Positions 1 through 64,000 are shown, counted from the stretch's first letter. The stretch is DNA of 64,000 nucleotides from an uncultured Rhodobacteraceae bacterium (GCA_947501355.1 CANMVA010000001.1:1695492-1759491), one strand, 5' to 3'. Notes: a model not told the origin generated them from the sequence alone. Numbers and translations: made by a program.

Positions 1-1
1 C

Positions 2-592
2 CATGATCTGCGCACGCCGCTCACCCGGCTGAAACTGGGCCTGTCGCTGCTGGATGATGCCGAGGCCGCCCCCCTTCGCCGCGATGTCGAGGATATGGAG
101 CGGATGCTCAACGAGTTTCTGGCCTTCGCGCGGGGCGATGCGGCCGAGGACCTGGCGTTGACCGATCCGGTCGCGTTGGCCACGCAAGCGGTCGAGGACG
201 CGCAACGGATGGGGCAGGCTGTCAGCCTGAGCAAGATCGAAGGCGAGGGGCAGCAGCTTTTGCGCCCCATTGCCGTGCGCCGCGCGGTGGACAATCTGAT
301 CGGCAATGCCGTGCGCTATGGCAAGACGGCGCAAGTGGGCGTCACGATTACCCCGCGCAGCATCGTGGTTCATGTGGAAGATGACGGGCCGGGTATCCCG
401 CAAGAGCGTCGGGACGAGGCGCTCAAACCTTTCAGCCGTCTTGAGCCTGCGCGCAACCAGAACAAGGGCACCGGTGTGGGGCTTGGCCTGTCGATTGCCG
501 CAGACGTGGCGCGCGCCCATGGGGGCATGTTGCGCCTTGGCGAAAGCGCGCAGATGGGCGGGCTGCAGGCGGATCTTGTGCTGGCACGGTAG
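2..592 (+). CDS. sensor histidine kinase, C-terminal part (5' end lies outside the window)
   Basis: The frame is open from nt 2 and starts with the H-box HDLRTPLTRL. It is followed by an HATPase_c region (DNLIGNAVRY, DDGPGIP, GTGVGLGLSI). EnvZ-like architecture. Confidence 0.85.
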   Translation, partial: HDLRTPLTRLKLGLSLLDDAEAAPLRRDVEDMERMLNEFLAFARGDAAEDLALTDPVALATQAVEDAQRMGQAVSLSKIEGEGQQLLRPIAVRRAVDNLIGNAVRYGKTAQVGVTITPRSIVVHVEDDGPGIPQERRDEALKPFSRLEPARNQNKGTGVGLGLSIAADVARAHGGMLRLGESAQMGGLQADLVLAR

Positions 593-597
593 GGAAA

Positions 598-674
598 TGG
601 TAGGCCCGGCAGGACTTGAACCCGCAACCAAAGCGTTATGAGCGCTCTGCTCTAACCAATTGAGCTACAGGCCC
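598..674 (-). tRNA. tRNA with CAT anticodon (Met, or Ile2 read after lysidine modification)
   Basis: The reverse complement reads GGGCCTGTAGCTCAATTGGTTAGAGCAGAGCGCTCATAACGCTTTGGTTGCGGGTTCAAGTCCTGCCGGGCCTACCA. It folds as a cloverleaf with anticodon loop CTCATAA, T-loop TTCAAGT and an encoded CCA. The variable loop and anticodon arm resemble E. coli ileX from memory, so Ile2 is slightly favoured. Confidence 0.9.
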
Positions 675-793
675 CCAATCGTGCAAATCTGAGTAGCAGA
701 AGGATGCTGACCGTCAAGGCGGTTTGGTGCCAAGCCGCGTGGACTCGCGCGCGCTTGGGTGCTAGTGGGCCGCCAACAGATGCGAGGACTATC

Positions 794-1840
794 ATGAGCA
801 CGAAAAAGAACGGCCTGACCTATGCGGATGCGGGCGTGGATATCGACGCTGGCAACGCGCTGATTGATCGGATCAAACCCGCCGCTAAACGCACAAACCG
901 CAGCGGCGTGATGGCCGGGCTGGGCGGTTTTGGCGGGCTCTTTGATCTCAAGGCTGCAGGCTATGACGACCCGGTTCTGGTAGCCGCCACGGACGGCGTT
1001 GGCACCAAGCTGCGCATTGCGATTGATACCGGCAATGTCGACACGATCGGGATTGATCTGGTCGCCATGTGCGTCAACGATCTGGTGTGCCAAGGGGCGG
1101 AGCCCTTGTTTTTCCTGGATTATTTCGCGACAGGCAAGTTGGAGCTGGATCAGGCCGCCCGCATCATTGAAGGCATCGCAGAAGGTTGCGCGCGCTCTGG
1201 CTGCGCGCTGATTGGCGGCGAAACAGCGGAAATGCCGGGCATGTATGACGCGGGCGATTTCGACCTGGCGGGCTTTGCTGTGGGCGCCATGCAACGCGGC
1301 ACCGCCTTGCCTGCAGGCGTGGGCGAGGGCGATGTCTTGCTGGGGCTCGCCTCTGACGGAGTGCATTCCAACGGCTATTCGTTGGTGCGCAAGATCGTCG
1401 AGTTGTCCGGTCTTGGCTGGGATGACGCGTCGCCTTTCTCTGACGGCACGCTGGGTGACGCACTTCTTGCGCCGACCCGGCTTTATGTCACCGCGGCTTT
1501 GGCAGCGATCCGGGCCGGGGGGGTGCATGGGCTGGCCCATATCACAGGCGGCGGTCTGACGGAAAACCTGCCCCGCGTCATGCCCGAAGATCTGGGCGTG
1601 GATATCGACCTCAGCGCATGGGCGCTGCCCCCGGTCTTCGGGTGGTTGGGGCAGGTTGGCGGGATTGAGACGCTGGAGATGCTCAAGACCTTCAACGCAG
1701 GCATCGGCATGGTGCTGGTCGTGGACGCGGCACAGGTCGACGCGGTGCAAAGCGCCCTTGCCGGCGAAGGGGAGGCGGTGATCCGTCTTGGCACCGTGAC
1801 GGCCGGTAACGGCGTGCGCTATTCCGGGACGCTTTCGTGA
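794..1840 (+). CDS. purM: phosphoribosylformylglycinamidine cyclo-ligase (AIR synthetase)
   Basis: Starts [21 protein letters not shown] and contains ATDGVGTKL and DYFATGKL, typical PurM motifs. I chose the internal ATG at 794 over the 704 ORF start. Confidence 0.95.
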
Positions 1841-2442
1841 CACGAATCGCGGTGCTGATTTCGGGCGGCGGCTCGAACATGGTGGCACTGGTGCGGGCCA
1901 TGCAGGCGGGCGGCTGGGCCGAGCCGGTTCTGGTTCTGGCCAATGATCCGGATGCAGGCGGCCTTGAGAAAGCACGCTCCATGGGCGTCCCGATCGCTGC
2001 CGTCGATCACAGGGACTTCAAGGGGGACCGCCCTGCATTCGAGAAGGCGCTCAGCGATGCACTTGCCACCGCCCAGCCCGACATTCTGTGCCTTGCAGGT
2101 TTCATGCGCGTTCTCACCGCCGATTTCGTCGCGCAATGGGCCGGGCGAATGCTGAACATCCATCCGTCTTTATTGCCCAAATACAAAGGCTTACAAACCC
2201 ATGCCCGCGCGCTGGACGCAGGCGATTTGCAGCATGGATGCACGGTGCACGAAGTCACATCGGAGCTAGATGACGGCCCGATCCTGGGGCAGGCAACACT
2301 TGATGTGGCTCCTGACGATACGCCTGAAACCCTTGCAACGCGGGTTTTGCCGTTGGAACACGCGCTCTATCCGCGTGTCCTTGAACGCTTCGTCGCGGGC
2401 GACAAAACCCTGCTAAGTTTACGTGATGTCAACGTCGATTAA
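1837..2442 (+). CDS. purN: phosphoribosylglycinamide formyltransferase
   Basis: [14 protein letters not shown] and [12 protein letters not shown] are PurN signatures. The GTG start overlaps the purM stop (GTGA). Confidence 0.93.
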
Positions 2443-2545
2443 CGGCCAACTGTCAGAAAAAAGAGACGAATTTTCTTCCCAGACAGGGTCAAATCGGTCA
2501 TCCTCACGAAGCGGGGGTCGCCCTTTTGAACAACGATAAGACCCA

Positions 2546-3703
2546 ATGAAAACACTGACGACAACTTCCGAACTGGCCGCCTTTTGTGCCCATGCCGCAC
2601 AATTTGACTATGTCACGGTCGACACTGAATTCCTGCGAGAACGCACTTATTACTCCCAGCTTTGTCTGGTTCAGCTTGCCGTTCCCGGCGACGGGGAGGA
2701 CGATGCGGTTCTGGTCGATCCGCTGTCTGGCGACCTGTCGCTTGAGCCGCTGTATACGCTGTTCAAGGATGAAAGCGTGGTCAAAGTGTTCCATGCCGCC
2801 CGCCAGGATCTGGAGATTTTCTATACCGATGGCGGCATCATCCCGACGCCACTTTTTGATACGCAGGTGGCCGCCATGGTCTGCGGTTTTGGCGAGCAGG
2901 TTGGCTACGAGACGCTTGTGCGCAAGATCGTCAAACAGCCGCTCGACAAGTCGTCCCGTTTCACCGACTGGTCGCGCCGCCCGTTGTCGGATGCGCAAAA
3001 GACCTATGCGCTGGCCGATGTGACCCATCTGCGCGGCATTTACGAGTTTCTGGCTGACAAGCTGGCGCAGAACAAGCGCACCCAGTGGGTGCAGGAGGAA
3101 ATGCAGGTCCTGACCGCGCCCGGCACCTATGTTGTGCAGCCGGAGGACGCCTGGAAGCGCCTGAAAACCCGGACAAATTCGGGGCGCTTCCTTGCCATCG
3201 CGCGCGAGCTGGCGCGGTTCCGTGAAGCCTATGCGCAGCGCAACAACGTGCCGCGCAGCCGGGTCTATAAGGACGACGCGTTGTTGGAGTTGGCCTCCAA
3301 CAAACCCAAATCGCTCAAGGATTTGGGTCGGTCCCGGCTCTTGCTCCGCGATGCCCGCAAGGGGGAGATCGCCGAGGGTATCCTGAACGCAATTGAAGTG
3401 GGTCTAAACTGCCCGCAGGAGGATTGCCCGAAGCCCGATACCTCCCGCGAAAAGCTGCAGGTGAACCCGGCTTTGGCGGATTTGTTGCGCGTCCTGCTCA
3501 AGGCCAAGGCGGAAACGGCGGGGGTTGCGCAAAAGCTGGTCGCTTCGGCTGCCGATCTGGATGCGATCTCAGCGGGGATGCGCGACTTGCTGGCGTTGAA
3601 CGGCTGGCGGCACGAGGTCTTCGGCGCCGATGCGCTGCGTCTTTGCGAAGGCGAGATCGCCCTGACGGCCAAGGGCCATCACATCAAAATCATTGAGCTT
3701 TAA
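2546..3703 (+). CDS. rnd: ribonuclease D
   Basis: N-terminal DEDD 3'-5' exonuclease motifs (VTVDTEF, FHAARQDLE, YALADVTHL) plus an HRDC-like C-terminal region. 385 aa. Confidence 0.9.
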   Translation: MKTLTTTSELAAFCAHAAQFDYVTVDTEFLRERTYYSQLCLVQLAVPGDGEDDAVLVDPLSGDLSLEPLYTLFKDESVVKVFHAARQDLEIFYTDGGIIPTPLFDTQVAAMVCGFGEQVGYETLVRKIVKQPLDKSSRFTDWSRRPLSDAQKTYALADVTHLRGIYEFLADKLAQNKRTQWVQEEMQVLTAPGTYVVQPEDAWKRLKTRTNSGRFLAIARELARFREAYAQRNNVPRSRVYKDDALLELASNKPKSLKDLGRSRLLLRDARKGEIAEGILNAIEVGLNCPQEDCPKPDTSREKLQVNPALADLLRVLLKAKAETAGVAQKLVASAADLDAISAGMRDLLALNGWRHEVFGADALRLCEGEIALTAKGHHIKIIEL

Positions 3704-3706
3704 GGC

Positions 3707-4177
3707 CTAGCGACGGCTGGTGCGCGCGTTGCGCTGGCCGCGCACGGTGATCTGCCGTGCAGGGGCCAAAGTCTGATCCGACAGGAATGTGCCAGCCACA
3801 ACCTCACGCGAGGCTTGGGTGCCTTGACGTGTCCGGGTCGGGGACGGAAACGCCTTGAACTGCAAAACCAGCGCACCGTTTTCATCCACGCGACCGCGGT
3901 TTTCAAGAACCAGATCGGCCTCCCAATGACCTTGGGTCGGGGGCAGGCCGACCGCATGCACAATCGCACCGCCCTGCACCCGCTCGATGCGCAGCGAGGT
4001 GACCTGATCGATCAGCGGGCGGTTGTCCAACCGTTCGACGATATCATCGGGGGCAAAGCCGACCTCTTCGTGAGAGCCGCCGAACCAGTTGAACGGGTTC
4101 AGGCGCGACTCGCGCACGGTGCCGCATCCGGCCAAAAGCGTGGCGATCAATAGAGTTGCGATCAGGCGTGAGGACAT
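3707..4177 (-). CDS. conserved hypothetical lipoprotein
   Basis: The internal ATG at 4177 gives MSSRLIATLLIATLLAGCG, a signal peptide with an LAGC lipobox. The rest of the 313-aa ORF upstream is antisense to sufE. Confidence 0.7.
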   Translation of the reverse strand: MSSRLIATLLIATLLAGCGTVRESRLNPFNWFGGSHEEVGFAPDDIVERLDNRPLIDQVTSLRIERVQGGAIVHAVGLPPTQGHWEADLVLENRGRVDENGALVLQFKAFPSPTRTRQGTQASREVVAGTFLSDQTLAPARQITVRGQRNARTSRR

Positions 4178-4288
4178 TACGTAAGCTCCCTTTGCATGAT
4201 CGGTAGCCCAATCCGCGCGCCCCGACAAGCAGGACTGGACCTTTCGGGGTAAGCAACTTACCTCATTGCCAAATCCAAGGAGCATCCA

Positions 4289-4717
4289 ATGGCAACCGAG
4301 AGCTTTGAAGAGCTGGCAGAGACGTTTGAATTTCTGGACGATTGGGAAGACCGCTACCGCCATGTGATCGACATCGGCCGCGCGATGGACGGTCTGGACG
4401 AAGCCCTTCAGGTGCCTGCAACCAAAGTCGATGGCTGCGCCTCGCAGGTCTGGATCATGCCGCAGATTGACGGGCAGGGGCCTGACGCGACGTTCGATTT
4501 CAAAGGCGAAAGTGACGCGATGATCGTGCGCGGTCTGATTGCCGTGCTGCATGCGCTTTACAGTGGCTTGCGCGTGGGCGAGGTCAGCAAGGTGGATGCG
4601 GTTGCCGAGCTGGGCCGTCTTGGCCTGAATGATCATCTTTCCGCGCAACGCTCAAACGGGGTGCGTGCCATGGTGGAACGTATCAGAACCGTCGCTGCTG
4701 AGGCTGCTGCAGGCTAG
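4289..4717 (+). CDS. sufE: SufE-like cysteine desulfuration (sulfur acceptor) protein
   Basis: FEFLDDWEDRYRHVIDIG and the active-site context KVDGCASQVWI. 142 aa. Confidence 0.88.
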   Translation: MATESFEELAETFEFLDDWEDRYRHVIDIGRAMDGLDEALQVPATKVDGCASQVWIMPQIDGQGPDATFDFKGESDAMIVRGLIAVLHALYSGLRVGEVSKVDAVAELGRLGLNDHLSAQRSNGVRAMVERIRTVAAEAAAG

Positions 4718-5352
4718 GCTTTCGTCGCCAGCGCTGTTTTCAAATCGCCGTAGCCGGTAAAGCGCCGCTCAAAGGCCAGGCCGAGGCGCGCCGCGCAGTC
4801 CTGCGCCTTTGCTGTAAGGGCCGGATCCTCTGTCTGCGCCTGATAGACCAACGTCTCGTAATGGCCGAAATACATTTCGCGTAGCTCCGGATGGCGATCC
4901 AGCCCGAGGGGTTTCCAGACGAACGCCTCGAACTGCCGCACTAGAAAATCAGTCAGATAGAAGGCTGTGAACTCATGCTCAGCACGCGCTGCAAAGACAT
5001 CATTGCCCTCAAAGAACGCATAGCAATGGGGCCCCTCAATCATGCTGACCCCAAGCCGGTCGCACACCGCCTGCAACTGTCCCCCGGTCCCGCAATCGGC
5101 GTAAACCACGAAGATATCGTCGAAATTGGCGCTGTGTTTTGCGATCGCCTCTTCCACTGCGGGGGCGATGCGTTCGGGGTGGTTGTGCAAAATGGCAGGA
5201 AGGCAGGCCAACGTCATATGCTCCCAGCCATTAGCCTTGATCAGCGCCACGATTTCATGAGCCAGCGCACCGCAAGCCAAGAGCAAGACCCTGCCGCGCG
5301 TGGTCTGAGCGGCCAATCCATCTTGCGTCAGGCTTTGGTCATCAAGCTGCAT
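4714..5352 (-). CDS. DUF1638 domain protein (accessory protein of a corrinoid methyltransferase system)
   Basis: LLACGALAHEI, VVYADCGTGG and GPHCYAFF match my memory of DUF1638. The start is set at ATG 5352 (MQLDD...) so that it does not overlap the upstream B12-binding gene, and is uncertain. Confidence 0.75.
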   Translation of the reverse strand: MQLDDQSLTQDGLAAQTTRGRVLLLACGALAHEIVALIKANGWEHMTLACLPAILHNHPERIAPAVEEAIAKHSANFDDIFVVYADCGTGGQLQAVCDRLGVSMIEGPHCYAFFEGNDVFAARAEHEFTAFYLTDFLVRQFEAFVWKPLGLDRHPELREMYFGHYETLVYQAQTEDPALTAKAQDCAARLGLAFERRFTGYGDLKTALATKA

Positions 5353-5434
5353 CGCGTTTCCAACAGCCGCTGGGCCCAACACTGGGTCGGGCTTCCCCTT
5401 TTGCACGATACTCCCGCCGGAGGCGCGCCGGAGC

Positions 5435-6136
5435 TTACCCGGCAGCCATCTGGTTGTGCTTGCGCGCCACGAAGGTCTTTGCCGTCTCCACCGCGACAGC
5501 GGCGTCGCGACAATAGGCATCCGCCCCGATGGCCTTGCCGAATTCCTCGTTCAGAGGGGCGCCGCCAACCAGCACGATATAGTCATCGCGCAGGCCCTTC
5601 TCGACCATCGTGTCGATGACGACCTTCATGTAAGGCATCGTGGTCGTCAGCAGGGCAGACATACCCAGAATATCCGGTTTTTCGGTTTCCAGCGCTTCAA
5701 GATAGGCCTCGACCGCGTTGTTGATGCCCAGATCAACCACCTCAAAGCCCGCGCCCTCCATCATCATCGACACGAGGTTCTTGCCGATGTCATGGATGTC
5801 GCCCTTCACGGTGCCGATCACCATTTTGCCCACACGCGGCGCGCCGGTTTCGGCCAGAAGCGGCTTGAGGATGAACATCCCACCCTTCATCGCGTTGGCC
5901 GCCAGCAGCACCTCAGGCACAAACAGGATGCCGTCGCGGAAGTCATTTCCGACAATCGTCATGCCGCCGACCAGCGCTTCGGTCAGAACCCGGTAGGGGG
6001 CCCATCCGCGTTCGAGCAGGATGTTGACACCTTCCTCGATCTCTTCTTTGAGACCGTCGTAAAGGTCATCAAACATCTGTTGAACAAGCTCTTCGTCATT
6101 CAGTTCAGACAGGATGATATCGTCTTCATCAGACAT
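5435..6136 (-). CDS. corrinoid (cobalamin)-binding protein, B12-cap plus B12-binding domains
   Basis: Contains the DxHxxG motif (GDIHDIGKNLV), then MSALLTTTM and VLVGGAP, as in the MetH/MtbC-type B12-binding domain. 233 aa. Confidence 0.9.
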   Translation of the reverse strand: MSDEDDIILSELNDEELVQQMFDDLYDGLKEEIEEGVNILLERGWAPYRVLTEALVGGMTIVGNDFRDGILFVPEVLLAANAMKGGMFILKPLLAETGAPRVGKMVIGTVKGDIHDIGKNLVSMMMEGAGFEVVDLGINNAVEAYLEALETEKPDILGMSALLTTTMPYMKVVIDTMVEKGLRDDYIVLVGGAPLNEEFGKAIGADAYCRDAAVAVETAKTFVARKHNQMAAG

Positions 6137-6275
6137 CGCGGCGATCCTTCACAAGGCCATATCCAAAACTCGGTTGGCACGTTTCCTATCGGCAACATGC
6201 CTTTTTTGTCGCAGCCCAAATGGTTTAATTGCGACATTGGTTGATTTGCGACCGACCCGAACCGGCTTTGCGCGC

Positions 6276-7292
6276 TCAGGCCGAACGATTGCGGCGGCGC
6301 GGGCGACGCGGTGGCGCGGCCCCTTCTTCGGTGCCATCCTGTGCCGAGGAAAAGCCGCCAAGCGCTGTCGTGATCTGCTCAAGACTGGGGCGGTCGCCTT
6401 TCGGGCGCGTCTCAAGGGCGGCGCGCATTTTCTCAAGATGCTCCGGCGTGGTGCCGCAGCAGCCGCCGATGATCGTGGCCCCGCAATCGCGGGCCAGACA
6501 GGCGTAATCGGCCATCAGCTCCGGGGTGCCATCATAGTGTATATGGCCGTCATGGTATTTCGGGATGCCCGCATTGCCTTTGGCAATCAATGGGGTTTCC
6601 GGGCCTTGGCTCGCAAAGCCCAGCACCGTGCGCAACAAATCCGAGGCGCCCACGCCGCAATTGGCCCCAAAGGCGAGAGGTGGATTGTCGAGCTTGCCGA
6701 CCATTTTCACCATATTGGCCGAGGTGACGCCCATCATCGTGCGCCCTGCCGTGTCAAAGCTCATCGTGCCGCACCAGGGCATGCCGGCCAGCGCGAATGC
6801 CTCTGCCGCTGCCGCGTATTCTTCGGGGGCGGAGATCGTCTCGAGCCACAGCACATCCGCGCCGCCCGCTTTCAGGCCTTCGGCTTGTTCGTGAAACATC
6901 TCGACAGCGGTCTCGTGGGTGAGGCTGCCCATCGGAGCCATGATATCACCGGTCGGGCCGACCGAGCCTGCAACGATCACCGTGCGCCCTGAGGCATCCG
7001 CCACCTCGCGGCCCAGTTCCGCGCCCGCTTTGTTCAACTCATGCACGCGCGATTGTGCGTCATGCAGCTTCAGACGAGAGGCGTTGCCGCCGAACGTGTT
7101 GGTCAAAAAGAGGTCAGAGCCTGCATCGACAGCGCCCGTGTAAAGCGCGCGGATCTTGTCGGTTTCCTCGATATTCCACAGCTCGGGGGCGTCACCCGAT
7201 GACAGGCCCATATTGAACAGGTTCGTGCCTGTCGCGCCATCGGCCAGAAGCCAGTCGCGGGTTTCAAGAAGTGTGCTGAGCGCGTTCGACAT
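6276..7292 (-). CDS. homocysteine S-methyltransferase domain protein (stand-alone MetH N-terminal module)
   Basis: LLADGATGTNLF, GANCG and GGCCGTTPEH (Zn-binding Cys triad context) indicate the Pfam S-methyl_trans type. Start at ATG 7292 (MSNALSTLL). Confidence 0.88.
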   Translation of the reverse strand: MSNALSTLLETRDWLLADGATGTNLFNMGLSSGDAPELWNIEETDKIRALYTGAVDAGSDLFLTNTFGGNASRLKLHDAQSRVHELNKAGAELGREVADASGRTVIVAGSVGPTGDIMAPMGSLTHETAVEMFHEQAEGLKAGGADVLWLETISAPEEYAAAAEAFALAGMPWCGTMSFDTAGRTMMGVTSANMVKMVGKLDNPPLAFGANCGVGASDLLRTVLGFASQGPETPLIAKGNAGIPKYHDGHIHYDGTPELMADYACLARDCGATIIGGCCGTTPEHLEKMRAALETRPKGDRPSLEQITTALGGFSSAQDGTEEGAAPPRRPRRRNRSA

Positions 7293-7337
7293 GCAAAGTT
7301 CCATCAGTGAAGGCGGCCGCATGGCTGCGCCGCGCCG

Positions 7338-9236
7338 TTATCTTGCGCCCGTCTCGCACGCGCGCGGATATGAATCAATTTCATAATTCTCATAATCTTC
7401 TTGAGGCGGGCCTTGAGCCACGTCGCTTCCCAAAAAGGCCGTCGACACGCGCTGCACTGCACGAGGGTGGCGGATCGCATGGGCGATCTCGAAGATCGCG
7501 ATCGCTGCGTGCCATTTGCGGCGAGTCGCAAAATAGCGCGGCTGCCAATCTGGCGCGAAGCTGGCTTTGAAGCGGCGCAGGCCGTCCGCGCCGCTGGCCT
7601 TTTGGACATGATACCTGATGAAGCGCTCCAGCCCTGTCGCGCTCCCGACCTCACAGGGCACGGCCGCCAGCGACAGTTGGCTAACCCCCGCCTGCTTTGC
7701 GTCCTGCAGCGCATGACAGATCAGGGCCTGCATCGTGCCGGTTGGCGCGGCCTCGCTGTGACGCAGCAGGTCCAACACCCAAAGATTTGGCGCGGCATGC
7801 AGGCTGATGAAGCCGACCAGTGTTTCGTCAAGATACGCCAGGTAGACGCGCTGGCCGCGCAGATAGGGCAGGTCGAACCGCCCCATTGAAAAGCCGCGCT
7901 CCGCGCCGGAGCGACGCTCCCACGCGGCATGAACGGCCCGCATCGCGTCTTCCGGCAGGGGGCCACGGGCCAATTCAGTGCGCAGGCCCGCCCCGTCGGC
8001 TTTGCGCAGGGCACGGCGCAATTGACGCCGGGCCGCGCCGTCGGTCGAAAAGTGCTGTGGTGAAAGGATCGCATCATGGGCAATGCAACTGACCGCCCAG
8101 CCTGCCGCACGGGCTTGCGCCGCCAGGCGGGGCGGGGCCTTGTAAAGCACAGGCAGGCGCGCGGTTTCGCGCGCTGCATGTGCAAGGACTGCAAGCGCGT
8201 CCGAGCCGCGCTTTAAGAGCGGCGCGCCCAAGGCGGTCAGCGTATGGGGCGTCTGACGCACCCCCCAAGCCGTGGCGCGCGCTGACAGGATCAGCCCGCC
8301 GTCTTGCCGCAAGACCCCGGCTTCGGGGTTGTTGCGCGTGGGCAAACCGGTGGTCGCATCACGCAAGGAAAACGCGAGCGGCTTTGCGTGGGCGGGGCCA
8401 CTCGCAAAAGCAAGGGGGATCAGGGCGATGACCGCTGGCGCGGCGTAATAGATCAGCCGGAAGGCCAGGATGGCCGCGAGCAACTCGGCCATCATGTCGG
8501 TCGGCAGCAAACCCAGCAAGGTCAGCTCGAACGCGCCCAGACCGGCGGGGCTGCCCGACATCATGCCAACGCCCAACGCGACGAGAAAAGCGGGCAAAAG
8601 CAGTGCAAAGCTGATCGCCGTGCCATCTGGCAAAAGCCAATACAAGGCCGCTGCCGCCAGCACCGTATCCAAGGCGACCCAAAACAGAAGCGGGCCGATC
8701 AACAGAAGGCTCGGCGCACGCATCGCGAAGCGTCCGATCTTGCAGCCGCAGATCAGCGCCGCGAAGACCGCGCCTGAGATTAGTAGGAAGGCGATGCTCC
8801 CAAAGGTTTCATAGCTTGATAATCCGGGGCGCAGCATAAGCACCGTGAACGCGGTAAAGACCGCCCAGGCTGCCAGAAACGAACCCGCGACAATTGCTGT
8901 CAGCTTGGTGGCACGCCAAAGGCTCAGCCCGGGCAGCATGCGCCACCGCACCAACGCGCCGCTCAGTACGCCAAACCCAATCGTTTGGGATAACGCGATG
9001 GCGACCATGCCTGACCGTCCGGCGACGCGCGCCGGCATGCCGGTGCCAAGGGCGCGATGAATCACGACATCATAACGCCCGACCGCCGCCAGACTTCCCA
9101 GCGTGGCCAGTGCGGCCAGCAGCCATTGATGTGAGGGCAAACCCGCAACCGCGTCCCAGACCTGAGGCAGGTTGACCGCCTCCAGCCGGTGGCTGAGCAG
9201 CCACAGACAGGCGATGGCGGCCAGGGGCGGCAACAA
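7338..9236 (-). CDS. MprF/LpiA-like aminoacyl-phosphatidylglycerol synthase family protein (membrane domain plus DUF2156-type C-terminal domain)
   Basis: The N-terminal ~330 aa are multi-TM. The C-terminal half (FSMGRFDLPYL, LDLLRHS, RFKASFAP) resembles the LPG synthase C domain. The start is a TTG at 9236 and is uncertain. Confidence 0.7.
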   Translation of the reverse strand: MLPPLAAIACLWLLSHRLEAVNLPQVWDAVAGLPSHQWLLAALATLGSLAAVGRYDVVIHRALGTGMPARVAGRSGMVAIALSQTIGFGVLSGALVRWRMLPGLSLWRATKLTAIVAGSFLAAWAVFTAFTVLMLRPGLSSYETFGSIAFLLISGAVFAALICGCKIGRFAMRAPSLLLIGPLLFWVALDTVLAAAALYWLLPDGTAISFALLLPAFLVALGVGMMSGSPAGLGAFELTLLGLLPTDMMAELLAAILAFRLIYYAAPAVIALIPLAFASGPAHAKPLAFSLRDATTGLPTRNNPEAGVLRQDGGLILSARATAWGVRQTPHTLTALGAPLLKRGSDALAVLAHAARETARLPVLYKAPPRLAAQARAAGWAVSCIAHDAILSPQHFSTDGAARRQLRRALRKADGAGLRTELARGPLPEDAMRAVHAAWERRSGAERGFSMGRFDLPYLRGQRVYLAYLDETLVGFISLHAAPNLWVLDLLRHSEAAPTGTMQALICHALQDAKQAGVSQLSLAAVPCEVGSATGLERFIRYHVQKASGADGLRRFKASFAPDWQPRYFATRRKWHAAIAIFEIAHAIRHPRAVQRVSTAFLGSDVAQGPPQEDYENYEIDSYPRACETGAR

Positions 9237-9352
9237 CAGGCGTGGCGTGAAAATCAGGCGAAGCAGCAGACAGGTTCCTTTTCCGGCCCGCTTTGACTAG
9301 CGGGCCGCGATTACCGTCCGATTAACGGTGCTACGAAAACAAAAGAGGGTGC

Positions 9353-9667
9353 TTAGTGTTCTGCGATCAGCTGGGCTTTTGCTTCGATCAGAAGCTCGGC
9401 CATCTTGGCGCGGATCGTGTCGGGGTCGGACTTGCTGCCCAGATCGGCGGCAACCTTGCGTACGACATCCTCGTGGCCGGCCTCTTCAAAATCGGCTTTG
9501 ACCACCTCTTTGGCGTATTCCGCGGCGTCGTCCCCGGATTTGCCCAGCAGGTCTGCCGCCCAAAGGCCCAACAGCTTGTTACGGCGGGCTTCGGCTTTGA
9601 ACTGCATTTCCGCATCATGGGCGAACTTGTTCTCAAAGGCGTTCTCGCGATCATCAAACGTGGTCAT
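9353..9667 (-). CDS. DUF1476 protein, F1Fo-ATPase inhibitor zeta subunit homologue
   Basis: 104 aa, MTTFDDRENAFENKFAHDAEMQFKAEARRNKLLG. It closely resembles the Paracoccus denitrificans zeta subunit as I remember it (same length, same MTTFDDRE N-terminus). Confidence 0.85.
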   Translation of the reverse strand: MTTFDDRENAFENKFAHDAEMQFKAEARRNKLLGLWAADLLGKSGDDAAEYAKEVVKADFEEAGHEDVVRKVAADLGSKSDPDTIRAKMAELLIEAKAQLIAEH

Positions 9668-9753
9668 CTGGGTGTCCTCTTAAAGTGCTGTTGGCCTCTA
9701 TGTAGGGACGATCTTGCCGTTTGTATATGCGTCAGCTTTGCCCGTTTTGCATC

Positions 9754-10068
9754 TTAATCCGTGGCGCGGGGCCGCTTGCGCGCCTCGCGGCGGTATTCTG
9801 CAACCTTGGCGTGGATGGCATCGGCCTCAACACGGCCCGCAAGGTCTGAAAGCAGCTTTTGCGTGATGCAGGCGCTGTCGGTGTCGTCAAGATGCGCAAT
9901 CACGACCTCACGCGAATAGGCTTTTGCCGCATCCCCGGTCAGTCCAAGCTGCTTTGCGGCCCAGTCGCCCAGCAACCTTGCGCGCCGGGCCAAGGCGCGG
10001 AACTGTTTTTCGGCGTCCTTGGCATGTTTCATCTCGAACGCCTGCTCGCGGGTGTCAAATAATGTCAT
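9754..10068 (-). CDS. second, diverged DUF1476 (zeta-like) paralogue
   Basis: MTLFDTREQAFEMKHAKDAEKQFRALARRARLLGDWAA aligns with the neighbouring gene. It carries a basic C-terminal tail (RREARKRPRATD). Start taken at ATG 10068. Confidence 0.75.
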   Translation of the reverse strand: MTLFDTREQAFEMKHAKDAEKQFRALARRARLLGDWAAKQLGLTGDAAKAYSREVVIAHLDDTDSACITQKLLSDLAGRVEADAIHAKVAEYRREARKRPRATD

Positions 10069-10281
10069 CGGTTGGGTCCCTCTCACTCACAACAGGCCAA
10101 GGGCTACGACAACGAGGCTTAACAAGGTCTTTCCAGCGCACACAAAACTGCGAAGGATTCGACGCGATCGGACAAGCCTTTGCTCACCATGGGTTATCCG
10201 CAGTTGCGGGTGTCGCGCCCTTGTCCTATACGGGCGCCACGCGTGTGGACCCTACCGAGCCCGCGCGAGAACGGAGTTTTC

Positions 10282-11043
10282 ATGGCGCGTCGCAAGAAGA
10301 TTTACGAGGGCAAGGCAAAGGTCTTGTATGAAGGCCCGGAGCCCGGCACCTTCGTGCAGTATTTCAAGGATGATGCCACCGCCTTCAACGCCGAGAAGAA
10401 GGACGTGATCGAAGGCAAGGGCGTGTTGAACAACCGCCTGTCCGAGTTCTTTATGATCGGGCTTGAGAATATCGGCGTGCCGACGCATTTCCTCAAGCGC
10501 CTCAATATGCGCGAGCAATTGATCCGTCAGGTTGAGATTATTCCGCTCGAAGTGATCGTGCGCAACTATGCCGCGGGCACGATGAGCAAACGTCTGGGCC
10601 TTGAGGAGGGCACGCGCCTGCCGCGCCCCATCGTCGAGTTTTGCTATAAAGATGACAGCCTTGGCGATCCGCTGGTCGCCGAAGAGCATATCATCGCCTT
10701 CAACTGGGCCACCCAACAGGATCTGGACGACATGGTCGCCCTGGCGTTGCGGGTCAACGATTTCATGTCCGGCCTGATGTATGGCGTCGGCATCAAGCTT
10801 GTCGATTTCAAGATCGAGATCGGGCGGCTTTGGGACAATGATTTCCAGCGCCTTGTCGTCGCCGATGAGATCAGCCCGGACAGCTGCCGTCTGTGGGACA
10901 TCGAGACGGGTCAGAAGCTCGACAAGGACGTGTTCCGACGCGATCTGGGATCGCTCGCGGATGCCTATACCGAAGTGGCGCGCCGGTTGGGCGTGCTGCC
11001 ATCCAATGCCACGCATATGCCAAAGCCGACACTGATTAACTAA
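10282..11043 (+). CDS. purC: phosphoribosylaminoimidazole-succinocarboxamide (SAICAR) synthase
   Basis: [31 protein letters not shown] and [12 protein letters not shown]. Start at the internal ATG 10282. Confidence 0.95.
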
Positions 11044-11054
11044 GGAACAGGGCC

Positions 11055-11285
11055 ATGAAAGCACGGGTTCATGTGATGCTGAAAAACGGGGTTCTGGACC
11101 CGCAAGGCGAGGCGGTGAAACACGCGCTTGGCACGCTTGGGTTCGACGGTGTCGAAGGGGTCCGCCAAGGCAAGGTGATCGAGCTTGATCTGGCCGATGG
11201 CACCTCCGAGGCGACGGTCACCGAAATGTGCGAGAAGCTGCTCGCGAACACGGTCATCGAAAGCTACTCAGTCGAGCTGGTCTGA
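11055..11285 (+). CDS. purS: phosphoribosylformylglycinamidine synthase subunit PurS
   Basis: 76 aa, [15 protein letters not shown]. Confidence 0.93.
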
Positions 11286-11953
11286 TGCGCGCGGCGGTTC
11301 TGGTCTTTCCCGGCTCCAACTGCGACCGCGATATGGCGGTGGCGCTGAAAGCCGCTGGTGCCGAGGTTCAGATGGTCTGGCACAAGGATGCCGATCTGCC
11401 TGCGGGTGTTGACGTTGTCGCCGTGCCGGGCGGCTTTTCCTTTGGGGATTACCTGCGTTGTGGGGCCATTGCCGCGCAATCGCCGATCTGCAAGGCGCTG
11501 GTCGCTCATGTGGAACGGGGTGGGTATGCGTTGGGGGTGTGCAACGGCTTTCAGGTTCTGACTGAGACCGGCCTTCTCCCCGGCGCGTTGATGCGCAATG
11601 CGGGGCTGAAATTTGTCTGCAAATCCATCGGGTTGGAGGTTGTCACCTCTGCTTCGGCCTTCACGGAAGGCTACAATGCAGGCGACGTGTTGAGTATCCC
11701 GGTCGCTCATCACGACGGCAATTATGTGGCCGATGAAGCGACGCTGGCCCAGTTGCGTGATCAGGATCGCGTGGCGTTTCACTATACCGAGAACCCCAAT
11801 GGCTCGACTGCGGATATCGCGGGCATTCTGTCGGAAAACCGCCGTGTTCTGGGGATGATGCCCCATCCCGAACGGGCGGTGGATGCGGCCCATGGGGGCA
11901 CCGACGGGCAGGCGCTTTTCCGCACATTGGTCGGACAGCTCGAAAACGTGTGA
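11285..11953 (+). CDS. purQ: phosphoribosylformylglycinamidine synthase, glutaminase subunit PurQ
   Basis: [23 protein letters not shown] (catalytic Cys) and MMPHPER. The ATG overlaps the purS stop (ATGA-type junction). Confidence 0.95.
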
Positions 11954-11989
11954 CTTGAGCGGGGCGGGCAGGGCGCGTAACCTCCGCCC

Positions 11990-13774
11990 ATGAGCCTGCC
12001 AGCCAATCCAGATGCCAAACGTGACCCGACCCGCGCCGAGCGTGACCTGACGCGCCCGTTGTCATGGCGTGCGCGTCTGGCGCTTTTGGTGCTTGCGATC
12101 TTTGCAGGCACCACGGTCTGGCTGACAAATTCCCTTTTGACAGAACGGTTTACCGAAAGCACCAAGAACCGGGCAGAGCTGCGTCTGGCGCTCTATGCGG
12201 GCAACCTGATGTCCGAGATTCAGCGCAACTCGATTGTGCCGCAATTGCTGGCACGGGACCCGGCACTGATCGGGGCGCTGGCGTCATCAGATTACTCCCA
12301 ATCGACCCAGCGTCTGTTGTCCTTCGTCGAGGAGATCGAGGCGAAATCCCTGATGCTGCTGGATGGTGACGGTCGGGCGGTGGCGGTCAGCGAGCGCGAA
12401 CAGCTGGGCTCCATCCACCGAACGGAGCCCTATTTCGTGAACGCGCTGCGCTCCAATGACACGGTGTTCAGCATTATCCAGACCGATACGGGCGCTTACC
12501 GCTTCACCTATTCGCGCAAGATCGAGTTCAACGCGCTGACACTGGGCGTGATCCTGGTGGAGGTCGACCTGCGCCAGTTTGAGCTGAGCTGGGCGGGTAT
12601 TTCCGATGCTGTGATCGTCACCAATTCCGAAGGCACCGTGATCCTCGCCACCGAGCCGCGCTGGCGCGGACGCACCGAAGAAGAGGCCTTGGCCCTGCAA
12701 TCGGCACCCTCGGCTATTGAGCGCGCGATCTGGGCGGCAGGCGATTGGACGAACCAATCGGTGGACGCTTATATCAGCGGTCGCGCGGTGATGCGGCTTG
12801 AGAACCGTTTGCCGTTCCAAGGCTGGAAAATCGCGTCATTCACGACCTATGCGTCGGTACGCGAACGGGTCAACGGGGTGCTAGCGCTCGAGATCATGGG
12901 CTTTGCGATTCTGCTGGCGCTGGCCTTTTATTCGGTCAGCCGCAGGGCCACGTCGCGGCTGGTCTCGGTCCGGCTGGAATCGGCTGAACTTCGCCAGTTA
13001 AACGCCCGGCTACAGCGGGAAATCGCCGAACGGGAGAGGGTCGAAAAGAACCTGCAAAGCGCCGAACAGACCCTTGCGCAAAGCTCAAAACTCGCCGCCT
13101 TGGGCGAGATGTCGGCGGCGGTGAGTCATGAGTTGAATCAACCGCTTGCAGCGATGAAGACCTACCTGGCGGGGGCCAAGCTGCTGCTGCAACGCAAGCG
13201 CCCGGACGAGGCGCTCAGTTCCTTCCAGCGGATCGACGATCTGATCGGTCGGATGGGGGCCATCACCCGCCAGCTCAAATCCTATGCCCGCAAGTCCGGT
13301 GATGTGCTGGAGCCCTTGGATTTAAGGGATGCGGTGAAAGGTGCGCTCACCATGATGGAGCCGCAATTGCGCCGCCGCACAGTCGAGATCAGCAAGACGC
13401 TGCCGCAGGAGCCGGTCATGGTGATGGGCGATGCCCTACGCATCGAACAGGTGATTATCAACCTGCTGCGCAACGCCCTGGATGCCACTCAGGCAGAGGC
13501 AGAGCCGCGGATTGATCTGCTGCTCTCGGTCGGGGAAACCGCAACCCTGACCGTGCGTGACAACGGGCAGGGGATTGATGACCTCGATGAGCTTTTTGAG
13601 CCGTTCTACACCACGAAGCGGCCAGGCGACGGGGTCGGGCTTGGTCTTGCCATCTCGTCAGGCATCGTCAAGGACTTGGGCGGGCGGTTGACTGCAAGGA
13701 ATGCCGCCAGCAAGGGGGCGGTCTTTGACGTCCAATTGCCATTATTAGAGGCCTCAGCCGAGGCCGCAGAATGA
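11990..13774 (+). CDS. DctB-type sensor histidine kinase
   Basis: N-terminal TM helix, ~270-aa periplasmic region, second TM helix, H-box SHELNQPLAAM, then an HATPase_c region (RDNGQGI, GVGLGLAIS). 594 aa. Confidence 0.85.
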   Translation: MSLPANPDAKRDPTRAERDLTRPLSWRARLALLVLAIFAGTTVWLTNSLLTERFTESTKNRAELRLALYAGNLMSEIQRNSIVPQLLARDPALIGALASSDYSQSTQRLLSFVEEIEAKSLMLLDGDGRAVAVSEREQLGSIHRTEPYFVNALRSNDTVFSIIQTDTGAYRFTYSRKIEFNALTLGVILVEVDLRQFELSWAGISDAVIVTNSEGTVILATEPRWRGRTEEEALALQSAPSAIERAIWAAGDWTNQSVDAYISGRAVMRLENRLPFQGWKIASFTTYASVRERVNGVLALEIMGFAILLALAFYSVSRRATSRLVSVRLESAELRQLNARLQREIAERERVEKNLQSAEQTLAQSSKLAALGEMSAAVSHELNQPLAAMKTYLAGAKLLLQRKRPDEALSSFQRIDDLIGRMGAITRQLKSYARKSGDVLEPLDLRDAVKGALTMMEPQLRRRTVEISKTLPQEPVMVMGDALRIEQVIINLLRNALDATQAEAEPRIDLLLSVGETATLTVRDNGQGIDDLDELFEPFYTTKRPGDGVGLGLAISSGIVKDLGGRLTARNAASKGAVFDVQLPLLEASAEAAE

Positions 13775-13784
13775 GAGGTGCAGA

Positions 13785-15116
13785 ATGGCACGTCCGATGA
13801 AAATTGCGATTGTAGATGACGAGCAGGATATGCGTCAGTCGATCAGCCAGTGGCTGGCCCTGTCGGGATATGACACCGAAACCTTCGCCAGCGCCGAAGA
13901 TGCGCTGAAAGGGCTCAGCAATGACTACCCCGGTGTTGTAGTCAGCGACATCAAGATGCCCGGTATGGACGGGATGCAGTTTCTGAAGCGATTGATGTCT
14001 GTCGATAGCGGTCTGCCGGTGATCATGATCACGGGGCATGGCGATGTGCCGATGGCAGTGGAAGCGATGCGCGTTGGCGCGTTCGATTTTCTGGAAAAGC
14101 CGTTCAACCCGGACAGGATGACCGAGCTTGCCAAACGCGCCACGCAGATGCGCCGCATGACGCTGGATAACCGCGTGCTGCGCAAAGAGTTGTCCGATGG
14201 CGGCGCGCTGATGCGCAAGCTGATTGGGTCATCGCCCGTTATGGAACGTCTGCGCGAGGATATCCTCGATCTCGGCCAAGCCGATGGTCACGTCCTGATC
14301 GAAGGGGAGACCGGTACCGGCAAAACCCTTGTTGCCCATGCGCTGCATGCGGTGGGGGCGCGGGCCTCCAAGAAATTCGTGCTGATCAGCTGCGGGGCTT
14401 ATGACGAAGACGCGCTGGCCCAGAGGCTCTTTGGCCCTGTCGAAGATGACAGCCCGATCCCCGCAATCGAGGAAGCCCGCGGCGGCACCTTGGTGCTGGA
14501 GGATATCGAAGCGCTGTCGGATGCCTTGCAGGCCAAGCTGCTGACGGTTATCAACGATCAAGGCACCCCTGCAGAGACACGGATTGTCGCGATCTCCAAC
14601 TTGCAGGAACGCGGCAAGACCTCCGAGGATGTGCTGCGCGGCGATCTCTTCTACCGCCTTGCGGCGCTCAAGATCACCGTGCCGCCACTGCGCCAGCGCG
14701 GTGAGGATATCCTGACGCTCTTTACGCGGCTGTCAGAGCAATACGCCGATGACTACGGTTGCGATGCGCCTGAAATCAGCGCGCAGGAAGCGGCACAACT
14801 GTTGCAAGCCCCGTGGCCCGGCAATGTGCGTCAGCTGATCAACGTGGCTGAGCGCGCGGTGCTGCAGAACCGCCGTGGCTCCGGTTCCATCGCAAGCCTC
14901 TTGATGGCGGACAATGAAGAAGCCGCGCCGACCATGACGACCGAAGGCAAACCGCTGAAAGAATATGTCGAAGCGTTCGAGCGGATGCTGATCGACAACA
15001 CGATGCGGCGGCATAAAGGCTCTATCGTCAATGTCATGGACGAGCTGCAATTGCCGCGTCGGACCCTGAACGAGAAGATGGCGAAATACGGGTTGCAGCG
15101 GTCAGATTACCTCTGA
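13785..15116 (+). CDS. NtrC/DctD-family response regulator (receiver, AAA+ and Fis-type HTH domains) lacking a GAFTGA loop
   Basis: Receiver domain (IVDDE, SDIKMPGMDG), Walker A GETGTGKT, GNVRQL, and a C-terminal HTH. The position where ESELFGHEKGAFTGA is expected reads AQRLFGPVEDDSPIPA. Confidence 0.88.
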   Translation: MARPMKIAIVDDEQDMRQSISQWLALSGYDTETFASAEDALKGLSNDYPGVVVSDIKMPGMDGMQFLKRLMSVDSGLPVIMITGHGDVPMAVEAMRVGAFDFLEKPFNPDRMTELAKRATQMRRMTLDNRVLRKELSDGGALMRKLIGSSPVMERLREDILDLGQADGHVLIEGETGTGKTLVAHALHAVGARASKKFVLISCGAYDEDALAQRLFGPVEDDSPIPAIEEARGGTLVLEDIEALSDALQAKLLTVINDQGTPAETRIVAISNLQERGKTSEDVLRGDLFYRLAALKITVPPLRQRGEDILTLFTRLSEQYADDYGCDAPEISAQEAAQLLQAPWPGNVRQLINVAERAVLQNRRGSGSIASLLMADNEEAAPTMTTEGKPLKEYVEAFERMLIDNTMRRHKGSIVNVMDELQLPRRTLNEKMAKYGLQRSDYL

Positions 15117-15591
15117 CGTCAGCGGAAACTTCGCACATCTTAAAGTTGAAACGCCAGAGTCCTGCTATTTTGCTGGGCTTTGGCGCTCAATTCGACCCCG
15201 CATACATTTGGCCATTGTAATGATCGCGTAACGTCCCTTATGTTAGCGATAAGCAGCACGTGTCTTATGACACCTCTGCGCTTTAGACAGATTTGCCGTC
15301 CTGAGCGTTTCGCGTGCGCAATCACGCCCTCTGAGACGGATGCAAGTTCTGGTTTTGCCAAATGCGGCGAGACCTGTGAAATGCCCGAGACGCTCAGCGC
15401 CGGGTCGTAAATGGGCAGGGGACACCCTGTCGGAGAAGAAACGCGATGCAACGCGCGACAGACATGAGGGACGCAGCAGAGGGCCACGCCGCCCATGCGC
15501 TCCCTATGCGCGTCCTCGCCATCACCAGACACCACCCGCAAACGCTCGCTCCCCCAGGGGAGGGGTCTTTGCCGCGGTGCACAGAGAAAAC

Positions 15592-18240
15592 ATGGCTAAG
15601 AAAATGCTTATCGACGCCACCCACGCGGAAGAAACCCGCGTAGTGGTGGTTGACGGAAACAAGGTCGAGGAGTTCGACTTTGAATCCGAAAACAAACGCC
15701 AGCTTGCTGGCAACATCTACCTTGCAAAAGTAACACGGGTTGAGCCGTCGCTTCAGGCGGCGTTCGTGGATTATGGCGGAAACCGGCACGGTTTTCTGGC
15801 GTTTTCCGAAATTCACCCTGATTACTATCAGATTCCCGTTGCGGATCGCGAAGCTCTCATGGCCGAAGAAAAAGCCTATGCTGAGCAGCTGAAAGCCGAC
15901 GCCGAGGAGGAGAAAGACAAGCCCAAACGCGGTCGCGGACGCCGCCGCAGCAAGGCCAAGGCCGAAGAGGTCAAGGTCGAGGACGCGGTCGAAACCGCAG
16001 ATGTGATGGTCGAGGACGACGCGCCCAACGGGATGGAAACCATCGATCTGGACAGCTCTGACGAAGGGCTCTCCCCGATGGAGACGGTCGCTGAGACGCC
16101 GGTTGATACCCCTGAAACTTCTGAAGAGACATCAGAGGATGACGCGGACACGGGCGCCTCTGACGAGGAGAACGACGAGAAGGGCGCAGATGCGACATCG
16201 AAAGATGACAGCATCGAGTCTGTGGCCGATGAGGATGACAGCGAAGACATTCGCCCCGCGCGCAAACCGCGTCCGCGGCGCTATAAAATCCAGGAAGTCA
16301 TCAAGGTGCGTCAGATCCTGCTGGTGCAGGTCGTCAAGGAAGAGCGGGGCAACAAGGGTGCCGCACTGACCACCTATCTGTCGCTGGCCGGTCGCTATTG
16401 CGTGCTGATGCCCAACACCGCACGCGGTGGTGGTATCTCTCGCAAGATCACCAATGCCGCCGACCGCAAGAAACTCAAAGAAATCGCCAACGAGATCGAA
16501 GTGCCCGATGGCGCAGGTCTGATCGTGCGCACGGCCGGTGCCAAGCGCACCAAGTCCGAGATCAAGCGCGACTACGAATATCTCCAGCGCCTCTGGGAAG
16601 AAATCCGCGCGCTGACGCTCAAATCCATCGCGCCTGCGAAGATTTACGAGGAAGGCGACCTGATCAAGCGCTCGATCCGTGATCTTTACAATCGCGAGAT
16701 TGATGAGGTTTTCGTCGAAGGCGAAGCGGGCTACCGCGTGGCCAAGGACTTCATGAAAATGATCATGCCGTCCCACGCAAAGAACGTGAAGCACTACACC
16801 GATCCGCTGCCGCTATTCGCGCGCTATCAGGTGGAAAGCTATCTGGCGGGCATGTTTAATCCGACCGTTCAGCTGAAATCCGGTGGCTATATCGTGATCG
16901 GCGTGACCGAGGCTTTGGTTGCGATCGACGTGAACTCCGGCCGGGCCACGAAAGAAGGCTCGATCGAGGAAACAGCGCTTAAGACCAATCTTGAAGCCGC
17001 TGAGGAAGTCGCGCGCCAGCTGCGTCTGCGCGACCTTGCAGGCCTTATCGTGATCGACTTCATCGATATGGACGAGCGCCGCAACAACACCGCTGTTGAA
17101 AAGCGGATGAAGGACAAACTCAAAACGGATCGTGCCCGCATTCAGGTCGGTCGGATCTCTGGCTTCGGCTTGATGGAGATGTCCCGCCAGCGCCTGCGCC
17201 CCGGCATGATCGAGGCGACGACCCAGCCCTGTCCGCATTGCCACGGCACCGGACTCTTGCGCTCGGACGACAACCTCGCCCTGTCGATCCTGCGTCAGCT
17301 GGAAGAGGAAGGCGTGCGCGGACGCTCCAAGGAAGTTCTGGTGAAAGCGCCTGTCGCGATCATCAATTTCCTGATGAACAACAAGCGCGAGCATATCGCC
17401 CAGATCGAAGCGCGCTACGGCCTGTCCGTACGCCTTGAGGGCGACCCGATGATGGTCTCCCCCGACTTCTCAATCGAGAAATACAAGACCGCGACGCGCC
17501 GTGTGGCCGAACGTGTCGCGCCAGTGGTGTCGGTTGATTCCTCCATCATGGATGACATCGACGACGCGGTTGAGTTGGACGCAGACGAAGCGCCGGAAGC
17601 GCAAGGCGCGCCTGCGGCTGAGGAAAGCGCAGATGGTGATCAGCAGCCCCGCAAACGCCGTCGTCGCCGGCGTCGTCGTCGTGGGGGCGGTGGCAATGGC
17701 GACCAGCAGCATTCGGAGGATCAATCCCCCGATGGCGCACCCCAGGGTGAGCCCGCAGAGCAAGACGCTGCACAGGCGGAAACTCCGTCCGAGGAAGCGA
17801 CCGAGGCCGAAGAAAAGCCAAAGAAACGCACCCGCACCCGCCGCAAGAAATCGGATGACGCTCCGAAAGAAGCTGTTGCTGCAGAGGCCGCGCCCGCAGA
17901 TGAGGCAGCGTCGGACGAGGTGAAAGCCGAAGAGGCCAAGCCCAAGGGCCGCAAACCCAAGGCGGCAAAGGTGGAAGAGCCTGCCGCCGAGGATGCGCTT
18001 GAGGACAAGCCCAAAAAGCGCGCCCCGCGCAAGCGCAAGGCGCCCGCCAAGGAAGAGGCCGCAGCAGAGGCAGCACCGGTGCCCGAAATGGCCGAAGCCG
18101 CCCCAGAAACCAAGGCCGCAGCGCCCGCACCCCAGCCCGAGCCTGAGCCCGTGGCAGAGGTCGCAACAGCGCAACCCGAACCGGCCCCGGTCAAGGACGA
18201 CAAGCCCAAGAAGAAGGGCTGGTGGTCGATGGGTCGCTGA
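15592..18240 (+). CDS. rne: ribonuclease E
   Basis: MAKKMLIDATHAEETRVVVVDGNKVEEFDFE, LVAIDVNSG, IVIDFIDM and the Zn-link CPHCHGTG. The C-terminal half is long and low-complexity. Start at ATG 15592, not at the 15340 ORF start. Confidence 0.95.
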   Translation: MAKKMLIDATHAEETRVVVVDGNKVEEFDFESENKRQLAGNIYLAKVTRVEPSLQAAFVDYGGNRHGFLAFSEIHPDYYQIPVADREALMAEEKAYAEQLKADAEEEKDKPKRGRGRRRSKAKAEEVKVEDAVETADVMVEDDAPNGMETIDLDSSDEGLSPMETVAETPVDTPETSEETSEDDADTGASDEENDEKGADATSKDDSIESVADEDDSEDIRPARKPRPRRYKIQEVIKVRQILLVQVVKEERGNKGAALTTYLSLAGRYCVLMPNTARGGGISRKITNAADRKKLKEIANEIEVPDGAGLIVRTAGAKRTKSEIKRDYEYLQRLWEEIRALTLKSIAPAKIYEEGDLIKRSIRDLYNREIDEVFVEGEAGYRVAKDFMKMIMPSHAKNVKHYTDPLPLFARYQVESYLAGMFNPTVQLKSGGYIVIGVTEALVAIDVNSGRATKEGSIEETALKTNLEAAEEVARQLRLRDLAGLIVIDFIDMDERRNNTAVEKRMKDKLKTDRARIQVGRISGFGLMEMSRQRLRPGMIEATTQPCPHCHGTGLLRSDDNLALSILRQLEEEGVRGRSKEVLVKAPVAIINFLMNNKREHIAQIEARYGLSVRLEGDPMMVSPDFSIEKYKTATRRVAERVAPVVSVDSSIMDDIDDAVELDADEAPEAQGAPAAEESADGDQQPRKRRRRRRRRRGGGGNGDQQHSEDQSPDGAPQGEPAEQDAAQAETPSEEATEAEEKPKKRTRTRRKKSDDAPKEAVAAEAAPADEAASDEVKAEEAKPKGRKPKAAKVEEPAAEDALEDKPKKRAPRKRKAPAKEEAAAEAAPVPEMAEAAPETKAAAPAPQPEPEPVAEVATAQPEPAPVKDDKPKKKGWWSMGR

Positions 18241-19217
18241 TGGCGCGTATCGTTGTCACAGGTGGCTGTGGATTTTTGGGCCAGCGTCTTGCGCTGGCCC
18301 TTCTTGCAAAAAAGCACTTCGATCTGCCCGATGGCAGCACAATCGAAACCTCTGACATTGTCCTCGCCGACCGCCCGGGCGCGTCGCTCGTAGCCGCGCT
18401 GGAGGGGCGGGTCAGCGTGGTGCCTGTCGACATCACCGATGCGGCACAAGTGGCCGGGCTTATCGACGCGGATACGGCACTGGTCTATCACCTCGCGGCT
18501 GTCGTCAGCGGGCAGGCAGAGGCCGAATTTGATCTCGGCCTGACCGTTAATTTTGACGGCACCCGGAATGTGCTCGATGCTGCTCGCGCGCTGGAACGAA
18601 ACGTCCCCGTGATCGGAACGTCCTCGCTCGCCGTCTTTGGTGGCACGTTGCCGGATGTGCTGACCGAGGCCACCGCGACCCATCCGGGCAATTCCTACGG
18701 CATGGCCAAGGCGATGTCCGAGATGCTGATGAGCGACTATCGCCGCAAAGGATTTGCCGAAGCGCGGACCTTGCGCTTGCCGACAATCATCGTGCGCCCC
18801 GGCGCGCCAAATGCGGCGGCATCGTCTTTTGCGTCGGGTATCTTCCGCGAGCCGTTGATGGGCCAGCCCTCGGTCTGCCCGGTTTCGCCAGACCTCGAGA
18901 TGTGGCTGGCCTCACCGGAAACCGCCATCGCCGCGCTGATCCGCGCCGCCGAAGTGCCGGCAGCAGACTGGCCGGCCTTCAGTGCGTTGAATGTGCCCGG
19001 CGTGACTGCGACCGTGGAGCAGATGTTGGACGCCTTGGAAGAGGTCGGCGGATCAGAGGCCCGCGCCCGCGTTACGATGCAACCTGATGCAAAGATCGAG
19101 ACGATTGTCGGCACATGGCCGTCAGCGTTCGACACCGCGTTGGCGGACGGGCTTGGTTTCGAAGGTGACAAGTCTGTGCGAGAGATCGTTCAGCGGTTCA
19201 AGGACGGGCTGACTTAG
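18240..19217 (+). CDS. NAD-dependent epimerase/dehydratase (extended SDR) family protein
   Basis: MARIVVTGGCGFLGQRL Rossmann motif and a YGMAK (YxxxK) catalytic motif. The ATG shares one nucleotide with the rne stop (TGATG). Confidence 0.85.
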   Translation: MARIVVTGGCGFLGQRLALALLAKKHFDLPDGSTIETSDIVLADRPGASLVAALEGRVSVVPVDITDAAQVAGLIDADTALVYHLAAVVSGQAEAEFDLGLTVNFDGTRNVLDAARALERNVPVIGTSSLAVFGGTLPDVLTEATATHPGNSYGMAKAMSEMLMSDYRRKGFAEARTLRLPTIIVRPGAPNAAASSFASGIFREPLMGQPSVCPVSPDLEMWLASPETAIAALIRAAEVPAADWPAFSALNVPGVTATVEQMLDALEEVGGSEARARVTMQPDAKIETIVGTWPSAFDTALADGLGFEGDKSVREIVQRFKDGLT

Positions 19218-19441
19218 GTTTTGCGGATTTCATAGACCTGATGGGTCTCTGTATCAGATTGCTGCACAAGCTCATGGCCGCTCTCCACGCAGAAATGCGG
19301 GATGTCCACGATGGCAGCCGGATCATCGGCCAAGACGGTCAATACATCGCCTTTCGCCAGCGATTTCAGTCGCTTGCGGGCTTTGAGAACGGGCAGGGGG
19401 CAGAGAAGCCCGGTGGCATCCAAGGTCAGATCGTCGCTCAT
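19214..19441 (-). CDS. tusA: TusA/SirA-family sulfurtransferase
   Basis: 75 aa, LDATGLLCPLPVLKARKRL (CPxP motif). Confidence 0.85.
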   Translation of the reverse strand: MSDDLTLDATGLLCPLPVLKARKRLKSLAKGDVLTVLADDPAAIVDIPHFCVESGHELVQQSDTETHQVYEIRKT

Positions 19442-19535
19442 GCCTTGCGATATGGCGCGGGTGTTACAACTTGTCCACTAACTTGTGAGCGCCCGGCGCG
19501 TGACGCGCCTTGCGCAATGGCCTATTGGGGAAGAC

Positions 19536-20288
19536 ATGTTCGGATTTGACATCATAGACGCCAGCCTCGTCCCGGCCATGAGCATCGCGCTGTTCGCGGG
19601 CATCCTGTCGTTCCTGTCGCCTTGCGTGTTACCCATCGTGCCACCCTATCTGGCCTATATGAGCGGCGTGTCGGTCAATGATATGTCCAGCACATCCGTT
19701 GCGCGCCGCAAGGCCTTGATGTCGGCCAGTTTCTTTGTGTTGGGCCTGTCCACAGTCTTCCTGTTTCTGGGCTTTACGGCCTCCGTTTTCGGGCGCTTCT
19801 TCCTGATGAACCAGGAATGGTTTGTGGGCATCGCGGGCGCCATCGTGATGATCTTTGGCGCGCATTTTCTGGGCGTTTTCCGGATCGGCTTCATGGACCG
19901 CGAAATGCGCGTGGATGCAGGCGACCGGGGCGGATCGGCCTTTGGAGCCTATGTCCTGGGCCTTGCCTTCGCCTTTGGTTGGACCCCCTGCATTGGCCCG
20001 ATCCTCGGCTCGATCCTGTCGCTGGCCGCGTCCGAGGCGAGCGTGACCCGTGGCACCACACTGTTGGGTGTCTATGCAATTGGATTGGGGATCCCCTTCC
20101 TGCTGGTCGCCGCCTTCTTCCCTTCCATGACCGGGCTTATGGCGTGGATGAAGCGCCATATGGAGCGGATCGAGCGCGTTATGGGGCTCTTGCTCTGGAC
20201 CGTGGGTCTGATGATGCTCACCGGCCAGTTTACCGATCTGGCGTGGTGGCTGAACGAGCAGTTCCCGGCCTTGCAAGCCTTCGGATAG
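19536..20288 (+). CDS. ccdA: cytochrome c biogenesis protein CcdA (DsbD-family thiol:disulfide transporter)
   Basis: LSFLSPCVLPIVPPYL and FGWTPCIGPILGSIL, the two conserved Cys motifs. Six predicted TM segments. Confidence 0.88.
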   Translation: MFGFDIIDASLVPAMSIALFAGILSFLSPCVLPIVPPYLAYMSGVSVNDMSSTSVARRKALMSASFFVLGLSTVFLFLGFTASVFGRFFLMNQEWFVGIAGAIVMIFGAHFLGVFRIGFMDREMRVDAGDRGGSAFGAYVLGLAFAFGWTPCIGPILGSILSLAASEASVTRGTTLLGVYAIGLGIPFLLVAAFFPSMTGLMAWMKRHMERIERVMGLLLWTVGLMMLTGQFTDLAWWLNEQFPALQAFG

Positions 20289-20326
20289 GGCTTATTTTCG
20301 TCGAAATTCTGCGCTAGCGTCGCGCC

Positions 20327-21571
20327 ATGGTAACGGGTGCGACAGGTCAGATCACGCGGCGCCGGGTGATGTATATCCCCGGCTATGATCCGATTCACCC
20401 GCGCCGCTACCGGGAGCTTTATCGCAAAGAAAGTGCCGCCCAGGCCGCAATCAGCGGCTATGAGATCAATCTTTCGCCAAAGACCAGCGGCGGCCCCTAT
20501 GGCTGGCAGGTAGCCGCGCGCATTGACGGGCAAGAGGTGCAGGCAGATATCGACGTGCTCGTGTGGTCCGACATCGTGCGCGGCTCCATGGCGCAAGGTA
20601 TTCTCGCGACCTATGGCCAGCTTGTGCGCACGGCATGGGTCTATGTCTCGACCGGGGCGCTGCGGCGGCTGATGTGGCTGCGCAAAGGCCCGGTGATTGC
20701 CGCTCTCTATCCGGTGGGCATGTTGCTGCTGCAACTGACGGTGGCGCTGCTGCTCAGCGCGCTTGTCGGAGAGCTTTTGGTTGATGCGCTGGAATGGGTC
20801 GCGGGGGATACCGGTCTTTTGGGGACCTCAATCGAATGGGGCGTTTTGGCTGGGGGCACCGTTGCCGGATTGCGCTGGTTTCGCAAACACGACAACCGGT
20901 TTTTTGCCTATTATCTGATGCATGACTACGCCTATTCGGCCCGCTGGCGCGGGGCCAACCCGCCCGATCTGGAGGCCCGCATGGCCGAGTTCGGGGACCT
21001 CATCACAGAGGCGTTGCAAAGCGATGTGGACGAGGTTCTGATCGTTGGTCATTCCTCCGGGGCGCATCTTGCCGTGTCCATTCTGGCCGACCTGATCCGG
21101 GCAGGGCGCGTCCCAGCAACCGGTCCCAAGCTCGCCTTCCTCTCGCTCGGTCAAGTCGTTCCGATGGTGTCGTTCCTGCCCGACGCGCACCGCTTGCGCG
21201 CCGATCTGAACTACCTTGCTGCGCGCGATCAGCTGACTTGGGTCGATGTGACCGCCCCCGGAGATGGCTGCGCCTTTGCGCTCTGTGATCCGGTGTCGGT
21301 CAGCGGGGTGGCCCCCGCGAACAAACGCTGGCCCTTGGTCTTCTCGGCGGCCTTCACACAAACGCTCAGCCCTGCACGGTGGAAGGAACTCCGCTGGCGC
21401 TTTTTCCGCCTGCATTTCCAATATCTTTGCGCCTTTGATCGCCCCAAGGACTACGACTATTTTCAGATCACCGCAGGTCCCGTCAGCTTGTCCGAGCGTT
21501 ACGCAGACCGCCCGCCATCACGCTCGCGTATCGACGCGCCTGCGTCCAAATTCACGTCGATTGCCGCATGA
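20327..21571 (+). CDS. hypothetical membrane protein with an alpha/beta-hydrolase-like C-terminal domain
   Basis: Central hydrophobic stretch (PVIAALYPVGMLLLQLTVALLLSALVG, WGVLAGGTVAGL) and a nucleophile-elbow-like VLIVGHSSGAHL (GxSxG). No family name recognised. An alternative start exists at ATG 20369. Confidence 0.65.
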   Translation: MVTGATGQITRRRVMYIPGYDPIHPRRYRELYRKESAAQAAISGYEINLSPKTSGGPYGWQVAARIDGQEVQADIDVLVWSDIVRGSMAQGILATYGQLVRTAWVYVSTGALRRLMWLRKGPVIAALYPVGMLLLQLTVALLLSALVGELLVDALEWVAGDTGLLGTSIEWGVLAGGTVAGLRWFRKHDNRFFAYYLMHDYAYSARWRGANPPDLEARMAEFGDLITEALQSDVDEVLIVGHSSGAHLAVSILADLIRAGRVPATGPKLAFLSLGQVVPMVSFLPDAHRLRADLNYLAARDQLTWVDVTAPGDGCAFALCDPVSVSGVAPANKRWPLVFSAAFTQTLSPARWKELRWRFFRLHFQYLCAFDRPKDYDYFQITAGPVSLSERYADRPPSRSRIDAPASKFTSIAA

Positions 21572-22908
21572 TCCCGCCCAAGCCCGCGTCGCGGCCCGAT
21601 AAAGTCTCGCTTTGGAGGTATCTGCGCCTGTTTCGACAGGATATCCTGTCTGCGCAGCCCGCCAAGCTCTACCGCGCGTGGATGGCAGAGTTTCGCACGC
21701 CGTTTTTTCGCAGTTATCTGGTGAACCAGCCGGATCTGGTGATGACGGTGCTGAGAGAGCGCCCGGATGATTTTCCAAAGTCTGACCGGATTGGCGAGGG
21801 GCTGCGCCCTTTGCTGGGAGACAGCGTTTTCCTGACCAATGGCGAGACGTGGAAGCGCCAGCGGCGGATCATTGATCCGGCCTTTGAGGGGGGCCGTCTG
21901 CGCGATACCTTTCCCGCCATGTGGGCGGCTGGACAGGCCGCCGTGGCGCGGTTTCCCGAAGGGGTGGTCGAGGTTGAGGAAGAAACCTCTCATGCCGCCG
22001 CCGACGTCATATTCCGCACGCTCTTCTCGATCCCCATCGAGCATGAGATCGCCGCGCAGGTTTTTACCCAGTTTCGCGACTATCAGCGCACCCAGCCGAT
22101 CCTAAATCTTGCCGCGTTCGTGCCGCTGCCCTCTTGGGTGCCGCGGGGCCATCGCCGCCGCACCAAGGACAGGGCCCGGTCGATCCGGGCACTGATCACG
22201 CGCCTGACAGAAGCGCGGATGGCTGCGATTGCCGAAGGCGGTGCGCCCGATGATCTGGCCACCAAGATCATGACGACGGCCGATCCGGTGACTGGCGAGA
22301 CCTTCACGACGCAGGAAATGGTCGATCAGGTCGCGATCTTCTTTCTGGCGGGTCATGAAACCAGTGCCTCGGCACTTGCCTGGACGCTCTATCTGATGGC
22401 GCTCTACCCGGAGTGGCAGGATCAGGTGGCGGCAGAAGCAGAGGCGCTGAAGGAAGGCGAGTTTAGCGAGGTTTCAAAGCTGAAGGTCAGCCGCAATGTG
22501 TTTCGCGAGGCTCTCCGTTTGTATCCGCCAGTGCCGATGATGGTGCGCGAGACGACATGCCCAGAGCGGTTCCGCAACCGCGATATCCCCAAAGGCGCAC
22601 AGATTGTGCTCAGCCCATGGCACCAGCATCGCCATGAACGGTTGTGGGACAACCCCGATGGCTTTGATCCGGACCGGTTTGAGACCGAGAACGGAAAGAC
22701 CTGCCTGCGTGAGGCCTATATGCCGTTTTCCAGCGGCGCGCGGGTCTGCACGGGGGCAGGGTTTGCGATGGTGGAGGGGCCTTTGCTGCTGTCGATGCTC
22801 GTCAAAGCCTATCGCTTCGAGCTGGTGGAGGGGGAGGTGCCGGTGCCGGTCGCACATCTCACCGTTCGCTCGAAAGACGGCATCCGGCTGCGGGTGTCAC
22901 GACGGTAA
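21568..22908 (+). CDS. cytochrome P450
   Basis: I-helix FFLAGHETSA, an ExxR motif (EALR in REALRLYPP), and the heme loop FSSGARVCTGAGFA. The ATG overlaps the upstream stop (ATGA). Confidence 0.92.
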   Translation: MIPPKPASRPDKVSLWRYLRLFRQDILSAQPAKLYRAWMAEFRTPFFRSYLVNQPDLVMTVLRERPDDFPKSDRIGEGLRPLLGDSVFLTNGETWKRQRRIIDPAFEGGRLRDTFPAMWAAGQAAVARFPEGVVEVEEETSHAAADVIFRTLFSIPIEHEIAAQVFTQFRDYQRTQPILNLAAFVPLPSWVPRGHRRRTKDRARSIRALITRLTEARMAAIAEGGAPDDLATKIMTTADPVTGETFTTQEMVDQVAIFFLAGHETSASALAWTLYLMALYPEWQDQVAAEAEALKEGEFSEVSKLKVSRNVFREALRLYPPVPMMVRETTCPERFRNRDIPKGAQIVLSPWHQHRHERLWDNPDGFDPDRFETENGKTCLREAYMPFSSGARVCTGAGFAMVEGPLLLSMLVKAYRFELVEGEVPVPVAHLTVRSKDGIRLRVSRR

Positions 22909-22953
22909 AAGGCTTTTCAGAAAAGCCTTTGAAAAGTTTTCTGAAAACTTTTC
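22908..22953. terminator. two back-to-back perfect 10-bp AT-rich hairpins between convergent genes
   Basis: AAAGGCTTTT-cag-AAAAGCCTTT (22908..22930) is followed immediately by GAAAAGTTTT-ctg-AAAACTTTTC (22931..22953). Confidence 0.6.
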
Positions 22954-23182
22954 AGCACAACACATGAACCCGCTCGTTATTACAAAAGACCACGAACTGG
23001 CCACCGTTCTCCACGCAGTGAAACCCCCGGCGTTTGATCTCGCGCACAAACCTTTCGCGCCCCACCGTCCGCTCCACATCGCGCGCTTTGCGTCGCACGA
23101 TGCCACCTTGGCGAGCCGCTTTGCTGTCAAAGATTTGCTGTAACCAGAGATCGGGCGGAAGGAGGGCGACGGCATAGCTCAT
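22952..23182 (-). CDS. small conserved hypothetical protein (76 aa)
   Basis: MSYAVALLPPDLWLQQIFDSK... An AGGA lies 9 nt upstream of the ATG. It is co-directional with and 11 nt downstream of the RHH gene. No family recognised. Confidence 0.55.
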   Translation of the reverse strand: MSYAVALLPPDLWLQQIFDSKAARQGGIVRRKARDVERTVGRERFVREIKRRGFHCVENGGQFVVFCNNERVHVLC

Positions 23183-23193
23183 GCCCGTGATCC

Positions 23194-23424
23194 TTACCCG
23201 TCTTGGTTAAAATCCTGATAATAGCGCAGCACATAAAGTCTGATGGCCGAAGCCAGACCAATCTCCAATCCGCGATCTGCATCAATTTCGGCGGCCAATG
23301 CGTTGATCGGCTTGCCTTTTTCCTCTGCGATTTTTCGGAAGGCGTCCCAAAACGGGTCTTCCAGCGACACGCTGGTGCGGTGACCTTTCAACGTGACCGA
23401 GCGTTTCGTGGGCCGCAGGCTCAT
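23194..23424 (-). CDS. ribbon-helix-helix domain protein (RHH_4-like)
   Basis: 76 aa. The pattern RSVTLKGHRTSVSLEDPFWDAFRKIAEEKG is the beta-strand/helix pattern of the RHH family, which is often mislabelled aryl-sulfate sulfotransferase. Confidence 0.7.
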   Translation of the reverse strand: MSLRPTKRSVTLKGHRTSVSLEDPFWDAFRKIAEEKGKPINALAAEIDADRGLEIGLASAIRLYVLRYYQDFNQDG

Positions 23425-23594
23425 GTCTTCTTCGCCCTGTCCAGATCGCGCGCGGCTTTCTCCGCCCGCGCGCGATCAAGCTCTTTTTCGGCCTTGGAAC
23501 GGCCATGCAAAACGGCGTTCTCATCAGCACTGGCCTTTTTCGCGGCCCGCGCCTTATCTTTGCGAAACCGGTTCAGATTGACCGGCTGCGCCAT
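23421..23594 (-). CDS. 57-aa highly charged protein (DUF4169-like), absent from the ORF track because it is under 60 aa
   Basis: My own translation of the minus strand gives [57 protein letters not shown]. The ATG overlaps the fumC stop (TAATG) and its stop overlaps the RHH start (ATGA). Confidence 0.6.
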   Translation of the reverse strand: MAQPVNLNRFRKDKARAAKKASADENAVLHGRSKAEKELDRARAEKAARDLDRAKKT

Positions 23595-24985
23595 TACTTC
23601 GGGCCGACCATATTTTCGGGGCGCACGACGCGGTCGAATGTCTCTTCATTGACAAATCCCAGCGCAATCGCCTCCTCCTTGAGGGTCGTGCCGTTTTTAT
23701 GCGCGGTCTTGGCAACCTTCGTGGCATTGTCATAGCCAATCTCAGGCGCCAGTGCCGTCACCAGCATCAGGCTTTCGCGCATCAACCGCTCGATCCGGTC
23801 CGCATCGGCTTTCAGACCCACAACCAGATTGTCGGTGAAGGTGGAGGCCGCATCGCCCAGAAGCTGCATGCTCTGCAGCACGTTATACGCCATCATCGGC
23901 TTGTAGACATTCAGCTCGAAATGCCCTTGGGAGCCTGCAAAGCCCACGGCGGCGTCATTGCCGAAGACATGTGCGCAGACCTGTGTCAGCGCCTCGCATT
24001 GGGTGGGGTTCACCTTGCCGGGCATGATCGACGAGCCGGGCTCGTTTTCCGGCAGGATCAACTCGCCCAGACCGCAGCGGGGGCCGGAGCCCAGCAGGCG
24101 GATGTCATTCGCGATCTTGAAGAGCGACGCGGCCACCACCTTCAACGCGCCCGAGATTTCGACCATCGCGTCATGGGCGGCCAGCGCCTCGAACTTGTTG
24201 GGCGCGGTGATGAAGGGCAGGCCCGTGATCTCGGCCATGTTCGCGGCGACCATCTTGTCCCAACCGACCTTGGTGTTCAGCCCGGTGCCCACAGCCGTTC
24301 CGCCTTGGGCCAGCTCATAAATCCGGCCCAATGCGTCCTTCACCCGCGCGATGCCCATGGCGACCTGATGGGTGTAGCCGGAAAACTCCTGCGACAGCGT
24401 CAATGGCGTCGCGTCCTGTGTGTGGGTGCGCCCGATCTTGATGATGCCGTCGAATTCCTCGACCTTGGCCTGCAGCGCGCCATGCAGCTTTTCCAAACCG
24501 GGGATCAGCACATCATGGGCGGTCATCGCGGTGGCGATATGCATCGCCGTCGGGAACGTATCGTTCGAGGATTGACCCATATTGCAATGATCATTGGGGT
24601 GCACCGGGTCTTTCGAGCCGATCTCGCCGCCCATGATCTCAATCGCGCGGTTCGCGATAACCTCGTTGGAGTTCATGTTGGATTGTGTGCCCGATCCAGT
24701 CTGCCACACAACCAGCGGAAAGTTATCGTCGAACTTGCCTTCAAACACTTCGCCAGCGGCTTGCACAATCGCAGCGCCGCGCTCCGCGTCCAATGATCCC
24801 AACTCCATGTTGGCCTGCGCACAGGCTTTCTTGATCACCCCAAGCGCACGCACAATAGCGATGGGCTGTTTTTCCCAGCCAATCGGGAAATTCATGATCG
24901 AGCGTTGCGTCTGCGCGCCCCAATACTTGTCGGAGGGAACCTCCAACGGGCCAAAGCTGTCGGTTTCGGTGCGGGTCTGGGCCAT
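23594..24985 (-). CDS. fumC: class II fumarate hydratase
   Basis: [45 protein letters not shown] (the fumarate lyase signature). Start at ATG 24985. Confidence 0.96.
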
Positions 24986-25075
24986 GATATGCTCTCCGGT
25001 ATGCAGTTGCATGCCGTTTACCGTGCCGCGCGCGGTGCTGCAATCGGCAGTTTGGCGCAGGGGGCGATAGCGGCC

Positions 25076-25561
25076 TTACTTGCGGAAACTGTCGAGGCTG
25101 ACGACCTCGGCATCGCCCTTGGGTCTGTCCTTGGTGTCGTCTTCGGGTAGCTCGATATCCTCGGCAACGATCATCGGGGCAGGGGGCGCATCGCTGCCCT
25201 CGCCGTCTTGCGTTTCAAAGCGCAAACCGAACTCCACCGACGGGTCCACAAAGGTCAGGATCGCGTCGTAGGGAATATAAAGCGGCTCCGGGCTGTCACC
25301 GAAATTGAGTGTCACCGCAAAGCCTTCATCGGTGACGGTGAGGTTGTCGAACCAGTGCTGCATGACGACGGTCATCTCACCGGGATAGCGATCCGACAGC
25401 CAATCCGCGATTTCCACATCCGGGTGCATCGTGTCGAAGGTAATAAAGAAATGATGCTCGCCCGGTAATCCGGTCTCGGCCACGTCCGTCAGCACTTGCT
25501 GGATCAGCCCGCGCATGGCGTGGTGCATCAGATTTCCATAGTCAATGCTGGACGACATCAA
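25076..25561 (-). CDS. sspB: SspB-family ClpXP adaptor (alphaproteobacterial type)
   Basis: IDYGNLMHHAMRGLIQQVL, HFFITFDT, an acidic linker and a C-terminal ClpX-binding-like tail (VVSLDSFRK). Confidence 0.8.
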   Translation of the reverse strand: MMSSSIDYGNLMHHAMRGLIQQVLTDVAETGLPGEHHFFITFDTMHPDVEIADWLSDRYPGEMTVVMQHWFDNLTVTDEGFAVTLNFGDSPEPLYIPYDAILTFVDPSVEFGLRFETQDGEGSDAPPAPMIVAEDIELPEDDTKDRPKGDAEVVSLDSFRK

Positions 25562-25627
25562 GGGCCCCTCGGCTTGGCTTCGCTTTAACCATAGCGGATT
25601 CGGTTCGAGATTAAAGGGCGGGTCGGC

Positions 25628-26887
25628 TCACATTACCAGCCCCTGCGCCGCGACCCCGGCAAGCGCCATAATAAGCAGCGTCAAGGGCAGGGGCAGACGT
25701 GCACCCAGCGACAGGAGTGCGGCGATGACCGTCAGCCCCAACGCGGGTAAAGACAGGCTGTCCAGCAGTGGCACGGGCACGGTTGCGTTCAGAAACTCCG
25801 TCGGGGTCAGCGTGGTAAAGAACACATGCAGCGCGAACCAGAGCGACAGGTTCGCGATGACGCCCACGACCGCTGCGGTGACAGCCTTCAACGACGCCTC
25901 AATGCGGGGCGCGTTGGCAAGATGTTCGACATAGGGCGCGCCCGCGAAAATCCACAGAAAGCAGGGGATGAAGGTCACCCAAAGCGTCACAGCCGCTGCC
26001 GTGATGCCCAGACCCAAGCCCCTTTCCTGAAAGCCCGCCAGAAAGCCCACGAACTCGGTCACAAGGATCAGCGGGCCGGGCGTTGTCTCGGCCAGCCCCA
26101 GCCCGTCGATCATTTGCGGCGTGCTGAGCCAGCCGTAATTCTGCACGACCTCTTGCGTCATATAGGCCAGCACCGCATAGGCCCCGCCAAAGGTCACCAC
26201 CGCCATTTTCGAGAAGAAAAGCCCGATATCCGTTAGGAAATCAGCTTGCAGCGCGAAAGCCGCCGCCATGGGCGCGATCCAGAGCGCACCCCAAAGCGTG
26301 ATCGTGCCGGGCAAATGCGCATGCGACATCGGTGTGGCCAGCCCGGTGCCTTTGCGCGCCTGGCTCAACCCGATCAGGGCCGCAACGCCGATGATGATCG
26401 GAAACGGCACACCGATGGCAAAGATTGCGATAAAGGCGGCAATGGCCAGCGCCCAGCTCAGCGGCGTCTTGAGCGCTTTCTTCGACAGCTTGAGCAGCGC
26501 TTGCAGGACGATCAGAATGACCGCGGATTTGATCCCCAGAAACGCGCCCTGCACCCAGCTGAGATCGCTCAGATACGCGTATCCGATGGCCAGTGCCAGC
26601 ACCACCGCGGCCCCCGGCAATACGAACAGCGCCCCCGCAATGAGCCCCCCAACGGTCCCATGCAGCCGCCAACCCGCGTAGGTCGCAAGCTGCATCGCCT
26701 CGGGTCCGGGCAAGAGCATGCAAAATGACAGCGCCCGCAGGAACTGATCCTCGGTCAGCCACTTCTCCTTCTCGACCAGCGCGTCATGCATCAACGCGAT
26801 CTGCGCCGCGGGGCCGCCGAAAGAGAGCACACCGATCCGGGCAAAAACGCGGGTGAGGTGGGGGAGGGTCGGTGTCATTAACAGCAT
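25628..26887 (-). CDS. chrA: chromate ion transporter (CHR family)
   Basis: Two CHR repeats (VLSFGGPAAQIALM and VVTFGGAYAVLAYM) in a multi-TM protein. The start is uncertain (26878, 26887 or TTG 26914). Confidence 0.85.
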   Translation of the reverse strand: MLLMTPTLPHLTRVFARIGVLSFGGPAAQIALMHDALVEKEKWLTEDQFLRALSFCMLLPGPEAMQLATYAGWRLHGTVGGLIAGALFVLPGAAVVLALAIGYAYLSDLSWVQGAFLGIKSAVILIVLQALLKLSKKALKTPLSWALAIAAFIAIFAIGVPFPIIIGVAALIGLSQARKGTGLATPMSHAHLPGTITLWGALWIAPMAAAFALQADFLTDIGLFFSKMAVVTFGGAYAVLAYMTQEVVQNYGWLSTPQMIDGLGLAETTPGPLILVTEFVGFLAGFQERGLGLGITAAAVTLWVTFIPCFLWIFAGAPYVEHLANAPRIEASLKAVTAAVVGVIANLSLWFALHVFFTTLTPTEFLNATVPVPLLDSLSLPALGLTVIAALLSLGARLPLPLTLLIMALAGVAAQGLVM

Positions 26888-26963
26888 CACGCATGGGGTA
26901 GGCAGAGAATGCAACAGGCAGGTGACGGTTGATAGGCGCGTCTGGCCAGCAAGGAACCCGATC

Positions 26964-27329
26964 CTATCGCTTCACAAAAGCCCGGCTTGAAACGGAAATG
27001 GAGTTTTGCGCGGGGTCCTTTGCATTGGCAAAGCAATAGCCGTCGGCGCGATGAACCGCTCCGAACTTTAGCCCGCGTTTTTCCGAGTTCCGACAGAATT
27101 CTTCGACGTCTTCGACATCGAACACCAGTTTGACCAGCGTTTGCCCGACCTTTCTTCCAGCCCCCAGGGGATGCAGAAGAATGTTCATGCCAGATCCTCG
27201 AGCGACAAGTTCAATAATCCTGTCATTTTCGAGCTGAAGAATTTCAAAGCCGAAATACGTGCAGTAGAACTCTGCAACAGCTTCCGGGTTCTTAACATAT
27301 AGAATAATCCGGCCAAGCTGTGCGGACAC
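26964..27329 (-). CDS. VOC/glyoxalase-bleomycin resistance family protein
   Basis: A GTG at 27329 is preceded by GGAGG with 4-nt spacing. LGRIILYVKNPEAVAEFYCTYFGFE is a typical VOC beta-alpha-beta-beta-beta start. The gene is visibly lower in GC than its surroundings. Confidence 0.75.
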   Translation of the reverse strand: MSAQLGRIILYVKNPEAVAEFYCTYFGFEILQLENDRIIELVARGSGMNILLHPLGAGRKVGQTLVKLVFDVEDVEEFCRNSEKRGLKFGAVHRADGYCFANAKDPAQNSISVSSRAFVKR

Positions 27330-27459
27330 GGTCGCCTCCAAAGTCTGCGTGTTGTTGAGCCTTCCTTGAGATCGCCGTGATGCCGAAGACTGATGTGTCG
27401 GCAAAGGGACGATCAGGAAGGCGCAACCGCACCCTGAAAAACTTACGTCCGATTGTAAA

Positions 27460-27776
27460 ATGAAAATGCAGGCTTCTGTTGCCAGGTGCCTGCGAACCCC
27501 GCCTAACCCTGCTAGGGGCTAGGGCTTAAGATTTCGATACCTCGAACTGCTTACGCAGCCAGAGCCATCGGAGCTTTGTTGTCGTTTGCAACTAGCTTAA
27601 GTGAACCGATAACGGTGGTATCTCACCGAGACAAAGCTAACCCCTTTAGACGTTCGTCGATCCTGTTTCGGCCCCGCGATCCTCAAACGAAGGATTATGG
27701 TGGAGCCGCCGGGTACCGCCCCCGGGTCCGATCCGCTTATTACGAGCGCGTTTATGTCCATAGTCCCGAAGGACAA
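27460..27776 (-). ncRNA. ssrA: tmRNA, circularly permuted two-piece alphaproteobacterial type (acceptor piece, 22-nt spacer, coding piece)
   Basis: Minus strand: T-arm CCGGG-GGCGGTA-CCCGG, acceptor strand CGGCTCC, then A-CCA ending at 27698. GGGGCCG at 27675..27669 pairs with that strand and gives a G3-U70 pair. Tag ORF at 27589..27551. Terminator hairpin GCAGGC/GCCTGC followed by ATTTTCATTTT. The ends are approximate. Confidence 0.85.
27551..27589 (-). other. tmRNA tag reading frame ANDNKAPMALAA plus stop
   Basis: GCA AAC GAC AAC AAA GCT CCG ATG GCT CTG GCT GCG TAA. The ANDN start and ALAA end are the canonical proteolysis-tag pattern. Confidence 0.85.
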
Positions 27777-27781
27777 GCCTC

Positions 27782-27810
27782 AATATAGGGGGAAGGCGCG
27801 GCGATTTAAA
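27782..27810 (-). promoter_or_regulatory. candidate sigma-70 promoter of ssrA
   Basis: Minus strand: TTTAAA (27810..27805), a 17-nt spacer, then TATATT (27787..27782). Confidence 0.5.
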
Positions 27811-27825
27811 GGGAATTCGCCGCGC
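27796..27825 (-). terminator. 9-bp GC hairpin downstream of the 27840..28193 gene, overlapping the ssrA -35
   Basis: GCGCGGCGA / TCGCCGCGC with a 12-nt loop. No clean U-tract follows. Confidence 0.4.
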
Positions 27826-27839
27826 TGGAGGTGGCGCGC

Positions 27840-28193
27840 TTAAAAGACGTTGATGCCAACAAGGGTGATCCCGACTGCGGCTTCGCACAGGAAAAAGCCC
27901 CATGTTTTGCGGGTCGGCGCCTCGTCCGCGATGATCGAGGTCAGACGTCCGATGGAGGCAAACCCCCAAGCAAAACCGATCATGGCGTAAGCCACGGGAG
28001 AACCCAGAAAGATCGCGCCGACGCCCAGACCCACGAAAAGGGCACCCGACGCGGCGCGGATTTCCGACACGCCCATCGTGGTCGCGCCACGCTGCAGATC
28101 GACGACCTCCATCGTGTATTTTGGCGCGAGCCAGCCAAACAGACCCAAAGCGATGCTGAAGAGTGCGAGCGAGATGTTGATGATGTCGATCAT
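27840..28193 (-). CDS. small four-TM membrane protein (DUF4345-like)
   Basis: The internal ATG at 28193 gives MIDIINISLALFSIALGLFGWLAP. 117 aa with four hydrophobic segments. Confidence 0.65.
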   Translation of the reverse strand: MIDIINISLALFSIALGLFGWLAPKYTMEVVDLQRGATTMGVSEIRAASGALFVGLGVGAIFLGSPVAYAMIGFAWGFASIGRLTSIIADEAPTRKTWGFFLCEAAVGITLVGINVF

Positions 28194-28250
28194 ATGTGCC
28201 TCTGATTTACAGTTTGACTGTATTACGCATCTGACATCCGATTGGTTCAC

Positions 28251-28282
28251 AAAAAAAGCCATCTCGGATGAGATGGCTTTTT
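28251..28282 (-). terminator. rho-independent terminator (bidirectional form) after the solute-binding protein gene
   Basis: A7-GCCATCTC-ggat-GAGATGGC-T5. On the minus strand the hairpin is followed by TTTTTTT. Confidence 0.8.
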
Positions 28283-28302
28283 CTTTGCATCTTTAGAAGG
28301 GC

Positions 28303-29343
28303 TTAGAATCCTGCCTTGATCCGCTCAAACATCTCGCCTTGCTTTTCGCGCAGGGCATTATCCATCGGAAGTTGCGCCAAAACAGGCGCGCTGATCTCGC
28401 CCAGACCAGCAGCTTCCAGCGCCTCTGCGCCGAAATTGGCCATAGAGGCCGCGTTGGAGTGGCCATAGCCATCGGCCATCAGCGCCTCGGTCGAAGACGG
28501 ATCGAGGAAGGCATTGATGTAGTCATAGGCCTTGTCCTCGGAGCCCTCGCCATCCTTGAGGTTCACGTAGCCGCAGAGCCATAGGGATGACCCTTCTGCC
28601 GCTTCACGCTGAAAACCCACCGGGAAGCCTTCATCAACGAGCGTCGGGTAGGTTTCGTTCCACGCCCAGGCCACAAGCACTTCGCCCGTCGCCATCAGCT
28701 GCGCCAGCTCGCCCGGGTCGGTCCAGTAGGTGCGCAGGTTGCCATGCACCTCGCGCAGCCAGTTGGAGGCAGCTTCGAACTGTTCATCCGTGGCCGTGGT
28801 CCAATCGGTGGTGCCGGTGGCCAGATAAGCCAGCGCGTAAGCGTCATCGACATTGTCGGGCAGGGTCATACGGCCTGCATAGGCGGGGTTCTTGAACACG
28901 TTGAGCGACGCCACATCCTCGGCAGGCACTTCATCCGTGTTGTAGGCAATCGCCGTCGAGCCGAAATCAACCGGGATGAAATACGTGTCCGATGCGGCGG
29001 CCGAGATATCCTCGCCCATGAGGTTCGCATCAAGGTTTTCCAGCTCGTCGATCCGGCTCAGATCCCACGGCTCCAGGATGTCGGAGGCGACCCATTTGGT
29101 GACCGAGCCTGCGCAGACATGGCTGACATCGGCCTTGAAGCCCGAGCGGATCTTTTGCAGCGCTTCATCTTCGTCGCCGAAGAACGAAAAGGTCGGGCTG
29201 GTGCCGTGCTTGTCGATATAGCTTTGGTGGAAGGCGGGCATCTCGAAGCCGGAATAGTCGAAGACCAGCAGTTCTGGGTCTTCGGCAAAGGCGGCGGTGG
29301 ACAAGGCGAGGGTGGCCACGCCCGTGGACAGAAGGTGTTTCAT
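28303..29343 (-). CDS. ABC transporter periplasmic substrate-binding protein, PotD/PotF (polyamine-type, SBP family 1)
   Basis: MKHLLSTGVATLALSTAAFA signal peptide and PotD-like core (SGFEMP, FIPVDFGSTAIAYN). A GGGAG SD precedes ATG 29343. No permease or ATPase gene is adjacent. Confidence 0.8.
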   Translation of the reverse strand: MKHLLSTGVATLALSTAAFAEDPELLVFDYSGFEMPAFHQSYIDKHGTSPTFSFFGDEDEALQKIRSGFKADVSHVCAGSVTKWVASDILEPWDLSRIDELENLDANLMGEDISAAASDTYFIPVDFGSTAIAYNTDEVPAEDVASLNVFKNPAYAGRMTLPDNVDDAYALAYLATGTTDWTTATDEQFEAASNWLREVHGNLRTYWTDPGELAQLMATGEVLVAWAWNETYPTLVDEGFPVGFQREAAEGSSLWLCGYVNLKDGEGSEDKAYDYINAFLDPSSTEALMADGYGHSNAASMANFGAEALEAAGLGEISAPVLAQLPMDNALREKQGEMFERIKAGF

Positions 29344-29519
29344 GAGTAAGCTCCCAACAGAATTTGCGCGAAACGCTAAGCGCGGTCGGGGGAGGGTGCA
29401 AGCGGGTTCTTTCATATGGCCGCGCCCCGGACCTCATACGGTTAGGGTCCCACGTCAAGCCCGGGGCGGTTGTGCGGATACAGGACAGTTACGCGCCAGC
29501 CCGGAATCAAGCCGAAGGC

Positions 29520-29661
29520 GCCGGGCTATCGGCGACCCGTCCCACGAGAAGGCGATTTGTAGGGTCTAAGTGCTTCGTTCAAAGGGAAGACGTGTTTGGC
29601 TGCCATAAAGTATTGAAGAAAGCCTGTCGGCGCGCCTCCCCAGGGTCGCCGATAGCCCGGC
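29520..29661. repeat. 19-bp perfect inverted repeat enclosing a 104-nt spacer
   Basis: GCCGGGCTATCGGCGACCC at 29520..29538 and its exact reverse complement at 29643..29661. The right arm abuts the GntR stop codon. Confidence 0.9.
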
Positions 29662-30392
29662 TACCGCTGCGCCGCCCGCGCCTCGAACACACTCTGCGCC
29701 AGCGCGACCGTATACTCTGCCAGTTCCACCAGCGCCGCATCCGCCGCTCCGCCATCCTGTGCCTCAATCGCGTCGGCGATCCCACCGTGCAGAGTAATGA
29801 TCCGTTCGCGGGAGCGGGCGGTGAACGTAATCATGTTCATCAGTGGCTGCATCGCCTCCACCGCACCCGCCAACTGGTATGACAGAACCGGATTGCCCGC
29901 GCCATCCACCAACGCGCGGTGAAAGGCGACGTCAGACGCGCAAAAGGCCTCATCCGTCAGACCGGGTTGACCCTGCCGATGTATCTCCGCGCGCATGGTC
30001 GCCAGATGATCGGGCGTGCGGCGCGTGGCAGACAGGGGCGCGCAGGCGCGCTCCAACGCGTAACGCGCTTCGCAGGCGGTCTCGAACGACACCGCGTTCA
30101 TCGACAGCAGAAGCGTCGAGGTCGTGATCTGCTGGGAGTAGGCGTCGGCATAGCGCAACCGGTTCACGAACGCGCCGCCTGTCGCCCCGCGCTGGGTGCG
30201 GATCAAGCTTTGCGCGGCCAACCGTTTGAGCGCCTCGCGCACGGTCGAGCGGGAGACCTCGAACTGGTCGGCCAGTTCCGCTTCTGACGGCAACCGCTCA
30301 TCCACAGGCATCGCCCCGGACACAATCGCATCGCGAATCGCAGATGCAATCTGCGCCGAGAGGTCTTTGGAACTGGTCGGATCAATTTTCAT
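29661..30392 (-). CDS. GntR-family transcriptional regulator (FadR/FCD subfamily)
   Basis: An N-terminal winged HTH (LPSEAELADQFEVSRSTVREALKRL) followed by an all-helical FCD-like C-terminal domain. 243 aa. Confidence 0.9.
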   Translation of the reverse strand: MKIDPTSSKDLSAQIASAIRDAIVSGAMPVDERLPSEAELADQFEVSRSTVREALKRLAAQSLIRTQRGATGGAFVNRLRYADAYSQQITTSTLLLSMNAVSFETACEARYALERACAPLSATRRTPDHLATMRAEIHRQGQPGLTDEAFCASDVAFHRALVDGAGNPVLSYQLAGAVEAMQPLMNMITFTARSRERIITLHGGIADAIEAQDGGAADAALVELAEYTVALAQSVFEARAAQR

Positions 30393-30393
30393 T

Positions 30394-30417
30394 TGTCAGA
30401 CAATTAAAAGTCTGACA
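30394..30417. promoter_or_regulatory. candidate GntR operator: perfect 8-bp inverted repeat TGTCAGAC-N8-GTCTGACA
   Basis: It lies in the 58-nt divergent intergenic region between the GntR start (30392) and the DUF2182 start (30451). Each arm contains a GT-N3-AC core, as in FadR-type boxes. Confidence 0.6.
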
Positions 30418-30450
30418 TTTGAATTGCAACGGTTTTGGGAGGAATCGTCG

Positions 30451-31242
30451 ATGCTGCACGCGCCCTTGCGCACAATTTTATGGCTTAGTTTTTTCACCGC
30501 GATCCTGCTGTCGTGGTGGATGATGTTTGCCATGGCCATCGACATGGACCTTGATCTGCTGGGTCGCCCTGGCGAGATGGGCGCGCGCATGGCCGCGATG
30601 GACCCGCGCATGCCGATGGATATGCCCATGGCGCGCTTTGGCCCCTTATTTGCCATGTGGGCCATCATGATGGCCGCAATGATGCTGCCGACGCTGATCC
30701 CAACCTTGCGCGCCTATGAAGACCTGATGGTCAGCGCAGACGGCACCCGCGCGGGCTGGCTGGGCGTGCTGCTGGGATATTTCATCGTCTGGGTCGGCTT
30801 TGCGGCGGTCATCACGGCAGTGCAACTGGGGCTGCTTTTCGGCGGCGTCGTCGACATGCTGGGCATCGCCAAAAGCCCGTGGGTTGCGGGCGGTCTCCTG
30901 CTGATCGTGGGCTTTTTCCAATTCACCCGCGCCAAGGAAATCTGCCACGGCGTCTGCCACTCGCCCATGACCTATTACCTGGGTCACTGGAAAACCGGCT
31001 TTGGCGGCGGGCTGCGCATGGGGCTTGGCTTGGGCGCATTTTGCGTGGGATGCTGCTGGGGCTTCATGGCCCTTGGCTTTGTGGGCGGTGTGATGAACCT
31101 CGCCTGGATGGGGCTCGCGACGCTGTTCATGGTGCTCGAAAAGCTGCCCCAGATCGGACATGTCGTAACGAAACCGATGGGCTTTGCCCTGTCACTCGCG
31201 GGTCTCGCAGTGATGGGGTGGCCCCTCGTGAATGGAGGATAA
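30451..31242 (+). CDS. DUF2182 family predicted metal-binding integral membrane protein
   Basis: ATG 30451 is preceded by GGGAGG. The protein is multi-TM with a Met-rich stretch (MWAIMMAAMMLPT) and Cys/His clusters CHGVCHSP and CVGCCWGF. Confidence 0.75.
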   Translation: MLHAPLRTILWLSFFTAILLSWWMMFAMAIDMDLDLLGRPGEMGARMAAMDPRMPMDMPMARFGPLFAMWAIMMAAMMLPTLIPTLRAYEDLMVSADGTRAGWLGVLLGYFIVWVGFAAVITAVQLGLLFGGVVDMLGIAKSPWVAGGLLLIVGFFQFTRAKEICHGVCHSPMTYYLGHWKTGFGGGLRMGLGLGAFCVGCCWGFMALGFVGGVMNLAWMGLATLFMVLEKLPQIGHVVTKPMGFALSLAGLAVMGWPLVNGG

Positions 31243-31243
31243 A

Positions 31244-31957
31244 ATGGCCAACACGAAACCCGCGAAGAAACCGGCGGATCGGTTGCCGATCAGCCAGCGC
31301 ATTGACCAGCGGATGCCCAATCCGGGCCGCCGCAAGATGAACCCCACCGAATGGGCCATCAAGGGCGAGCTGTTTCTCAACTGCTCCTGCACTGTCTTTT
31401 GCCCCTGCGTGGTCAGCCTTGGCGCGCATCCACCCACCGAAGGGCATTGCCACGCCTGGATGGCCATCGCGATTGATGAGGGCCATTTCGAGGGTGAAGA
31501 CCTGTCCGGTCTGAACGTGGGCCTTCTGGTCGATATTCCGGGCCGCATGGGCGAGGGGAACTGGCGGGTTGCGGCTTACGTCGATGAACGCTCCACCCCC
31601 AAAGCCTATGACGGTCTGCTCAAGATTTTCTCAGGGGCTGCTGGCGGCACCACAGGCCTTTTCACGATGCTGGTGTCCGAGATCATCGGCGCCGAGCGCG
31701 AGAAGGTCGAGATCGTCCGCGAGGGCAAGAAACGCGGGCTCTATATCGGGCGCAAGATCGCCGGTGAGATCGAGATGATCGACGGCGCGTCCCCCGATCA
31801 CCCGGTCATGGTCAGCAATTCAAAATACTGGATGGGCCCCGACATTATCGCCGCCCAAGGCACAAAATCGCGGGTCCGCGATTATGGCCGCATCTGGGAT
31901 TTCGGTGGCAAATCCGCCGAGATTTGCCCGATTGACTGGAAAGGACCCAAGCCATGA
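31244..31957 (+). CDS. DUF1326 family protein
   Basis: GGAGGA precedes ATG 31244. The motif WAIKGELFLNCSCTVFCPCV (CxC-x4-CxC) is the DUF1326 hallmark as I recall it. A shorter start at ATG 31337 (MNPTEW) is possible. Confidence 0.75.
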   Translation: MANTKPAKKPADRLPISQRIDQRMPNPGRRKMNPTEWAIKGELFLNCSCTVFCPCVVSLGAHPPTEGHCHAWMAIAIDEGHFEGEDLSGLNVGLLVDIPGRMGEGNWRVAAYVDERSTPKAYDGLLKIFSGAAGGTTGLFTMLVSEIIGAEREKVEIVREGKKRGLYIGRKIAGEIEMIDGASPDHPVMVSNSKYWMGPDIIAAQGTKSRVRDYGRIWDFGGKSAEICPIDWKGPKP

Positions 31958-32460
31958 TTGATCGGGAATATTGCGTGACGATGGCGCGGTATAACCAATG
32001 GCAAAACCGCAACATCCTCAAGGCATTGGAGGGTCTCAGCCCTGATGAGTTGACACAGGAGCGCGGCGCGTTCTTTGGCTCGATCTTCAAGACGCTGAAC
32101 CACCTTCTCTGGGGCGATCAGCTTTGGATGAGCCGCTTTGATGGCGGTGCCGGTTCGGGAATGGATGGCATGGCGGGTCTCGAGATGACACCAACGCTAG
32201 CCGTTTGGGGTGCCGAGAGATTTCGGACCGATGGACGTATCCGTCTCTGGGCAGAAAATCTGAAAAGCATTGATCTGTTGGGCGACCTAAGCTGGTATTC
32301 CGGGCTGTCCAAACAAGAAATGAGCAAGCCCAAAGCGCTTTGTGTGATGCAACTCTTCAACCACCAGACCCATCATCGCGGGCAGGTCCACGCGATGATG
32401 ACGCAGGCCGGGCTGAGCACCGCTGCAACCGATATTCCCGTCATGCCTGAGGAGGACTGA
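31954..32460 (+). CDS. DinB-family (four-helix bundle, metal-dependent) protein
   Basis: MARYNQWQNRNIL, LNHLLWGDQLW and NHQTHHRGQVHAMM (the DinB His triad pattern). The ATG overlaps the upstream stop (ATGA). Confidence 0.8.
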   Translation: MIDREYCVTMARYNQWQNRNILKALEGLSPDELTQERGAFFGSIFKTLNHLLWGDQLWMSRFDGGAGSGMDGMAGLEMTPTLAVWGAERFRTDGRIRLWAENLKSIDLLGDLSWYSGLSKQEMSKPKALCVMQLFNHQTHHRGQVHAMMTQAGLSTAATDIPVMPEED

Positions 32461-32461
32461 C

Positions 32462-33565
32462 ATGGCCCAGATCTCTCCGTCGCGCCGTTTGCGGCGGACC
32501 CCGTTCTCGGATGGTGTCGAAGCTGCGGGTGTCAAAAACTACACGATCTACAACCGGATGATGCTGCCCACGGTCTTTGAAAGCGTGGAAGCCGATTACC
32601 GTCACCTCAAGACCGCCGTGCAGGTCTGGGACGTTTCGGTCGAACGTCAGATCGAGGTAAAAGGCCCCGATGCAGGCCGCCTGATGCAGATGTTGACCCC
32701 GCGCGATCTGCGCGGGATGCTGCCGGGGCAGTGCTATTACGTGCCGATCGTGGACGAGACGGGTGGGATGCTGAATGACCCTGTCGCCGTGAAGCTGTCG
32801 GAGGACCATTACTGGATTTCGATTGCCGACAGCGACCTGCTGCTTTGGGTCAAGGGCATCGCCTATGGCTACCGCCTTGACGTGCTGGTGGACGAGCCCG
32901 ATGTGTCCCCACTCGCCGTGCAAGGCCCCAAGGCGGACGATCTGATGGAGCGGCTCTTTGGCGAAGAGATCCGCAATGTCCGCTTCTTCCGCTTCGGCTG
33001 GTTCGATTTTCAGGACACGCCCATGGTCATCGCCCGCTCAGGCTATTCCAAGCAGGGCGGGTTCGAGATTTACATGCCCGACACCGCGCTTGGCATGCCG
33101 CTTTGGAACGCGCTGATGGAGGCGGGCGAAGACCTGGATGTCCGTGCAGGTTGCCCCAACGGGATCGAGCGGATCGAGGGCGGTCTGCTATCTTACGGCA
33201 ACGATATGGACGACGACAACACGCCCCATGAATGCGGGCTGGGCCGCTTCTGCAACACGCAGACCGCTATCGGCTGTGTGGGCCGGGATGCGCTTCTGCG
33301 CGTGGCCAAGGAAGGTCCAGTCAAACAGGTGCGACCGATCTCCATCTATGGGGACGCCGTGCCGTCCAGCGACCGGGCGTGGCCGATCTATGGTAATGGC
33401 AAGAAAGTGGGGGCGGTCACCTCTGCCGCGTGGTCGCCGGATTTTGAGACGAATGTCTCAATCGGCATGGTGCGGATGACCCATTGGGACCCCGGCACCA
33501 AGGTGGAAGTTGAAACGACAGACGGGATGCGCGATGCAACCGTTCTGGAAGAATTCTGGATTTGA
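32462..33565 (+). CDS. dmdA: GcvT-family aminomethyltransferase, probable dimethylsulfoniopropionate (DMSP) demethylase
   Basis: 367 aa. SPSRRLRRTPFSDGVEAAGVKNYTIYNRMMLPTVF, VARSGYSKQGGFEIY and ECGLGRFCN closely resemble the Ruegeria DmdA sequence as I remember it. It sits immediately upstream of acuI, as in R. pomeroyi. Confidence 0.72.
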   Translation: MAQISPSRRLRRTPFSDGVEAAGVKNYTIYNRMMLPTVFESVEADYRHLKTAVQVWDVSVERQIEVKGPDAGRLMQMLTPRDLRGMLPGQCYYVPIVDETGGMLNDPVAVKLSEDHYWISIADSDLLLWVKGIAYGYRLDVLVDEPDVSPLAVQGPKADDLMERLFGEEIRNVRFFRFGWFDFQDTPMVIARSGYSKQGGFEIYMPDTALGMPLWNALMEAGEDLDVRAGCPNGIERIEGGLLSYGNDMDDDNTPHECGLGRFCNTQTAIGCVGRDALLRVAKEGPVKQVRPISIYGDAVPSSDRAWPIYGNGKKVGAVTSAAWSPDFETNVSIGMVRMTHWDPGTKVEVETTDGMRDATVLEEFWI

Positions 33566-33577
33566 GGGAGAGACGCG

Positions 33578-34570
33578 ATGACGTTCAATGCTTTGGTGGT
33601 GGAGAAGGACGACGAGGGCAAAACCAGCGCGTCGGTGCAGCAAATCGAGAGCAGTCAGCTTCCCGATGGCGACGTAAAGGTCGCGGTTGAATACTCGACG
33701 GTGAACTACAAGGACGGCCTGTGCATCGGCCCCGGTGGCGGCCTTGTGCGCGACTACCCCCATGTGCCGGGCATTGATTTTGCAGGCACGGTCGAAAGCT
33801 CTGACGACGCGCGCTACAAGCCCGGCCACAAGGTCGTTCTGACCGGCTGGCGCGTGGGCGAGGCCCATTGGGGCGGCTATGCGCAAATGGCCAGCGTCAA
33901 GGCCGATTGGCTGGTGCCGCTGCCCGACGGGTTGGACACGCGTCAGGCGATGGCCGTTGGCACGGCGGGCTTTACCGCGATGCTCGCCGTCATGGCGTTG
34001 GAAGATCATGGGTTGGAGCCGGGCAACGGCCCTGTGCTGGTCACAGGCGCCGCAGGCGGCGTCGGCTCGGTCGCGACGGCCACTCTGGGCAATCTGGGCT
34101 ATGAGGTCGCTGCAGTGACCGGGCGGCCTGAGACGGCGGACTATCTCAAAAGCCTCGGCGCAACCCAGATCGTGCCGCGTGACGAGATCAACGAGACCAC
34201 CAAGCGCCCGCTCGAAGCCGAAACCTGGGCAGGCTGCGTCGATGCGGTCGGCGGCGAGATGCTGGCCCGTGTATTGGGCCAGATGAAATACGGGGCCTCT
34301 GTCTCGGCGGTGGGCCTCGCAGGCGGCGCAGGCCTTCCTGCAACGGTCATCCCGTTCCTGCTGCGCGGTGTAAACCTGCTCGGTATTGATTCCGTCATGC
34401 AACCCTACGCAAACCGTCTCCGCGCGTGGGAGCGGATCGCCAAAGACCTGCCGATGGACAAGCTGGAGGACATGGTCCAGCCCGCGACACTCGCCGATCT
34501 GCCGGGGCTGGGCCGCGATATCCTGAAAGGTCAGGTCAAAGGCCGGGTCGTGGTCGATGTGAACGCATGA
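33578..34570 (+). CDS. acuI: acryloyl-CoA reductase, YhdH/AcuI-type MDR oxidoreductase
   Basis: VEYSTVNYKDGL, VTGAAGGVGS and GRVVVDV. YhdH subfamily. 330 aa. Confidence 0.82.
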   Translation: MTFNALVVEKDDEGKTSASVQQIESSQLPDGDVKVAVEYSTVNYKDGLCIGPGGGLVRDYPHVPGIDFAGTVESSDDARYKPGHKVVLTGWRVGEAHWGGYAQMASVKADWLVPLPDGLDTRQAMAVGTAGFTAMLAVMALEDHGLEPGNGPVLVTGAAGGVGSVATATLGNLGYEVAAVTGRPETADYLKSLGATQIVPRDEINETTKRPLEAETWAGCVDAVGGEMLARVLGQMKYGASVSAVGLAGGAGLPATVIPFLLRGVNLLGIDSVMQPYANRLRAWERIAKDLPMDKLEDMVQPATLADLPGLGRDILKGQVKGRVVVDVNA

Positions 34571-35007
34571 AAATCCGGCGGCTGACCGAAGCGGACGCAC
34601 CCGCCTGGCGTGCGCTTTGGACCGGCTATCTGGAGTTCTACGACAGCACCGTGCCGGAGGAGGTCTACCAGAACACCTTCGCGCGGCTGCTGGACGATGA
34701 CCTGAGCGAGGTCAAAGGTTTTGTGGCCGAAGACGATGGCAAGCTGATCGGGCTGGTGCATTATCTCTATCATGCCCATGGCTGGAGGCTTGAAAAGGTC
34801 TGCTATCTGCAAGACCTCTACGCCGATCCAGCTGCGCGCGGGCAGGGGGTCGGTGCCGCGCTGATCGAAGCGGTCTATGCTCAGGCTGACGCCGAAGGCG
34901 CGCCTGCGGTCTATTGGATGACGCAGGAGTTCAACCACACCGCCCGCAAGCTCTATGACCGGATCGGCACGCTCACACCCTTCATCAAGTATCAGCGCCC
35001 CAGCTAG
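34567..35007 (+). CDS. GNAT-family N-acetyltransferase
   Basis: MKIRRLTEADAPAW and the acetyl-CoA loop RGQGVGAALIEAV. The ATG overlaps the acuI stop (ATGA). Confidence 0.85.
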   Translation: MKIRRLTEADAPAWRALWTGYLEFYDSTVPEEVYQNTFARLLDDDLSEVKGFVAEDDGKLIGLVHYLYHAHGWRLEKVCYLQDLYADPAARGQGVGAALIEAVYAQADAEGAPAVYWMTQEFNHTARKLYDRIGTLTPFIKYQRPS

Positions 35008-35014
35008 AACTCGG

Positions 35015-35557
35015 CTAGAACTGCCGTCGCAACTCGCGCAGGGTGTAGCTTTGCGCAATGGGGCCCGCATCCCCGCGAATGAACTGCGGATCAGAGGTCA
35101 CGCATCCGATCCCGCAAAGCTGGCGCGCGCTGCGGGTATCGGGATTGGTCAGCCAGATGCGCCCGCCCGGAGTGGCAACAAAGCCGTAGACATCATCGCC
35201 CATATCCGAGAGCAGGTCCACATCGCTGGGCACCTCATTGAAGGTGTCGGTGTCGAAAGCGGCGTGGGTGTGGTAAGAGGCCAGCACCTCGTACCCATGC
35301 TCTGAGATATCAAGATCGCAGAAATCGCTGCCGCCCCGCTTAGGTGTCGAGGCCACGAAAGCGCCCGATCCATCGCGCCCGAAATAGCCGCAATACTCGC
35401 GGTTCTCCGCGATGGAGCGGGGCTGCAGACCGTCCAGAAACGCGACGGCCTGAGACACAAAGCCTTGCGAAAGGGCTGCGCGCTGCTGTGTTGGCGGCGG
35501 GGTGGGCGCGCAGGCGGTCAGCGCAACACAAAAACCGATGACACTGACGATCCGCAT
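35015..35557 (-). CDS. lipoprotein, DUF4329-like
   Basis: ATG 35557 gives MRIVSVIGFCVALTAC (lipobox). The core is REYCGYF...SYHTHAAFD...VPSDVDL. Confidence 0.65.
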   Translation of the reverse strand: MRIVSVIGFCVALTACAPTPPPTQQRAALSQGFVSQAVAFLDGLQPRSIAENREYCGYFGRDGSGAFVASTPKRGGSDFCDLDISEHGYEVLASYHTHAAFDTDTFNEVPSDVDLLSDMGDDVYGFVATPGGRIWLTNPDTRSARQLCGIGCVTSDPQFIRGDAGPIAQSYTLRELRRQF

Positions 35558-35713
35558 AAGGACCCCTTTTCTTGTGGCGGGGCTTTCACCCAAGCGAGCT
35601 TTTGACGCAGATACTGACCGGGCCAAGAACTTGTGACAACAGCCGTTTTTCGGTATGCCTTTGTCTACCGAGGATAGCCACCCGGTGCAGTCAATTTCGT
35701 TTGTGGAGGCGAA

Positions 35714-36946
35714 ATGCTCCGACAGGTCTTGGACACGTCATTCGTCCGAGCACAGTTCCCATCGTTCACTGAGCCCTCGCTCAGAGGTCACGCATTCTTC
35801 GAGAATGCGGGGGGCTCTTACATGTGTCGTCAGGTGATCTGGCGCTTCTCGCGGTTCTTCAAAGAGCGCAATGTCCAGCCCTATGGCGCATTCCCCGCCT
35901 CGATGTTGGCGGGCGACGAAATGGACGACGCGCGCGAACGTCTGGCGCGGATGCTGGGGGTGACCACGGACGAGCTGTCCTTCGGTCCCTCCACCACGCA
36001 AAACGTCTATGTGCTGGCGCAGGCCTTTGGGGAGTGGCTTAACCCCGGCGACGCGATTGTCGTGACCAATCAGGATCACGAGGCCAATACGGGCGCATGG
36101 CGCAAGCTGGCCGCCCGCGGCATCGAGGTGCGCGAGTGGCAGATCAACCCGGAGACAGGGCTGTTGGATCTGGACACGCTGGCGCCACTTCTGGAAGGCC
36201 GGGTCCGGCTGGTCTGCTTTCCCCATTGCTCGAATGTGATCGGGGCGATCAACCCGGTGAAGGCGATCTGTCAGCGCGTGCACAAGGCCGGTGCTTTCGC
36301 CTGCGTGGACGGGGTCAGCTACGCGCCGCACGGGCTGCCCAATGTCGAAAAGCTGGAAGCGGATATCTACCTCTTTTCCGCCTACAAGACCTATGGCCCG
36401 CATCAGGGGCTGATGGTGATCCGCACCGCCCTTGGCACGGCCTTGCCCAACCAGGCCCATGATTTCAATGGGGATGCGCTTTACAAGCGCTTCACCCCCG
36501 CCGGGCCAGCCCATGCGGAGATCGCCGCGAGTGCGGGAATTGCGGATTATCTGGATGCGCTCTACCGGCATCATTTCAAAACCGGGCGCGACGGGGCGGG
36601 GCGCGCGGAAAGCGTTGCGGCCGTGATGCGCAAACATGAGCTGTCGCTGATGGGGCCGCTGATGGACTATCTGGAAAGCCGTGAAGACTGGCGTCTGCTG
36701 GGCCCCAAAACGGCCGCCGACCGTGTGCCGACTTTCGCATTGAAACTGCCGGGTGATCCTGCACAGGCCGTGCGCGCGCTTGCCAAGCGTGGGATCATGG
36801 CCGGATCGGGTGATTTTTATGCCGTTCGCCCGTTGGAGGCGATGGGGATCGGACCCGATCCCAGCGTCCTGCGCCTCAGTTTTGTGCATTACACCACCGC
36901 TCAAGAGGTTGAACGTCTGATTGACGCCCTAGATCACATCAGGTGA
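35714..36946 (+). CDS. class V aminotransferase / cysteine desulfurase-like PLP enzyme
   Basis: FENAGGSY, VTNQDHEAN, HCSNVIG and FSAYKTYGP (PLP Lys context). 410 aa. Confidence 0.82.
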   Translation: MLRQVLDTSFVRAQFPSFTEPSLRGHAFFENAGGSYMCRQVIWRFSRFFKERNVQPYGAFPASMLAGDEMDDARERLARMLGVTTDELSFGPSTTQNVYVLAQAFGEWLNPGDAIVVTNQDHEANTGAWRKLAARGIEVREWQINPETGLLDLDTLAPLLEGRVRLVCFPHCSNVIGAINPVKAICQRVHKAGAFACVDGVSYAPHGLPNVEKLEADIYLFSAYKTYGPHQGLMVIRTALGTALPNQAHDFNGDALYKRFTPAGPAHAEIAASAGIADYLDALYRHHFKTGRDGAGRAESVAAVMRKHELSLMGPLMDYLESREDWRLLGPKTAADRVPTFALKLPGDPAQAVRALAKRGIMAGSGDFYAVRPLEAMGIGPDPSVLRLSFVHYTTAQEVERLIDALDHIR

Positions 36947-36978
36947 CACGCGCGGGGGCCAGCCCCGCCTTGAGCAGG

Positions 36979-38412
36979 ATGAGACGGATGGGCAACGACA
37001 AGGCTCCGGTATTGATGTGGTTTCGCCGTGATTTGCGGCTGGGGGATCACCCCGCGCTTGTGGCGGCTTGCGACAGTGGCCGCCCGGTGATCCCGGTTTT
37101 CATACATGACGAAGTGGTCGAACGCCACGGCGCGGCTCCCAAATGGCGGCTGGGGCTGGGTGTGGCCAAGTTGGCCGAAGCGCTTGAGGACAAGGGCAGC
37201 CGCCTGATCCTGCGCCGAGGCAACGCGCTTCAGGTGCTGCGGGACCTGATCTCTGAAACCGGGGCAGGCGCTGTTTACTGGTCTCGCCTTTATGATCCGG
37301 AGGCGAAGGAACGCGATACGGACATCAAATCCGTCTTGAAAGACGACGGGATCGAGGCGAAATCCTTCGCAGGTCATCTCTTGTTTGAGCCTTGGACGGT
37401 CGAGACTAAGACAGGCGGGTTCTACAAGGTCTACACACCGATGTGGCGCATGGTGAAAGACCGCGATGTGCCGTCTGATATTGCAGCACCCGGGAGCATC
37501 CCCGCACCGGACAACTGGCCGAAATCAGACAATCTGGACGATTGGCAGATGGGAGCCGCCATGCGGCGCGGGGCCGAGATTGTCCTGCCGCACACAAATG
37601 TGGGGGAGGCGGCGGCGTCCTCCCGTCTGGGCAATTTCATCTCAAACTGGGTGGCTGACTATAACACCAACCGCGATTTGCCCGCCGTCAAAGGCACCTC
37701 CGGTCTCAGCGAGAACCTCACTTATGGCGAGATCAGCCCGCGCCGGTGCTGGCACGCCGGAATGCGCGCCCTGCAAGAGGGCAAGGATGATGCCGAAGTG
37801 TTCCTCAAGGAACTGGTCTGGCGCGAGTTTGCCTATCATCTGGTCCATCACACCCCCCGGATCGTGTCGGAGAACTGGAAAGAAGACTGGGACGCGTTCC
37901 CGTGGAACGAGGACGAGCGCAAGGCCGAGGTCAAAGCCTGGAAACAGGGACGCACGGGCATAGAGTTTGTCGATGCAGCCATGCGCGAGATGTATGTCAC
38001 CGGCACCATGCACAACCGTGGGCGCATGATCGTAGCGTCCTATCTGACGAAGCATCTCATCTGTCATTGGAAGATCGGTCTGAACTGGTTTGAGGACTGC
38101 CTGATCGACTGGGACCCGGCCTCCAACGCGATGGGCTGGCAGTGGTCGGCGGGCTCCGGTCCTGACGCGACGCCCTATTTCCGCGTCTTCAACCCGGTCA
38201 CCCAGCTCGATAAGTTCGACAGGAACCGCGACTATACCGGGGCATGGATTGCCGAAGGCCGCTCCAATCCGTCAAAGACCGCCTTGTCCTATTTTGAGGC
38301 GATCCCGCAGAGTTGGGCAATGTCGCCGTCTGATGACTATCCTGCACCCATCGTGACGCCGGATGACGGACGTCAACGCGCCTTGTCAGCCTATGAAAAC
38401 CGCGACTTTTAA
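36979..38412 (+). CDS. phrB: deoxyribodipyrimidine photolyase / cryptochrome family protein
   Basis: VLMWFRRDLRLGDHPAL, WREFAYH, TGIEFVDAAMREMYVTGTMHNRGRMIVASYL and GWQWSAGSG. Start ambiguous: GTG 36943 (GTGA overlap), ATG 36979 or ATG 36988. Confidence 0.9.
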   Translation: MRRMGNDKAPVLMWFRRDLRLGDHPALVAACDSGRPVIPVFIHDEVVERHGAAPKWRLGLGVAKLAEALEDKGSRLILRRGNALQVLRDLISETGAGAVYWSRLYDPEAKERDTDIKSVLKDDGIEAKSFAGHLLFEPWTVETKTGGFYKVYTPMWRMVKDRDVPSDIAAPGSIPAPDNWPKSDNLDDWQMGAAMRRGAEIVLPHTNVGEAAASSRLGNFISNWVADYNTNRDLPAVKGTSGLSENLTYGEISPRRCWHAGMRALQEGKDDAEVFLKELVWREFAYHLVHHTPRIVSENWKEDWDAFPWNEDERKAEVKAWKQGRTGIEFVDAAMREMYVTGTMHNRGRMIVASYLTKHLICHWKIGLNWFEDCLIDWDPASNAMGWQWSAGSGPDATPYFRVFNPVTQLDKFDRNRDYTGAWIAEGRSNPSKTALSYFEAIPQSWAMSPSDDYPAPIVTPDDGRQRALSAYENRDF

Positions 38413-38468
38413 ACGGAAAATCAAACCCATGGCGCTTGTTCAGCGAAAACAGGACGTGTAAACCTGCC

Positions 38469-39704
38469 ATGACAGTTCAGGGGAAAGCCAACGTGACCAT
38501 TCTCACCTCGACCGAGGGGCAGGAGAACCTGCCGCGCTATTTCAGCCATGTCTTCGAGATGGCGCAGAACATGAATAATGGTCGCGCGGATTTCATCCTG
38601 CCCGATGGTCGTATCTTCCGGGCAGAGGGAAAAAACCCCGGCTTTGTCGGCGTGATCGAGATCCACAATGCTGATCTGTTCACCCGCCTGATCCGCGAAG
38701 GGGATCTGGGCTTTTGTGACGCCTATCTGGACGGCTGGTGGAGCACCCCGGACCTGCAGGCCTTCATGGATCTGGTCCATGCCGACAATGAAGACATGTA
38801 TGACGGCTTCCCCGGCCAGCGCTTCATTCGTGCTTACGAGCAGCTGCGGTTCTGGCTGCAGTCCAACTCGAAAAAGCAAGCGCGCAAGAACATCAGCCAC
38901 CACTATGATCTGGGCAATGAATTTTACGGCCTTTGGCTGGACGACACGATGACCTATTCTTCAGCCCTGTTCGAGACGGGGCAGGAGAGCCTCGAGGCGG
39001 CTCAGATCAAGAAATACGCCAGCATGGTCGATCAGATGGGCGCCAAGGAGGGCGATCATGTGCTTGAGATCGGCTGCGGCTGGGGCGGGTTTGCAGAATA
39101 TGCCGCCAAGGAACGCGGGCTGCGCGTCACAGGCCTGACGATCAGCCGCGAGCAGCATGATTACGCGGTAGAGCGGATCGCGAAAGCCGGGCTTTCCGAC
39201 CGGGTCGAGATCAAATTGCAGGACTACCGTGACGAAAAAGGCACCTATGACGGCATCGCCTCCATCGAGATGTTCGAGGCCGTGGGCGAGAAATACTGGC
39301 CGGTTTATTTCGACAGTGTCAAAGCCTGCCTGAAGCCCGGCGCGCATGCCACGTTGCAGATCATCACCGTCGAGGACCGCCGCTGGGAGGTGTATAAGCG
39401 GGGCGTTGATTTCATTCAGAAATATATCTTTCCGGGGGGTATGTTACCCAGCCCCACAATGCTCCGCAAGGCGGTCGAAAACGCCGGCCTCTCCGTCGCG
39501 CATTCCATCGAGTTCGGGCCCAGCTATGACGTGACGCTGCGCCGCTGGTATCAGGATTTCAACGACAAATGGGATCAGGTTGCCGCCCTTGGATTTGATG
39601 ATCGCTTCCGCCGGATGTGGAATTTTTACCTGACCTCTTGTGCGTCCACCTTTCAAAGCGGAAACTGCGACGTGACGCAAATCACAGTGACGCGCCCCGC
39701 CTGA
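38469..39704 (+). CDS. cfa: cyclopropane-fatty-acyl-phospholipid synthase family SAM-dependent methyltransferase
   Basis: HHYDLGNEFYGLWLDDTMTYSSALF, VLEIGCGWGGFA, SIEMFEAVG and FIQKYIFPGG. Confidence 0.9.
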   Translation: MTVQGKANVTILTSTEGQENLPRYFSHVFEMAQNMNNGRADFILPDGRIFRAEGKNPGFVGVIEIHNADLFTRLIREGDLGFCDAYLDGWWSTPDLQAFMDLVHADNEDMYDGFPGQRFIRAYEQLRFWLQSNSKKQARKNISHHYDLGNEFYGLWLDDTMTYSSALFETGQESLEAAQIKKYASMVDQMGAKEGDHVLEIGCGWGGFAEYAAKERGLRVTGLTISREQHDYAVERIAKAGLSDRVEIKLQDYRDEKGTYDGIASIEMFEAVGEKYWPVYFDSVKACLKPGAHATLQIITVEDRRWEVYKRGVDFIQKYIFPGGMLPSPTMLRKAVENAGLSVAHSIEFGPSYDVTLRRWYQDFNDKWDQVAALGFDDRFRRMWNFYLTSCASTFQSGNCDVTQITVTRPA

Positions 39705-39724
39705 GCCGGGGTCAGGAAAGCCCA

Positions 39725-40165
39725 ATGCCCACATTCGCCCGCCTTGTTGCCGCCGTTCTTTTCGCAGCGCTTGCGTGGTGGGTGTCGGGATTGATCGTGC
39801 CGCTGATGCCCAATGAACGGCCCATGGGGTATTTCGCGCTCATCAACGCGGCCATCGGTCTGATCATGGGCTGGCGCATCCAGGGCGGGCGCGCAGGCAA
39901 CGGCTATAATGCGGCCATCGGGATCAGCTTGACCACGGTGGCGGCGATTGTGTTCTGGGGCCTTTTGATCAATTCCAGCATCGTCATGGTCGAGCTGTCT
40001 TTGCGCAAAAGCTATGACGGCGCGGTCGAGGCCGTCGTCGGCGTGGTCGATCTGATGGCTGTGCATGGCCGGATCATGCTGGATGCGACGGTGATCGGCA
40101 CTCTGGTCGTCGGCGGTCTGGTGATCGGCATGGTGACCGAATGGGCCAGCCGGCGCGCGCATTGA
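39725..40165 (+). CDS. trgA: TrgA-like membrane protein
   Basis: 146-aa four-TM protein (MPTFARLVAAVLFAALAWWVSG). The call rests mainly on the trgA-trgB-cysK synteny known from Rhodobacter sphaeroides. Confidence 0.6.
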   Translation: MPTFARLVAAVLFAALAWWVSGLIVPLMPNERPMGYFALINAAIGLIMGWRIQGGRAGNGYNAAIGISLTTVAAIVFWGLLINSSIVMVELSLRKSYDGAVEAVVGVVDLMAVHGRIMLDATVIGTLVVGGLVIGMVTEWASRRAH

Positions 40166-40178
40166 GGACGGGTCGCGC

Positions 40179-41285
40179 GTGAGCTTACCGCTCTTTTTCT
40201 TCGGAACTCTACGCTACCTGCCGCTTTTGGAGCAGGTCCTGGGGCGTGCGGTTTCGGTCGTGCCTGCGCGGCTGGATGGCGTGTCGGCTTATTGGGTGGC
40301 CGGGCAGCCCTTTCCGACCTTGCAGGAGGGCGGGGCTGTCGAGGGCGTGTTGCTGCGTGATGCCACCGCGGCGGATATCGCGCGCCTCGATTTCTACGAA
40401 GGGGGTTTCGGCTATCATCTGGTGGATGTCATGGTCGCGACAGCAGACGGACCCGTGGCCGCGCAGGTCTATCGCAGCGACACGGCGTTTGAGATTGGTG
40501 CACGCTGGGGACTGGACGACTGGATCGCGACCTATGGCGAGATCACGCTGCAGGCCGCGCGCGAGGTGATGGAGGGCTTTGGTCAGATCAGCCCCGAAAC
40601 GGTCGCGCAGCGTTTTGATATGATCCGCGCGCGGGCCGGGGCGGTGGTGAACGCGCGACGTGAGCCGTCGGCGGCCAGCGCCTCCGGGCTGACAGCGGCG
40701 GATGTCGAGGTCGCGCAAACCCGGCGGCCCTATACCCATTACTTCTCGCTCCAAGAGATGACTCTGCGCCACCGCCGCTACGACGGCGCGATGAGTGCTG
40801 AGGTGGAACGCGCGGTTTTCGTCGCCACAGATGTGGCCATCGTCCTGCCTTACGATCCAGTGCGCGACCGGGTGCTGCTGGTCGAGCAGTTCCGCATGGG
40901 GCCGTTTGCGCGTGGCGATGTGCATCCCTGGTCGCTGGAGCCTATCGCGGGCCGCATCGACACGGTAGAGACCGCCGAGCAGACCGCGCGGCGCGAGGCG
41001 ATGGAGGAGGCCGGGCTGGAGCTGGGCGCGCTCCATCTGATTGCATCTTGCTACCCAAGCCCTGGGGCCACGACCGAGTACTTCACGTCCTTTCTGGGGA
41101 TTGCGGATTTACCGGATGATGTGACCGGGGTTGGCGGGCTTGCGAGCGAGCATGAGGATATCCGGTCAACGCTGGTCTCGTTCGAGACGCTCATCCAGAT
41201 GGCGCGGGACGATGCGATCTCCAACGCGCCTCTGGTGATGGCGGCGTGGTGGCTGGCGGCGCATCGTGCAGGGCTGCGCGCTTGA
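40179..41285 (+). CDS. trgB: TrgB-like fusion: gamma-glutamylcyclotransferase-like N-terminal domain plus NUDIX hydrolase C-terminal domain
   Basis: LFFFGTLRYLPLLEQVLGR (AIG2/GGCT-like) and the Nudix box GRIDTVETAEQTARREAMEEAGLE. GTG start. Confidence 0.75.
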   Translation: MSLPLFFFGTLRYLPLLEQVLGRAVSVVPARLDGVSAYWVAGQPFPTLQEGGAVEGVLLRDATAADIARLDFYEGGFGYHLVDVMVATADGPVAAQVYRSDTAFEIGARWGLDDWIATYGEITLQAAREVMEGFGQISPETVAQRFDMIRARAGAVVNARREPSAASASGLTAADVEVAQTRRPYTHYFSLQEMTLRHRRYDGAMSAEVERAVFVATDVAIVLPYDPVRDRVLLVEQFRMGPFARGDVHPWSLEPIAGRIDTVETAEQTARREAMEEAGLELGALHLIASCYPSPGATTEYFTSFLGIADLPDDVTGVGGLASEHEDIRSTLVSFETLIQMARDDAISNAPLVMAAWWLAAHRAGLRA

Positions 41286-41327
41286 AGTCGTCGCGCGGGA
41301 CTGCGCGCTTGAGGTCGCTGCGCGGCC
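41274..41327. repeat. imperfect tandem duplication, 2 x 27 nt, spanning the trgB stop codon
   Basis: CTGCGCGCTTGAAGTCGTCGCGCGGGA / CTGCGCGCTTGAGGTCGCTGCGCGGCC, identical at 22 of 27 positions. Confidence 0.85.
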
Positions 41328-41368
41328 CCGCTACATCTTAGGACACAGACGCGATAAGGGCAGGGCGC

Positions 41369-42403
41369 ATGACACTTCACAAAGATCTGGCTTCGGCCAT
41401 CGGCAACACGCCACTGATCCGGCTCAACGCGGTCAGCGAGGCGACGGGCTGTGATATCTATGGCAAGGCGGAGTTCATGAATCCGGGCCAATCGGTCAAG
41501 GATCGCGCGGCGCTCTTCATCATTCGCGACGCCATTGCCTCTGGCGCATTGAAACCCGGTGGCACGATTGTCGAAGGCACCGCGGGCAATACAGGGATCG
41601 GGCTGGCGCTGGTCGGGGCCTCCATGGGGTTCAAATCGGTGATCGTGATCCCCGAGACCCAGAGCCAGGAAAAGAAGGATATGTTGACGCTTGCGGGCGC
41701 TGAGCTGGTGCAAGTCCCCGCAGCGCCCTATAAAAATCCGAATAATTACGTGCGCTACTCGCAGCGTTTGGCTGAAAAACTTGCACAAACCGAACCGAAT
41801 GGCGCAATCTGGGCCAATCAGTTCGATAACACGGCAAACCGACAGGCGCATATCGAAACCACCGGGCCGGAGATCTGGGAACAGACCGGCGGCAAGGTCG
41901 ACGGCTTCATCTGTGCCGCGGGCTCTGGCGGCACGGTCGCGGGCGTCGGCTCTGTCCTGCAGCCCAAAGGCGTGAAGGTCGGTCTGGCCGACCCCGACGG
42001 GGCGGCGCTGCATTCATTCTACACCGAAGGCGTGCTGAAATCAGATGGTAGCTCGATCAGCGAAGGGATCGGGCAGGGCCGCATCACGAAGAACCTCGAA
42101 GGGTTCACGCCGGATATGTCCTTCAACATTCCCGACAGCGAAGCACTACCGATCATCTTCGATCTGCTCCGCGATGAAGGGCTGGTGATGGGCGGCTCGA
42201 CCGGGGTTAACATCGCAGGCGCCGTGCGCATGGCCAAAGAGATGGGGCCGGGCCACATGATCGTCACCATTCTTTGCGATTACGGCACGCGCTATCAATC
42301 CAAGCTCTTCAATCCGGAGTTCCTGCGCTCCAAGGACCTGCCGGTGCCGGATTGGATGACGGCGGAGCCTGCTGCGATCCCCACTGTGTTCGAGGACGTA
42401 TGA
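41369..42403 (+). CDS. cysK: cysteine synthase (O-acetylserine sulfhydrylase family, PLP-dependent)
   Basis: IGNTPLIRLN, NPGQSVKDRAAL (PLP Lys) and TIVEGTAGNTGIGLA. Confidence 0.9.
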   Translation: MTLHKDLASAIGNTPLIRLNAVSEATGCDIYGKAEFMNPGQSVKDRAALFIIRDAIASGALKPGGTIVEGTAGNTGIGLALVGASMGFKSVIVIPETQSQEKKDMLTLAGAELVQVPAAPYKNPNNYVRYSQRLAEKLAQTEPNGAIWANQFDNTANRQAHIETTGPEIWEQTGGKVDGFICAAGSGGTVAGVGSVLQPKGVKVGLADPDGAALHSFYTEGVLKSDGSSISEGIGQGRITKNLEGFTPDMSFNIPDSEALPIIFDLLRDEGLVMGGSTGVNIAGAVRMAKEMGPGHMIVTILCDYGTRYQSKLFNPEFLRSKDLPVPDWMTAEPAAIPTVFEDV

Positions 42404-44718
42404 CAACCCTTCGTCTGTGCCTGGCCCTCGTCTTTATCGCGCTGGCGCCCGTGGCGTGGGCGCAATCCCTCACGGCTGAGCAATACCGCGCCTGGTCCGA
42501 CACGGCAGAGCGGGCGGAAGAGGCGATTGCCGCCGGACGCGCCTCAAACGCCGCGTTGGAGCAGTTGCGCAGCGATCTTGTCGGCTGGCGCGAGGATTTT
42601 GACGAAGGTCAGAACGTCAACGCGGCACAAATCCGAACGGTGCAGTCCCGCCTGTCATCGCTTGGGCCGCCCCCGCCCGATGGGGAGACCGAACCGACCG
42701 AAGTGGCAGACCGCCGTGCCGAGCTGACAGAGCAGCTTAGCGCGCTCCGGGCGCCTCAGGTTCAGGCCGAAGATGCGTTCAGCCGTGCCGACAGCCTGAT
42801 CTTCGAGATCGACCGGATCATTCGTGAGCGGCAGACCGATGCGCTGATGGAGTTGGGGCCGACGCCTCTGGATCCCTCTAACTGGGGGACTGCCCTCACC
42901 TCGCTTGGCACAAGCATCAGGGCGGTCGGGGAAGAGGTCGTGGCCAGCTTTGGCACATCGGTCCAGCGCCGTGAGCTCAGGGAAAACCTGCCCACGATCC
43001 TGCTATATCTTGTTTTGGCGGTGCTCGCGCTCTTTCGGGGCAGGCATTGGCTGGATCGGCTGCAAAGCTGGCTTGATCGAAAGCGATCCCCTGCGCGACA
43101 ACGCGTGACCCATTATGCCATTTCGCTGGGGCAGGCGGTCATCCCGTTTCTGGGCCTGGTTCTGCTGGTAGAGGCCTTTTTTGACAGCGGCCTCGTGGGT
43201 CTGCGCGGCAACGTTATCCTTGATATCCTGCCCTTCGCCGGGGCGGTCTATTTGGGCGCGCGGTGGCTGGGGCGACTGACGTTTCCGCGCCGCGACGAAG
43301 TCGCAGGTCTGTTGGATGTCCCGTTGGAGGCCCGTCGCGCCGGACGGTTTTACGTGCAATTGGCCGGTGGTATCTTCTTTGCACAGGCGCTTCTGGTCAG
43401 CCTTGCAGAGTTCGAGAACTGGAGCGATGCCACCCGCAACATCGTCGCGTTCCCGTTCCTTCTGGCGCTCGGTTTCACGCTGACCCGTCTGGGCCGTCTT
43501 ATTCGCATAGGGGCGGCCAGTGATGCAGACGGCAGCGCCGATGCGCCGGCGCCTTACCGCAACCGCGTGCTCAACATGCTAGGCCGCGCGGTTATTCTGG
43601 TGGGCATTGCAGGCCCTGTCCTGGGGGCCATCGGGTATACCCAGGCGGCGCGGTTCCTGATTTATCCATCGGTTTTGACGCTGGGTCTGCTGGCGTTGAT
43701 CGTTGTTGTGCAGGACCTGGTCAGCCAGCTTTACGCGATCGTGACACGCCGCCGGGAGGTGCCCAGCGACTCGTTGACACCGGTGCTGATCGGGCTGTGC
43801 GTGGGTGCTGCGGCCCTGCCGCTGCTGGCGCTGATCTGGGGCGCGCGGGTCGCTGATCTGACCGAGCTGTGGACCCAGTTCCAGAACGGCATCCGCATTG
43901 GCGAGACGCGCATCTCGCCCAGCAATTTCCTGGCTTTTGCCCTGATTTTCACCGCGGGATATATCGCGACGCGGCTAATTCAGGGCACGTTGCGCAGTTC
44001 GGTACTGCCCAAGACCAAGCTGGATCTGGGCGGGCAGAACGCGGTTGTCTCAGGCCTCGGCTATGTGGGGATTTTCCTCGCCGCATTGATTGCGATCACG
44101 GCGGCGGGCATTGACCTGTCCTCGCTCGCCATCGTCGCCGGTGCGCTGTCCGTGGGCATCGGCTTTGGTCTACAAAACATTGTGTCCAACTTCGTCTCCG
44201 GGATTATCCTGTTGATTGAGCGACCCATCTCCGAGGGCGACTGGATCGAGGTCGGCGGCCAGATGGGGATCGTGCGCGATATCTCGGTCCGCTCCACACG
44301 GATCGAGACGTTCGACCGCACGGATGTGATCGTGCCGAATGCCGATCTTGTGTCGGGTATGGTCACCAACTGGACCCATGGCAACTCGGTCGGGCGGGTC
44401 ATTGTGCCGGTTGGCGTCGCCTATGGCACAGACACCAAATGGGTCGCTGATATCCTGATGGAGATCGCCAAAGCCCATCCGATGGTTCTGGCCAACCCGG
44501 CCCCTGCGGTGATCTTTCAGGGCTTCGGGGCCGACAGCCTCGATTTTGAGATCCGGGCGATCCTGCGCGATGTGAACTGGGTTCTGAGCGTGAAATCCGA
44601 TCTGAACCACGCCATCGCCGCCCGCTTTACCGAAGAAGGCATCGAGATTCCCTTCGCGCAGCGCGATGTGTGGCTGCGCAATCCCGAAACGCTGAAAGGA
44701 GGCGCGTCTAATGAGTGA
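42400..44718 (+). CDS. large mechanosensitive channel, MscK/KefA-like (MscS family)
   Basis: Signal peptide MTTLRLCLALVFIALAPVAWA, a coiled-coil periplasmic region, about 10 TM segments, and an MscS core (GFGLQNIVSNFVSGIILLIERPI, GDWIEV). The ATG overlaps the cysK stop. Confidence 0.88.
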   Translation: MTTLRLCLALVFIALAPVAWAQSLTAEQYRAWSDTAERAEEAIAAGRASNAALEQLRSDLVGWREDFDEGQNVNAAQIRTVQSRLSSLGPPPPDGETEPTEVADRRAELTEQLSALRAPQVQAEDAFSRADSLIFEIDRIIRERQTDALMELGPTPLDPSNWGTALTSLGTSIRAVGEEVVASFGTSVQRRELRENLPTILLYLVLAVLALFRGRHWLDRLQSWLDRKRSPARQRVTHYAISLGQAVIPFLGLVLLVEAFFDSGLVGLRGNVILDILPFAGAVYLGARWLGRLTFPRRDEVAGLLDVPLEARRAGRFYVQLAGGIFFAQALLVSLAEFENWSDATRNIVAFPFLLALGFTLTRLGRLIRIGAASDADGSADAPAPYRNRVLNMLGRAVILVGIAGPVLGAIGYTQAARFLIYPSVLTLGLLALIVVVQDLVSQLYAIVTRRREVPSDSLTPVLIGLCVGAAALPLLALIWGARVADLTELWTQFQNGIRIGETRISPSNFLAFALIFTAGYIATRLIQGTLRSSVLPKTKLDLGGQNAVVSGLGYVGIFLAALIAITAAGIDLSSLAIVAGALSVGIGFGLQNIVSNFVSGIILLIERPISEGDWIEVGGQMGIVRDISVRSTRIETFDRTDVIVPNADLVSGMVTNWTHGNSVGRVIVPVGVAYGTDTKWVADILMEIAKAHPMVLANPAPAVIFQGFGADSLDFEIRAILRDVNWVLSVKSDLNHAIAARFTEEGIEIPFAQRDVWLRNPETLKGGASNE

Positions 44719-45433
44719 GCTTCTGTTTCGCAGCGACCCCTATCTGCGCGATGCAGCGGGGGTGGTGACGGGGCTGACCGATGAGGGCGGCATCGTGCTG
44801 GATCAGACGATTTTCTATCCTACGGGCGGTGGGCAGCCCGGTGACAACGGGCGTCTCGTCTGGGACGGCGGCGCGTTGGAGATCGCCACGACGGTAAAAG
44901 GCGAAGGCGGCTCTGTTGTGCTGGTGCCTGCGGAGCCTGCACCGATGCCTGTCGTGGGGGCGGAGGTGCAACAACATCTCGACTGGGACCGCCGGCATCG
45001 CCACATGCGCGTGCACACGGCGCTTCATTTGCTGTCGGTGGTGATCCCTCTGCCCGTGACCGGGGGTGCGATTGGGGTCGAGAAGGGGCGTCTGGATTTC
45101 ATGATGCCTGAGCCGCCTGAGGATCGCGACGCGCTGGAGGCCGAGGTGAACGCCCTGATCGCGCGGGATTTGCGCGTCACCGAAGGCTGGATCACCGATG
45201 CAGAGCTTCAGGCAAACCCCGACCTGGTCAAGACCATGTCCGTCATGCCCCCGATGGGCAGCGGCAAAGTGCGGCTGATCGGGATTGGAGAGGGCGCAGA
45301 TCAAGTCGATCTGCAGCCCTGCGGCGGCACCCATGTGGCCTCCACCGCCGAAATAGGCGCGGTGCGTCTGGGCAAGATCGAGAACAAAGGTAAGCAGAAC
45401 CGCCGCATCAATCTGCATCTGGTCACGGGGTGA
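44711..45433 (+). CDS. alanyl-tRNA editing protein (AlaX-type)
   Basis: QTIFYPTGGGQPGD, HTALHLL and CGGTHV (the Zn motif of the AlaRS editing domain). Confidence 0.85.
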   Translation: MSELLFRSDPYLRDAAGVVTGLTDEGGIVLDQTIFYPTGGGQPGDNGRLVWDGGALEIATTVKGEGGSVVLVPAEPAPMPVVGAEVQQHLDWDRRHRHMRVHTALHLLSVVIPLPVTGGAIGVEKGRLDFMMPEPPEDRDALEAEVNALIARDLRVTEGWITDAELQANPDLVKTMSVMPPMGSGKVRLIGIGEGADQVDLQPCGGTHVASTAEIGAVRLGKIENKGKQNRRINLHLVTG

Positions 45434-45801
45434 GCTACCGCGCGGTCATCGCTCTGAACAGGCTGCTTTTTGCCGGGCTTTTCATCGTCTTATGTTTTGT
45501 GCCGACCGTCTATCTGACGGGCTACGGCATCACGACCGAGGACAGCGCCCAGTTCATCACCCGCCGCGCGTCCCCGATGTTTCTGGGGCTGGCCTATATG
45601 ATGTGGGCGATCCGCAGCCTCGACCCGTCTCCTGCGCGGCGTGCGCTGACCGACGGCACGGCGCTTTTGTTGCTTGGCATCGCCGCGACCGGGCTTTATT
45701 CCCTCGCGACCGGGGCCGTGGGGCCGAAAATTCTGGTGGGCGTTGCCGTGGAAATCCCCTTTGCCGCCGCCCTTTTGTCGGTCCGCAACAAAGCCCCCTA
45801 G
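45430..45801 (+). CDS. hypothetical four-TM membrane protein
   Basis: 123 aa with hydrophobic segments. The GTG start overlaps the upstream stop. No family recognised. Confidence 0.55.
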   Translation: MSYRAVIALNRLLFAGLFIVLCFVPTVYLTGYGITTEDSAQFITRRASPMFLGLAYMMWAIRSLDPSPARRALTDGTALLLLGIAATGLYSLATGAVGPKILVGVAVEIPFAAALLSVRNKAP

Positions 45802-45847
45802 TTTCCACTTGCGCACCGCGCCCGCACGATTGTATGCACCCCCTCAC

Positions 45848-45937
45848 GGAGCGGTGGCCGAGTGGTCGAAGGCGCACGCCTGGAAAGTGTGTAGGCGGGA
45901 AACCGTCTCCAGGGTTCGAATCCCTGTCGCTCCGCCA
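45848..45937 (+). tRNA. tRNA-Ser (GGA)
   Basis: GGAGCGGTGGCCGAGTGGTCGAAGGCGCACGCCTGGAAAGTGTGTAGGCGGGAAACCGTCTCCAGGGTTCGAATCCCTGTCGCTCCGCCA. It has a long variable arm, anticodon loop CTGGAAA and an encoded CCA. Confidence 0.93.
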
Positions 45938-46042
45938 CAGGCTTTTCGCAAGGCGAAACGCCTGTCCCCAATCTGATAGCAGAACTGAGCGGCAATTGCA
46001 TCGCAGATGCAATGAGAGCGTTCGAGACGCGAACTAAATTCG

Positions 46043-46055
46043 TGTCGCTCCGCCA
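46043..46055 (+). repeat. exact 13-nt copy of the tRNA-Ser 3' end (TGTCGCTCCGCCA), att-like
   Basis: Identical to 45925..45937. The two copies are separated by a 105-nt lower-GC segment. Confidence 0.85.
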
Positions 46056-46145
46056 TTTCCACTTCTTTAGGTCGTTTGGTCGGTTGGCCCGGAACCTCTG
46101 GCCCGGTTCGGCGGTTGATCTTTCGCAACCTCGAAAGGACATGCC

Positions 46146-46556
46146 ATGACCCAGTTTTCCCATCCGCCCATCAACCAGATCCCCACCTCTGACCCGACGG
46201 TCTATGCGTTCAGCGTCGCCGGTCACATTGACGATGACGCCTCAGAGGCGCTGGCCGAGTATATGCTGGCGGCGTTCAAAAAACATGACAAGGTCAACAT
46301 GCTGCTCGATCTGACCGGATTCACCGGCAGCGACTGGGACAGCATGCTGGACGGCGACGTGATCGCATCGCGCTTCAAGGCGTTGACCCATGTGAAGCGC
46401 TATGCAGTTGTCGGCGCGCCTGAGAAAGCCGCCAAGATGATCGGGTTCATGGACAAGATCATCCCGGTGGAGGCCCGCGCTTTTGATGCCGACGAAACCG
46501 ACGCCGCGTGGAGCTTTGTCGGAACCCGGCCACAGGTCGCGCCGGGCGCTGCCTGA
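46146..46556 (+). CDS. STAS/SpoIIAA-like (DUF3478-type) domain protein
   Basis: 136 aa. The pattern [13 protein letters not shown]...[18 protein letters not shown] is that of the STAS/SEC14-like family. Confidence 0.65.
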
Positions 46557-46591
46557 TTGCAGCCATGGCGGCACCCGCCTAGGGTGCGGTC

Positions 46592-47344
46592 ATGAGCACG
46601 ACCACCCCGCAAACCTGGCCTCAAATCCGAAACGCTGGCGTTGACGGGATGCTGGTCAGCTTTGCCGATGCGCTCAGCGAGCCATCGAACCGCGCGGCGC
46701 TCGCCTTTCGGGAGCGGATCGAGCGGGAAGGCTGGGATGGCGTGCTTGAGACGTCCTCGACCTTGGCCTCGGCATTCGTGCGATTTGATCCGTTCGTGCT
46801 GCCCCATGTGGAGCTGCGCATGCGTCTTGAAGCGCTTCTGACAGAGGTCAATTGGTTTAACGCGGCTCCACCCAACGAGCGTCGCTTCTGGCGTATCCCG
46901 GCTGCCTTTGGCGGGGAGTTGGCCCCGCAATTGGGGGGCGCCGCCGAGGCCGCCGGGATGACCGTGGCCGAGGCTGTCACTTCGCTATCCTCGGCCCGCG
47001 TGCGCGTCACCACATTGGGTTTCGCCGCCGGACAGCCATACCTTGGCGAGCTGCCAGAGGCGTGGAACCTGCCGCGCCAATCCGGTTTGACGCCGAAAGT
47101 GCCTGTGGGCGCTTTGGTCGTCGCGATCCGGCAGTTCGTTCTCTTTGCGACCTCTGCGCCCACGGGCTGGCAGCATGTGGCGCAGACGGCCTTCACCTGT
47201 TTTCGCCCCGACAGCGAGACCCCGTTCGCGTTGCGTGCGGGCGACGAAGTGCAGTTTACCCCGATCACCCGCGAAGAGCTTGAAGCCATCCGGACCCGCG
47301 ACACCAGCGGCGATGGTGGTGCAACGGTGGAGCCGATCCGGTGA
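46592..47344 (+). CDS. pxpB: 5-oxoprolinase subunit B (KipI / allophanate hydrolase subunit 1 family)
   Basis: TLGFAAGQPYLGELP and PVGALVVAIRQFVLF. Context with pxpC and pxpA. Confidence 0.85.
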   Translation: MSTTTPQTWPQIRNAGVDGMLVSFADALSEPSNRAALAFRERIEREGWDGVLETSSTLASAFVRFDPFVLPHVELRMRLEALLTEVNWFNAAPPNERRFWRIPAAFGGELAPQLGGAAEAAGMTVAEAVTSLSSARVRVTTLGFAAGQPYLGELPEAWNLPRQSGLTPKVPVGALVVAIRQFVLFATSAPTGWQHVAQTAFTCFRPDSETPFALRAGDEVQFTPITREELEAIRTRDTSGDGGATVEPIR

Positions 47345-48351
47345 GCGGCTTGCGGGTGGTGAGCATCGGCCCATCGGTCACCGTGCAGGATCAAGGGCGG
47401 CCCGGTTTCGTTGCCAGCGGCTTGTCGCGCGGCGGGGCGGTGGATTTGCTGGCGCTCTCCGAAGGGGCGGCTTTGCTGGGGCAGTGCGCTGATCTGGCCA
47501 CCCTTGAAATGGCTGGCTTTGGCGGTGTTTTCAAAGCCGAACGCGATCTGCGCATCGCTTTGACCGGGGCGGCGATGCAAGCGAGTTTGGACGGCGCGCC
47601 CTTGCGCTGGAACGCAAGCCATGCGGTTCCAATGGGGGCCGAACTGCGCATCGGCGCTGCCAGTTCAGGCGGCTATGGGTATCTGCATCTGGGCGGCGGG
47701 GTCGATGCACCGATGGTGATGGGCGCGCGTTCGACCGATCTCAATTCGCAAATCGGGCGGCGCGTGGCAGACGGCGATCTGTTGCCCGTCGGGCCTGATG
47801 TCGGTGGCCCTGTTGGCTGCGTGCTGGACGGCGCATCCCGTGATGATGGCGGCACGATCCGCATGGTGCGCTCGTTCCAGACGCCGCTTTTCGCCAAAGA
47901 TGAATTGGCCCGGTTCGAGGCGACCGTTTTTCATCGCGACATGCGCGGCAACCGCATGGGCGTGCGGCTGAAGCCGCAAGGGGCGGGCTTTCAGGCCGAG
48001 GGGGGCCTGACTGTGTTGTCGGAAATCATCATGATCGGCGATGTTCAAATGACCGGCGATGGCGCGCCCTTCGTTTTGTTGCCCGAAGCGCAAACCACAG
48101 GGGGATATCCCCGGATCGGCACGATCCTGCCGTGCGATTTGCCGAAACTGGTGCAGGCGCCCCCCGACGCAGACCTGCGCTTCACCTTTATCACGTTGGA
48201 GGAGGCGTTGGACGCCGAACGCGCCTTCAAAGCGCAGCTGGCGGATTTACCTCGGCAGATCGCCCCGTTAATCCGTGCACCGGGTGACGTGCCGGACCTT
48301 CTGACCTATCAATTGATCAGCGGCGTGGCCCGCGGCGACGAGGAGCATTAG
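47341..48351 (+). CDS. pxpC: 5-oxoprolinase subunit C (KipA / allophanate hydrolase subunit 2 family)
   Basis: VTVQDQGRPG, GGAVD and QTTGGYPRIG. The start overlaps the pxpB stop. Confidence 0.85.
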   Translation: MSGLRVVSIGPSVTVQDQGRPGFVASGLSRGGAVDLLALSEGAALLGQCADLATLEMAGFGGVFKAERDLRIALTGAAMQASLDGAPLRWNASHAVPMGAELRIGAASSGGYGYLHLGGGVDAPMVMGARSTDLNSQIGRRVADGDLLPVGPDVGGPVGCVLDGASRDDGGTIRMVRSFQTPLFAKDELARFEATVFHRDMRGNRMGVRLKPQGAGFQAEGGLTVLSEIIMIGDVQMTGDGAPFVLLPEAQTTGGYPRIGTILPCDLPKLVQAPPDADLRFTFITLEEALDAERAFKAQLADLPRQIAPLIRAPGDVPDLLTYQLISGVARGDEEH

Positions 48352-49122
48352 ATGACCGGTCAAGTCGATCTGAACGCAGATATGGGCGAGAGCTTCGGGC
48401 CTTGGCCCATGGGTCAGGACGCGGCTCTGCTCGAGGTGATCAGCTCGGCCAACATCGCCTGCGGCTTTCACGCGGGCGATCCTGACGTAATGGCCCAAAC
48501 CATGGCGCTGGCCGTCCAAAACGACGTCGGCATCGGCGCGCATCCGGGCTTTCCCGACTTGCAAGGCTTTGGGCGGCGCAATATGGATCTGAGCCATGAC
48601 AGCCTCCGCCATCTGGTCGCGTATCAGTTGGGGGCAGCCCAGGCGATGGCTGTGGCCGCAGGCGGCCGCGTGCGCCACCTCAAGCTGCACGGGGCATTGG
48701 CCAATATGTGCGCAGTGGACGCGGCGATGGCGCGGGCCTGTTACGAAGGCGCGCTGGCCGTTGATCCCGACATTATTGTCATGGTGCTCGCAGGCACTCA
48801 GCAGCAAGCAGCGGTGCAAGAGCTGGGTTGCCTCTGGGCCGCCGAGATTTTTGCGGATCGCGCCTATAATGACGACGCGACGCTGGTGAATCGCAGGCTC
48901 GACGGGGCCGTGATCCACGACGCGGCCATCGCCGGACCCCGGATTGCACAGATGGTGCGCGAAGGGGCGATCATCGCGGAGAGCGGCAAGCGGATCGCCA
49001 CACCCATCGACACGGTCTGCCTGCATGGTGACACCGCAGGCGCTCTGGAGATCGCCAAATCCGTGCGCGCCGCATTAGAGGGCGACGGCATCACCATCGC
49101 CCCGTTTGAAGGCCGTCGCTAA
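48352..49122 (+). CDS. pxpA: 5-oxoprolinase subunit A (LamB/YcsF family)
   Basis: VDLNADMGESFGPW, ANIACGFHAGDP and KLHGALANM. Confidence 0.9.
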   Translation: MTGQVDLNADMGESFGPWPMGQDAALLEVISSANIACGFHAGDPDVMAQTMALAVQNDVGIGAHPGFPDLQGFGRRNMDLSHDSLRHLVAYQLGAAQAMAVAAGGRVRHLKLHGALANMCAVDAAMARACYEGALAVDPDIIVMVLAGTQQQAAVQELGCLWAAEIFADRAYNDDATLVNRRLDGAVIHDAAIAGPRIAQMVREGAIIAESGKRIATPIDTVCLHGDTAGALEIAKSVRAALEGDGITIAPFEGRR

Positions 49123-49886
49123 GCCTCGGAAATCCCGCGCAGCCAGTCCCAAGCCGCAGGCTCATTGGTCTCTGCAAAGACCTCAATCTCGATGCCTGTC
49201 ACCGCGCGCGCAATCCCGACCATGGGTTTGATCCAGCGTTCATCGGTGACAATCGCATAGCGGCGCATCTGCTTCGCCGCGCCCATCTTCATCTCGATGA
49301 AGTCCTTTTGCACCAGGACCTGCGGATCAAATCCGCCAAAGCGCTTGATCCGGGCAAAGGCATCAAACGGCTCTCCGGTCTCGATCTTGGCCCGGAACGC
49401 GGCGGCCACCACCTCGGCCTGATCGTCGCTCATGTAACCGTCCAGCTCAAAGGCCAGCACGCCGTCGATCTCGCTGTCGATCATGCGCAGGCCCTTGCCT
49501 TTGGGCGTCACCGGATCTGTCAGGTTTTGCGCAAAGGCGCGCGCGGCCTCGCGGTCGTCGGGATCAAAACACTCCATCTTTGTCATCGGCAAGATCGGGT
49601 CCATGAACCGCTCCGCGGTGCGGATCCATTGCTTATCGGTCAGGATGGCGATGCGCGGGAACCGGTGAAGCCGGGGCAGGGCACCCGCTTCGTGGGTCAG
49701 GTCTTCGAGGATCGCACGGCCCGTCATATCGGCAAATTCGCTCAGGTCGATGATAACGCCGATCTTCTTGGCATCGGCAATTTCGGGCCAGAGCTGGTTA
49801 TAGAAACTGCGCACTTCCTCTTCGGTAATCGTTCCGCGGGCGGTGATTTCCAGAAGGTCGGCAGAGATACGGTCAAACGTCAGCAT
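49119..49886 (-). CDS. protein with two tandem STAS/SpoIIAA-like (DUF3478-type) domains
   Basis: ATG 49886 is preceded by AAAGGAGG. Two internal repeats (IGVIIDLSEFADM...FPRIAILTDKQWIR and FDAFARIKRFGGF...MRRYAIVTDERWIK). Confidence 0.7.
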   Translation of the reverse strand: MLTFDRISADLLEITARGTITEEEVRSFYNQLWPEIADAKKIGVIIDLSEFADMTGRAILEDLTHEAGALPRLHRFPRIAILTDKQWIRTAERFMDPILPMTKMECFDPDDREAARAFAQNLTDPVTPKGKGLRMIDSEIDGVLAFELDGYMSDDQAEVVAAAFRAKIETGEPFDAFARIKRFGGFDPQVLVQKDFIEMKMGAAKQMRRYAIVTDERWIKPMVGIARAVTGIEIEVFAETNEPAAWDWLRGISEA

Positions 49887-49968
49887 AGGTGTCCTCCTTT
49901 CGCTGGGCACGGGAGTAACACTTTAGATGTGTGCAGCCTGTGACAGGCCTTCAAGATGCGTGGACAGC

Positions 49969-50916
49969 TTACGCAGGGTCACACATATAGGCAGCGTTTC
50001 CGGTGAGGGCCGCATAGTCATCCAGCACGATCGAGACCGGAAAATTGCCCATGAAACCGGCAAACCGGCCTTTGTCGCGGAAGGCCTCCGTGAAGCCATG
50101 CTGGCCCAGATGCGGCAGCATCGCGCGGGCCACACCCCCCACCAGAAAGACGCCGCCAAAGGGCAGATGCACCAGTGACAGATTGCCCGCGACGGTGCCG
50201 AGAATGCGGATGAAAACGCGCAACGCCTCTTGCGCGCGCGAATCTGTAGCCGCCCCGTCCATGATGTCTTTGGCCGATTTTTCCGAGCTTTCCTCGGCCT
50301 CATGGGCCAACCAGTGATAGACCCGCTCCAACCCGCGTCCCGACAGAACGTCTTCGATGGCCGGAAAGCCATGGGCGGTTTCGACGAACTGGCACAGGCG
50401 CAGTTCTTCCTCGGTGCGGATCGGCAGGTTCGCGTGACCGCATTCAGAGGGCGCCACATGGCGTCCGGCTCGCGTGATGTGGATGGGGGCCGCGTTGAAA
50501 CCCGTGCCCAGACCGATCACCAATTGGCTGGCGTCGGGCTTTGCTGTGATTCCGGTGGTGACCTCGGCAATGGTCTTGGGGTCAAGCGCCTCAATCGCAT
50601 GACCCTGCGCTTGCAGGTCGTTCAAAAGCGCGGCTTCCGGCGCGCCGGTGGCATCGCGCAGTAGATCGCCGTCCATCGTCCAATCCAGATTGGTCAACGC
50701 TCCCACGCCGTCGCGCACGGGGCCCGCCACGCAGACGCAAACCGCGTCGGGTGTCGTGTCATGGGCAGCCAGATATGCGCGCAGCACGGTCGCGATGCCG
50801 GGGTGATCAGCGTTGCGGAACCGCTGGATCGAGCCGGTGTCGACCGCGTGGTCATGGGCAATCGCGACCCGCGTGTTGGTGCCGCCGATATCTGCCACGA
50901 GGATGCGTTTGACCAT
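49969..50916 (-). CDS. glk: glucokinase
   Basis: ILVADIGGTNTRVAI and LVIGLGTGFN. 315 aa. Confidence 0.88.
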   Translation of the reverse strand: MVKRILVADIGGTNTRVAIAHDHAVDTGSIQRFRNADHPGIATVLRAYLAAHDTTPDAVCVCVAGPVRDGVGALTNLDWTMDGDLLRDATGAPEAALLNDLQAQGHAIEALDPKTIAEVTTGITAKPDASQLVIGLGTGFNAAPIHITRAGRHVAPSECGHANLPIRTEEELRLCQFVETAHGFPAIEDVLSGRGLERVYHWLAHEAEESSEKSAKDIMDGAATDSRAQEALRVFIRILGTVAGNLSLVHLPFGGVFLVGGVARAMLPHLGQHGFTEAFRDKGRFAGFMGNFPVSIVLDDYAALTGNAAYMCDPA

Positions 50917-50926
50917 TGCGTGTGCC

Positions 50927-52234
50927 TTATTGTGATAGCGCTAACTTGAGCGCCTCATAAGACGCTTTCGGGGTGCGCTGCAAGCTCTCGAAATCGACAT
51001 GAACAAGGCCAAAGCGTTTTTCATAGCCCAAGGCCCATTCGTAATTGTCCAAGAGCGACCAGATGAAATAGCCTTTCAGCGGAACCCCCTCGGCCATCGC
51101 GGCGCGTGCCTTTGCAACATGGGCGTTCAGATAGGCGATACGGTCCTGATCATCGCTTGGGGCAGGGCTCGCCATGCCATTCTCGGTCATATAAAGCGGC
51201 AGATCGCTGGTGTAGTTCGCCGCGGTGCGGGTCAGGAAATTATAAAGGCCATCCGGGTAAACCTCCCACCCCATCTGGGTTTTCGGCAAGGGGCCGTCGA
51301 CCTCCTCATAGCCGGGCCACGGGCCACCGGTCGGCCCGATCAGCTTGCGGGTATAGTAGTTCAGGCCCACCCAATCGACAGGCGCTGCGATCGTATCGAA
51401 ATCATCCTGCCACCCCGCGGGCAGATGCGGTTCAAGACCCTTCAGGACACGCTCCGGATAGGCTTTGTGAAACATCCCGCCCAGAAAGAAGCGATTGTAA
51501 ATCGCGTCGTAATCCAGCGCCGCCTCGCGCGCCGCGTCACTTTCGTCTGCCGGATCGGCCCATTCGAAATTACAAACCGCGCCCAGATTGCTCATCCCCA
51601 ACCCGCGCATGCGCTCAATCGCGGTGCCGTGGGCGAGCAAAACGTGGTGCATGGCGCGGGCCGCTGCACGGATGTCGCGCATCCCCGGTGCGTGATGGCC
51701 CATGAAATGGCTCAGCCACGCCACGCACCACGGCTCGTTAATCGGCGCGACCGAGTGCATCCGGTCCCCGATGCGCCCCATGATCACCTCGGCAAAATCC
51801 CCGAACCATCCTGCGATATCACGGTTCCGCCACCCGCCCAGATCGGCCAGCGGCTGTGGCAATTCCCAGTGATAAAGCGTGGCGCAAGGCTTCAGCCCAC
51901 GCTCCAGCATCGCATCGGTCAGACGGTCGTAGAAATCCAGACCCTCGGCGTTGGCCGTGCCGCGCCCGTCGGGCAGCACGCGCGCCCAACTGGTTGAGAA
52001 ACGATAGGCGTCAAAGCCCGCCGCTTTGATCAGATCAAGGTCCTCCTCGAACCGGTGATAATGATCGCAAGCCAGATCGCCATGCTCTGCGCGCACCACA
52101 TTGCCGGGGGTTGCGGCGAAGCTGTCCCAATGGGTCGGGCCTGCACCGCCAAAGCTGTGGCCTTCGATTTGGTAAGACGATGTGGCAGCCCCCCAAAGGA
52201 AGCCTTCGGGGAAGTCGGAGCGTTTGAAATCCAT
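50927..52234 (-). CDS. GH1 beta-glucosidase
   Basis: FLWGAATSSYQIEGH, INEPW (acid/base Glu) and YMTENG (nucleophile Glu). Confidence 0.93.
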   Translation of the reverse strand: MDFKRSDFPEGFLWGAATSSYQIEGHSFGGAGPTHWDSFAATPGNVVRAEHGDLACDHYHRFEEDLDLIKAAGFDAYRFSTSWARVLPDGRGTANAEGLDFYDRLTDAMLERGLKPCATLYHWELPQPLADLGGWRNRDIAGWFGDFAEVIMGRIGDRMHSVAPINEPWCVAWLSHFMGHHAPGMRDIRAAARAMHHVLLAHGTAIERMRGLGMSNLGAVCNFEWADPADESDAAREAALDYDAIYNRFFLGGMFHKAYPERVLKGLEPHLPAGWQDDFDTIAAPVDWVGLNYYTRKLIGPTGGPWPGYEEVDGPLPKTQMGWEVYPDGLYNFLTRTAANYTSDLPLYMTENGMASPAPSDDQDRIAYLNAHVAKARAAMAEGVPLKGYFIWSLLDNYEWALGYEKRFGLVHVDFESLQRTPKASYEALKLALSQ

Positions 52235-52236
52235 CT

Positions 52237-53274
52237 TTAGTCCGTTCTGGAGGTGGGGGCAGGGCCTGTTGATCCACCAACCACCAATTGCGCTTCAAGC
52301 AGACGATTGGGCGGTGGCAGATGCGGTTTGGCGATCCGTTCCAGCAGCATCTGCGCGGCCTGGCGTCCGGCTTCGCGCACCGAGGAACAGGTCGCAGTAA
52401 AGATCGGGGCATCCTCGCCATTCTTGAAGTAACTCAGCGCGTCGTCATGGGTGATGACCGAGATATCGCGCCCCATGCGCAGCCCGCGTTCCTCGATCGC
52501 GCGGCGCACGCCGATGGCCGTGATCATAGACGACACAAGAAACGCCGTCGGGGCCGCGTCACTGTCCAGCAGGTCACACACGCTGTCATAGCCGTAGCGT
52601 TCCGTCATTTCTTCGCTGCGCATATAGGCCGGAGTCAGGGGCAAGTCGCGCGCCGTCAGCGCCTCTTCATAGCCCGCACGGCGGCGGCTGGCGAAGTCGA
52701 GCTCTTCCAGACCGTTGATCAACGCGATCCTGCGATGTCCCAGATCCAGCAAAAAATCCGTCGCCCGCCGAAACGCCTTGCGGTTGTTCACATCCAGCCA
52801 CGCATAAGGCGTGGTCACCGCACTGGCGCGCCCATGCACCACGAATGGCACGCCCAGATCATCCAGCATCGCGATACGCGCATCACCGCTTTTGGGGCCA
52901 TGCACAATCAGCCCGTCCACCGCGCCTTTGCCGCGTAAATCGCGGTAGGTCTTTTCCTCCTGACCGTCCTCAACCAGCGACAAGACCATGTCATAGCCAT
53001 TGCGCGAATAGGTCTCGCCAGCGCCCGCGATGAAGTCCCCGAAGACCGGGTTCACCATCTCGTGCTGTTTGGACATCGGGATCACATGCCCAATCGCCAT
53101 CGCACGTCCCGTCGCCAGCCCTTTGGCGCGAGTGTTGGGGCGATAGTTATGCTGCTCTGCAGCTTGAACAACGCGGGCGCGGGTCGCCTCATTGACCTCC
53201 GGATAGCCGTTCAAAGCCCGGCTGACGGTGGTTTGGGACAATCCGAGATTCTGTGCCAATTCCCTGAGATTCAT
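52237..53274 (-). CDS. LacI-family transcriptional regulator
   Basis: MNLRELAQNLGLSQTTVSRALNG HTH followed by a periplasmic-binding-protein-like core. Confidence 0.92.
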   Translation of the reverse strand: MNLRELAQNLGLSQTTVSRALNGYPEVNEATRARVVQAAEQHNYRPNTRAKGLATGRAMAIGHVIPMSKQHEMVNPVFGDFIAGAGETYSRNGYDMVLSLVEDGQEEKTYRDLRGKGAVDGLIVHGPKSGDARIAMLDDLGVPFVVHGRASAVTTPYAWLDVNNRKAFRRATDFLLDLGHRRIALINGLEELDFASRRRAGYEEALTARDLPLTPAYMRSEEMTERYGYDSVCDLLDSDAAPTAFLVSSMITAIGVRRAIEERGLRMGRDISVITHDDALSYFKNGEDAPIFTATCSSVREAGRQAAQMLLERIAKPHLPPPNRLLEAQLVVGGSTGPAPTSRTD

Positions 53275-53287
53275 GGTCTTCTTCGTT

Positions 53288-53301
53288 TCAAAGCGCTTTC
53301 A
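53288..53301. promoter_or_regulatory. LacI-type operator half-palindrome TCAAAGC|GCTTTCA
   Basis: 13 of 14 positions are palindromic with an AAAGCGCTTT core. It lies 14 nt upstream of the LacI-family gene start. Confidence 0.55.
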
Positions 53302-53454
53302 ATTTCGCAGAACGGTAGCGAGCATCTGTGGATCGGTCAAAGACAATCACGCAGGGCTGGAATCCTTTGCACCTGCAGCAAAGAGACAGAGAAATAAGCG
53401 CGTTGAGAGATCATCAATTGACAGGTCTGCCATTTACGGTTCTCTTACCGCCAC

Positions 53455-53468
53455 CCAAAGCGCTTTGG
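53455..53468. promoter_or_regulatory. LacI-type operator, perfect palindrome CCAAAGC|GCTTTGG
   Basis: It has the same AAAGCGCTTT core as 53288..53301. It lies 65 nt upstream of the aglE ATG and about 30 nt downstream of a perfect TTGACA (53418..53423). Confidence 0.6.
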
Positions 53469-53532
53469 AAATGATTCCACGCGCATTGATGCTTGTAAGC
53501 GCTGAAACTGGCGCGACATGGGAGGAAAATCT

Positions 53533-54888
53533 ATGAAGACGTATCTGTTGGCCGGTGTGGCCGCAGCTGCCTTGACGGCTGGAACCGCGCAGGGTGCGGG
53601 CCATCTGCCCTTCGCCCCCGGTGACGGGGATTTCAACTGGGACAGCTTCACCGCCTTTGCGGACGCCAATGACTTTTCTGGCGAAGAGATCACGGTGACC
53701 GGCCCATGGACGGGTGCGGACGCAGAGCTGGTGAACTCGGTCATGGCGTATTTCTCGGAAGCGACAGGTGCGACGGTAAACTACTCCGGCTCTGACAGCT
53801 TCGAGCAGGATATTATGATTTCCGCACAGGCCGGGTCTGCCCCAAACGTGGCCGTCTTCCCGCAGCCAGGTCTGGCCTCTGACATGGCGGGCCGTGGCTT
53901 CCTCTCCCCGCTGGGCGATGAAACCGCCGCTTGGGTGCGTGACAACTACGCTGCCGGTCAATCCTGGGTTGATCTGGGCACCTATGCCAATGCAGACGGC
54001 GCGGATGAGCTTTTCGGCTTTTTCTACAAAGTCGATGTGAAATCGCTGGTCTGGTACATCCCCGAAGCCTTTGACGAGGCAGGCTATGACATTCCAGAAA
54101 CCATGGAAGAGCTTAAAGCGCTCACCGATCAGATCGTCGAAGACGGCGGCACCCCGTGGTGCATCGGTCTGGGGTCCGGCGCGGCCACCGGTTGGCCCGC
54201 AACCGACTGGGTCGAGGATATGATGCTGCGCACGCAGGAACCGGCGGTCTATGACCAATGGGTCGCCAATGAACTGCCCTTCAACGATCCCGCAGTCGTC
54301 GCCGCGATCGAAGAGTTCGGCTATTTCGCGCTCAACGACGCCTACGTTGACGGTGGCGCTCAAGCGGTTGCCAATACCGACTTCCGCGAAAGCCCCACGG
54401 GTCTCTTCGATATCCCGCCGAAATGCTACATGCACCGTCAGGCGTCCTTCATCCCGACCTTCTTCCCCGAAGGCACCGAAGTGGGTGAGGATGTCGATTT
54501 CTTCTACTTCCCCGCCTATGCTGAAAAGGACCTTGGCAAGCCGGTTCTGGGCGCTGGCACGCTCTTTGCGATCACCAATGACAGCCCTGCCGCACGCGGC
54601 CTGATGGAGTTCATCAAGACCCCCATCGCCCACGAGGTCTGGATGGCGCAGTCGGGCTTCCTGACACCGCATACTGGCGTGAACACCGACATGTATGCCA
54701 ACGACACGCTCAAAGCATTGGGTGACGTTCTGCTGGGGGCCACAACCTTCCGCTTTGACGCCTCCGACTTGATGCCGGGCGAGATTGGCGCAGGCGCGTT
54801 CTGGACCGGCATGGTGGATTACACCACCGGCGCGGATGCGGCTGAAGTGGCCGCAGGCATTCAGGAACGCTGGGACGCGATCCAGTAA
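53533..54888 (+). CDS. aglE: sugar ABC transporter substrate-binding protein (alpha-glucoside type)
   Basis: GGAGGA precedes ATG 53533. Signal peptide MKTYLLAGVAAAALTAGTAQG. The gene order matches Sinorhizobium aglEFGAK. Confidence 0.85.
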   Translation: MKTYLLAGVAAAALTAGTAQGAGHLPFAPGDGDFNWDSFTAFADANDFSGEEITVTGPWTGADAELVNSVMAYFSEATGATVNYSGSDSFEQDIMISAQAGSAPNVAVFPQPGLASDMAGRGFLSPLGDETAAWVRDNYAAGQSWVDLGTYANADGADELFGFFYKVDVKSLVWYIPEAFDEAGYDIPETMEELKALTDQIVEDGGTPWCIGLGSGAATGWPATDWVEDMMLRTQEPAVYDQWVANELPFNDPAVVAAIEEFGYFALNDAYVDGGAQAVANTDFRESPTGLFDIPPKCYMHRQASFIPTFFPEGTEVGEDVDFFYFPAYAEKDLGKPVLGAGTLFAITNDSPAARGLMEFIKTPIAHEVWMAQSGFLTPHTGVNTDMYANDTLKALGDVLLGATTFRFDASDLMPGEIGAGAFWTGMVDYTTGADAAEVAAGIQERWDAIQ

Positions 54889-55007
54889 CGAGACGACACA
54901 AGCCGCTTTGTGGCGGCTTGCGACCAAGGCCCCGCGCAGACCCACTCACCTGCGCGGGGCCAATGCCCAAAACAACGCTGGCCAAACAGCTTTAGGGGGG
55001 AACCACC

Positions 55008-55985
55008 ATGTCACCACTTATCCAAGGTGTCTTGACGATCATCATCGGCGTTGGCGGCTGCATCGGCTATTTCTTCGCCTCCAACCTGATCCTCGACAAG
55101 GTGATCTTCCCGCCCAAAGGGGCCAATCCGGGCCGCAATATCAACCGCGCAAACATGGTGCGCCCGTGGCTTTTCCTGCTGCCCGCAATCCTCGCGCTGG
55201 GGCTTTATCTCGTCTACCCGGTGATCGGTTCGTTCTGGCGCTCGCTCTTCAATCGGGCAGGGGACGAGTTCATCGGGCTGGGCAACTACATCACCATGTT
55301 TGGCGATGATCAGTTCCGCATCTCGCTTTTCAACAACTTCCTCTGGGTGCTTGTGGTGCCTGCCGCTGCCACGTTCTTTGGCCTGCTGGTCGCGCAACTG
55401 ACGGACCGGATGAAATGGGGCAACATCGCCAAGTCGCTGATCTTCATGCCTATGGCGATCTCCTTCGTGGGCGCATCGCTGATCTGGAAATTCGTCTACG
55501 CCAACAACCCCGATATCGGGATGATCAATGCGGTCCGCGATTTCCTTGGTATGGGGCCGGTGGACGTGCTGCAAATCCCGTTCTGGAACAACTTCTTCCT
55601 GATGGTGATCCTAATCTGGATCCAGACTGGTTTCGCGATGGTGATCCTCTCCGCCGCCCTCCGCGGCATCCCCGAAGAAACGGTCGAGGCCGCGATCATC
55701 GACGGGGCCAACCCGTTCCAGATCTTCTTCAAGATCAAAGTGCCACAGATCATGGGCACGATTGTCGTGGTCTGGACCACGATTACCATTCTGGTCCTGA
55801 AGGTCTTCGATATCGTCTATACGATGACGGGCGGCAATTTCGGCACCGAAATTCTGCCCAGCTACATGATGTCATACATGTTCCGCGATGATGGGCGCGC
55901 CACGGCTGTGGCCTTTGTCATTATGCTGATCGTGCTGCCGGTGATGATCTGGAACATCGCGCAAGCGCGCAAAGAAATGCGCTGA
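55008..55985 (+). CDS. aglF: sugar ABC transporter permease
   Basis: MalF-type permease with the EAA loop (EAAIIDGANPFQIFFKIKVPQ). Confidence 0.88.
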   Translation: MSPLIQGVLTIIIGVGGCIGYFFASNLILDKVIFPPKGANPGRNINRANMVRPWLFLLPAILALGLYLVYPVIGSFWRSLFNRAGDEFIGLGNYITMFGDDQFRISLFNNFLWVLVVPAAATFFGLLVAQLTDRMKWGNIAKSLIFMPMAISFVGASLIWKFVYANNPDIGMINAVRDFLGMGPVDVLQIPFWNNFFLMVILIWIQTGFAMVILSAALRGIPEETVEAAIIDGANPFQIFFKIKVPQIMGTIVVVWTTITILVLKVFDIVYTMTGGNFGTEILPSYMMSYMFRDDGRATAVAFVIMLIVLPVMIWNIAQARKEMR

Positions 55986-55996
55986 GGAGGGGACCC

Positions 55997-57148
55997 ATGG
56001 ATAATATCGCTGGAACCAAAACGAGCCTCTCCTGGGTGATGAACATCACCGTCGTGGTGCTGGTCCTTCTGTGGCTGATCCCGACGATTGGCCTCCTGGT
56101 GTCGTCCTTCCGGGACCGCGATCAGATTTCGGCCAGCGGCTGGTGGCTGTCGCCCTTCCCAGTGGAGCAGAACTTCTCCACCCGTGCATCCGGTGACAAT
56201 GCTGTCCAGCAAGGCGATCTCTTTGTGATCGAAGGCAATGTCTATGACGACGAAGAAATGGCCGAAACCTTTGGCGGTGAAACCCCGCCTATCGCAGCCT
56301 TCGGCGGCACACGCGCTGCCCCCACAGCGTTTCAACCCGGCGATGTTGCTGAACTGAGCCGCGACCGCACCCTGTCGGTGCTAGAGGATGGCAGTTATAC
56401 CTTCACGTCGCCAGCAGAGTTCAGCCGCGATCCGCGCATCTACTTCGCCTCGGAAACGCCCCCGGAGTTCAGCCTCGACAACTACGACACCGTCCTGACT
56501 TCCGACAATATGGACGTGGCCTTTATCAACACGTTGACGGTGACGATCCCGGCAACAGTGATCCCGATCCTGATCGCGGCCTTTGCGGCCTATGCGCTGG
56601 CCTGGATGGATTTCCCGGGCAGGGGGCTCTTGATCGCCGCTGTCGTGGGCTTGCTGGTCGTGCCACTTCAACTGGCGCTTGTCCCGCTGTTGAACCTGCA
56701 CAACCAAGTGGGCATCGGGCAAAGCTTTGTCGGCATCTGGCTCGCGCATACGGGCTTCGGGCTACCGCTCGCCATATATCTCTTGCGCAACTACATGGTC
56801 GGCCTGCCGCGCGACATCATCGAATCCGCAAAAGTCGATGGCGCGACAGACTTCCAAGTCTTCGTCAAAATCGTCTTGCCGCTCAGCTTTCCGGCACTCG
56901 CCTCCTTCGCGATCTTCCAGTTCCTGTGGACCTGGAACGACCTGCTCGTCGCCAAGGTCTTCCTGCCTTCTGACGACGCCTCCAAGGTGATGACCGTTAA
57001 GATCGCAGACGATCTTCTGGGCTCGCGCGGGGGCGATTGGGGCATCCTTGCGACGGCGGCGTTTGTCTCCATCGCGGTGCCGCTCGTCGTCTTCTTCACA
57101 ATGCAACGCTACCTCGTGCGCGGCCTTCTGGCCGGCTCTGTCAAATAA
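55997..57148 (+). CDS. aglG: sugar ABC transporter permease
   Basis: MalG-type permease with the EAA loop (ESAKVDGATDFQVFVKIVLP) and a large periplasmic loop. Confidence 0.88.
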   Translation: MDNIAGTKTSLSWVMNITVVVLVLLWLIPTIGLLVSSFRDRDQISASGWWLSPFPVEQNFSTRASGDNAVQQGDLFVIEGNVYDDEEMAETFGGETPPIAAFGGTRAAPTAFQPGDVAELSRDRTLSVLEDGSYTFTSPAEFSRDPRIYFASETPPEFSLDNYDTVLTSDNMDVAFINTLTVTIPATVIPILIAAFAAYALAWMDFPGRGLLIAAVVGLLVVPLQLALVPLLNLHNQVGIGQSFVGIWLAHTGFGLPLAIYLLRNYMVGLPRDIIESAKVDGATDFQVFVKIVLPLSFPALASFAIFQFLWTWNDLLVAKVFLPSDDASKVMTVKIADDLLGSRGGDWGILATAAFVSIAVPLVVFFTMQRYLVRGLLAGSVK

Positions 57149-57153
57149 GGCTT

Positions 57154-58812
57154 ATGATGAACGCAGTCGCAGATATGCAGACCCTCAAGGGTCTTGAGAC
57201 CGACACGGATTGGTGGCGCGGTGCCGTGATCTATCAGATCTACCCGCGCAGCTTTCAAGACAGCAATGGCGACGGCATCGGCGACCTGCTGGGTATCGTC
57301 CAGAGGCTGCCCTATATCGCGTCGCTCGGCGTCGATGCGATCTGGATTTCGCCGTTCTTCACCTCGCCTATGAAAGACTTCGGCTATGACGTCAGCGATT
57401 ACTGCGATGTCGACCCGATGTTCGGCTCGCTTGCGGATTTCGACGCGCTGATCGACACCGCCCATCAGCTTGGCGTGCGGGTGATGATTGATCTGGTCCT
57501 CAGCCACACTTCAGACCAGCACCCCTGGTTTGCGGAAAGCCGTTCCAGCCGCGACAACGCCAGATCAGACTGGTATGTCTGGGCCGATCCGAAGCCCGAC
57601 GGCACGCCCCCAAACAACTGGCTGTCGATTTTCGGCGGCCCCGCGTGGCACTGGGATGCGCGGCGCGAGCAGTATTACCTGCACAATTTTCTGACGTCGC
57701 AGCCAGACCTGAACTTCCACTGCGACGCGGTGCAAACAGCCCTTCTGGACGTGACCCGCTTCTGGCTGGACCGTGGCGTGGACGGGTTCCGGCTCGACAC
57801 GATCAACTTCTATTTCGCCGATGCCGAGCTGCGCGATAACCCCGCGCTGCCGCCCGAAGAGCGGAACGCCAACATCGCCCCCTCGGTGAACCCCTACAAT
57901 CACCAGCGTCACCTCTATTCCAAGAACCAGCCCGAGAACCTTGCCTTCCTCAAACGCTTCCGTGCGCTGCTAGAGGAATATCCCGGCGCCGCTGCCGTGG
58001 GCGAGGTGGGCGATGCGCAATTCGGTCTGGAACTGCTGGGCCAATACACCAAAGGCGAGGACGGCGTGCAGATGTGCTACGCCTTTGAATTCCTCGCCAA
58101 AGACAAGCTCACCGCCACCCGTATTGCCGAGGTGATGGACAAGCTCGACGCCGTTGCAGGCGAAGGCTGGGCGTGTTGGGCCTTCTCCAACCACGACGTT
58201 ATGCGCCACACGTCCCGCTGGAATCTGACGCCTGCGGCCACGCGCTGCTTGGCAACACTGATCCTCACCTTGCGCGGCTCCGTTTGCCTCTACCAAGGCG
58301 AAGAGCTGGGCTTTCACGAGGCCGACGTCCCGTTTGAGGACCTGCAAGACCCCTACGGCATCGAGTTTTGGCCCGAATTCAAAGGCCGCGACGGCTGCCG
58401 CACGCCCATGGTCTGGGAGCCCAGCAACCAAAACGGGGGCTTTACCGCCGGCAACCCGTGGCTGCCCGTCAGCCATGAACACCTGCAAAGCTCGGTCGCT
58501 TCCCAAGAGGACGACCCCGCAGCGCTTTTGCACCATTACCGCCGCGCCATCGCGTTCCGGCGTGCGCATCCGGCGCTGTCCAAAGGGGCGCATGAGGATG
58601 TGCGCGCCGAAGGCGATATCATCCGCTTCACGCGCATCCATGAAGGCCAGACGATCTTCTGCGCCTTCAATCTCAGCGACACGCCAAGCACCTGCGCACT
58701 GCCCGAGGGGAACTGGATCCCCATCGGGGCCGAGCTGGGCAGCGCCGGACCAATGGCGGATGGCAAAATGCACTTGGGCCCGTGGCAACCTTGCCTCGCG
58801 CTCAAGCAATAA
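57154..58812 (+). CDS. aglA: GH13 alpha-glucosidase
   Basis: WWRGAVIYQIYPRSFQDSNGDGIGDL, GFRLDTINF, GEVGD and FSNHD, the GH13 conserved regions. Start at ATG 57154. Confidence 0.92.
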   Translation: MMNAVADMQTLKGLETDTDWWRGAVIYQIYPRSFQDSNGDGIGDLLGIVQRLPYIASLGVDAIWISPFFTSPMKDFGYDVSDYCDVDPMFGSLADFDALIDTAHQLGVRVMIDLVLSHTSDQHPWFAESRSSRDNARSDWYVWADPKPDGTPPNNWLSIFGGPAWHWDARREQYYLHNFLTSQPDLNFHCDAVQTALLDVTRFWLDRGVDGFRLDTINFYFADAELRDNPALPPEERNANIAPSVNPYNHQRHLYSKNQPENLAFLKRFRALLEEYPGAAAVGEVGDAQFGLELLGQYTKGEDGVQMCYAFEFLAKDKLTATRIAEVMDKLDAVAGEGWACWAFSNHDVMRHTSRWNLTPAATRCLATLILTLRGSVCLYQGEELGFHEADVPFEDLQDPYGIEFWPEFKGRDGCRTPMVWEPSNQNGGFTAGNPWLPVSHEHLQSSVASQEDDPAALLHHYRRAIAFRRAHPALSKGAHEDVRAEGDIIRFTRIHEGQTIFCAFNLSDTPSTCALPEGNWIPIGAELGSAGPMADGKMHLGPWQPCLALKQ

Positions 58813-58833
58813 AAATCACGGGAGGAGGGACCC

Positions 58834-59925
58834 ATGGCTGATCTCAAACTGACAGATGTCGCCAAGACCTATGGCGGCACGGTGGATGTTCTCAAGAACA
58901 TCAACCTCGATATAAAACAGGGTGAGCTGATCGTCTTCGTCGGCCCCTCGGGCTGCGGGAAATCCACACTGCTCCGCATGATCGCCGGGCTGGAAAAGAT
59001 CACCGGCGGCACGCTTGAGATTGACGGTGTGCGCATGAACGACATGCCGCCCGCGCAGCGCGGCATCGCCATGGTGTTCCAATCATACGCGCTTTATCCG
59101 CACATGACCGTGCGCGATAACATGGCCTTCGCGCTCAAACTGGCGAAGAAATCCCAGTCCGAGATTGATGCTGCCGTCGACCGCGCCGCCAAGGTGCTGC
59201 AACTGGACGAATATCTCGACCGTCTGCCCAAGGCACTGTCGGGCGGCCAACGCCAGCGCGTCGCCATCGGCCGCGCCATTGTGCGCGACCCTAAGGTGTA
59301 TCTCTTCGACGAACCGCTCTCCAATCTCGACGCCTCCCTCCGCGTCGCTACCCGGATCGAGATTGCACAGCTCAAAGAGGCGATGCCGGAAAGCACAATG
59401 ATCTACGTGACCCACGATCAGGTTGAGGCAATGACACTTGCCTCCCGCATCGTGGTGCTGGCCAATAAGGGGATTGCTCAGGTCGGCAGCCCGCTTGAGC
59501 TATATGAGCGCCCCGAGAACGAATTCGTCGCGCAATTCATCGGCTCGCCTTCCATGAACCTTCTGCCGGGCGTGATCGAGAAGACGGGCAAGCAGACAAC
59601 GGTCAAGCTGGACGGTGGAGGCACTGCCGTCTCCGCCGTGCCGACGCAGACGGCTGACAAAGGTATGAAGGTCAATATCGGCGTGCGCCCCGAAGACCTG
59701 ATCGAAACGACGGGCGATTACCTTTACGAAGGCAAGGTGAACATCACCGAAGCCCTGGGCGAAGTCACGATCCTCTACTTTGCCCCCGAGGCGAAGGGCG
59801 TCGATCCGGTGATCGGCAAGCTGCCGGGTATCCACGGTGATCTGCGCGGTAATCTGGTCAAACTCAATGCGCCCGCTGATAAAATCCAGATCTTCCATGA
59901 AGGGAAATCGCTTTTGTACCGTTAA
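58834..59925 (+). CDS. aglK: sugar ABC transporter ATP-binding protein (MalK/UgpC type)
   Basis: Walker A GPSGCGKST, signature LSGGQRQR and Walker B LFDEPLS. Confidence 0.93.
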   Translation: MADLKLTDVAKTYGGTVDVLKNINLDIKQGELIVFVGPSGCGKSTLLRMIAGLEKITGGTLEIDGVRMNDMPPAQRGIAMVFQSYALYPHMTVRDNMAFALKLAKKSQSEIDAAVDRAAKVLQLDEYLDRLPKALSGGQRQRVAIGRAIVRDPKVYLFDEPLSNLDASLRVATRIEIAQLKEAMPESTMIYVTHDQVEAMTLASRIVVLANKGIAQVGSPLELYERPENEFVAQFIGSPSMNLLPGVIEKTGKQTTVKLDGGGTAVSAVPTQTADKGMKVNIGVRPEDLIETTGDYLYEGKVNITEALGEVTILYFAPEAKGVDPVIGKLPGIHGDLRGNLVKLNAPADKIQIFHEGKSLLYR

Positions 59926-59951
59926 GCGGTAGGCGTGTTCCTGAGTGCGGG

Positions 59952-59975
59952 GCCTCGCGGAAACGCGGGGCTTTT
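59952..59975 (+). terminator. rho-independent terminator after aglK
   Basis: GCCTCGCG-GAAA-CGCGGGGC followed by TTTT. The 8-bp stem has one G-U pair and a GNRA loop. Confidence 0.7.
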
Positions 59976-60081
59976 CGTATCTTAGGCGCTCACGACCCTG
60001 TGTTCGGCGTGAAATACGGATGACATCGAAGCGTGAGCCCATAGGCTCGCCACATCTGAGAGATTCCAAAGGACGCACGCC

Positions 60082-60618
60082 ATGCTGATGCCTCGCCAGA
60101 AAACCCCCGACCTGAGCCTTCGCACCCTCGATCACGGGGAGTTTGATCTTGCCACTGACGGCAGCGAACGCGGCACGGTGATCTGCTTTTACCGCGGGCT
60201 GCACTGCCCGATCTGCGCGACCTACCTGACCGAGTTTCAGAAACGTGTCGCTGACTTTGCAGAGCGCGGTGTGAAGACCATCGCGGTCAGCTCGGACGGG
60301 GAAGAACGCACCCGCGCAATGGCCGATAAGATCGGCGCAGACACGTTGCGCTTTGGCTATGATCTGCCTCTGGCAAAGGCCCGTGAATGGGGGCTCTATA
60401 TCTCGACCTCGCGGGGGACCACGTCCATCGGGATCGAAGAGCCTGCGCTTTTTTCCGAACCCGGCCTGTTCATGGTCACCCCCGAACAATCGCTCTACTA
60501 CGGCTCGGTGCAGACGATGCCGTTCGTGCGCCCGCATTTCAGCGAACTCGTCAGCGCCTTGGATTTCGCGATCAAGGCGAATTACCCGGCGCGGGGCGAA
60601 TATACAGGCGCGGTCTAG
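60082..60618 (+). CDS. peroxiredoxin-like (AhpC/TSA, redoxin-fold) protein
   Basis: VICFYRGLHCPICATYL (CxxC) and KTIAVSSDG. 178 aa. Confidence 0.8.
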   Translation: MLMPRQKTPDLSLRTLDHGEFDLATDGSERGTVICFYRGLHCPICATYLTEFQKRVADFAERGVKTIAVSSDGEERTRAMADKIGADTLRFGYDLPLAKAREWGLYISTSRGTTSIGIEEPALFSEPGLFMVTPEQSLYYGSVQTMPFVRPHFSELVSALDFAIKANYPARGEYTGAV

Positions 60619-60776
60619 TTCGCCAGTTGCTCCATCCCGCTGGGGCTCATGCCGAGAAACAAAAACGCCAGAGCCGCCACAGCCAGCGTGACGCCGATCC
60701 CGGCGTAGCGCATCCAGCCCTTGCCGAAAATGGCAAGGGCAAGCCCTGCGAGAAACAAAACGATCAAGATGGGCAT
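60615..60776 (-). CDS. 53-aa two-TM small membrane protein
   Basis: MPILIVLFLAGLALAIFGKGWMRYAGIGVTLAVAALAFLFLGMSPSGMEQLAN. An AAGGAG lies 6 nt upstream of the ATG. It is 41 nt downstream of dctM on the same strand. It appears in the ORF track only as the tail of a spurious 193-aa ORF. Confidence 0.55.
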   Translation of the reverse strand: MPILIVLFLAGLALAIFGKGWMRYAGIGVTLAVAALAFLFLGMSPSGMEQLAN

Positions 60777-60817
60777 GGGGTCTCCTTTAGCCTGCCTTTG
60801 ATCATATAGGGGCTTTG

Positions 60818-62218
60818 TTACGCCAGCGAAGGCAGCCACAGCACAATCATCGGGAAGGCTACCAGCAAGGCGATGGTGATGCCATCGGCGATGAAGAAGG
60901 GCGTCACGCCTTTGAAGACGTCCTGCACGCTTAAATCGTCCCGCACGCCGGCCACGACAAAGCAGTTGAGGCCAATGGGCGGTGTGATCAGGCAGAACTC
61001 GGCCATCTTCACCACCAGAATGCCGAACCAGATCGCGCACATCGGGCCGGACATGCCGAAGGCGGAATCGGCGGCCGAGACGAACTCGCCCCCGTTCAGC
61101 GCCATGACTGCGGGGTAGACGACAGGCAAGGTCAGCAACAGCATCCCGATTGCGTCCATGAACATGCCCAGCACCGCATAGGCCAGCAGGATGCACACAA
61201 GGATCAACATCGGTGACATCTCAAGCGAGGTGATCCAGTCAGAGAACGCGCCGGGCAGGTCGGCAAAGCCCAGAAAGCGCACATAGATCAGCACGCCCCA
61301 GATGATTGTGAAGATCATGACGGTCAGCTTGGCGGTCTCCAACAGAGCCGACTTCAGCTCTGGCCAGCGCATGCCACGGGCCAGCGCCACGCAAAAGACG
61401 ATGAATGCACCGATGGCGCCGCCCTCGGTGGGCGTGCCCCACGCATCGCCGCCGAACGGGTTGTAGACGAAGAGGATGATGATCAGCACGACCAGCACGA
61501 TGGGCAGTGCCGGGATCAGCGATGTAAAGCGCTGGCCCCATGTGAAGCCGCCCACCGGGGGGCCGAAATTCTTGAAGCTCAGCGCCATGCCGATGATCAG
61601 CAAGCCGTAGATGAAGGCCGAAAAGACGCCCGGAATAAAGCCCGCCAGCAGCAGCTTGCCCACATCCTGCTCCACGATGATCGCGTAGATCACAAGGATG
61701 GCTGAGGGCGGGATCAGCGAGGCAAGCGTGCCGCCAGCGGCCACAACCCCCGCCGCAAAGCGCTTGTCATAGCCGATCTTCAACATCTCCGGGATCGCGA
61801 TGCGCGCAAAAACCGCCGCCGTCGCGACCGACGCGCCGGAGACTGCCGCAAACCCAGCCGTCGCAAAAACCGTCGAGACGGCCAATCCGCCCGGCACCCA
61901 AGCAATCCAGCGCTTGGCCGCCTCAAACAAGGCCTGCGTGAGCTTGGCGTAATAGGCGAGATATCCGATCAGGATGAAGGTCGGGATCAGGCTCAACGCC
62001 TGAGACGCGACCTTCGAATGGGGCACTTGCCCGGCGGTCTTGGTGGCAACCGTCAAAGCCCACCAGAACTCATCCCCCGCAAGTCCCTTGCGCGCCCAAA
62101 AGATCCAGATCAGCCCGATCATGCCCGCCAAAGCTGCGGCGAAGGCCACACGCATGCCCAGCACGACCATGACCAGCAAACCGCCCGACACCCACAGGCC
62201 GATATCAATCGGGTCCAT
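60818..62218 (-). CDS. dctM: TRAP transporter large permease subunit
   Basis: 466-aa polytopic protein with a DctM-like sequence (GGTLASLIPPS, LTLPVVYP). Confidence 0.9.
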   Translation of the reverse strand: MDPIDIGLWVSGGLLVMVVLGMRVAFAAALAGMIGLIWIFWARKGLAGDEFWWALTVATKTAGQVPHSKVASQALSLIPTFILIGYLAYYAKLTQALFEAAKRWIAWVPGGLAVSTVFATAGFAAVSGASVATAAVFARIAIPEMLKIGYDKRFAAGVVAAGGTLASLIPPSAILVIYAIIVEQDVGKLLLAGFIPGVFSAFIYGLLIIGMALSFKNFGPPVGGFTWGQRFTSLIPALPIVLVVLIIILFVYNPFGGDAWGTPTEGGAIGAFIVFCVALARGMRWPELKSALLETAKLTVMIFTIIWGVLIYVRFLGFADLPGAFSDWITSLEMSPMLILVCILLAYAVLGMFMDAIGMLLLTLPVVYPAVMALNGGEFVSAADSAFGMSGPMCAIWFGILVVKMAEFCLITPPIGLNCFVVAGVRDDLSVQDVFKGVTPFFIADGITIALLVAFPMIVLWLPSLA

Positions 62219-62848
62219 CTAGTCGGCCCCTTGCATGGCGTCTGCTTCACGCGCGGCCTGTTCGGCAGCGCTTTCAATCAGCGGCACAGCGACCGGAGCT
62301 TCCAACCCCAGAACGATGGCACGTCCATAGGCGACCAGTTGCACCACCAGTCGCAAGCACAGCACCGCAAACGCGACAGGCGCCAGCAGCTTTGCAGGCC
62401 AGATCGGCAAGGCGATATCCATCGAACTGTCCCGGCTCCAGAGCGGGGCGGCGAAATCGAAGGAACGCTCGAAATGCGCCCAGGTGCCCCAGACCAGCAA
62501 CAGCATCAGGAGCAGCATGAAGAAGGCCGTGGTGAACTCCGCCAGCCACAAAGCACGGCCCTTCAACTGCCCCACCAGAATATCCATGCGGATATGCCCG
62601 CCCAAGCGCTGCGTATAGGCGACGCCCATGAATGCGATCAGCGGCATGGCCTGTTCGATCCAGTCCACATAGCCGGGCACCGGCTGGCCCAGAAAGTTGC
62701 GCCCGCCGACCGACACCACAGCCAGGATCATTAGCGCAAAGATTGCCAACCCGCTGAGCAGTGCAAAAAACGTCTCAAGTTTGAAGAGGGTGCGGTCGAG
62801 GCGGCTGAGTGTGGAGCCATCCTCAAGAACGCTTGCCGATCCGGCCAT
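62219..62848 (-). CDS. dctQ: TRAP transporter small permease subunit
   Basis: Four-TM protein immediately upstream of and abutting dctM (the stop and start are adjacent). Confidence 0.8.
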   Translation of the reverse strand: MAGSASVLEDGSTLSRLDRTLFKLETFFALLSGLAIFALMILAVVSVGGRNFLGQPVPGYVDWIEQAMPLIAFMGVAYTQRLGGHIRMDILVGQLKGRALWLAEFTTAFFMLLLMLLLVWGTWAHFERSFDFAAPLWSRDSSMDIALPIWPAKLLAPVAFAVLCLRLVVQLVAYGRAIVLGLEAPVAVPLIESAAEQAAREADAMQGAD

Positions 62849-62903
62849 CGCGATATCCTAGAAGTGAATGCCGCCCCGAGGAAGCCCGGGGCGGCAGAAC
62901 GGC

Positions 62904-63914
62904 TTACATGCCTTCGGCAACCATGCCGGTCACCAGATCATAAAGCTCCTGCGCTGGCAGACCGGCAGCCGTGTTGCTTTCGATCCAAGCGGCCGCTGCG
63001 GGGGCGGCGGCGGCTTCGCGGAAGGCCGCAATCTCGTCATCGGTGAAGGTCACTTGCGTGATGCCTTTTTCTTCCAGCAACGGACCCCAGGCGGCCATCG
63101 TCTGGTTCTCGTAATACTCGACATAGTGGTCCAGCGCCTCGTCGATAGAGCCCAAAAGCGCCTCGCGGTGCTCATCAGAAAGACTCTCCAATGCGTCGGT
63201 GTTGGCCACAACCGGGCAGTTCACTGTGCCGGGGTTTAGGTTTGTCGTCCAATAGGTCGCGTTCTCGACTGTGCCAAAGGACATATGGGCGTGGGGCGCA
63301 AAGCTGACCGCCTGCACGACACCGCTGTCGAGCGCCTGACGCACTTCGGTGGCTGACATCGACGTCGGCACAGCACCCACAGTTTCCATCGCAGCGCCAA
63401 TGCCGCCGGTGGCCCGCACGCTCATGCCTTCAAAATCGGCCAGCGTTGCAGGCGCATCGCCTACACCGACCAGATTATACTGGGGCAGGGGCGAGGGCAT
63501 CAGCAGCGTCGCGTTCCAGCGCGCCAGATCCGCCTGCACCGCAGGGTGAGCATACACGGCCTGCGAAATCTCGCGCTCTTGCGCCAGCGTGGTCACGCCA
63601 AGGAAAGGCAGTTCCAGCACGGTGATCGAGGGGTTTTTGTCGCGGTGATAGCCCGCGCAGAACTGCGCCATCTCGAACGCGCCGATGGATATCCCGTCGA
63701 GGTTTTCGCGGTTGTTGGACAGACCGCCATAGCTGATGTTCAGGGTGAACTCGCCACCGGTTTTCTGATCGACCAGTTCCGCCAGTTTCTCCACATGCTC
63801 AGTAAAGGCGCGCCGCTTACCCCAGAGCGAGACATTCCACTCTGTCGCAAGCGCTTCGCCTGCAAAGGAAATCGCGATGGCGGCAACGGCCGTTTGGCCC
63901 AATAGTTTTTTCAT
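62904..63914 (-). CDS. dctP: TRAP transporter substrate-binding protein (DctP family)
   Basis: Signal peptide MKKLLGQTAVAAIAISFAGEALA. 336 aa. Context with dctQM. Confidence 0.85.
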   Translation of the reverse strand: MKKLLGQTAVAAIAISFAGEALATEWNVSLWGKRRAFTEHVEKLAELVDQKTGGEFTLNISYGGLSNNRENLDGISIGAFEMAQFCAGYHRDKNPSITVLELPFLGVTTLAQEREISQAVYAHPAVQADLARWNATLLMPSPLPQYNLVGVGDAPATLADFEGMSVRATGGIGAAMETVGAVPTSMSATEVRQALDSGVVQAVSFAPHAHMSFGTVENATYWTTNLNPGTVNCPVVANTDALESLSDEHREALLGSIDEALDHYVEYYENQTMAAWGPLLEEKGITQVTFTDDEIAAFREAAAAPAAAAWIESNTAAGLPAQELYDLVTGMVAEGM

Positions 63915-64000
63915 AGCATCCTCCCAGATGGCCCCGGATCGGGGCGTTTGATTACGGGTCCCACCGGACCGTCCGCCTCAGCCTAACGCCTGCGACAAAA

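Follow-up and report, generated by a model that had tools for sequence, protein, structure and literature searches.

The window analysed here, a stretch of 64 kb from an uncultured Rhodobacteraceae bacterium, contains a series of six co-directional genes (30451-35007) that face a divergently oriented regulator gene (Table 1). For the genes beside dmdA-acuI we use the names dmdR, dmdE, dmdF and dinB introduced by Fu et al. (EMBO J 2026, PMC12992908). The dense packing described in the first-pass annotation was confirmed by the ORF listing and the junction sequences: The successive junctions are 1 nt, an ATGA overlap, 1 nt, 12 nt and again an ATGA overlap, and the GGAGGA ribosome-binding site of dmdF lies within the 3' end of dmdE. 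All the motifs quoted in that annotation are indeed present, i. e. MWAIMMAAMMLPT, CHGVCHSP and CVGCCWGF in DmdE, NCSCTVFCPC in DmdF and the His triad H50/H137/H141 in DinB, and they are at least 95% conserved among 67-72 orthologues. The junction pattern is identical in the independent genome of Cognatishimia sp. MH4019 (locus L085), and the dmdE-dmdF, dmdF-dinB and dinB-dmdA junctions are usually short or overlapping in the 58-61 loci compared. A terminator between dinB and dmdA had been considered as possible evidence against a common operon; no terminator-like site is present at this junction, and the whole of 29500-35800 yielded no promoter-like site.

Table 1. Features of the dmd locus, with positions counted from the first nucleotide of the window.
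Feature	Position	Strand	Remarks
dmdR (GntR/FCD regulator)	29661..30392	-	divergent, 58 bp upstream of dmdE
two predicted dmd boxes (DmdR operator)	30410-30422 and 30395-30407	-	2 bp apart
dmdE (DUF2182)	30451..31242	+	GGGAGGA ahead of start
dmdF (DUF1326)	31244..31957	+	1-nt gap after dmdE
dinB	31954..32460	+	ATGA overlap with dmdF
dmdA	32462..33565	+	1-nt gap after dinB
acuI	33578..34570	+	12-nt gap after dmdA
GNAT gene	34567..35007	+	ATGA overlap with acuI stop

Judged by its family scores, the dmdA product is a genuine tetrahydrofolate-dependent DMSP demethylase. It reaches 672 bits with the NCBIfam equivalog NF009133 (cut-off 410) as compared to at most 167 bits with GcvT models, and among solved structures it matches the Pelagibacter DmdA (3tfh, 358.8 bits) far better than the best GcvT protein (125.9 bits). 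The first-pass annotation had proposed as its own refutation test that the GcvT-family protein might fall outside the DmdA clade. The protein scores with DmdA and above GcvT, and thus this test does not refute the annotation. The acuI product is predicted to be an NADPH-dependent acryloyl-CoA reductase that, in terms of family, is almost identical to the AcuI proteins of known structure: It obtains 451.5 bits with the YhdH/AcuI model TIGR02823 (cut-off 297) and 628 bits with the AcuI structures 5gxe/5gxf, and with the AcuI equivalog model it scores 432.8 bits, 7 below the cut-off of 440.

The regulator DmdR is a FadR-type protein with GntR and FCD domains (Pfam). Its identity amounts to 83% with the regulator that occupies this place in Ruegeria halocynthiae, to 73-85% with its counterparts across 69 dmdA loci, and to 76-80% with the regulators of minimal loci in which dmdR faces dmdA-acuI directly. 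Fu et al. (2026, PMC12992908) delimited the DmdR group by more than 66% identity to DmdR of R. pomeroyi, whereas our comparison refers to R. halocynthiae. The two predicted operator boxes jointly form the palindrome TGTCAGAC-N8-GTCTGACA and agree with the box TTAAATGTCAGAC of R. pomeroyi in 12 of 13 (30410-30422) and 11 of 13 positions (30395-30407); the former is the sole site with no more than one mismatch in the 64 kb. Both the pattern given by Fu et al. (2026), palindromic NyGTM-N0-1-KACNy, and the placement of two boxes in the divergent promoter region are found here, and most dmdA loci have kept the motif in their intergenic region. The R. pomeroyi DSS-3 divergon shares with the window a DmdR-type regulator, two 13-bp boxes separated by 2 bp and the adjacent genes dmdA and acuI, but it lacks dmdE, dmdF and dinB and has an intergenic region of 222 bp (PMC12992908). 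The same minimal form is present in Phaeobacter-type loci (L038, L039, L060 and L079).

A survey of roseobacter genomes for DUF2182, DUF1326 and DinB next to dmdA, as suggested by the first-pass annotation, revealed the full arrangement of dmdR facing dmdE-dmdF-dinB-dmdA-acuI in 55 of 67 informative dmdA loci from many genera, including R. halocynthiae and Cognatishimia sp. MH4019; a plasmid-borne copy of the operon in Antarctobacter lacks dinB. The three upstream genes could in principle be a stress or metal cassette of unrelated function that merely shares the promoter, with no DMSP-specific role and with a spacing that reflects genome compaction. DUF1326/DUF2182 pairs do occur without DMSP genes in Bacillus, Ralstonia, Rhodococcus and Streptomyces, and Phaeobacter, Phycobacter and Pseudophaeobacter as well as R. 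pomeroyi (PMC12992908) run dmdA-acuI without the accessory genes. However, we consider this explanation highly improbable: It is at odds with the recurrence of the full arrangement, with overlapping junctions, across so many genera, and it is largely refuted by published genetics. In Ruegeria lacuscaerulensis, dmdE and dmdF mutants do not grow on DMSP but do grow on acrylate, and the defect of the dmdE mutant is partly rescued by deletion of dmdA (PMC12992908). Moreover, dmdEF of Rhodobacterales always adjoin dmdR and form an operon-like cluster that includes acuI, either with or without dmdA (PMC12992908). Both the genetics of Fu et al. (2026) and the widespread synteny thus support the earlier proposal that the three genes are functionally tied to dmdA-acuI.

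It is very likely that the locus is the DmdR-controlled DMSP demethylation and acrylate detoxification operon dmdE-dmdF-dinB-dmdA-acuI of the Roseobacter group, extended in this Cognatishimia-like genome by a GNAT gene with translational coupling; our analysis found no evidence that contradicts this identity. The operon is already known: The first-pass annotation had spoken of an undescribed role and of a functionally new module, but the same module was published in February 2026 (Fu et al., PMC12992908). The five operon genes of R. lacuscaerulensis are co-transcribed, induced by DMSP and repressed by DmdR, and acryloyl-CoA lifts the repression; a dinB mutant grows poorly on DMSP (Fu et al. 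2026, PMC12992908). The identities of the genes, their order, their coupling and the operator are established for the window. Regulation, co-transcription and mutant phenotypes are carried over from Ruegeria and would hold here by orthology. The arguments for orthology are the family models, the synteny, the match of the operator and an identity of 82-83% with the R. halocynthiae proteins. The operon of R. lacuscaerulensis ITI-1157 (PMC12992908), known from experiment whereas ours is known from sequence, has in common with the window the gene families and their order, the divergent FadR-type regulator, the intergenic dmd boxes and the tight coupling of the accessory genes to dmdA. In contrast to that operon, a GNAT gene overlaps acuI in the window; in addition, the control region spans only 58 bp, and the 12-nt spacer between dmdA and acuI compares with a median of 81 nt elsewhere.

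Based on this orthology, the operon may work as follows. DmdR would occupy the two dmd boxes in the intergenic region and shut off both its own promoter and that of the operon. At high levels of DMSP, the action of DMSP lyases and PrpE would yield acryloyl-CoA; binding of this compound would make DmdR leave the DNA, in agreement with the description of DmdR as a repressor that is released by acryloyl-CoA (Fu et al. 2026, PMC12992908). DmdA would then demethylate DMSP to MMPA, which would be further degraded to methanethiol, and AcuI would convert the toxic acryloyl-CoA to propionyl-CoA. We suggest that DmdE, DmdF and DinB provide an accessory protection required by the demethylation branch; the chemistry of these three proteins is one that we infer.

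DmdE matches PF09948 over nearly the complete profile (positions 1-187 of 188; 200 bits, cut-off 28.7), and its structural model, which is of moderate confidence (pLDDT 69), is polytopic with about 6-7 helices. The MxxAMMxP motif, the residues C165, C169, C198, C201 and C202 and the pair E230-K231 are invariant in the family, the motifs MxxAMMxP, CxxxC and CxxCC even across phyla, and the protein carries in addition the Met-rich loop MDPRMPMDMPM. In Pfam, PF09948 (the former DUF2182) is now named 'PpoB2, copper chaperone'. DmdF is a soluble protein (PF07040, 169 bits) that has five family-invariant cysteines, as does DmdE: C47, C49, C53, C55 and C69, i. e. the CxCx3CPC motif and one additional Cys, do not vary among 36 sequences with identities as low as 28%. 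A sequence match of DmdF was not found among solved structures. Its AF2 model, again of moderate confidence (pLDDT 72.7), weakly matches an acetoacetate-decarboxylase-like beta-fold (TM 0.36-0.42); a peroxidase, catalase or peroxiredoxin fold was not detected for the model, a catalase-related protein appearing only with E = 0.12 and TM 0.18.

Purified DmdF has been reported to consume H2O2 and to release O2, and the dmdF mutant to contain more ROS (Fu et al., PMC12992908). The missing fold match, seen with a predicted structure, does not disprove this activity. In our view, DmdE and DmdF are most likely a membrane-plus-soluble, cysteine-rich pair for thiophilic metals or thiol redox, and peroxide turnover by the pair may be secondary. 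This putative role differs from the peroxidase function assigned by Fu et al. (PMC12992908). Judged by the sequences, the handling of a metal/thiol cofactor or of a reactive sulfur product, as guessed in the first-pass annotation, has no weaker foundation than the peroxidase label. At the level of mechanism only, it is tempting to speculate that DmdE and DmdF are a copper or thiophilic-metal trafficking module or a cysteine relay and not primarily a peroxidase system. Such a module would load or protect the methanethiol oxidase step, which depends on copper, or it would shield metal homeostasis from the methanethiol and sulfide that demethylation generates; a redox metal bound to the module would decompose H2O2 as a side reaction. 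We regard this idea as tentative and somewhat doubtful.

Several lines of evidence bear on the proposed metal module. First, PpoB2 of Marinomonas mediterranea, the founder of PF09948/COG5486, is like DmdE a polytopic membrane protein with Met/Cys/His motifs, and it delivers copper specifically to the tyrosinase with which it is encoded. DmdE, which matches this family over its full length and has the Met-rich loop and the invariant motifs, instead has a DUF1326 partner and a DMSP context and no tyrosinase; the scanned genes, which cover roughly 19-53 kb of the window, include neither a tyrosinase nor another recognisable copper enzyme. Second, the invariant cysteines of DmdF, its lack of a solved relative and of a peroxidase or catalase fold in the model, and the assay conditions, namely 10 mg/ml protein, 1.76 M H2O2 and an in-gel stain (PMC12992908), are in line with a metal-related function, whereas the activity of the pure protein and the ROS levels of the mutant argue against it. 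Third, a gene of the SBP56 family, to which the Cu-dependent methanethiol oxidase belongs, lies near the dmd operon in about 21 of 89 loci. It is usually located directly behind dmdR, as in R. halocynthiae and some 19 loci that are mostly of the Tateyamaria type; locus L049, from a Sulfitobacter MAG, has the gene at a different, downstream position. However, the entire 64 kb of the window contain no match to SBP56, and most dmdEF loci have no such gene nearby. Moreover, the dmdR-linked SBP56 protein reaches 108.8 bits as compared to the MtoX equivalog cut-off of 650, and its activity is therefore only putative. Fourth, the classical mtoX gene is clustered with genes for the copper chaperone SCO1/SenC and for MauG (Eyice et al. 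2018, PMC5739008). This cluster and the dmd loci both act downstream of DMSP demethylation, and the former combines an SBP56-family copper enzyme with a dedicated metal-handling protein; the accessory families differ, SCO1 and MauG in the mtoX cluster (PMC5739008) versus PpoB2 and DUF1326 in the dmd operon, and the dmdR-linked SBP56 belongs to another clade. Finally, the partial rescue of the dmdE mutant fits a toxicity that arises downstream of demethylation. On the other hand, metal binding by DmdE and DmdF is putative, and the neighbours of distant DUF1326/DUF2182 pairs are heterogeneous. Given the copper-transfer family, the invariant cysteines, the absence of a peroxidase fold and the SBP56 neighbours, a metal/thiol role is thus a live alternative to a peroxidase role.

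DinB (168 aa) is a four-helix bundle of the DinB fold (PF05163, 91 bits), and its nearest solved structure, 3di5, is a DinB-like protein. Conservation is 95% or higher at the residues H50, H137, H140 and H141. DinB is the most divergent member of the operon (median identity 54%), with alleles that have been replaced within the lineage. It shares the PF05163 fold and the His triad with the DinB/YfiT-like superfamily, which has been linked to mycothiol and bacillithiol S-transferases. We consider DinB most likely to be a His-triad metallo- or thiol-transferase. It is not DNA polymerase IV, a protein of about 350 aa with Y-family polymerase domains; the only matches of the window's DinB are PF05163/PF12867, the families of the DinB four-helix bundle. 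The papers that Fu et al. (PMC12992908) cite for DinB concern the unrelated DNA polymerase IV, E. coli DinB.

The description of the locus as a six-gene operon holds for the coupling of six genes, but only five of them are conserved, and the GNAT gene is a lineage-specific extra. Its product matches PF00583, and the gene does not occur in the main text of Fu et al. (2026, PMC12992908). It would probably be co-transcribed with the operon, yet it appears to be a recent passenger or add-on. Next to acuI it is present only in the window and in L001, L085 (Cognatishimia sp. MH4019) and L086, i. e. in a Cognatishimia-like lineage. The ATGA overlap with acuI has been kept in these four independent assemblies, and the convergent downstream gene is only 7 nt away, so the GNAT gene has no space for a promoter of its own. 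These observations would be expected if, in this lineage, the protein worked as a sixth component of the pathway, for example by acetylating one of its enzymes or a by-product such as a toxic amine or thiol. We think that this is unlikely, since the gene is missing from the 79 other dmdA loci compared, the protein gave no informative match to a family, and within the lineage it is 81-86% identical as compared to 96-100% for DmdA or DmdF. Moreover, homologues with 67-72% identity are present in many Roseobacter genera, and in the one context examined, that of Alloyangia pacifica, the gene for a 71%-identical homologue follows a gene for an RF3-type translation GTPase (presumably prfC), away from the dmd genes.

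A major part of organic sulfur turnover in the sea runs through DMSP demethylation, which competes with the formation of DMS, a climate-active gas. The module encoded in the window is exactly the one described by Fu et al. (EMBO J 2026; PMC12992908). In Ruegeria lacuscaerulensis ITI-1157, the operon has the order DUF2182 (dmdE), DUF1326 (dmdF), dinB, dmdA and acuI, and its five genes are co-transcribed, induced by DMSP and deregulated if the FadR-type repressor DmdR is lost. Acryloyl-CoA, made by PrpE from DMSP-derived acrylate, is both the effector of DmdR and the substrate of AcuI. Growth on DMSP, but not on acrylate, is lost in the dmdE and dmdF mutants, the dinB mutant is impaired, and the dmdE defect is partially suppressed by a deletion of dmdA (PMC12992908). 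The first-pass annotation was right in proposing a shared DMSP-linked role for the genes upstream of dmdA, and this role has already been proven experimentally in Ruegeria; its view of the module as undescribed and functionally new has been overtaken by the same publication. As the existence, the regulation and the necessity of the operon are published, all that the window contributes is one more representative of a known operon type, extended by a lineage-specific GNAT gene. The interest that is left lies in the biochemistry of DmdE, DmdF and DinB.

The ORF map and the junction sequences exactly reproduce the six co-directional genes and their previously described junctions. Profile searches placed the proteins encoded by the first three genes in PF09948 (DUF2182, 200 bits), PF07040 (DUF1326, 169 bits) and PF05163 (DinB, 91 bits), and the last one in PF00583 (GNAT). 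The GcvT-family protein is a DmdA: it scores 672 bits against the equivalog NF009133 (cut-off 410) and 358.8 bits against the Pelagibacter DmdA structure 3tfh as compared to 125.9 bits for the best GcvT, and with these scores the possibility of a non-DmdA paralogue was rejected. AcuI matches the YhdH/AcuI model TIGR02823 (451 bits) and the solved AcuI structures 5gxe/5gxf (628 bits). Matches to family models, together with synteny and the operator, lead us to infer that the window proteins are orthologous to the characterised proteins of R. lacuscaerulensis and R. pomeroyi. No other DMSP genes were found among the Pfam-scanned predicted genes, which cover roughly 19-53 kb of the window; the unrelated genes in this region include those for a P450, fumarase, photolyase, CMAS, MscS, 5-oxoprolinase-type proteins and a beta-glucosidase.

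Features of the dmd operon and its surroundings (window numbering)
Feature	Position	Strand	Remark
DUF4345 gene	27840-28262	-	small membrane protein; upstream of dmdR
PotD-like solute-binding protein gene	28303-29415		between the DUF4345 gene and dmdR
dmdR (GntR/FCD regulator)	29661-30392	-	divergent; 58-bp intergenic region to the operon
dmd box	30395-30407	-	TTAATTGTCTGAC; 11/13 match
dmd box	30410-30422	-	TCAAATGTCAGAC; 12/13 match
Counterpart of the TGAGTCG motif	30437-30449		GGAATCGTCG
dmdE (DUF2182)	30451-31242	+	GGGAGGA precedes the start
dmdF (DUF1326)	31244-31957	+	1-nt gap to dmdE; GGAGGA within the end of dmdE
dinB	31954-32460	+	ATGA overlap with dmdF
dmdA	32462-33565	+	1-nt gap after dinB
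acuI	33578-34570	+	12-nt gap after dmdA
GNAT gene	34567-35007	+	ATGA overlap with acuI
Cysteine-desulfurase-like PLP protein gene	35714-36946	+	TIGR01976 (VC1184 family), 277 bits, below the 352-bit cut-off

The control region between dmdR and dmdE is unusually compact. In R. pomeroyi, the binding sites of DmdR are two dmd boxes of 13 bp (TTAAATGTCAGAC) with 2 bp between them (PMC12992908). The window has this arrangement, with two boxes 2 bp apart, which combine to the palindrome TGTCAGAC-N8-GTCTGACA; the 12/13 box is the only site with at most one mismatch in the 64 kb, and the motif occupies the same position in most related loci. A scan of positions 29500-35800 yielded no sigma-70-type promoter, which is uninformative for an alphaproteobacterium, and no terminator-like site at the dinB/dmdA junction. 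The terminator-like matches that did appear in this interval were dismissed, as they lie within coding sequence or on the operator palindrome. A conserved TGAGTCG follows the second dmd box at a distance of about 20-30 nt, right before the dmdE start, in most loci (intergenic regions of L003-L079), and could be a leader or transcription-start-region element.

The adjacency of DUF2182, DUF1326 and DinB to dmdA is a recurrent one. We searched the 80 closest dmdA loci, with one genome per species, for the seven proteins and counted gene orders in the 67 loci that had enough upstream sequence. The full arrangement, with dmdR divergent to dmdE-dmdF-dinB-dmdA-acuI, is present in 55 of them, and four (Phaeobacter, Phycobacter, Pseudophaeobacter) have the minimal R. 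pomeroyi-like set of dmdR divergent to dmdA-acuI; dinB is missing from two loci, and a single locus has dinB only. At the dmdE/dmdF, dmdF/dinB and dinB/dmdA junctions, these loci have an overlap or a gap of at most 2 nt at the median. The spacer between dmdA and acuI (33566-33577) is as short as 12 nt in the window and its Cognatishimia-like relatives whereas the median of 66 other loci is 81 nt, thus the whole operon has been compacted in this lineage. Ruegeria halocynthiae has the gene order of the window, and its DmdF (82%), AcuI and DmdR (83%) are 82-83% identical to the window proteins, whereas its DmdA (L089:6213-7307) is only 59% identical. Since both DmdA proteins pass the equivalog (595 bits in R. 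halocynthiae, 672 bits in the window), the operons appear to be mosaics as far as the dmdA clade is concerned.

The GNAT gene is the one part of the proposed six-gene operon that does not belong to the conserved module: among the 80 loci, L001 (a MAG with 97% DmdA identity) is the only one in which it comes after acuI. By homologue search and context look-up, the same arrangement was found in Cognatishimia sp. MH4019 and in another MAG. Their gene lengths, junctions and downstream synteny are identical to those of the window, which therefore represents a Cognatishimia-like lineage. GNAT homologues with 67-72% identity occur in many Roseobacter genera; in the one context inspected, that of Alloyangia pacifica, the gene follows a gene for an RF3-type translation GTPase (presumably prfC) with no dmd genes nearby. 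The restriction of this position to the window lineage and the non-dmd context of the homologue thus indicate that the GNAT gene is a recent addition. It is probably co-transcribed with acuI, because the two genes share an ATGA overlap and the next gene, 7 nt downstream, is convergent.

Several other features surround the operons. On the Antarctobacter heliothermus plasmid pSMS3-2 (154 kb; 101807-106172), dmdR is divergent to DUF2182-DUF1326-dmdA-acuI without dinB, and with 680 bits the plasmid DmdA is above the equivalog cut-off; the module can thus be plasmid-borne. Most of the 80 loci encode a homologue of the cysteine-desulfurase-like PLP protein (60-68% identity) downstream of acuI, at a distance of 0.1-6 kb, and this protein could be a conserved sulfur-related neighbour. 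Most related loci have a DUF4345 homologue on the side of the operon where dmdR lies.

DinB is the least conserved protein of the operon, with a median identity of 54% in 72 loci as compared to 77-85% for the others. The window lineage even has two dinB alleles: the window protein is 96% identical to that of Cognatishimia sp. MH4019 and only 71% to those of the MAG L001 and of L086. The flanking DmdF and DmdA, in contrast, show 96-100% identity throughout the four. Accordingly distributed is the DNA identity between the window and L001, with 0.69-0.75 over dinB (32000-32450) and at least 0.9 on either side. This pattern suggests a replacement of dinB by recombination within the lineage. DinB belongs to the four-helix bundles of PF05163, and its His triad H50/H137/H141 is conserved; an assignment as DNA polymerase IV was rejected on the basis of this family. 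Titles and abstracts in the literature connect the DinB superfamily with S-transferases that use mycothiol or bacillithiol, and judging from its sequence the protein is most likely a metallo- or thiol-transferase. Fu et al. cite Jarosz 2007 and McKenzie 2003 for DinB, both of which deal with DNA polymerase IV; the oxidative-stress role that they give to the 168-aa DinB-fold protein is justified by work on E. coli DinB, an unrelated protein that has only the name in common (PMC12992908).

For DmdF, H2O2 consumption and O2 release have been reported, and the protein was labelled a "peroxidase"; DmdE was left without an assigned function (PMC12992908). The assay was run under harsh conditions, with 20 µl of a 10 mg/ml protein solution added to 1.76 M H2O2, and was complemented by an in-gel stain. 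Apart from this study, our literature search for DUF2182, DUF1326, COG5486, PF09948 and PF07040 returned only a 2010 review on PpoB2. The sequences of the two proteins point elsewhere than to the peroxidase label. DmdE is a full-length member of PF09948, a family now named PpoB2, copper chaperone, by Pfam; PpoB2 from Marinomonas mediterranea is a specific copper donor for its cognate tyrosinase. DmdE has a Met-rich loop (MDPRMPMDMPM), and MxxAMMxP, C165-x3-C169, C198-x2-C201-C202 and E230-K231 are invariant across Roseobacter, Bacillus, Ralstonia and Rhodococcus; the CHGVCH histidines are specific to the Roseobacter clade. A sequence search of solved structures gave nothing useful for DmdE, and the fold search with its model (pLDDT 69) gave no match better than E = 1.5. 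In DmdF, the invariant residues of 36 family members, down to 28% identity, include C47, C49, C53, C55 and C69, i. e. a CxCx3CPC pattern and one further cysteine. The sequence search of solved structures revealed no relative, and the AlphaFold2 model (pLDDT 72.7, pTM 0.76; low confidence in the Cys loop) matched no peroxidase or catalase fold. It gave only weak matches (TM 0.36-0.42) to beta folds of the acetoacetate-decarboxylase type, which we do not take as a sign of membership. Confidence in the models is limited, since the homologue lists (closer than 80%) gave shallow alignments. Judged from residues and models, DmdE and DmdF most likely make up a cysteine-rich pair for the handling of metals or thiols.

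A more specific idea, which we regard as rather unlikely, is that DmdE and DmdF form an unrecognised membrane-to-cytoplasm copper/thiol pair that services or protects methanethiol oxidation, for example by metallating an SBP56-type oxidase, with the peroxidase activity as a side reaction. The methanethiol oxidase MtoX, a copper-dependent SBP56 family enzyme whose gene is clustered with one for an SCO1/SenC copper chaperone, acts on the methanethiol from DMSP demethylation (PMC5739008), and an SBP56 gene does adjoin dmdR in relatives of the window. In R. halocynthiae (L089:1213-3343, minus strand), it lies directly downstream of dmdR on the same strand, together with a gene for a 216-aa multi-pass membrane protein that has no Pfam match; the SBP56 protein scores 579 bits in Pfam and 554 bits to the Sulfolobus structure 2ece. 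About 19 of the 80 loci, mostly of the Tateyamaria type (besides L089: L003-L014, L016, L019, L020, L027, L029, L037 and L056), have the pair behind dmdR, and in a Sulfitobacter MAG (L049:11656-13720) it occupies another position, which is downstream; altogether, about 21 of the loci examined have an SBP56 gene near the dmd operon. However, the dmdR-linked SBP56 protein stays far below the cut-off of the MtoX equivalog (108.8 bits as compared to 650), tblastn over the whole 64 kb detected no SBP56 in the window, and distant DUF1326/DUF2182 pairs have heterogeneous neighbours. The main text of Fu et al. makes no mention of copper, PpoB2 or the SBP56-dmdR adjacency (PMC12992908). If a metal/thiol module were tied to methanethiol oxidation, this would explain the need of demethylation for DmdE and DmdF, and with a copper/thiol role the widespread pair of DUF1326 and DUF2182 would for the first time gain a general function.

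Such pairs occur in several bacterial phyla. On plasmids or megaplasmids of Bacillus, Ralstonia and Rhodococcus, the order is opposite, with DUF1326 preceding DUF2182, and DMSP genes are absent. A four-helix-bundle copper-binding protein and a thioredoxin are encoded a few genes off the Bacillus pair, the Ralstonia pair is accompanied by GNAT and EamA transporter genes, and among the neighbours in Rhodococcus are an aliphatic amidase gene and an adjacent iron-chelate ABC transporter.
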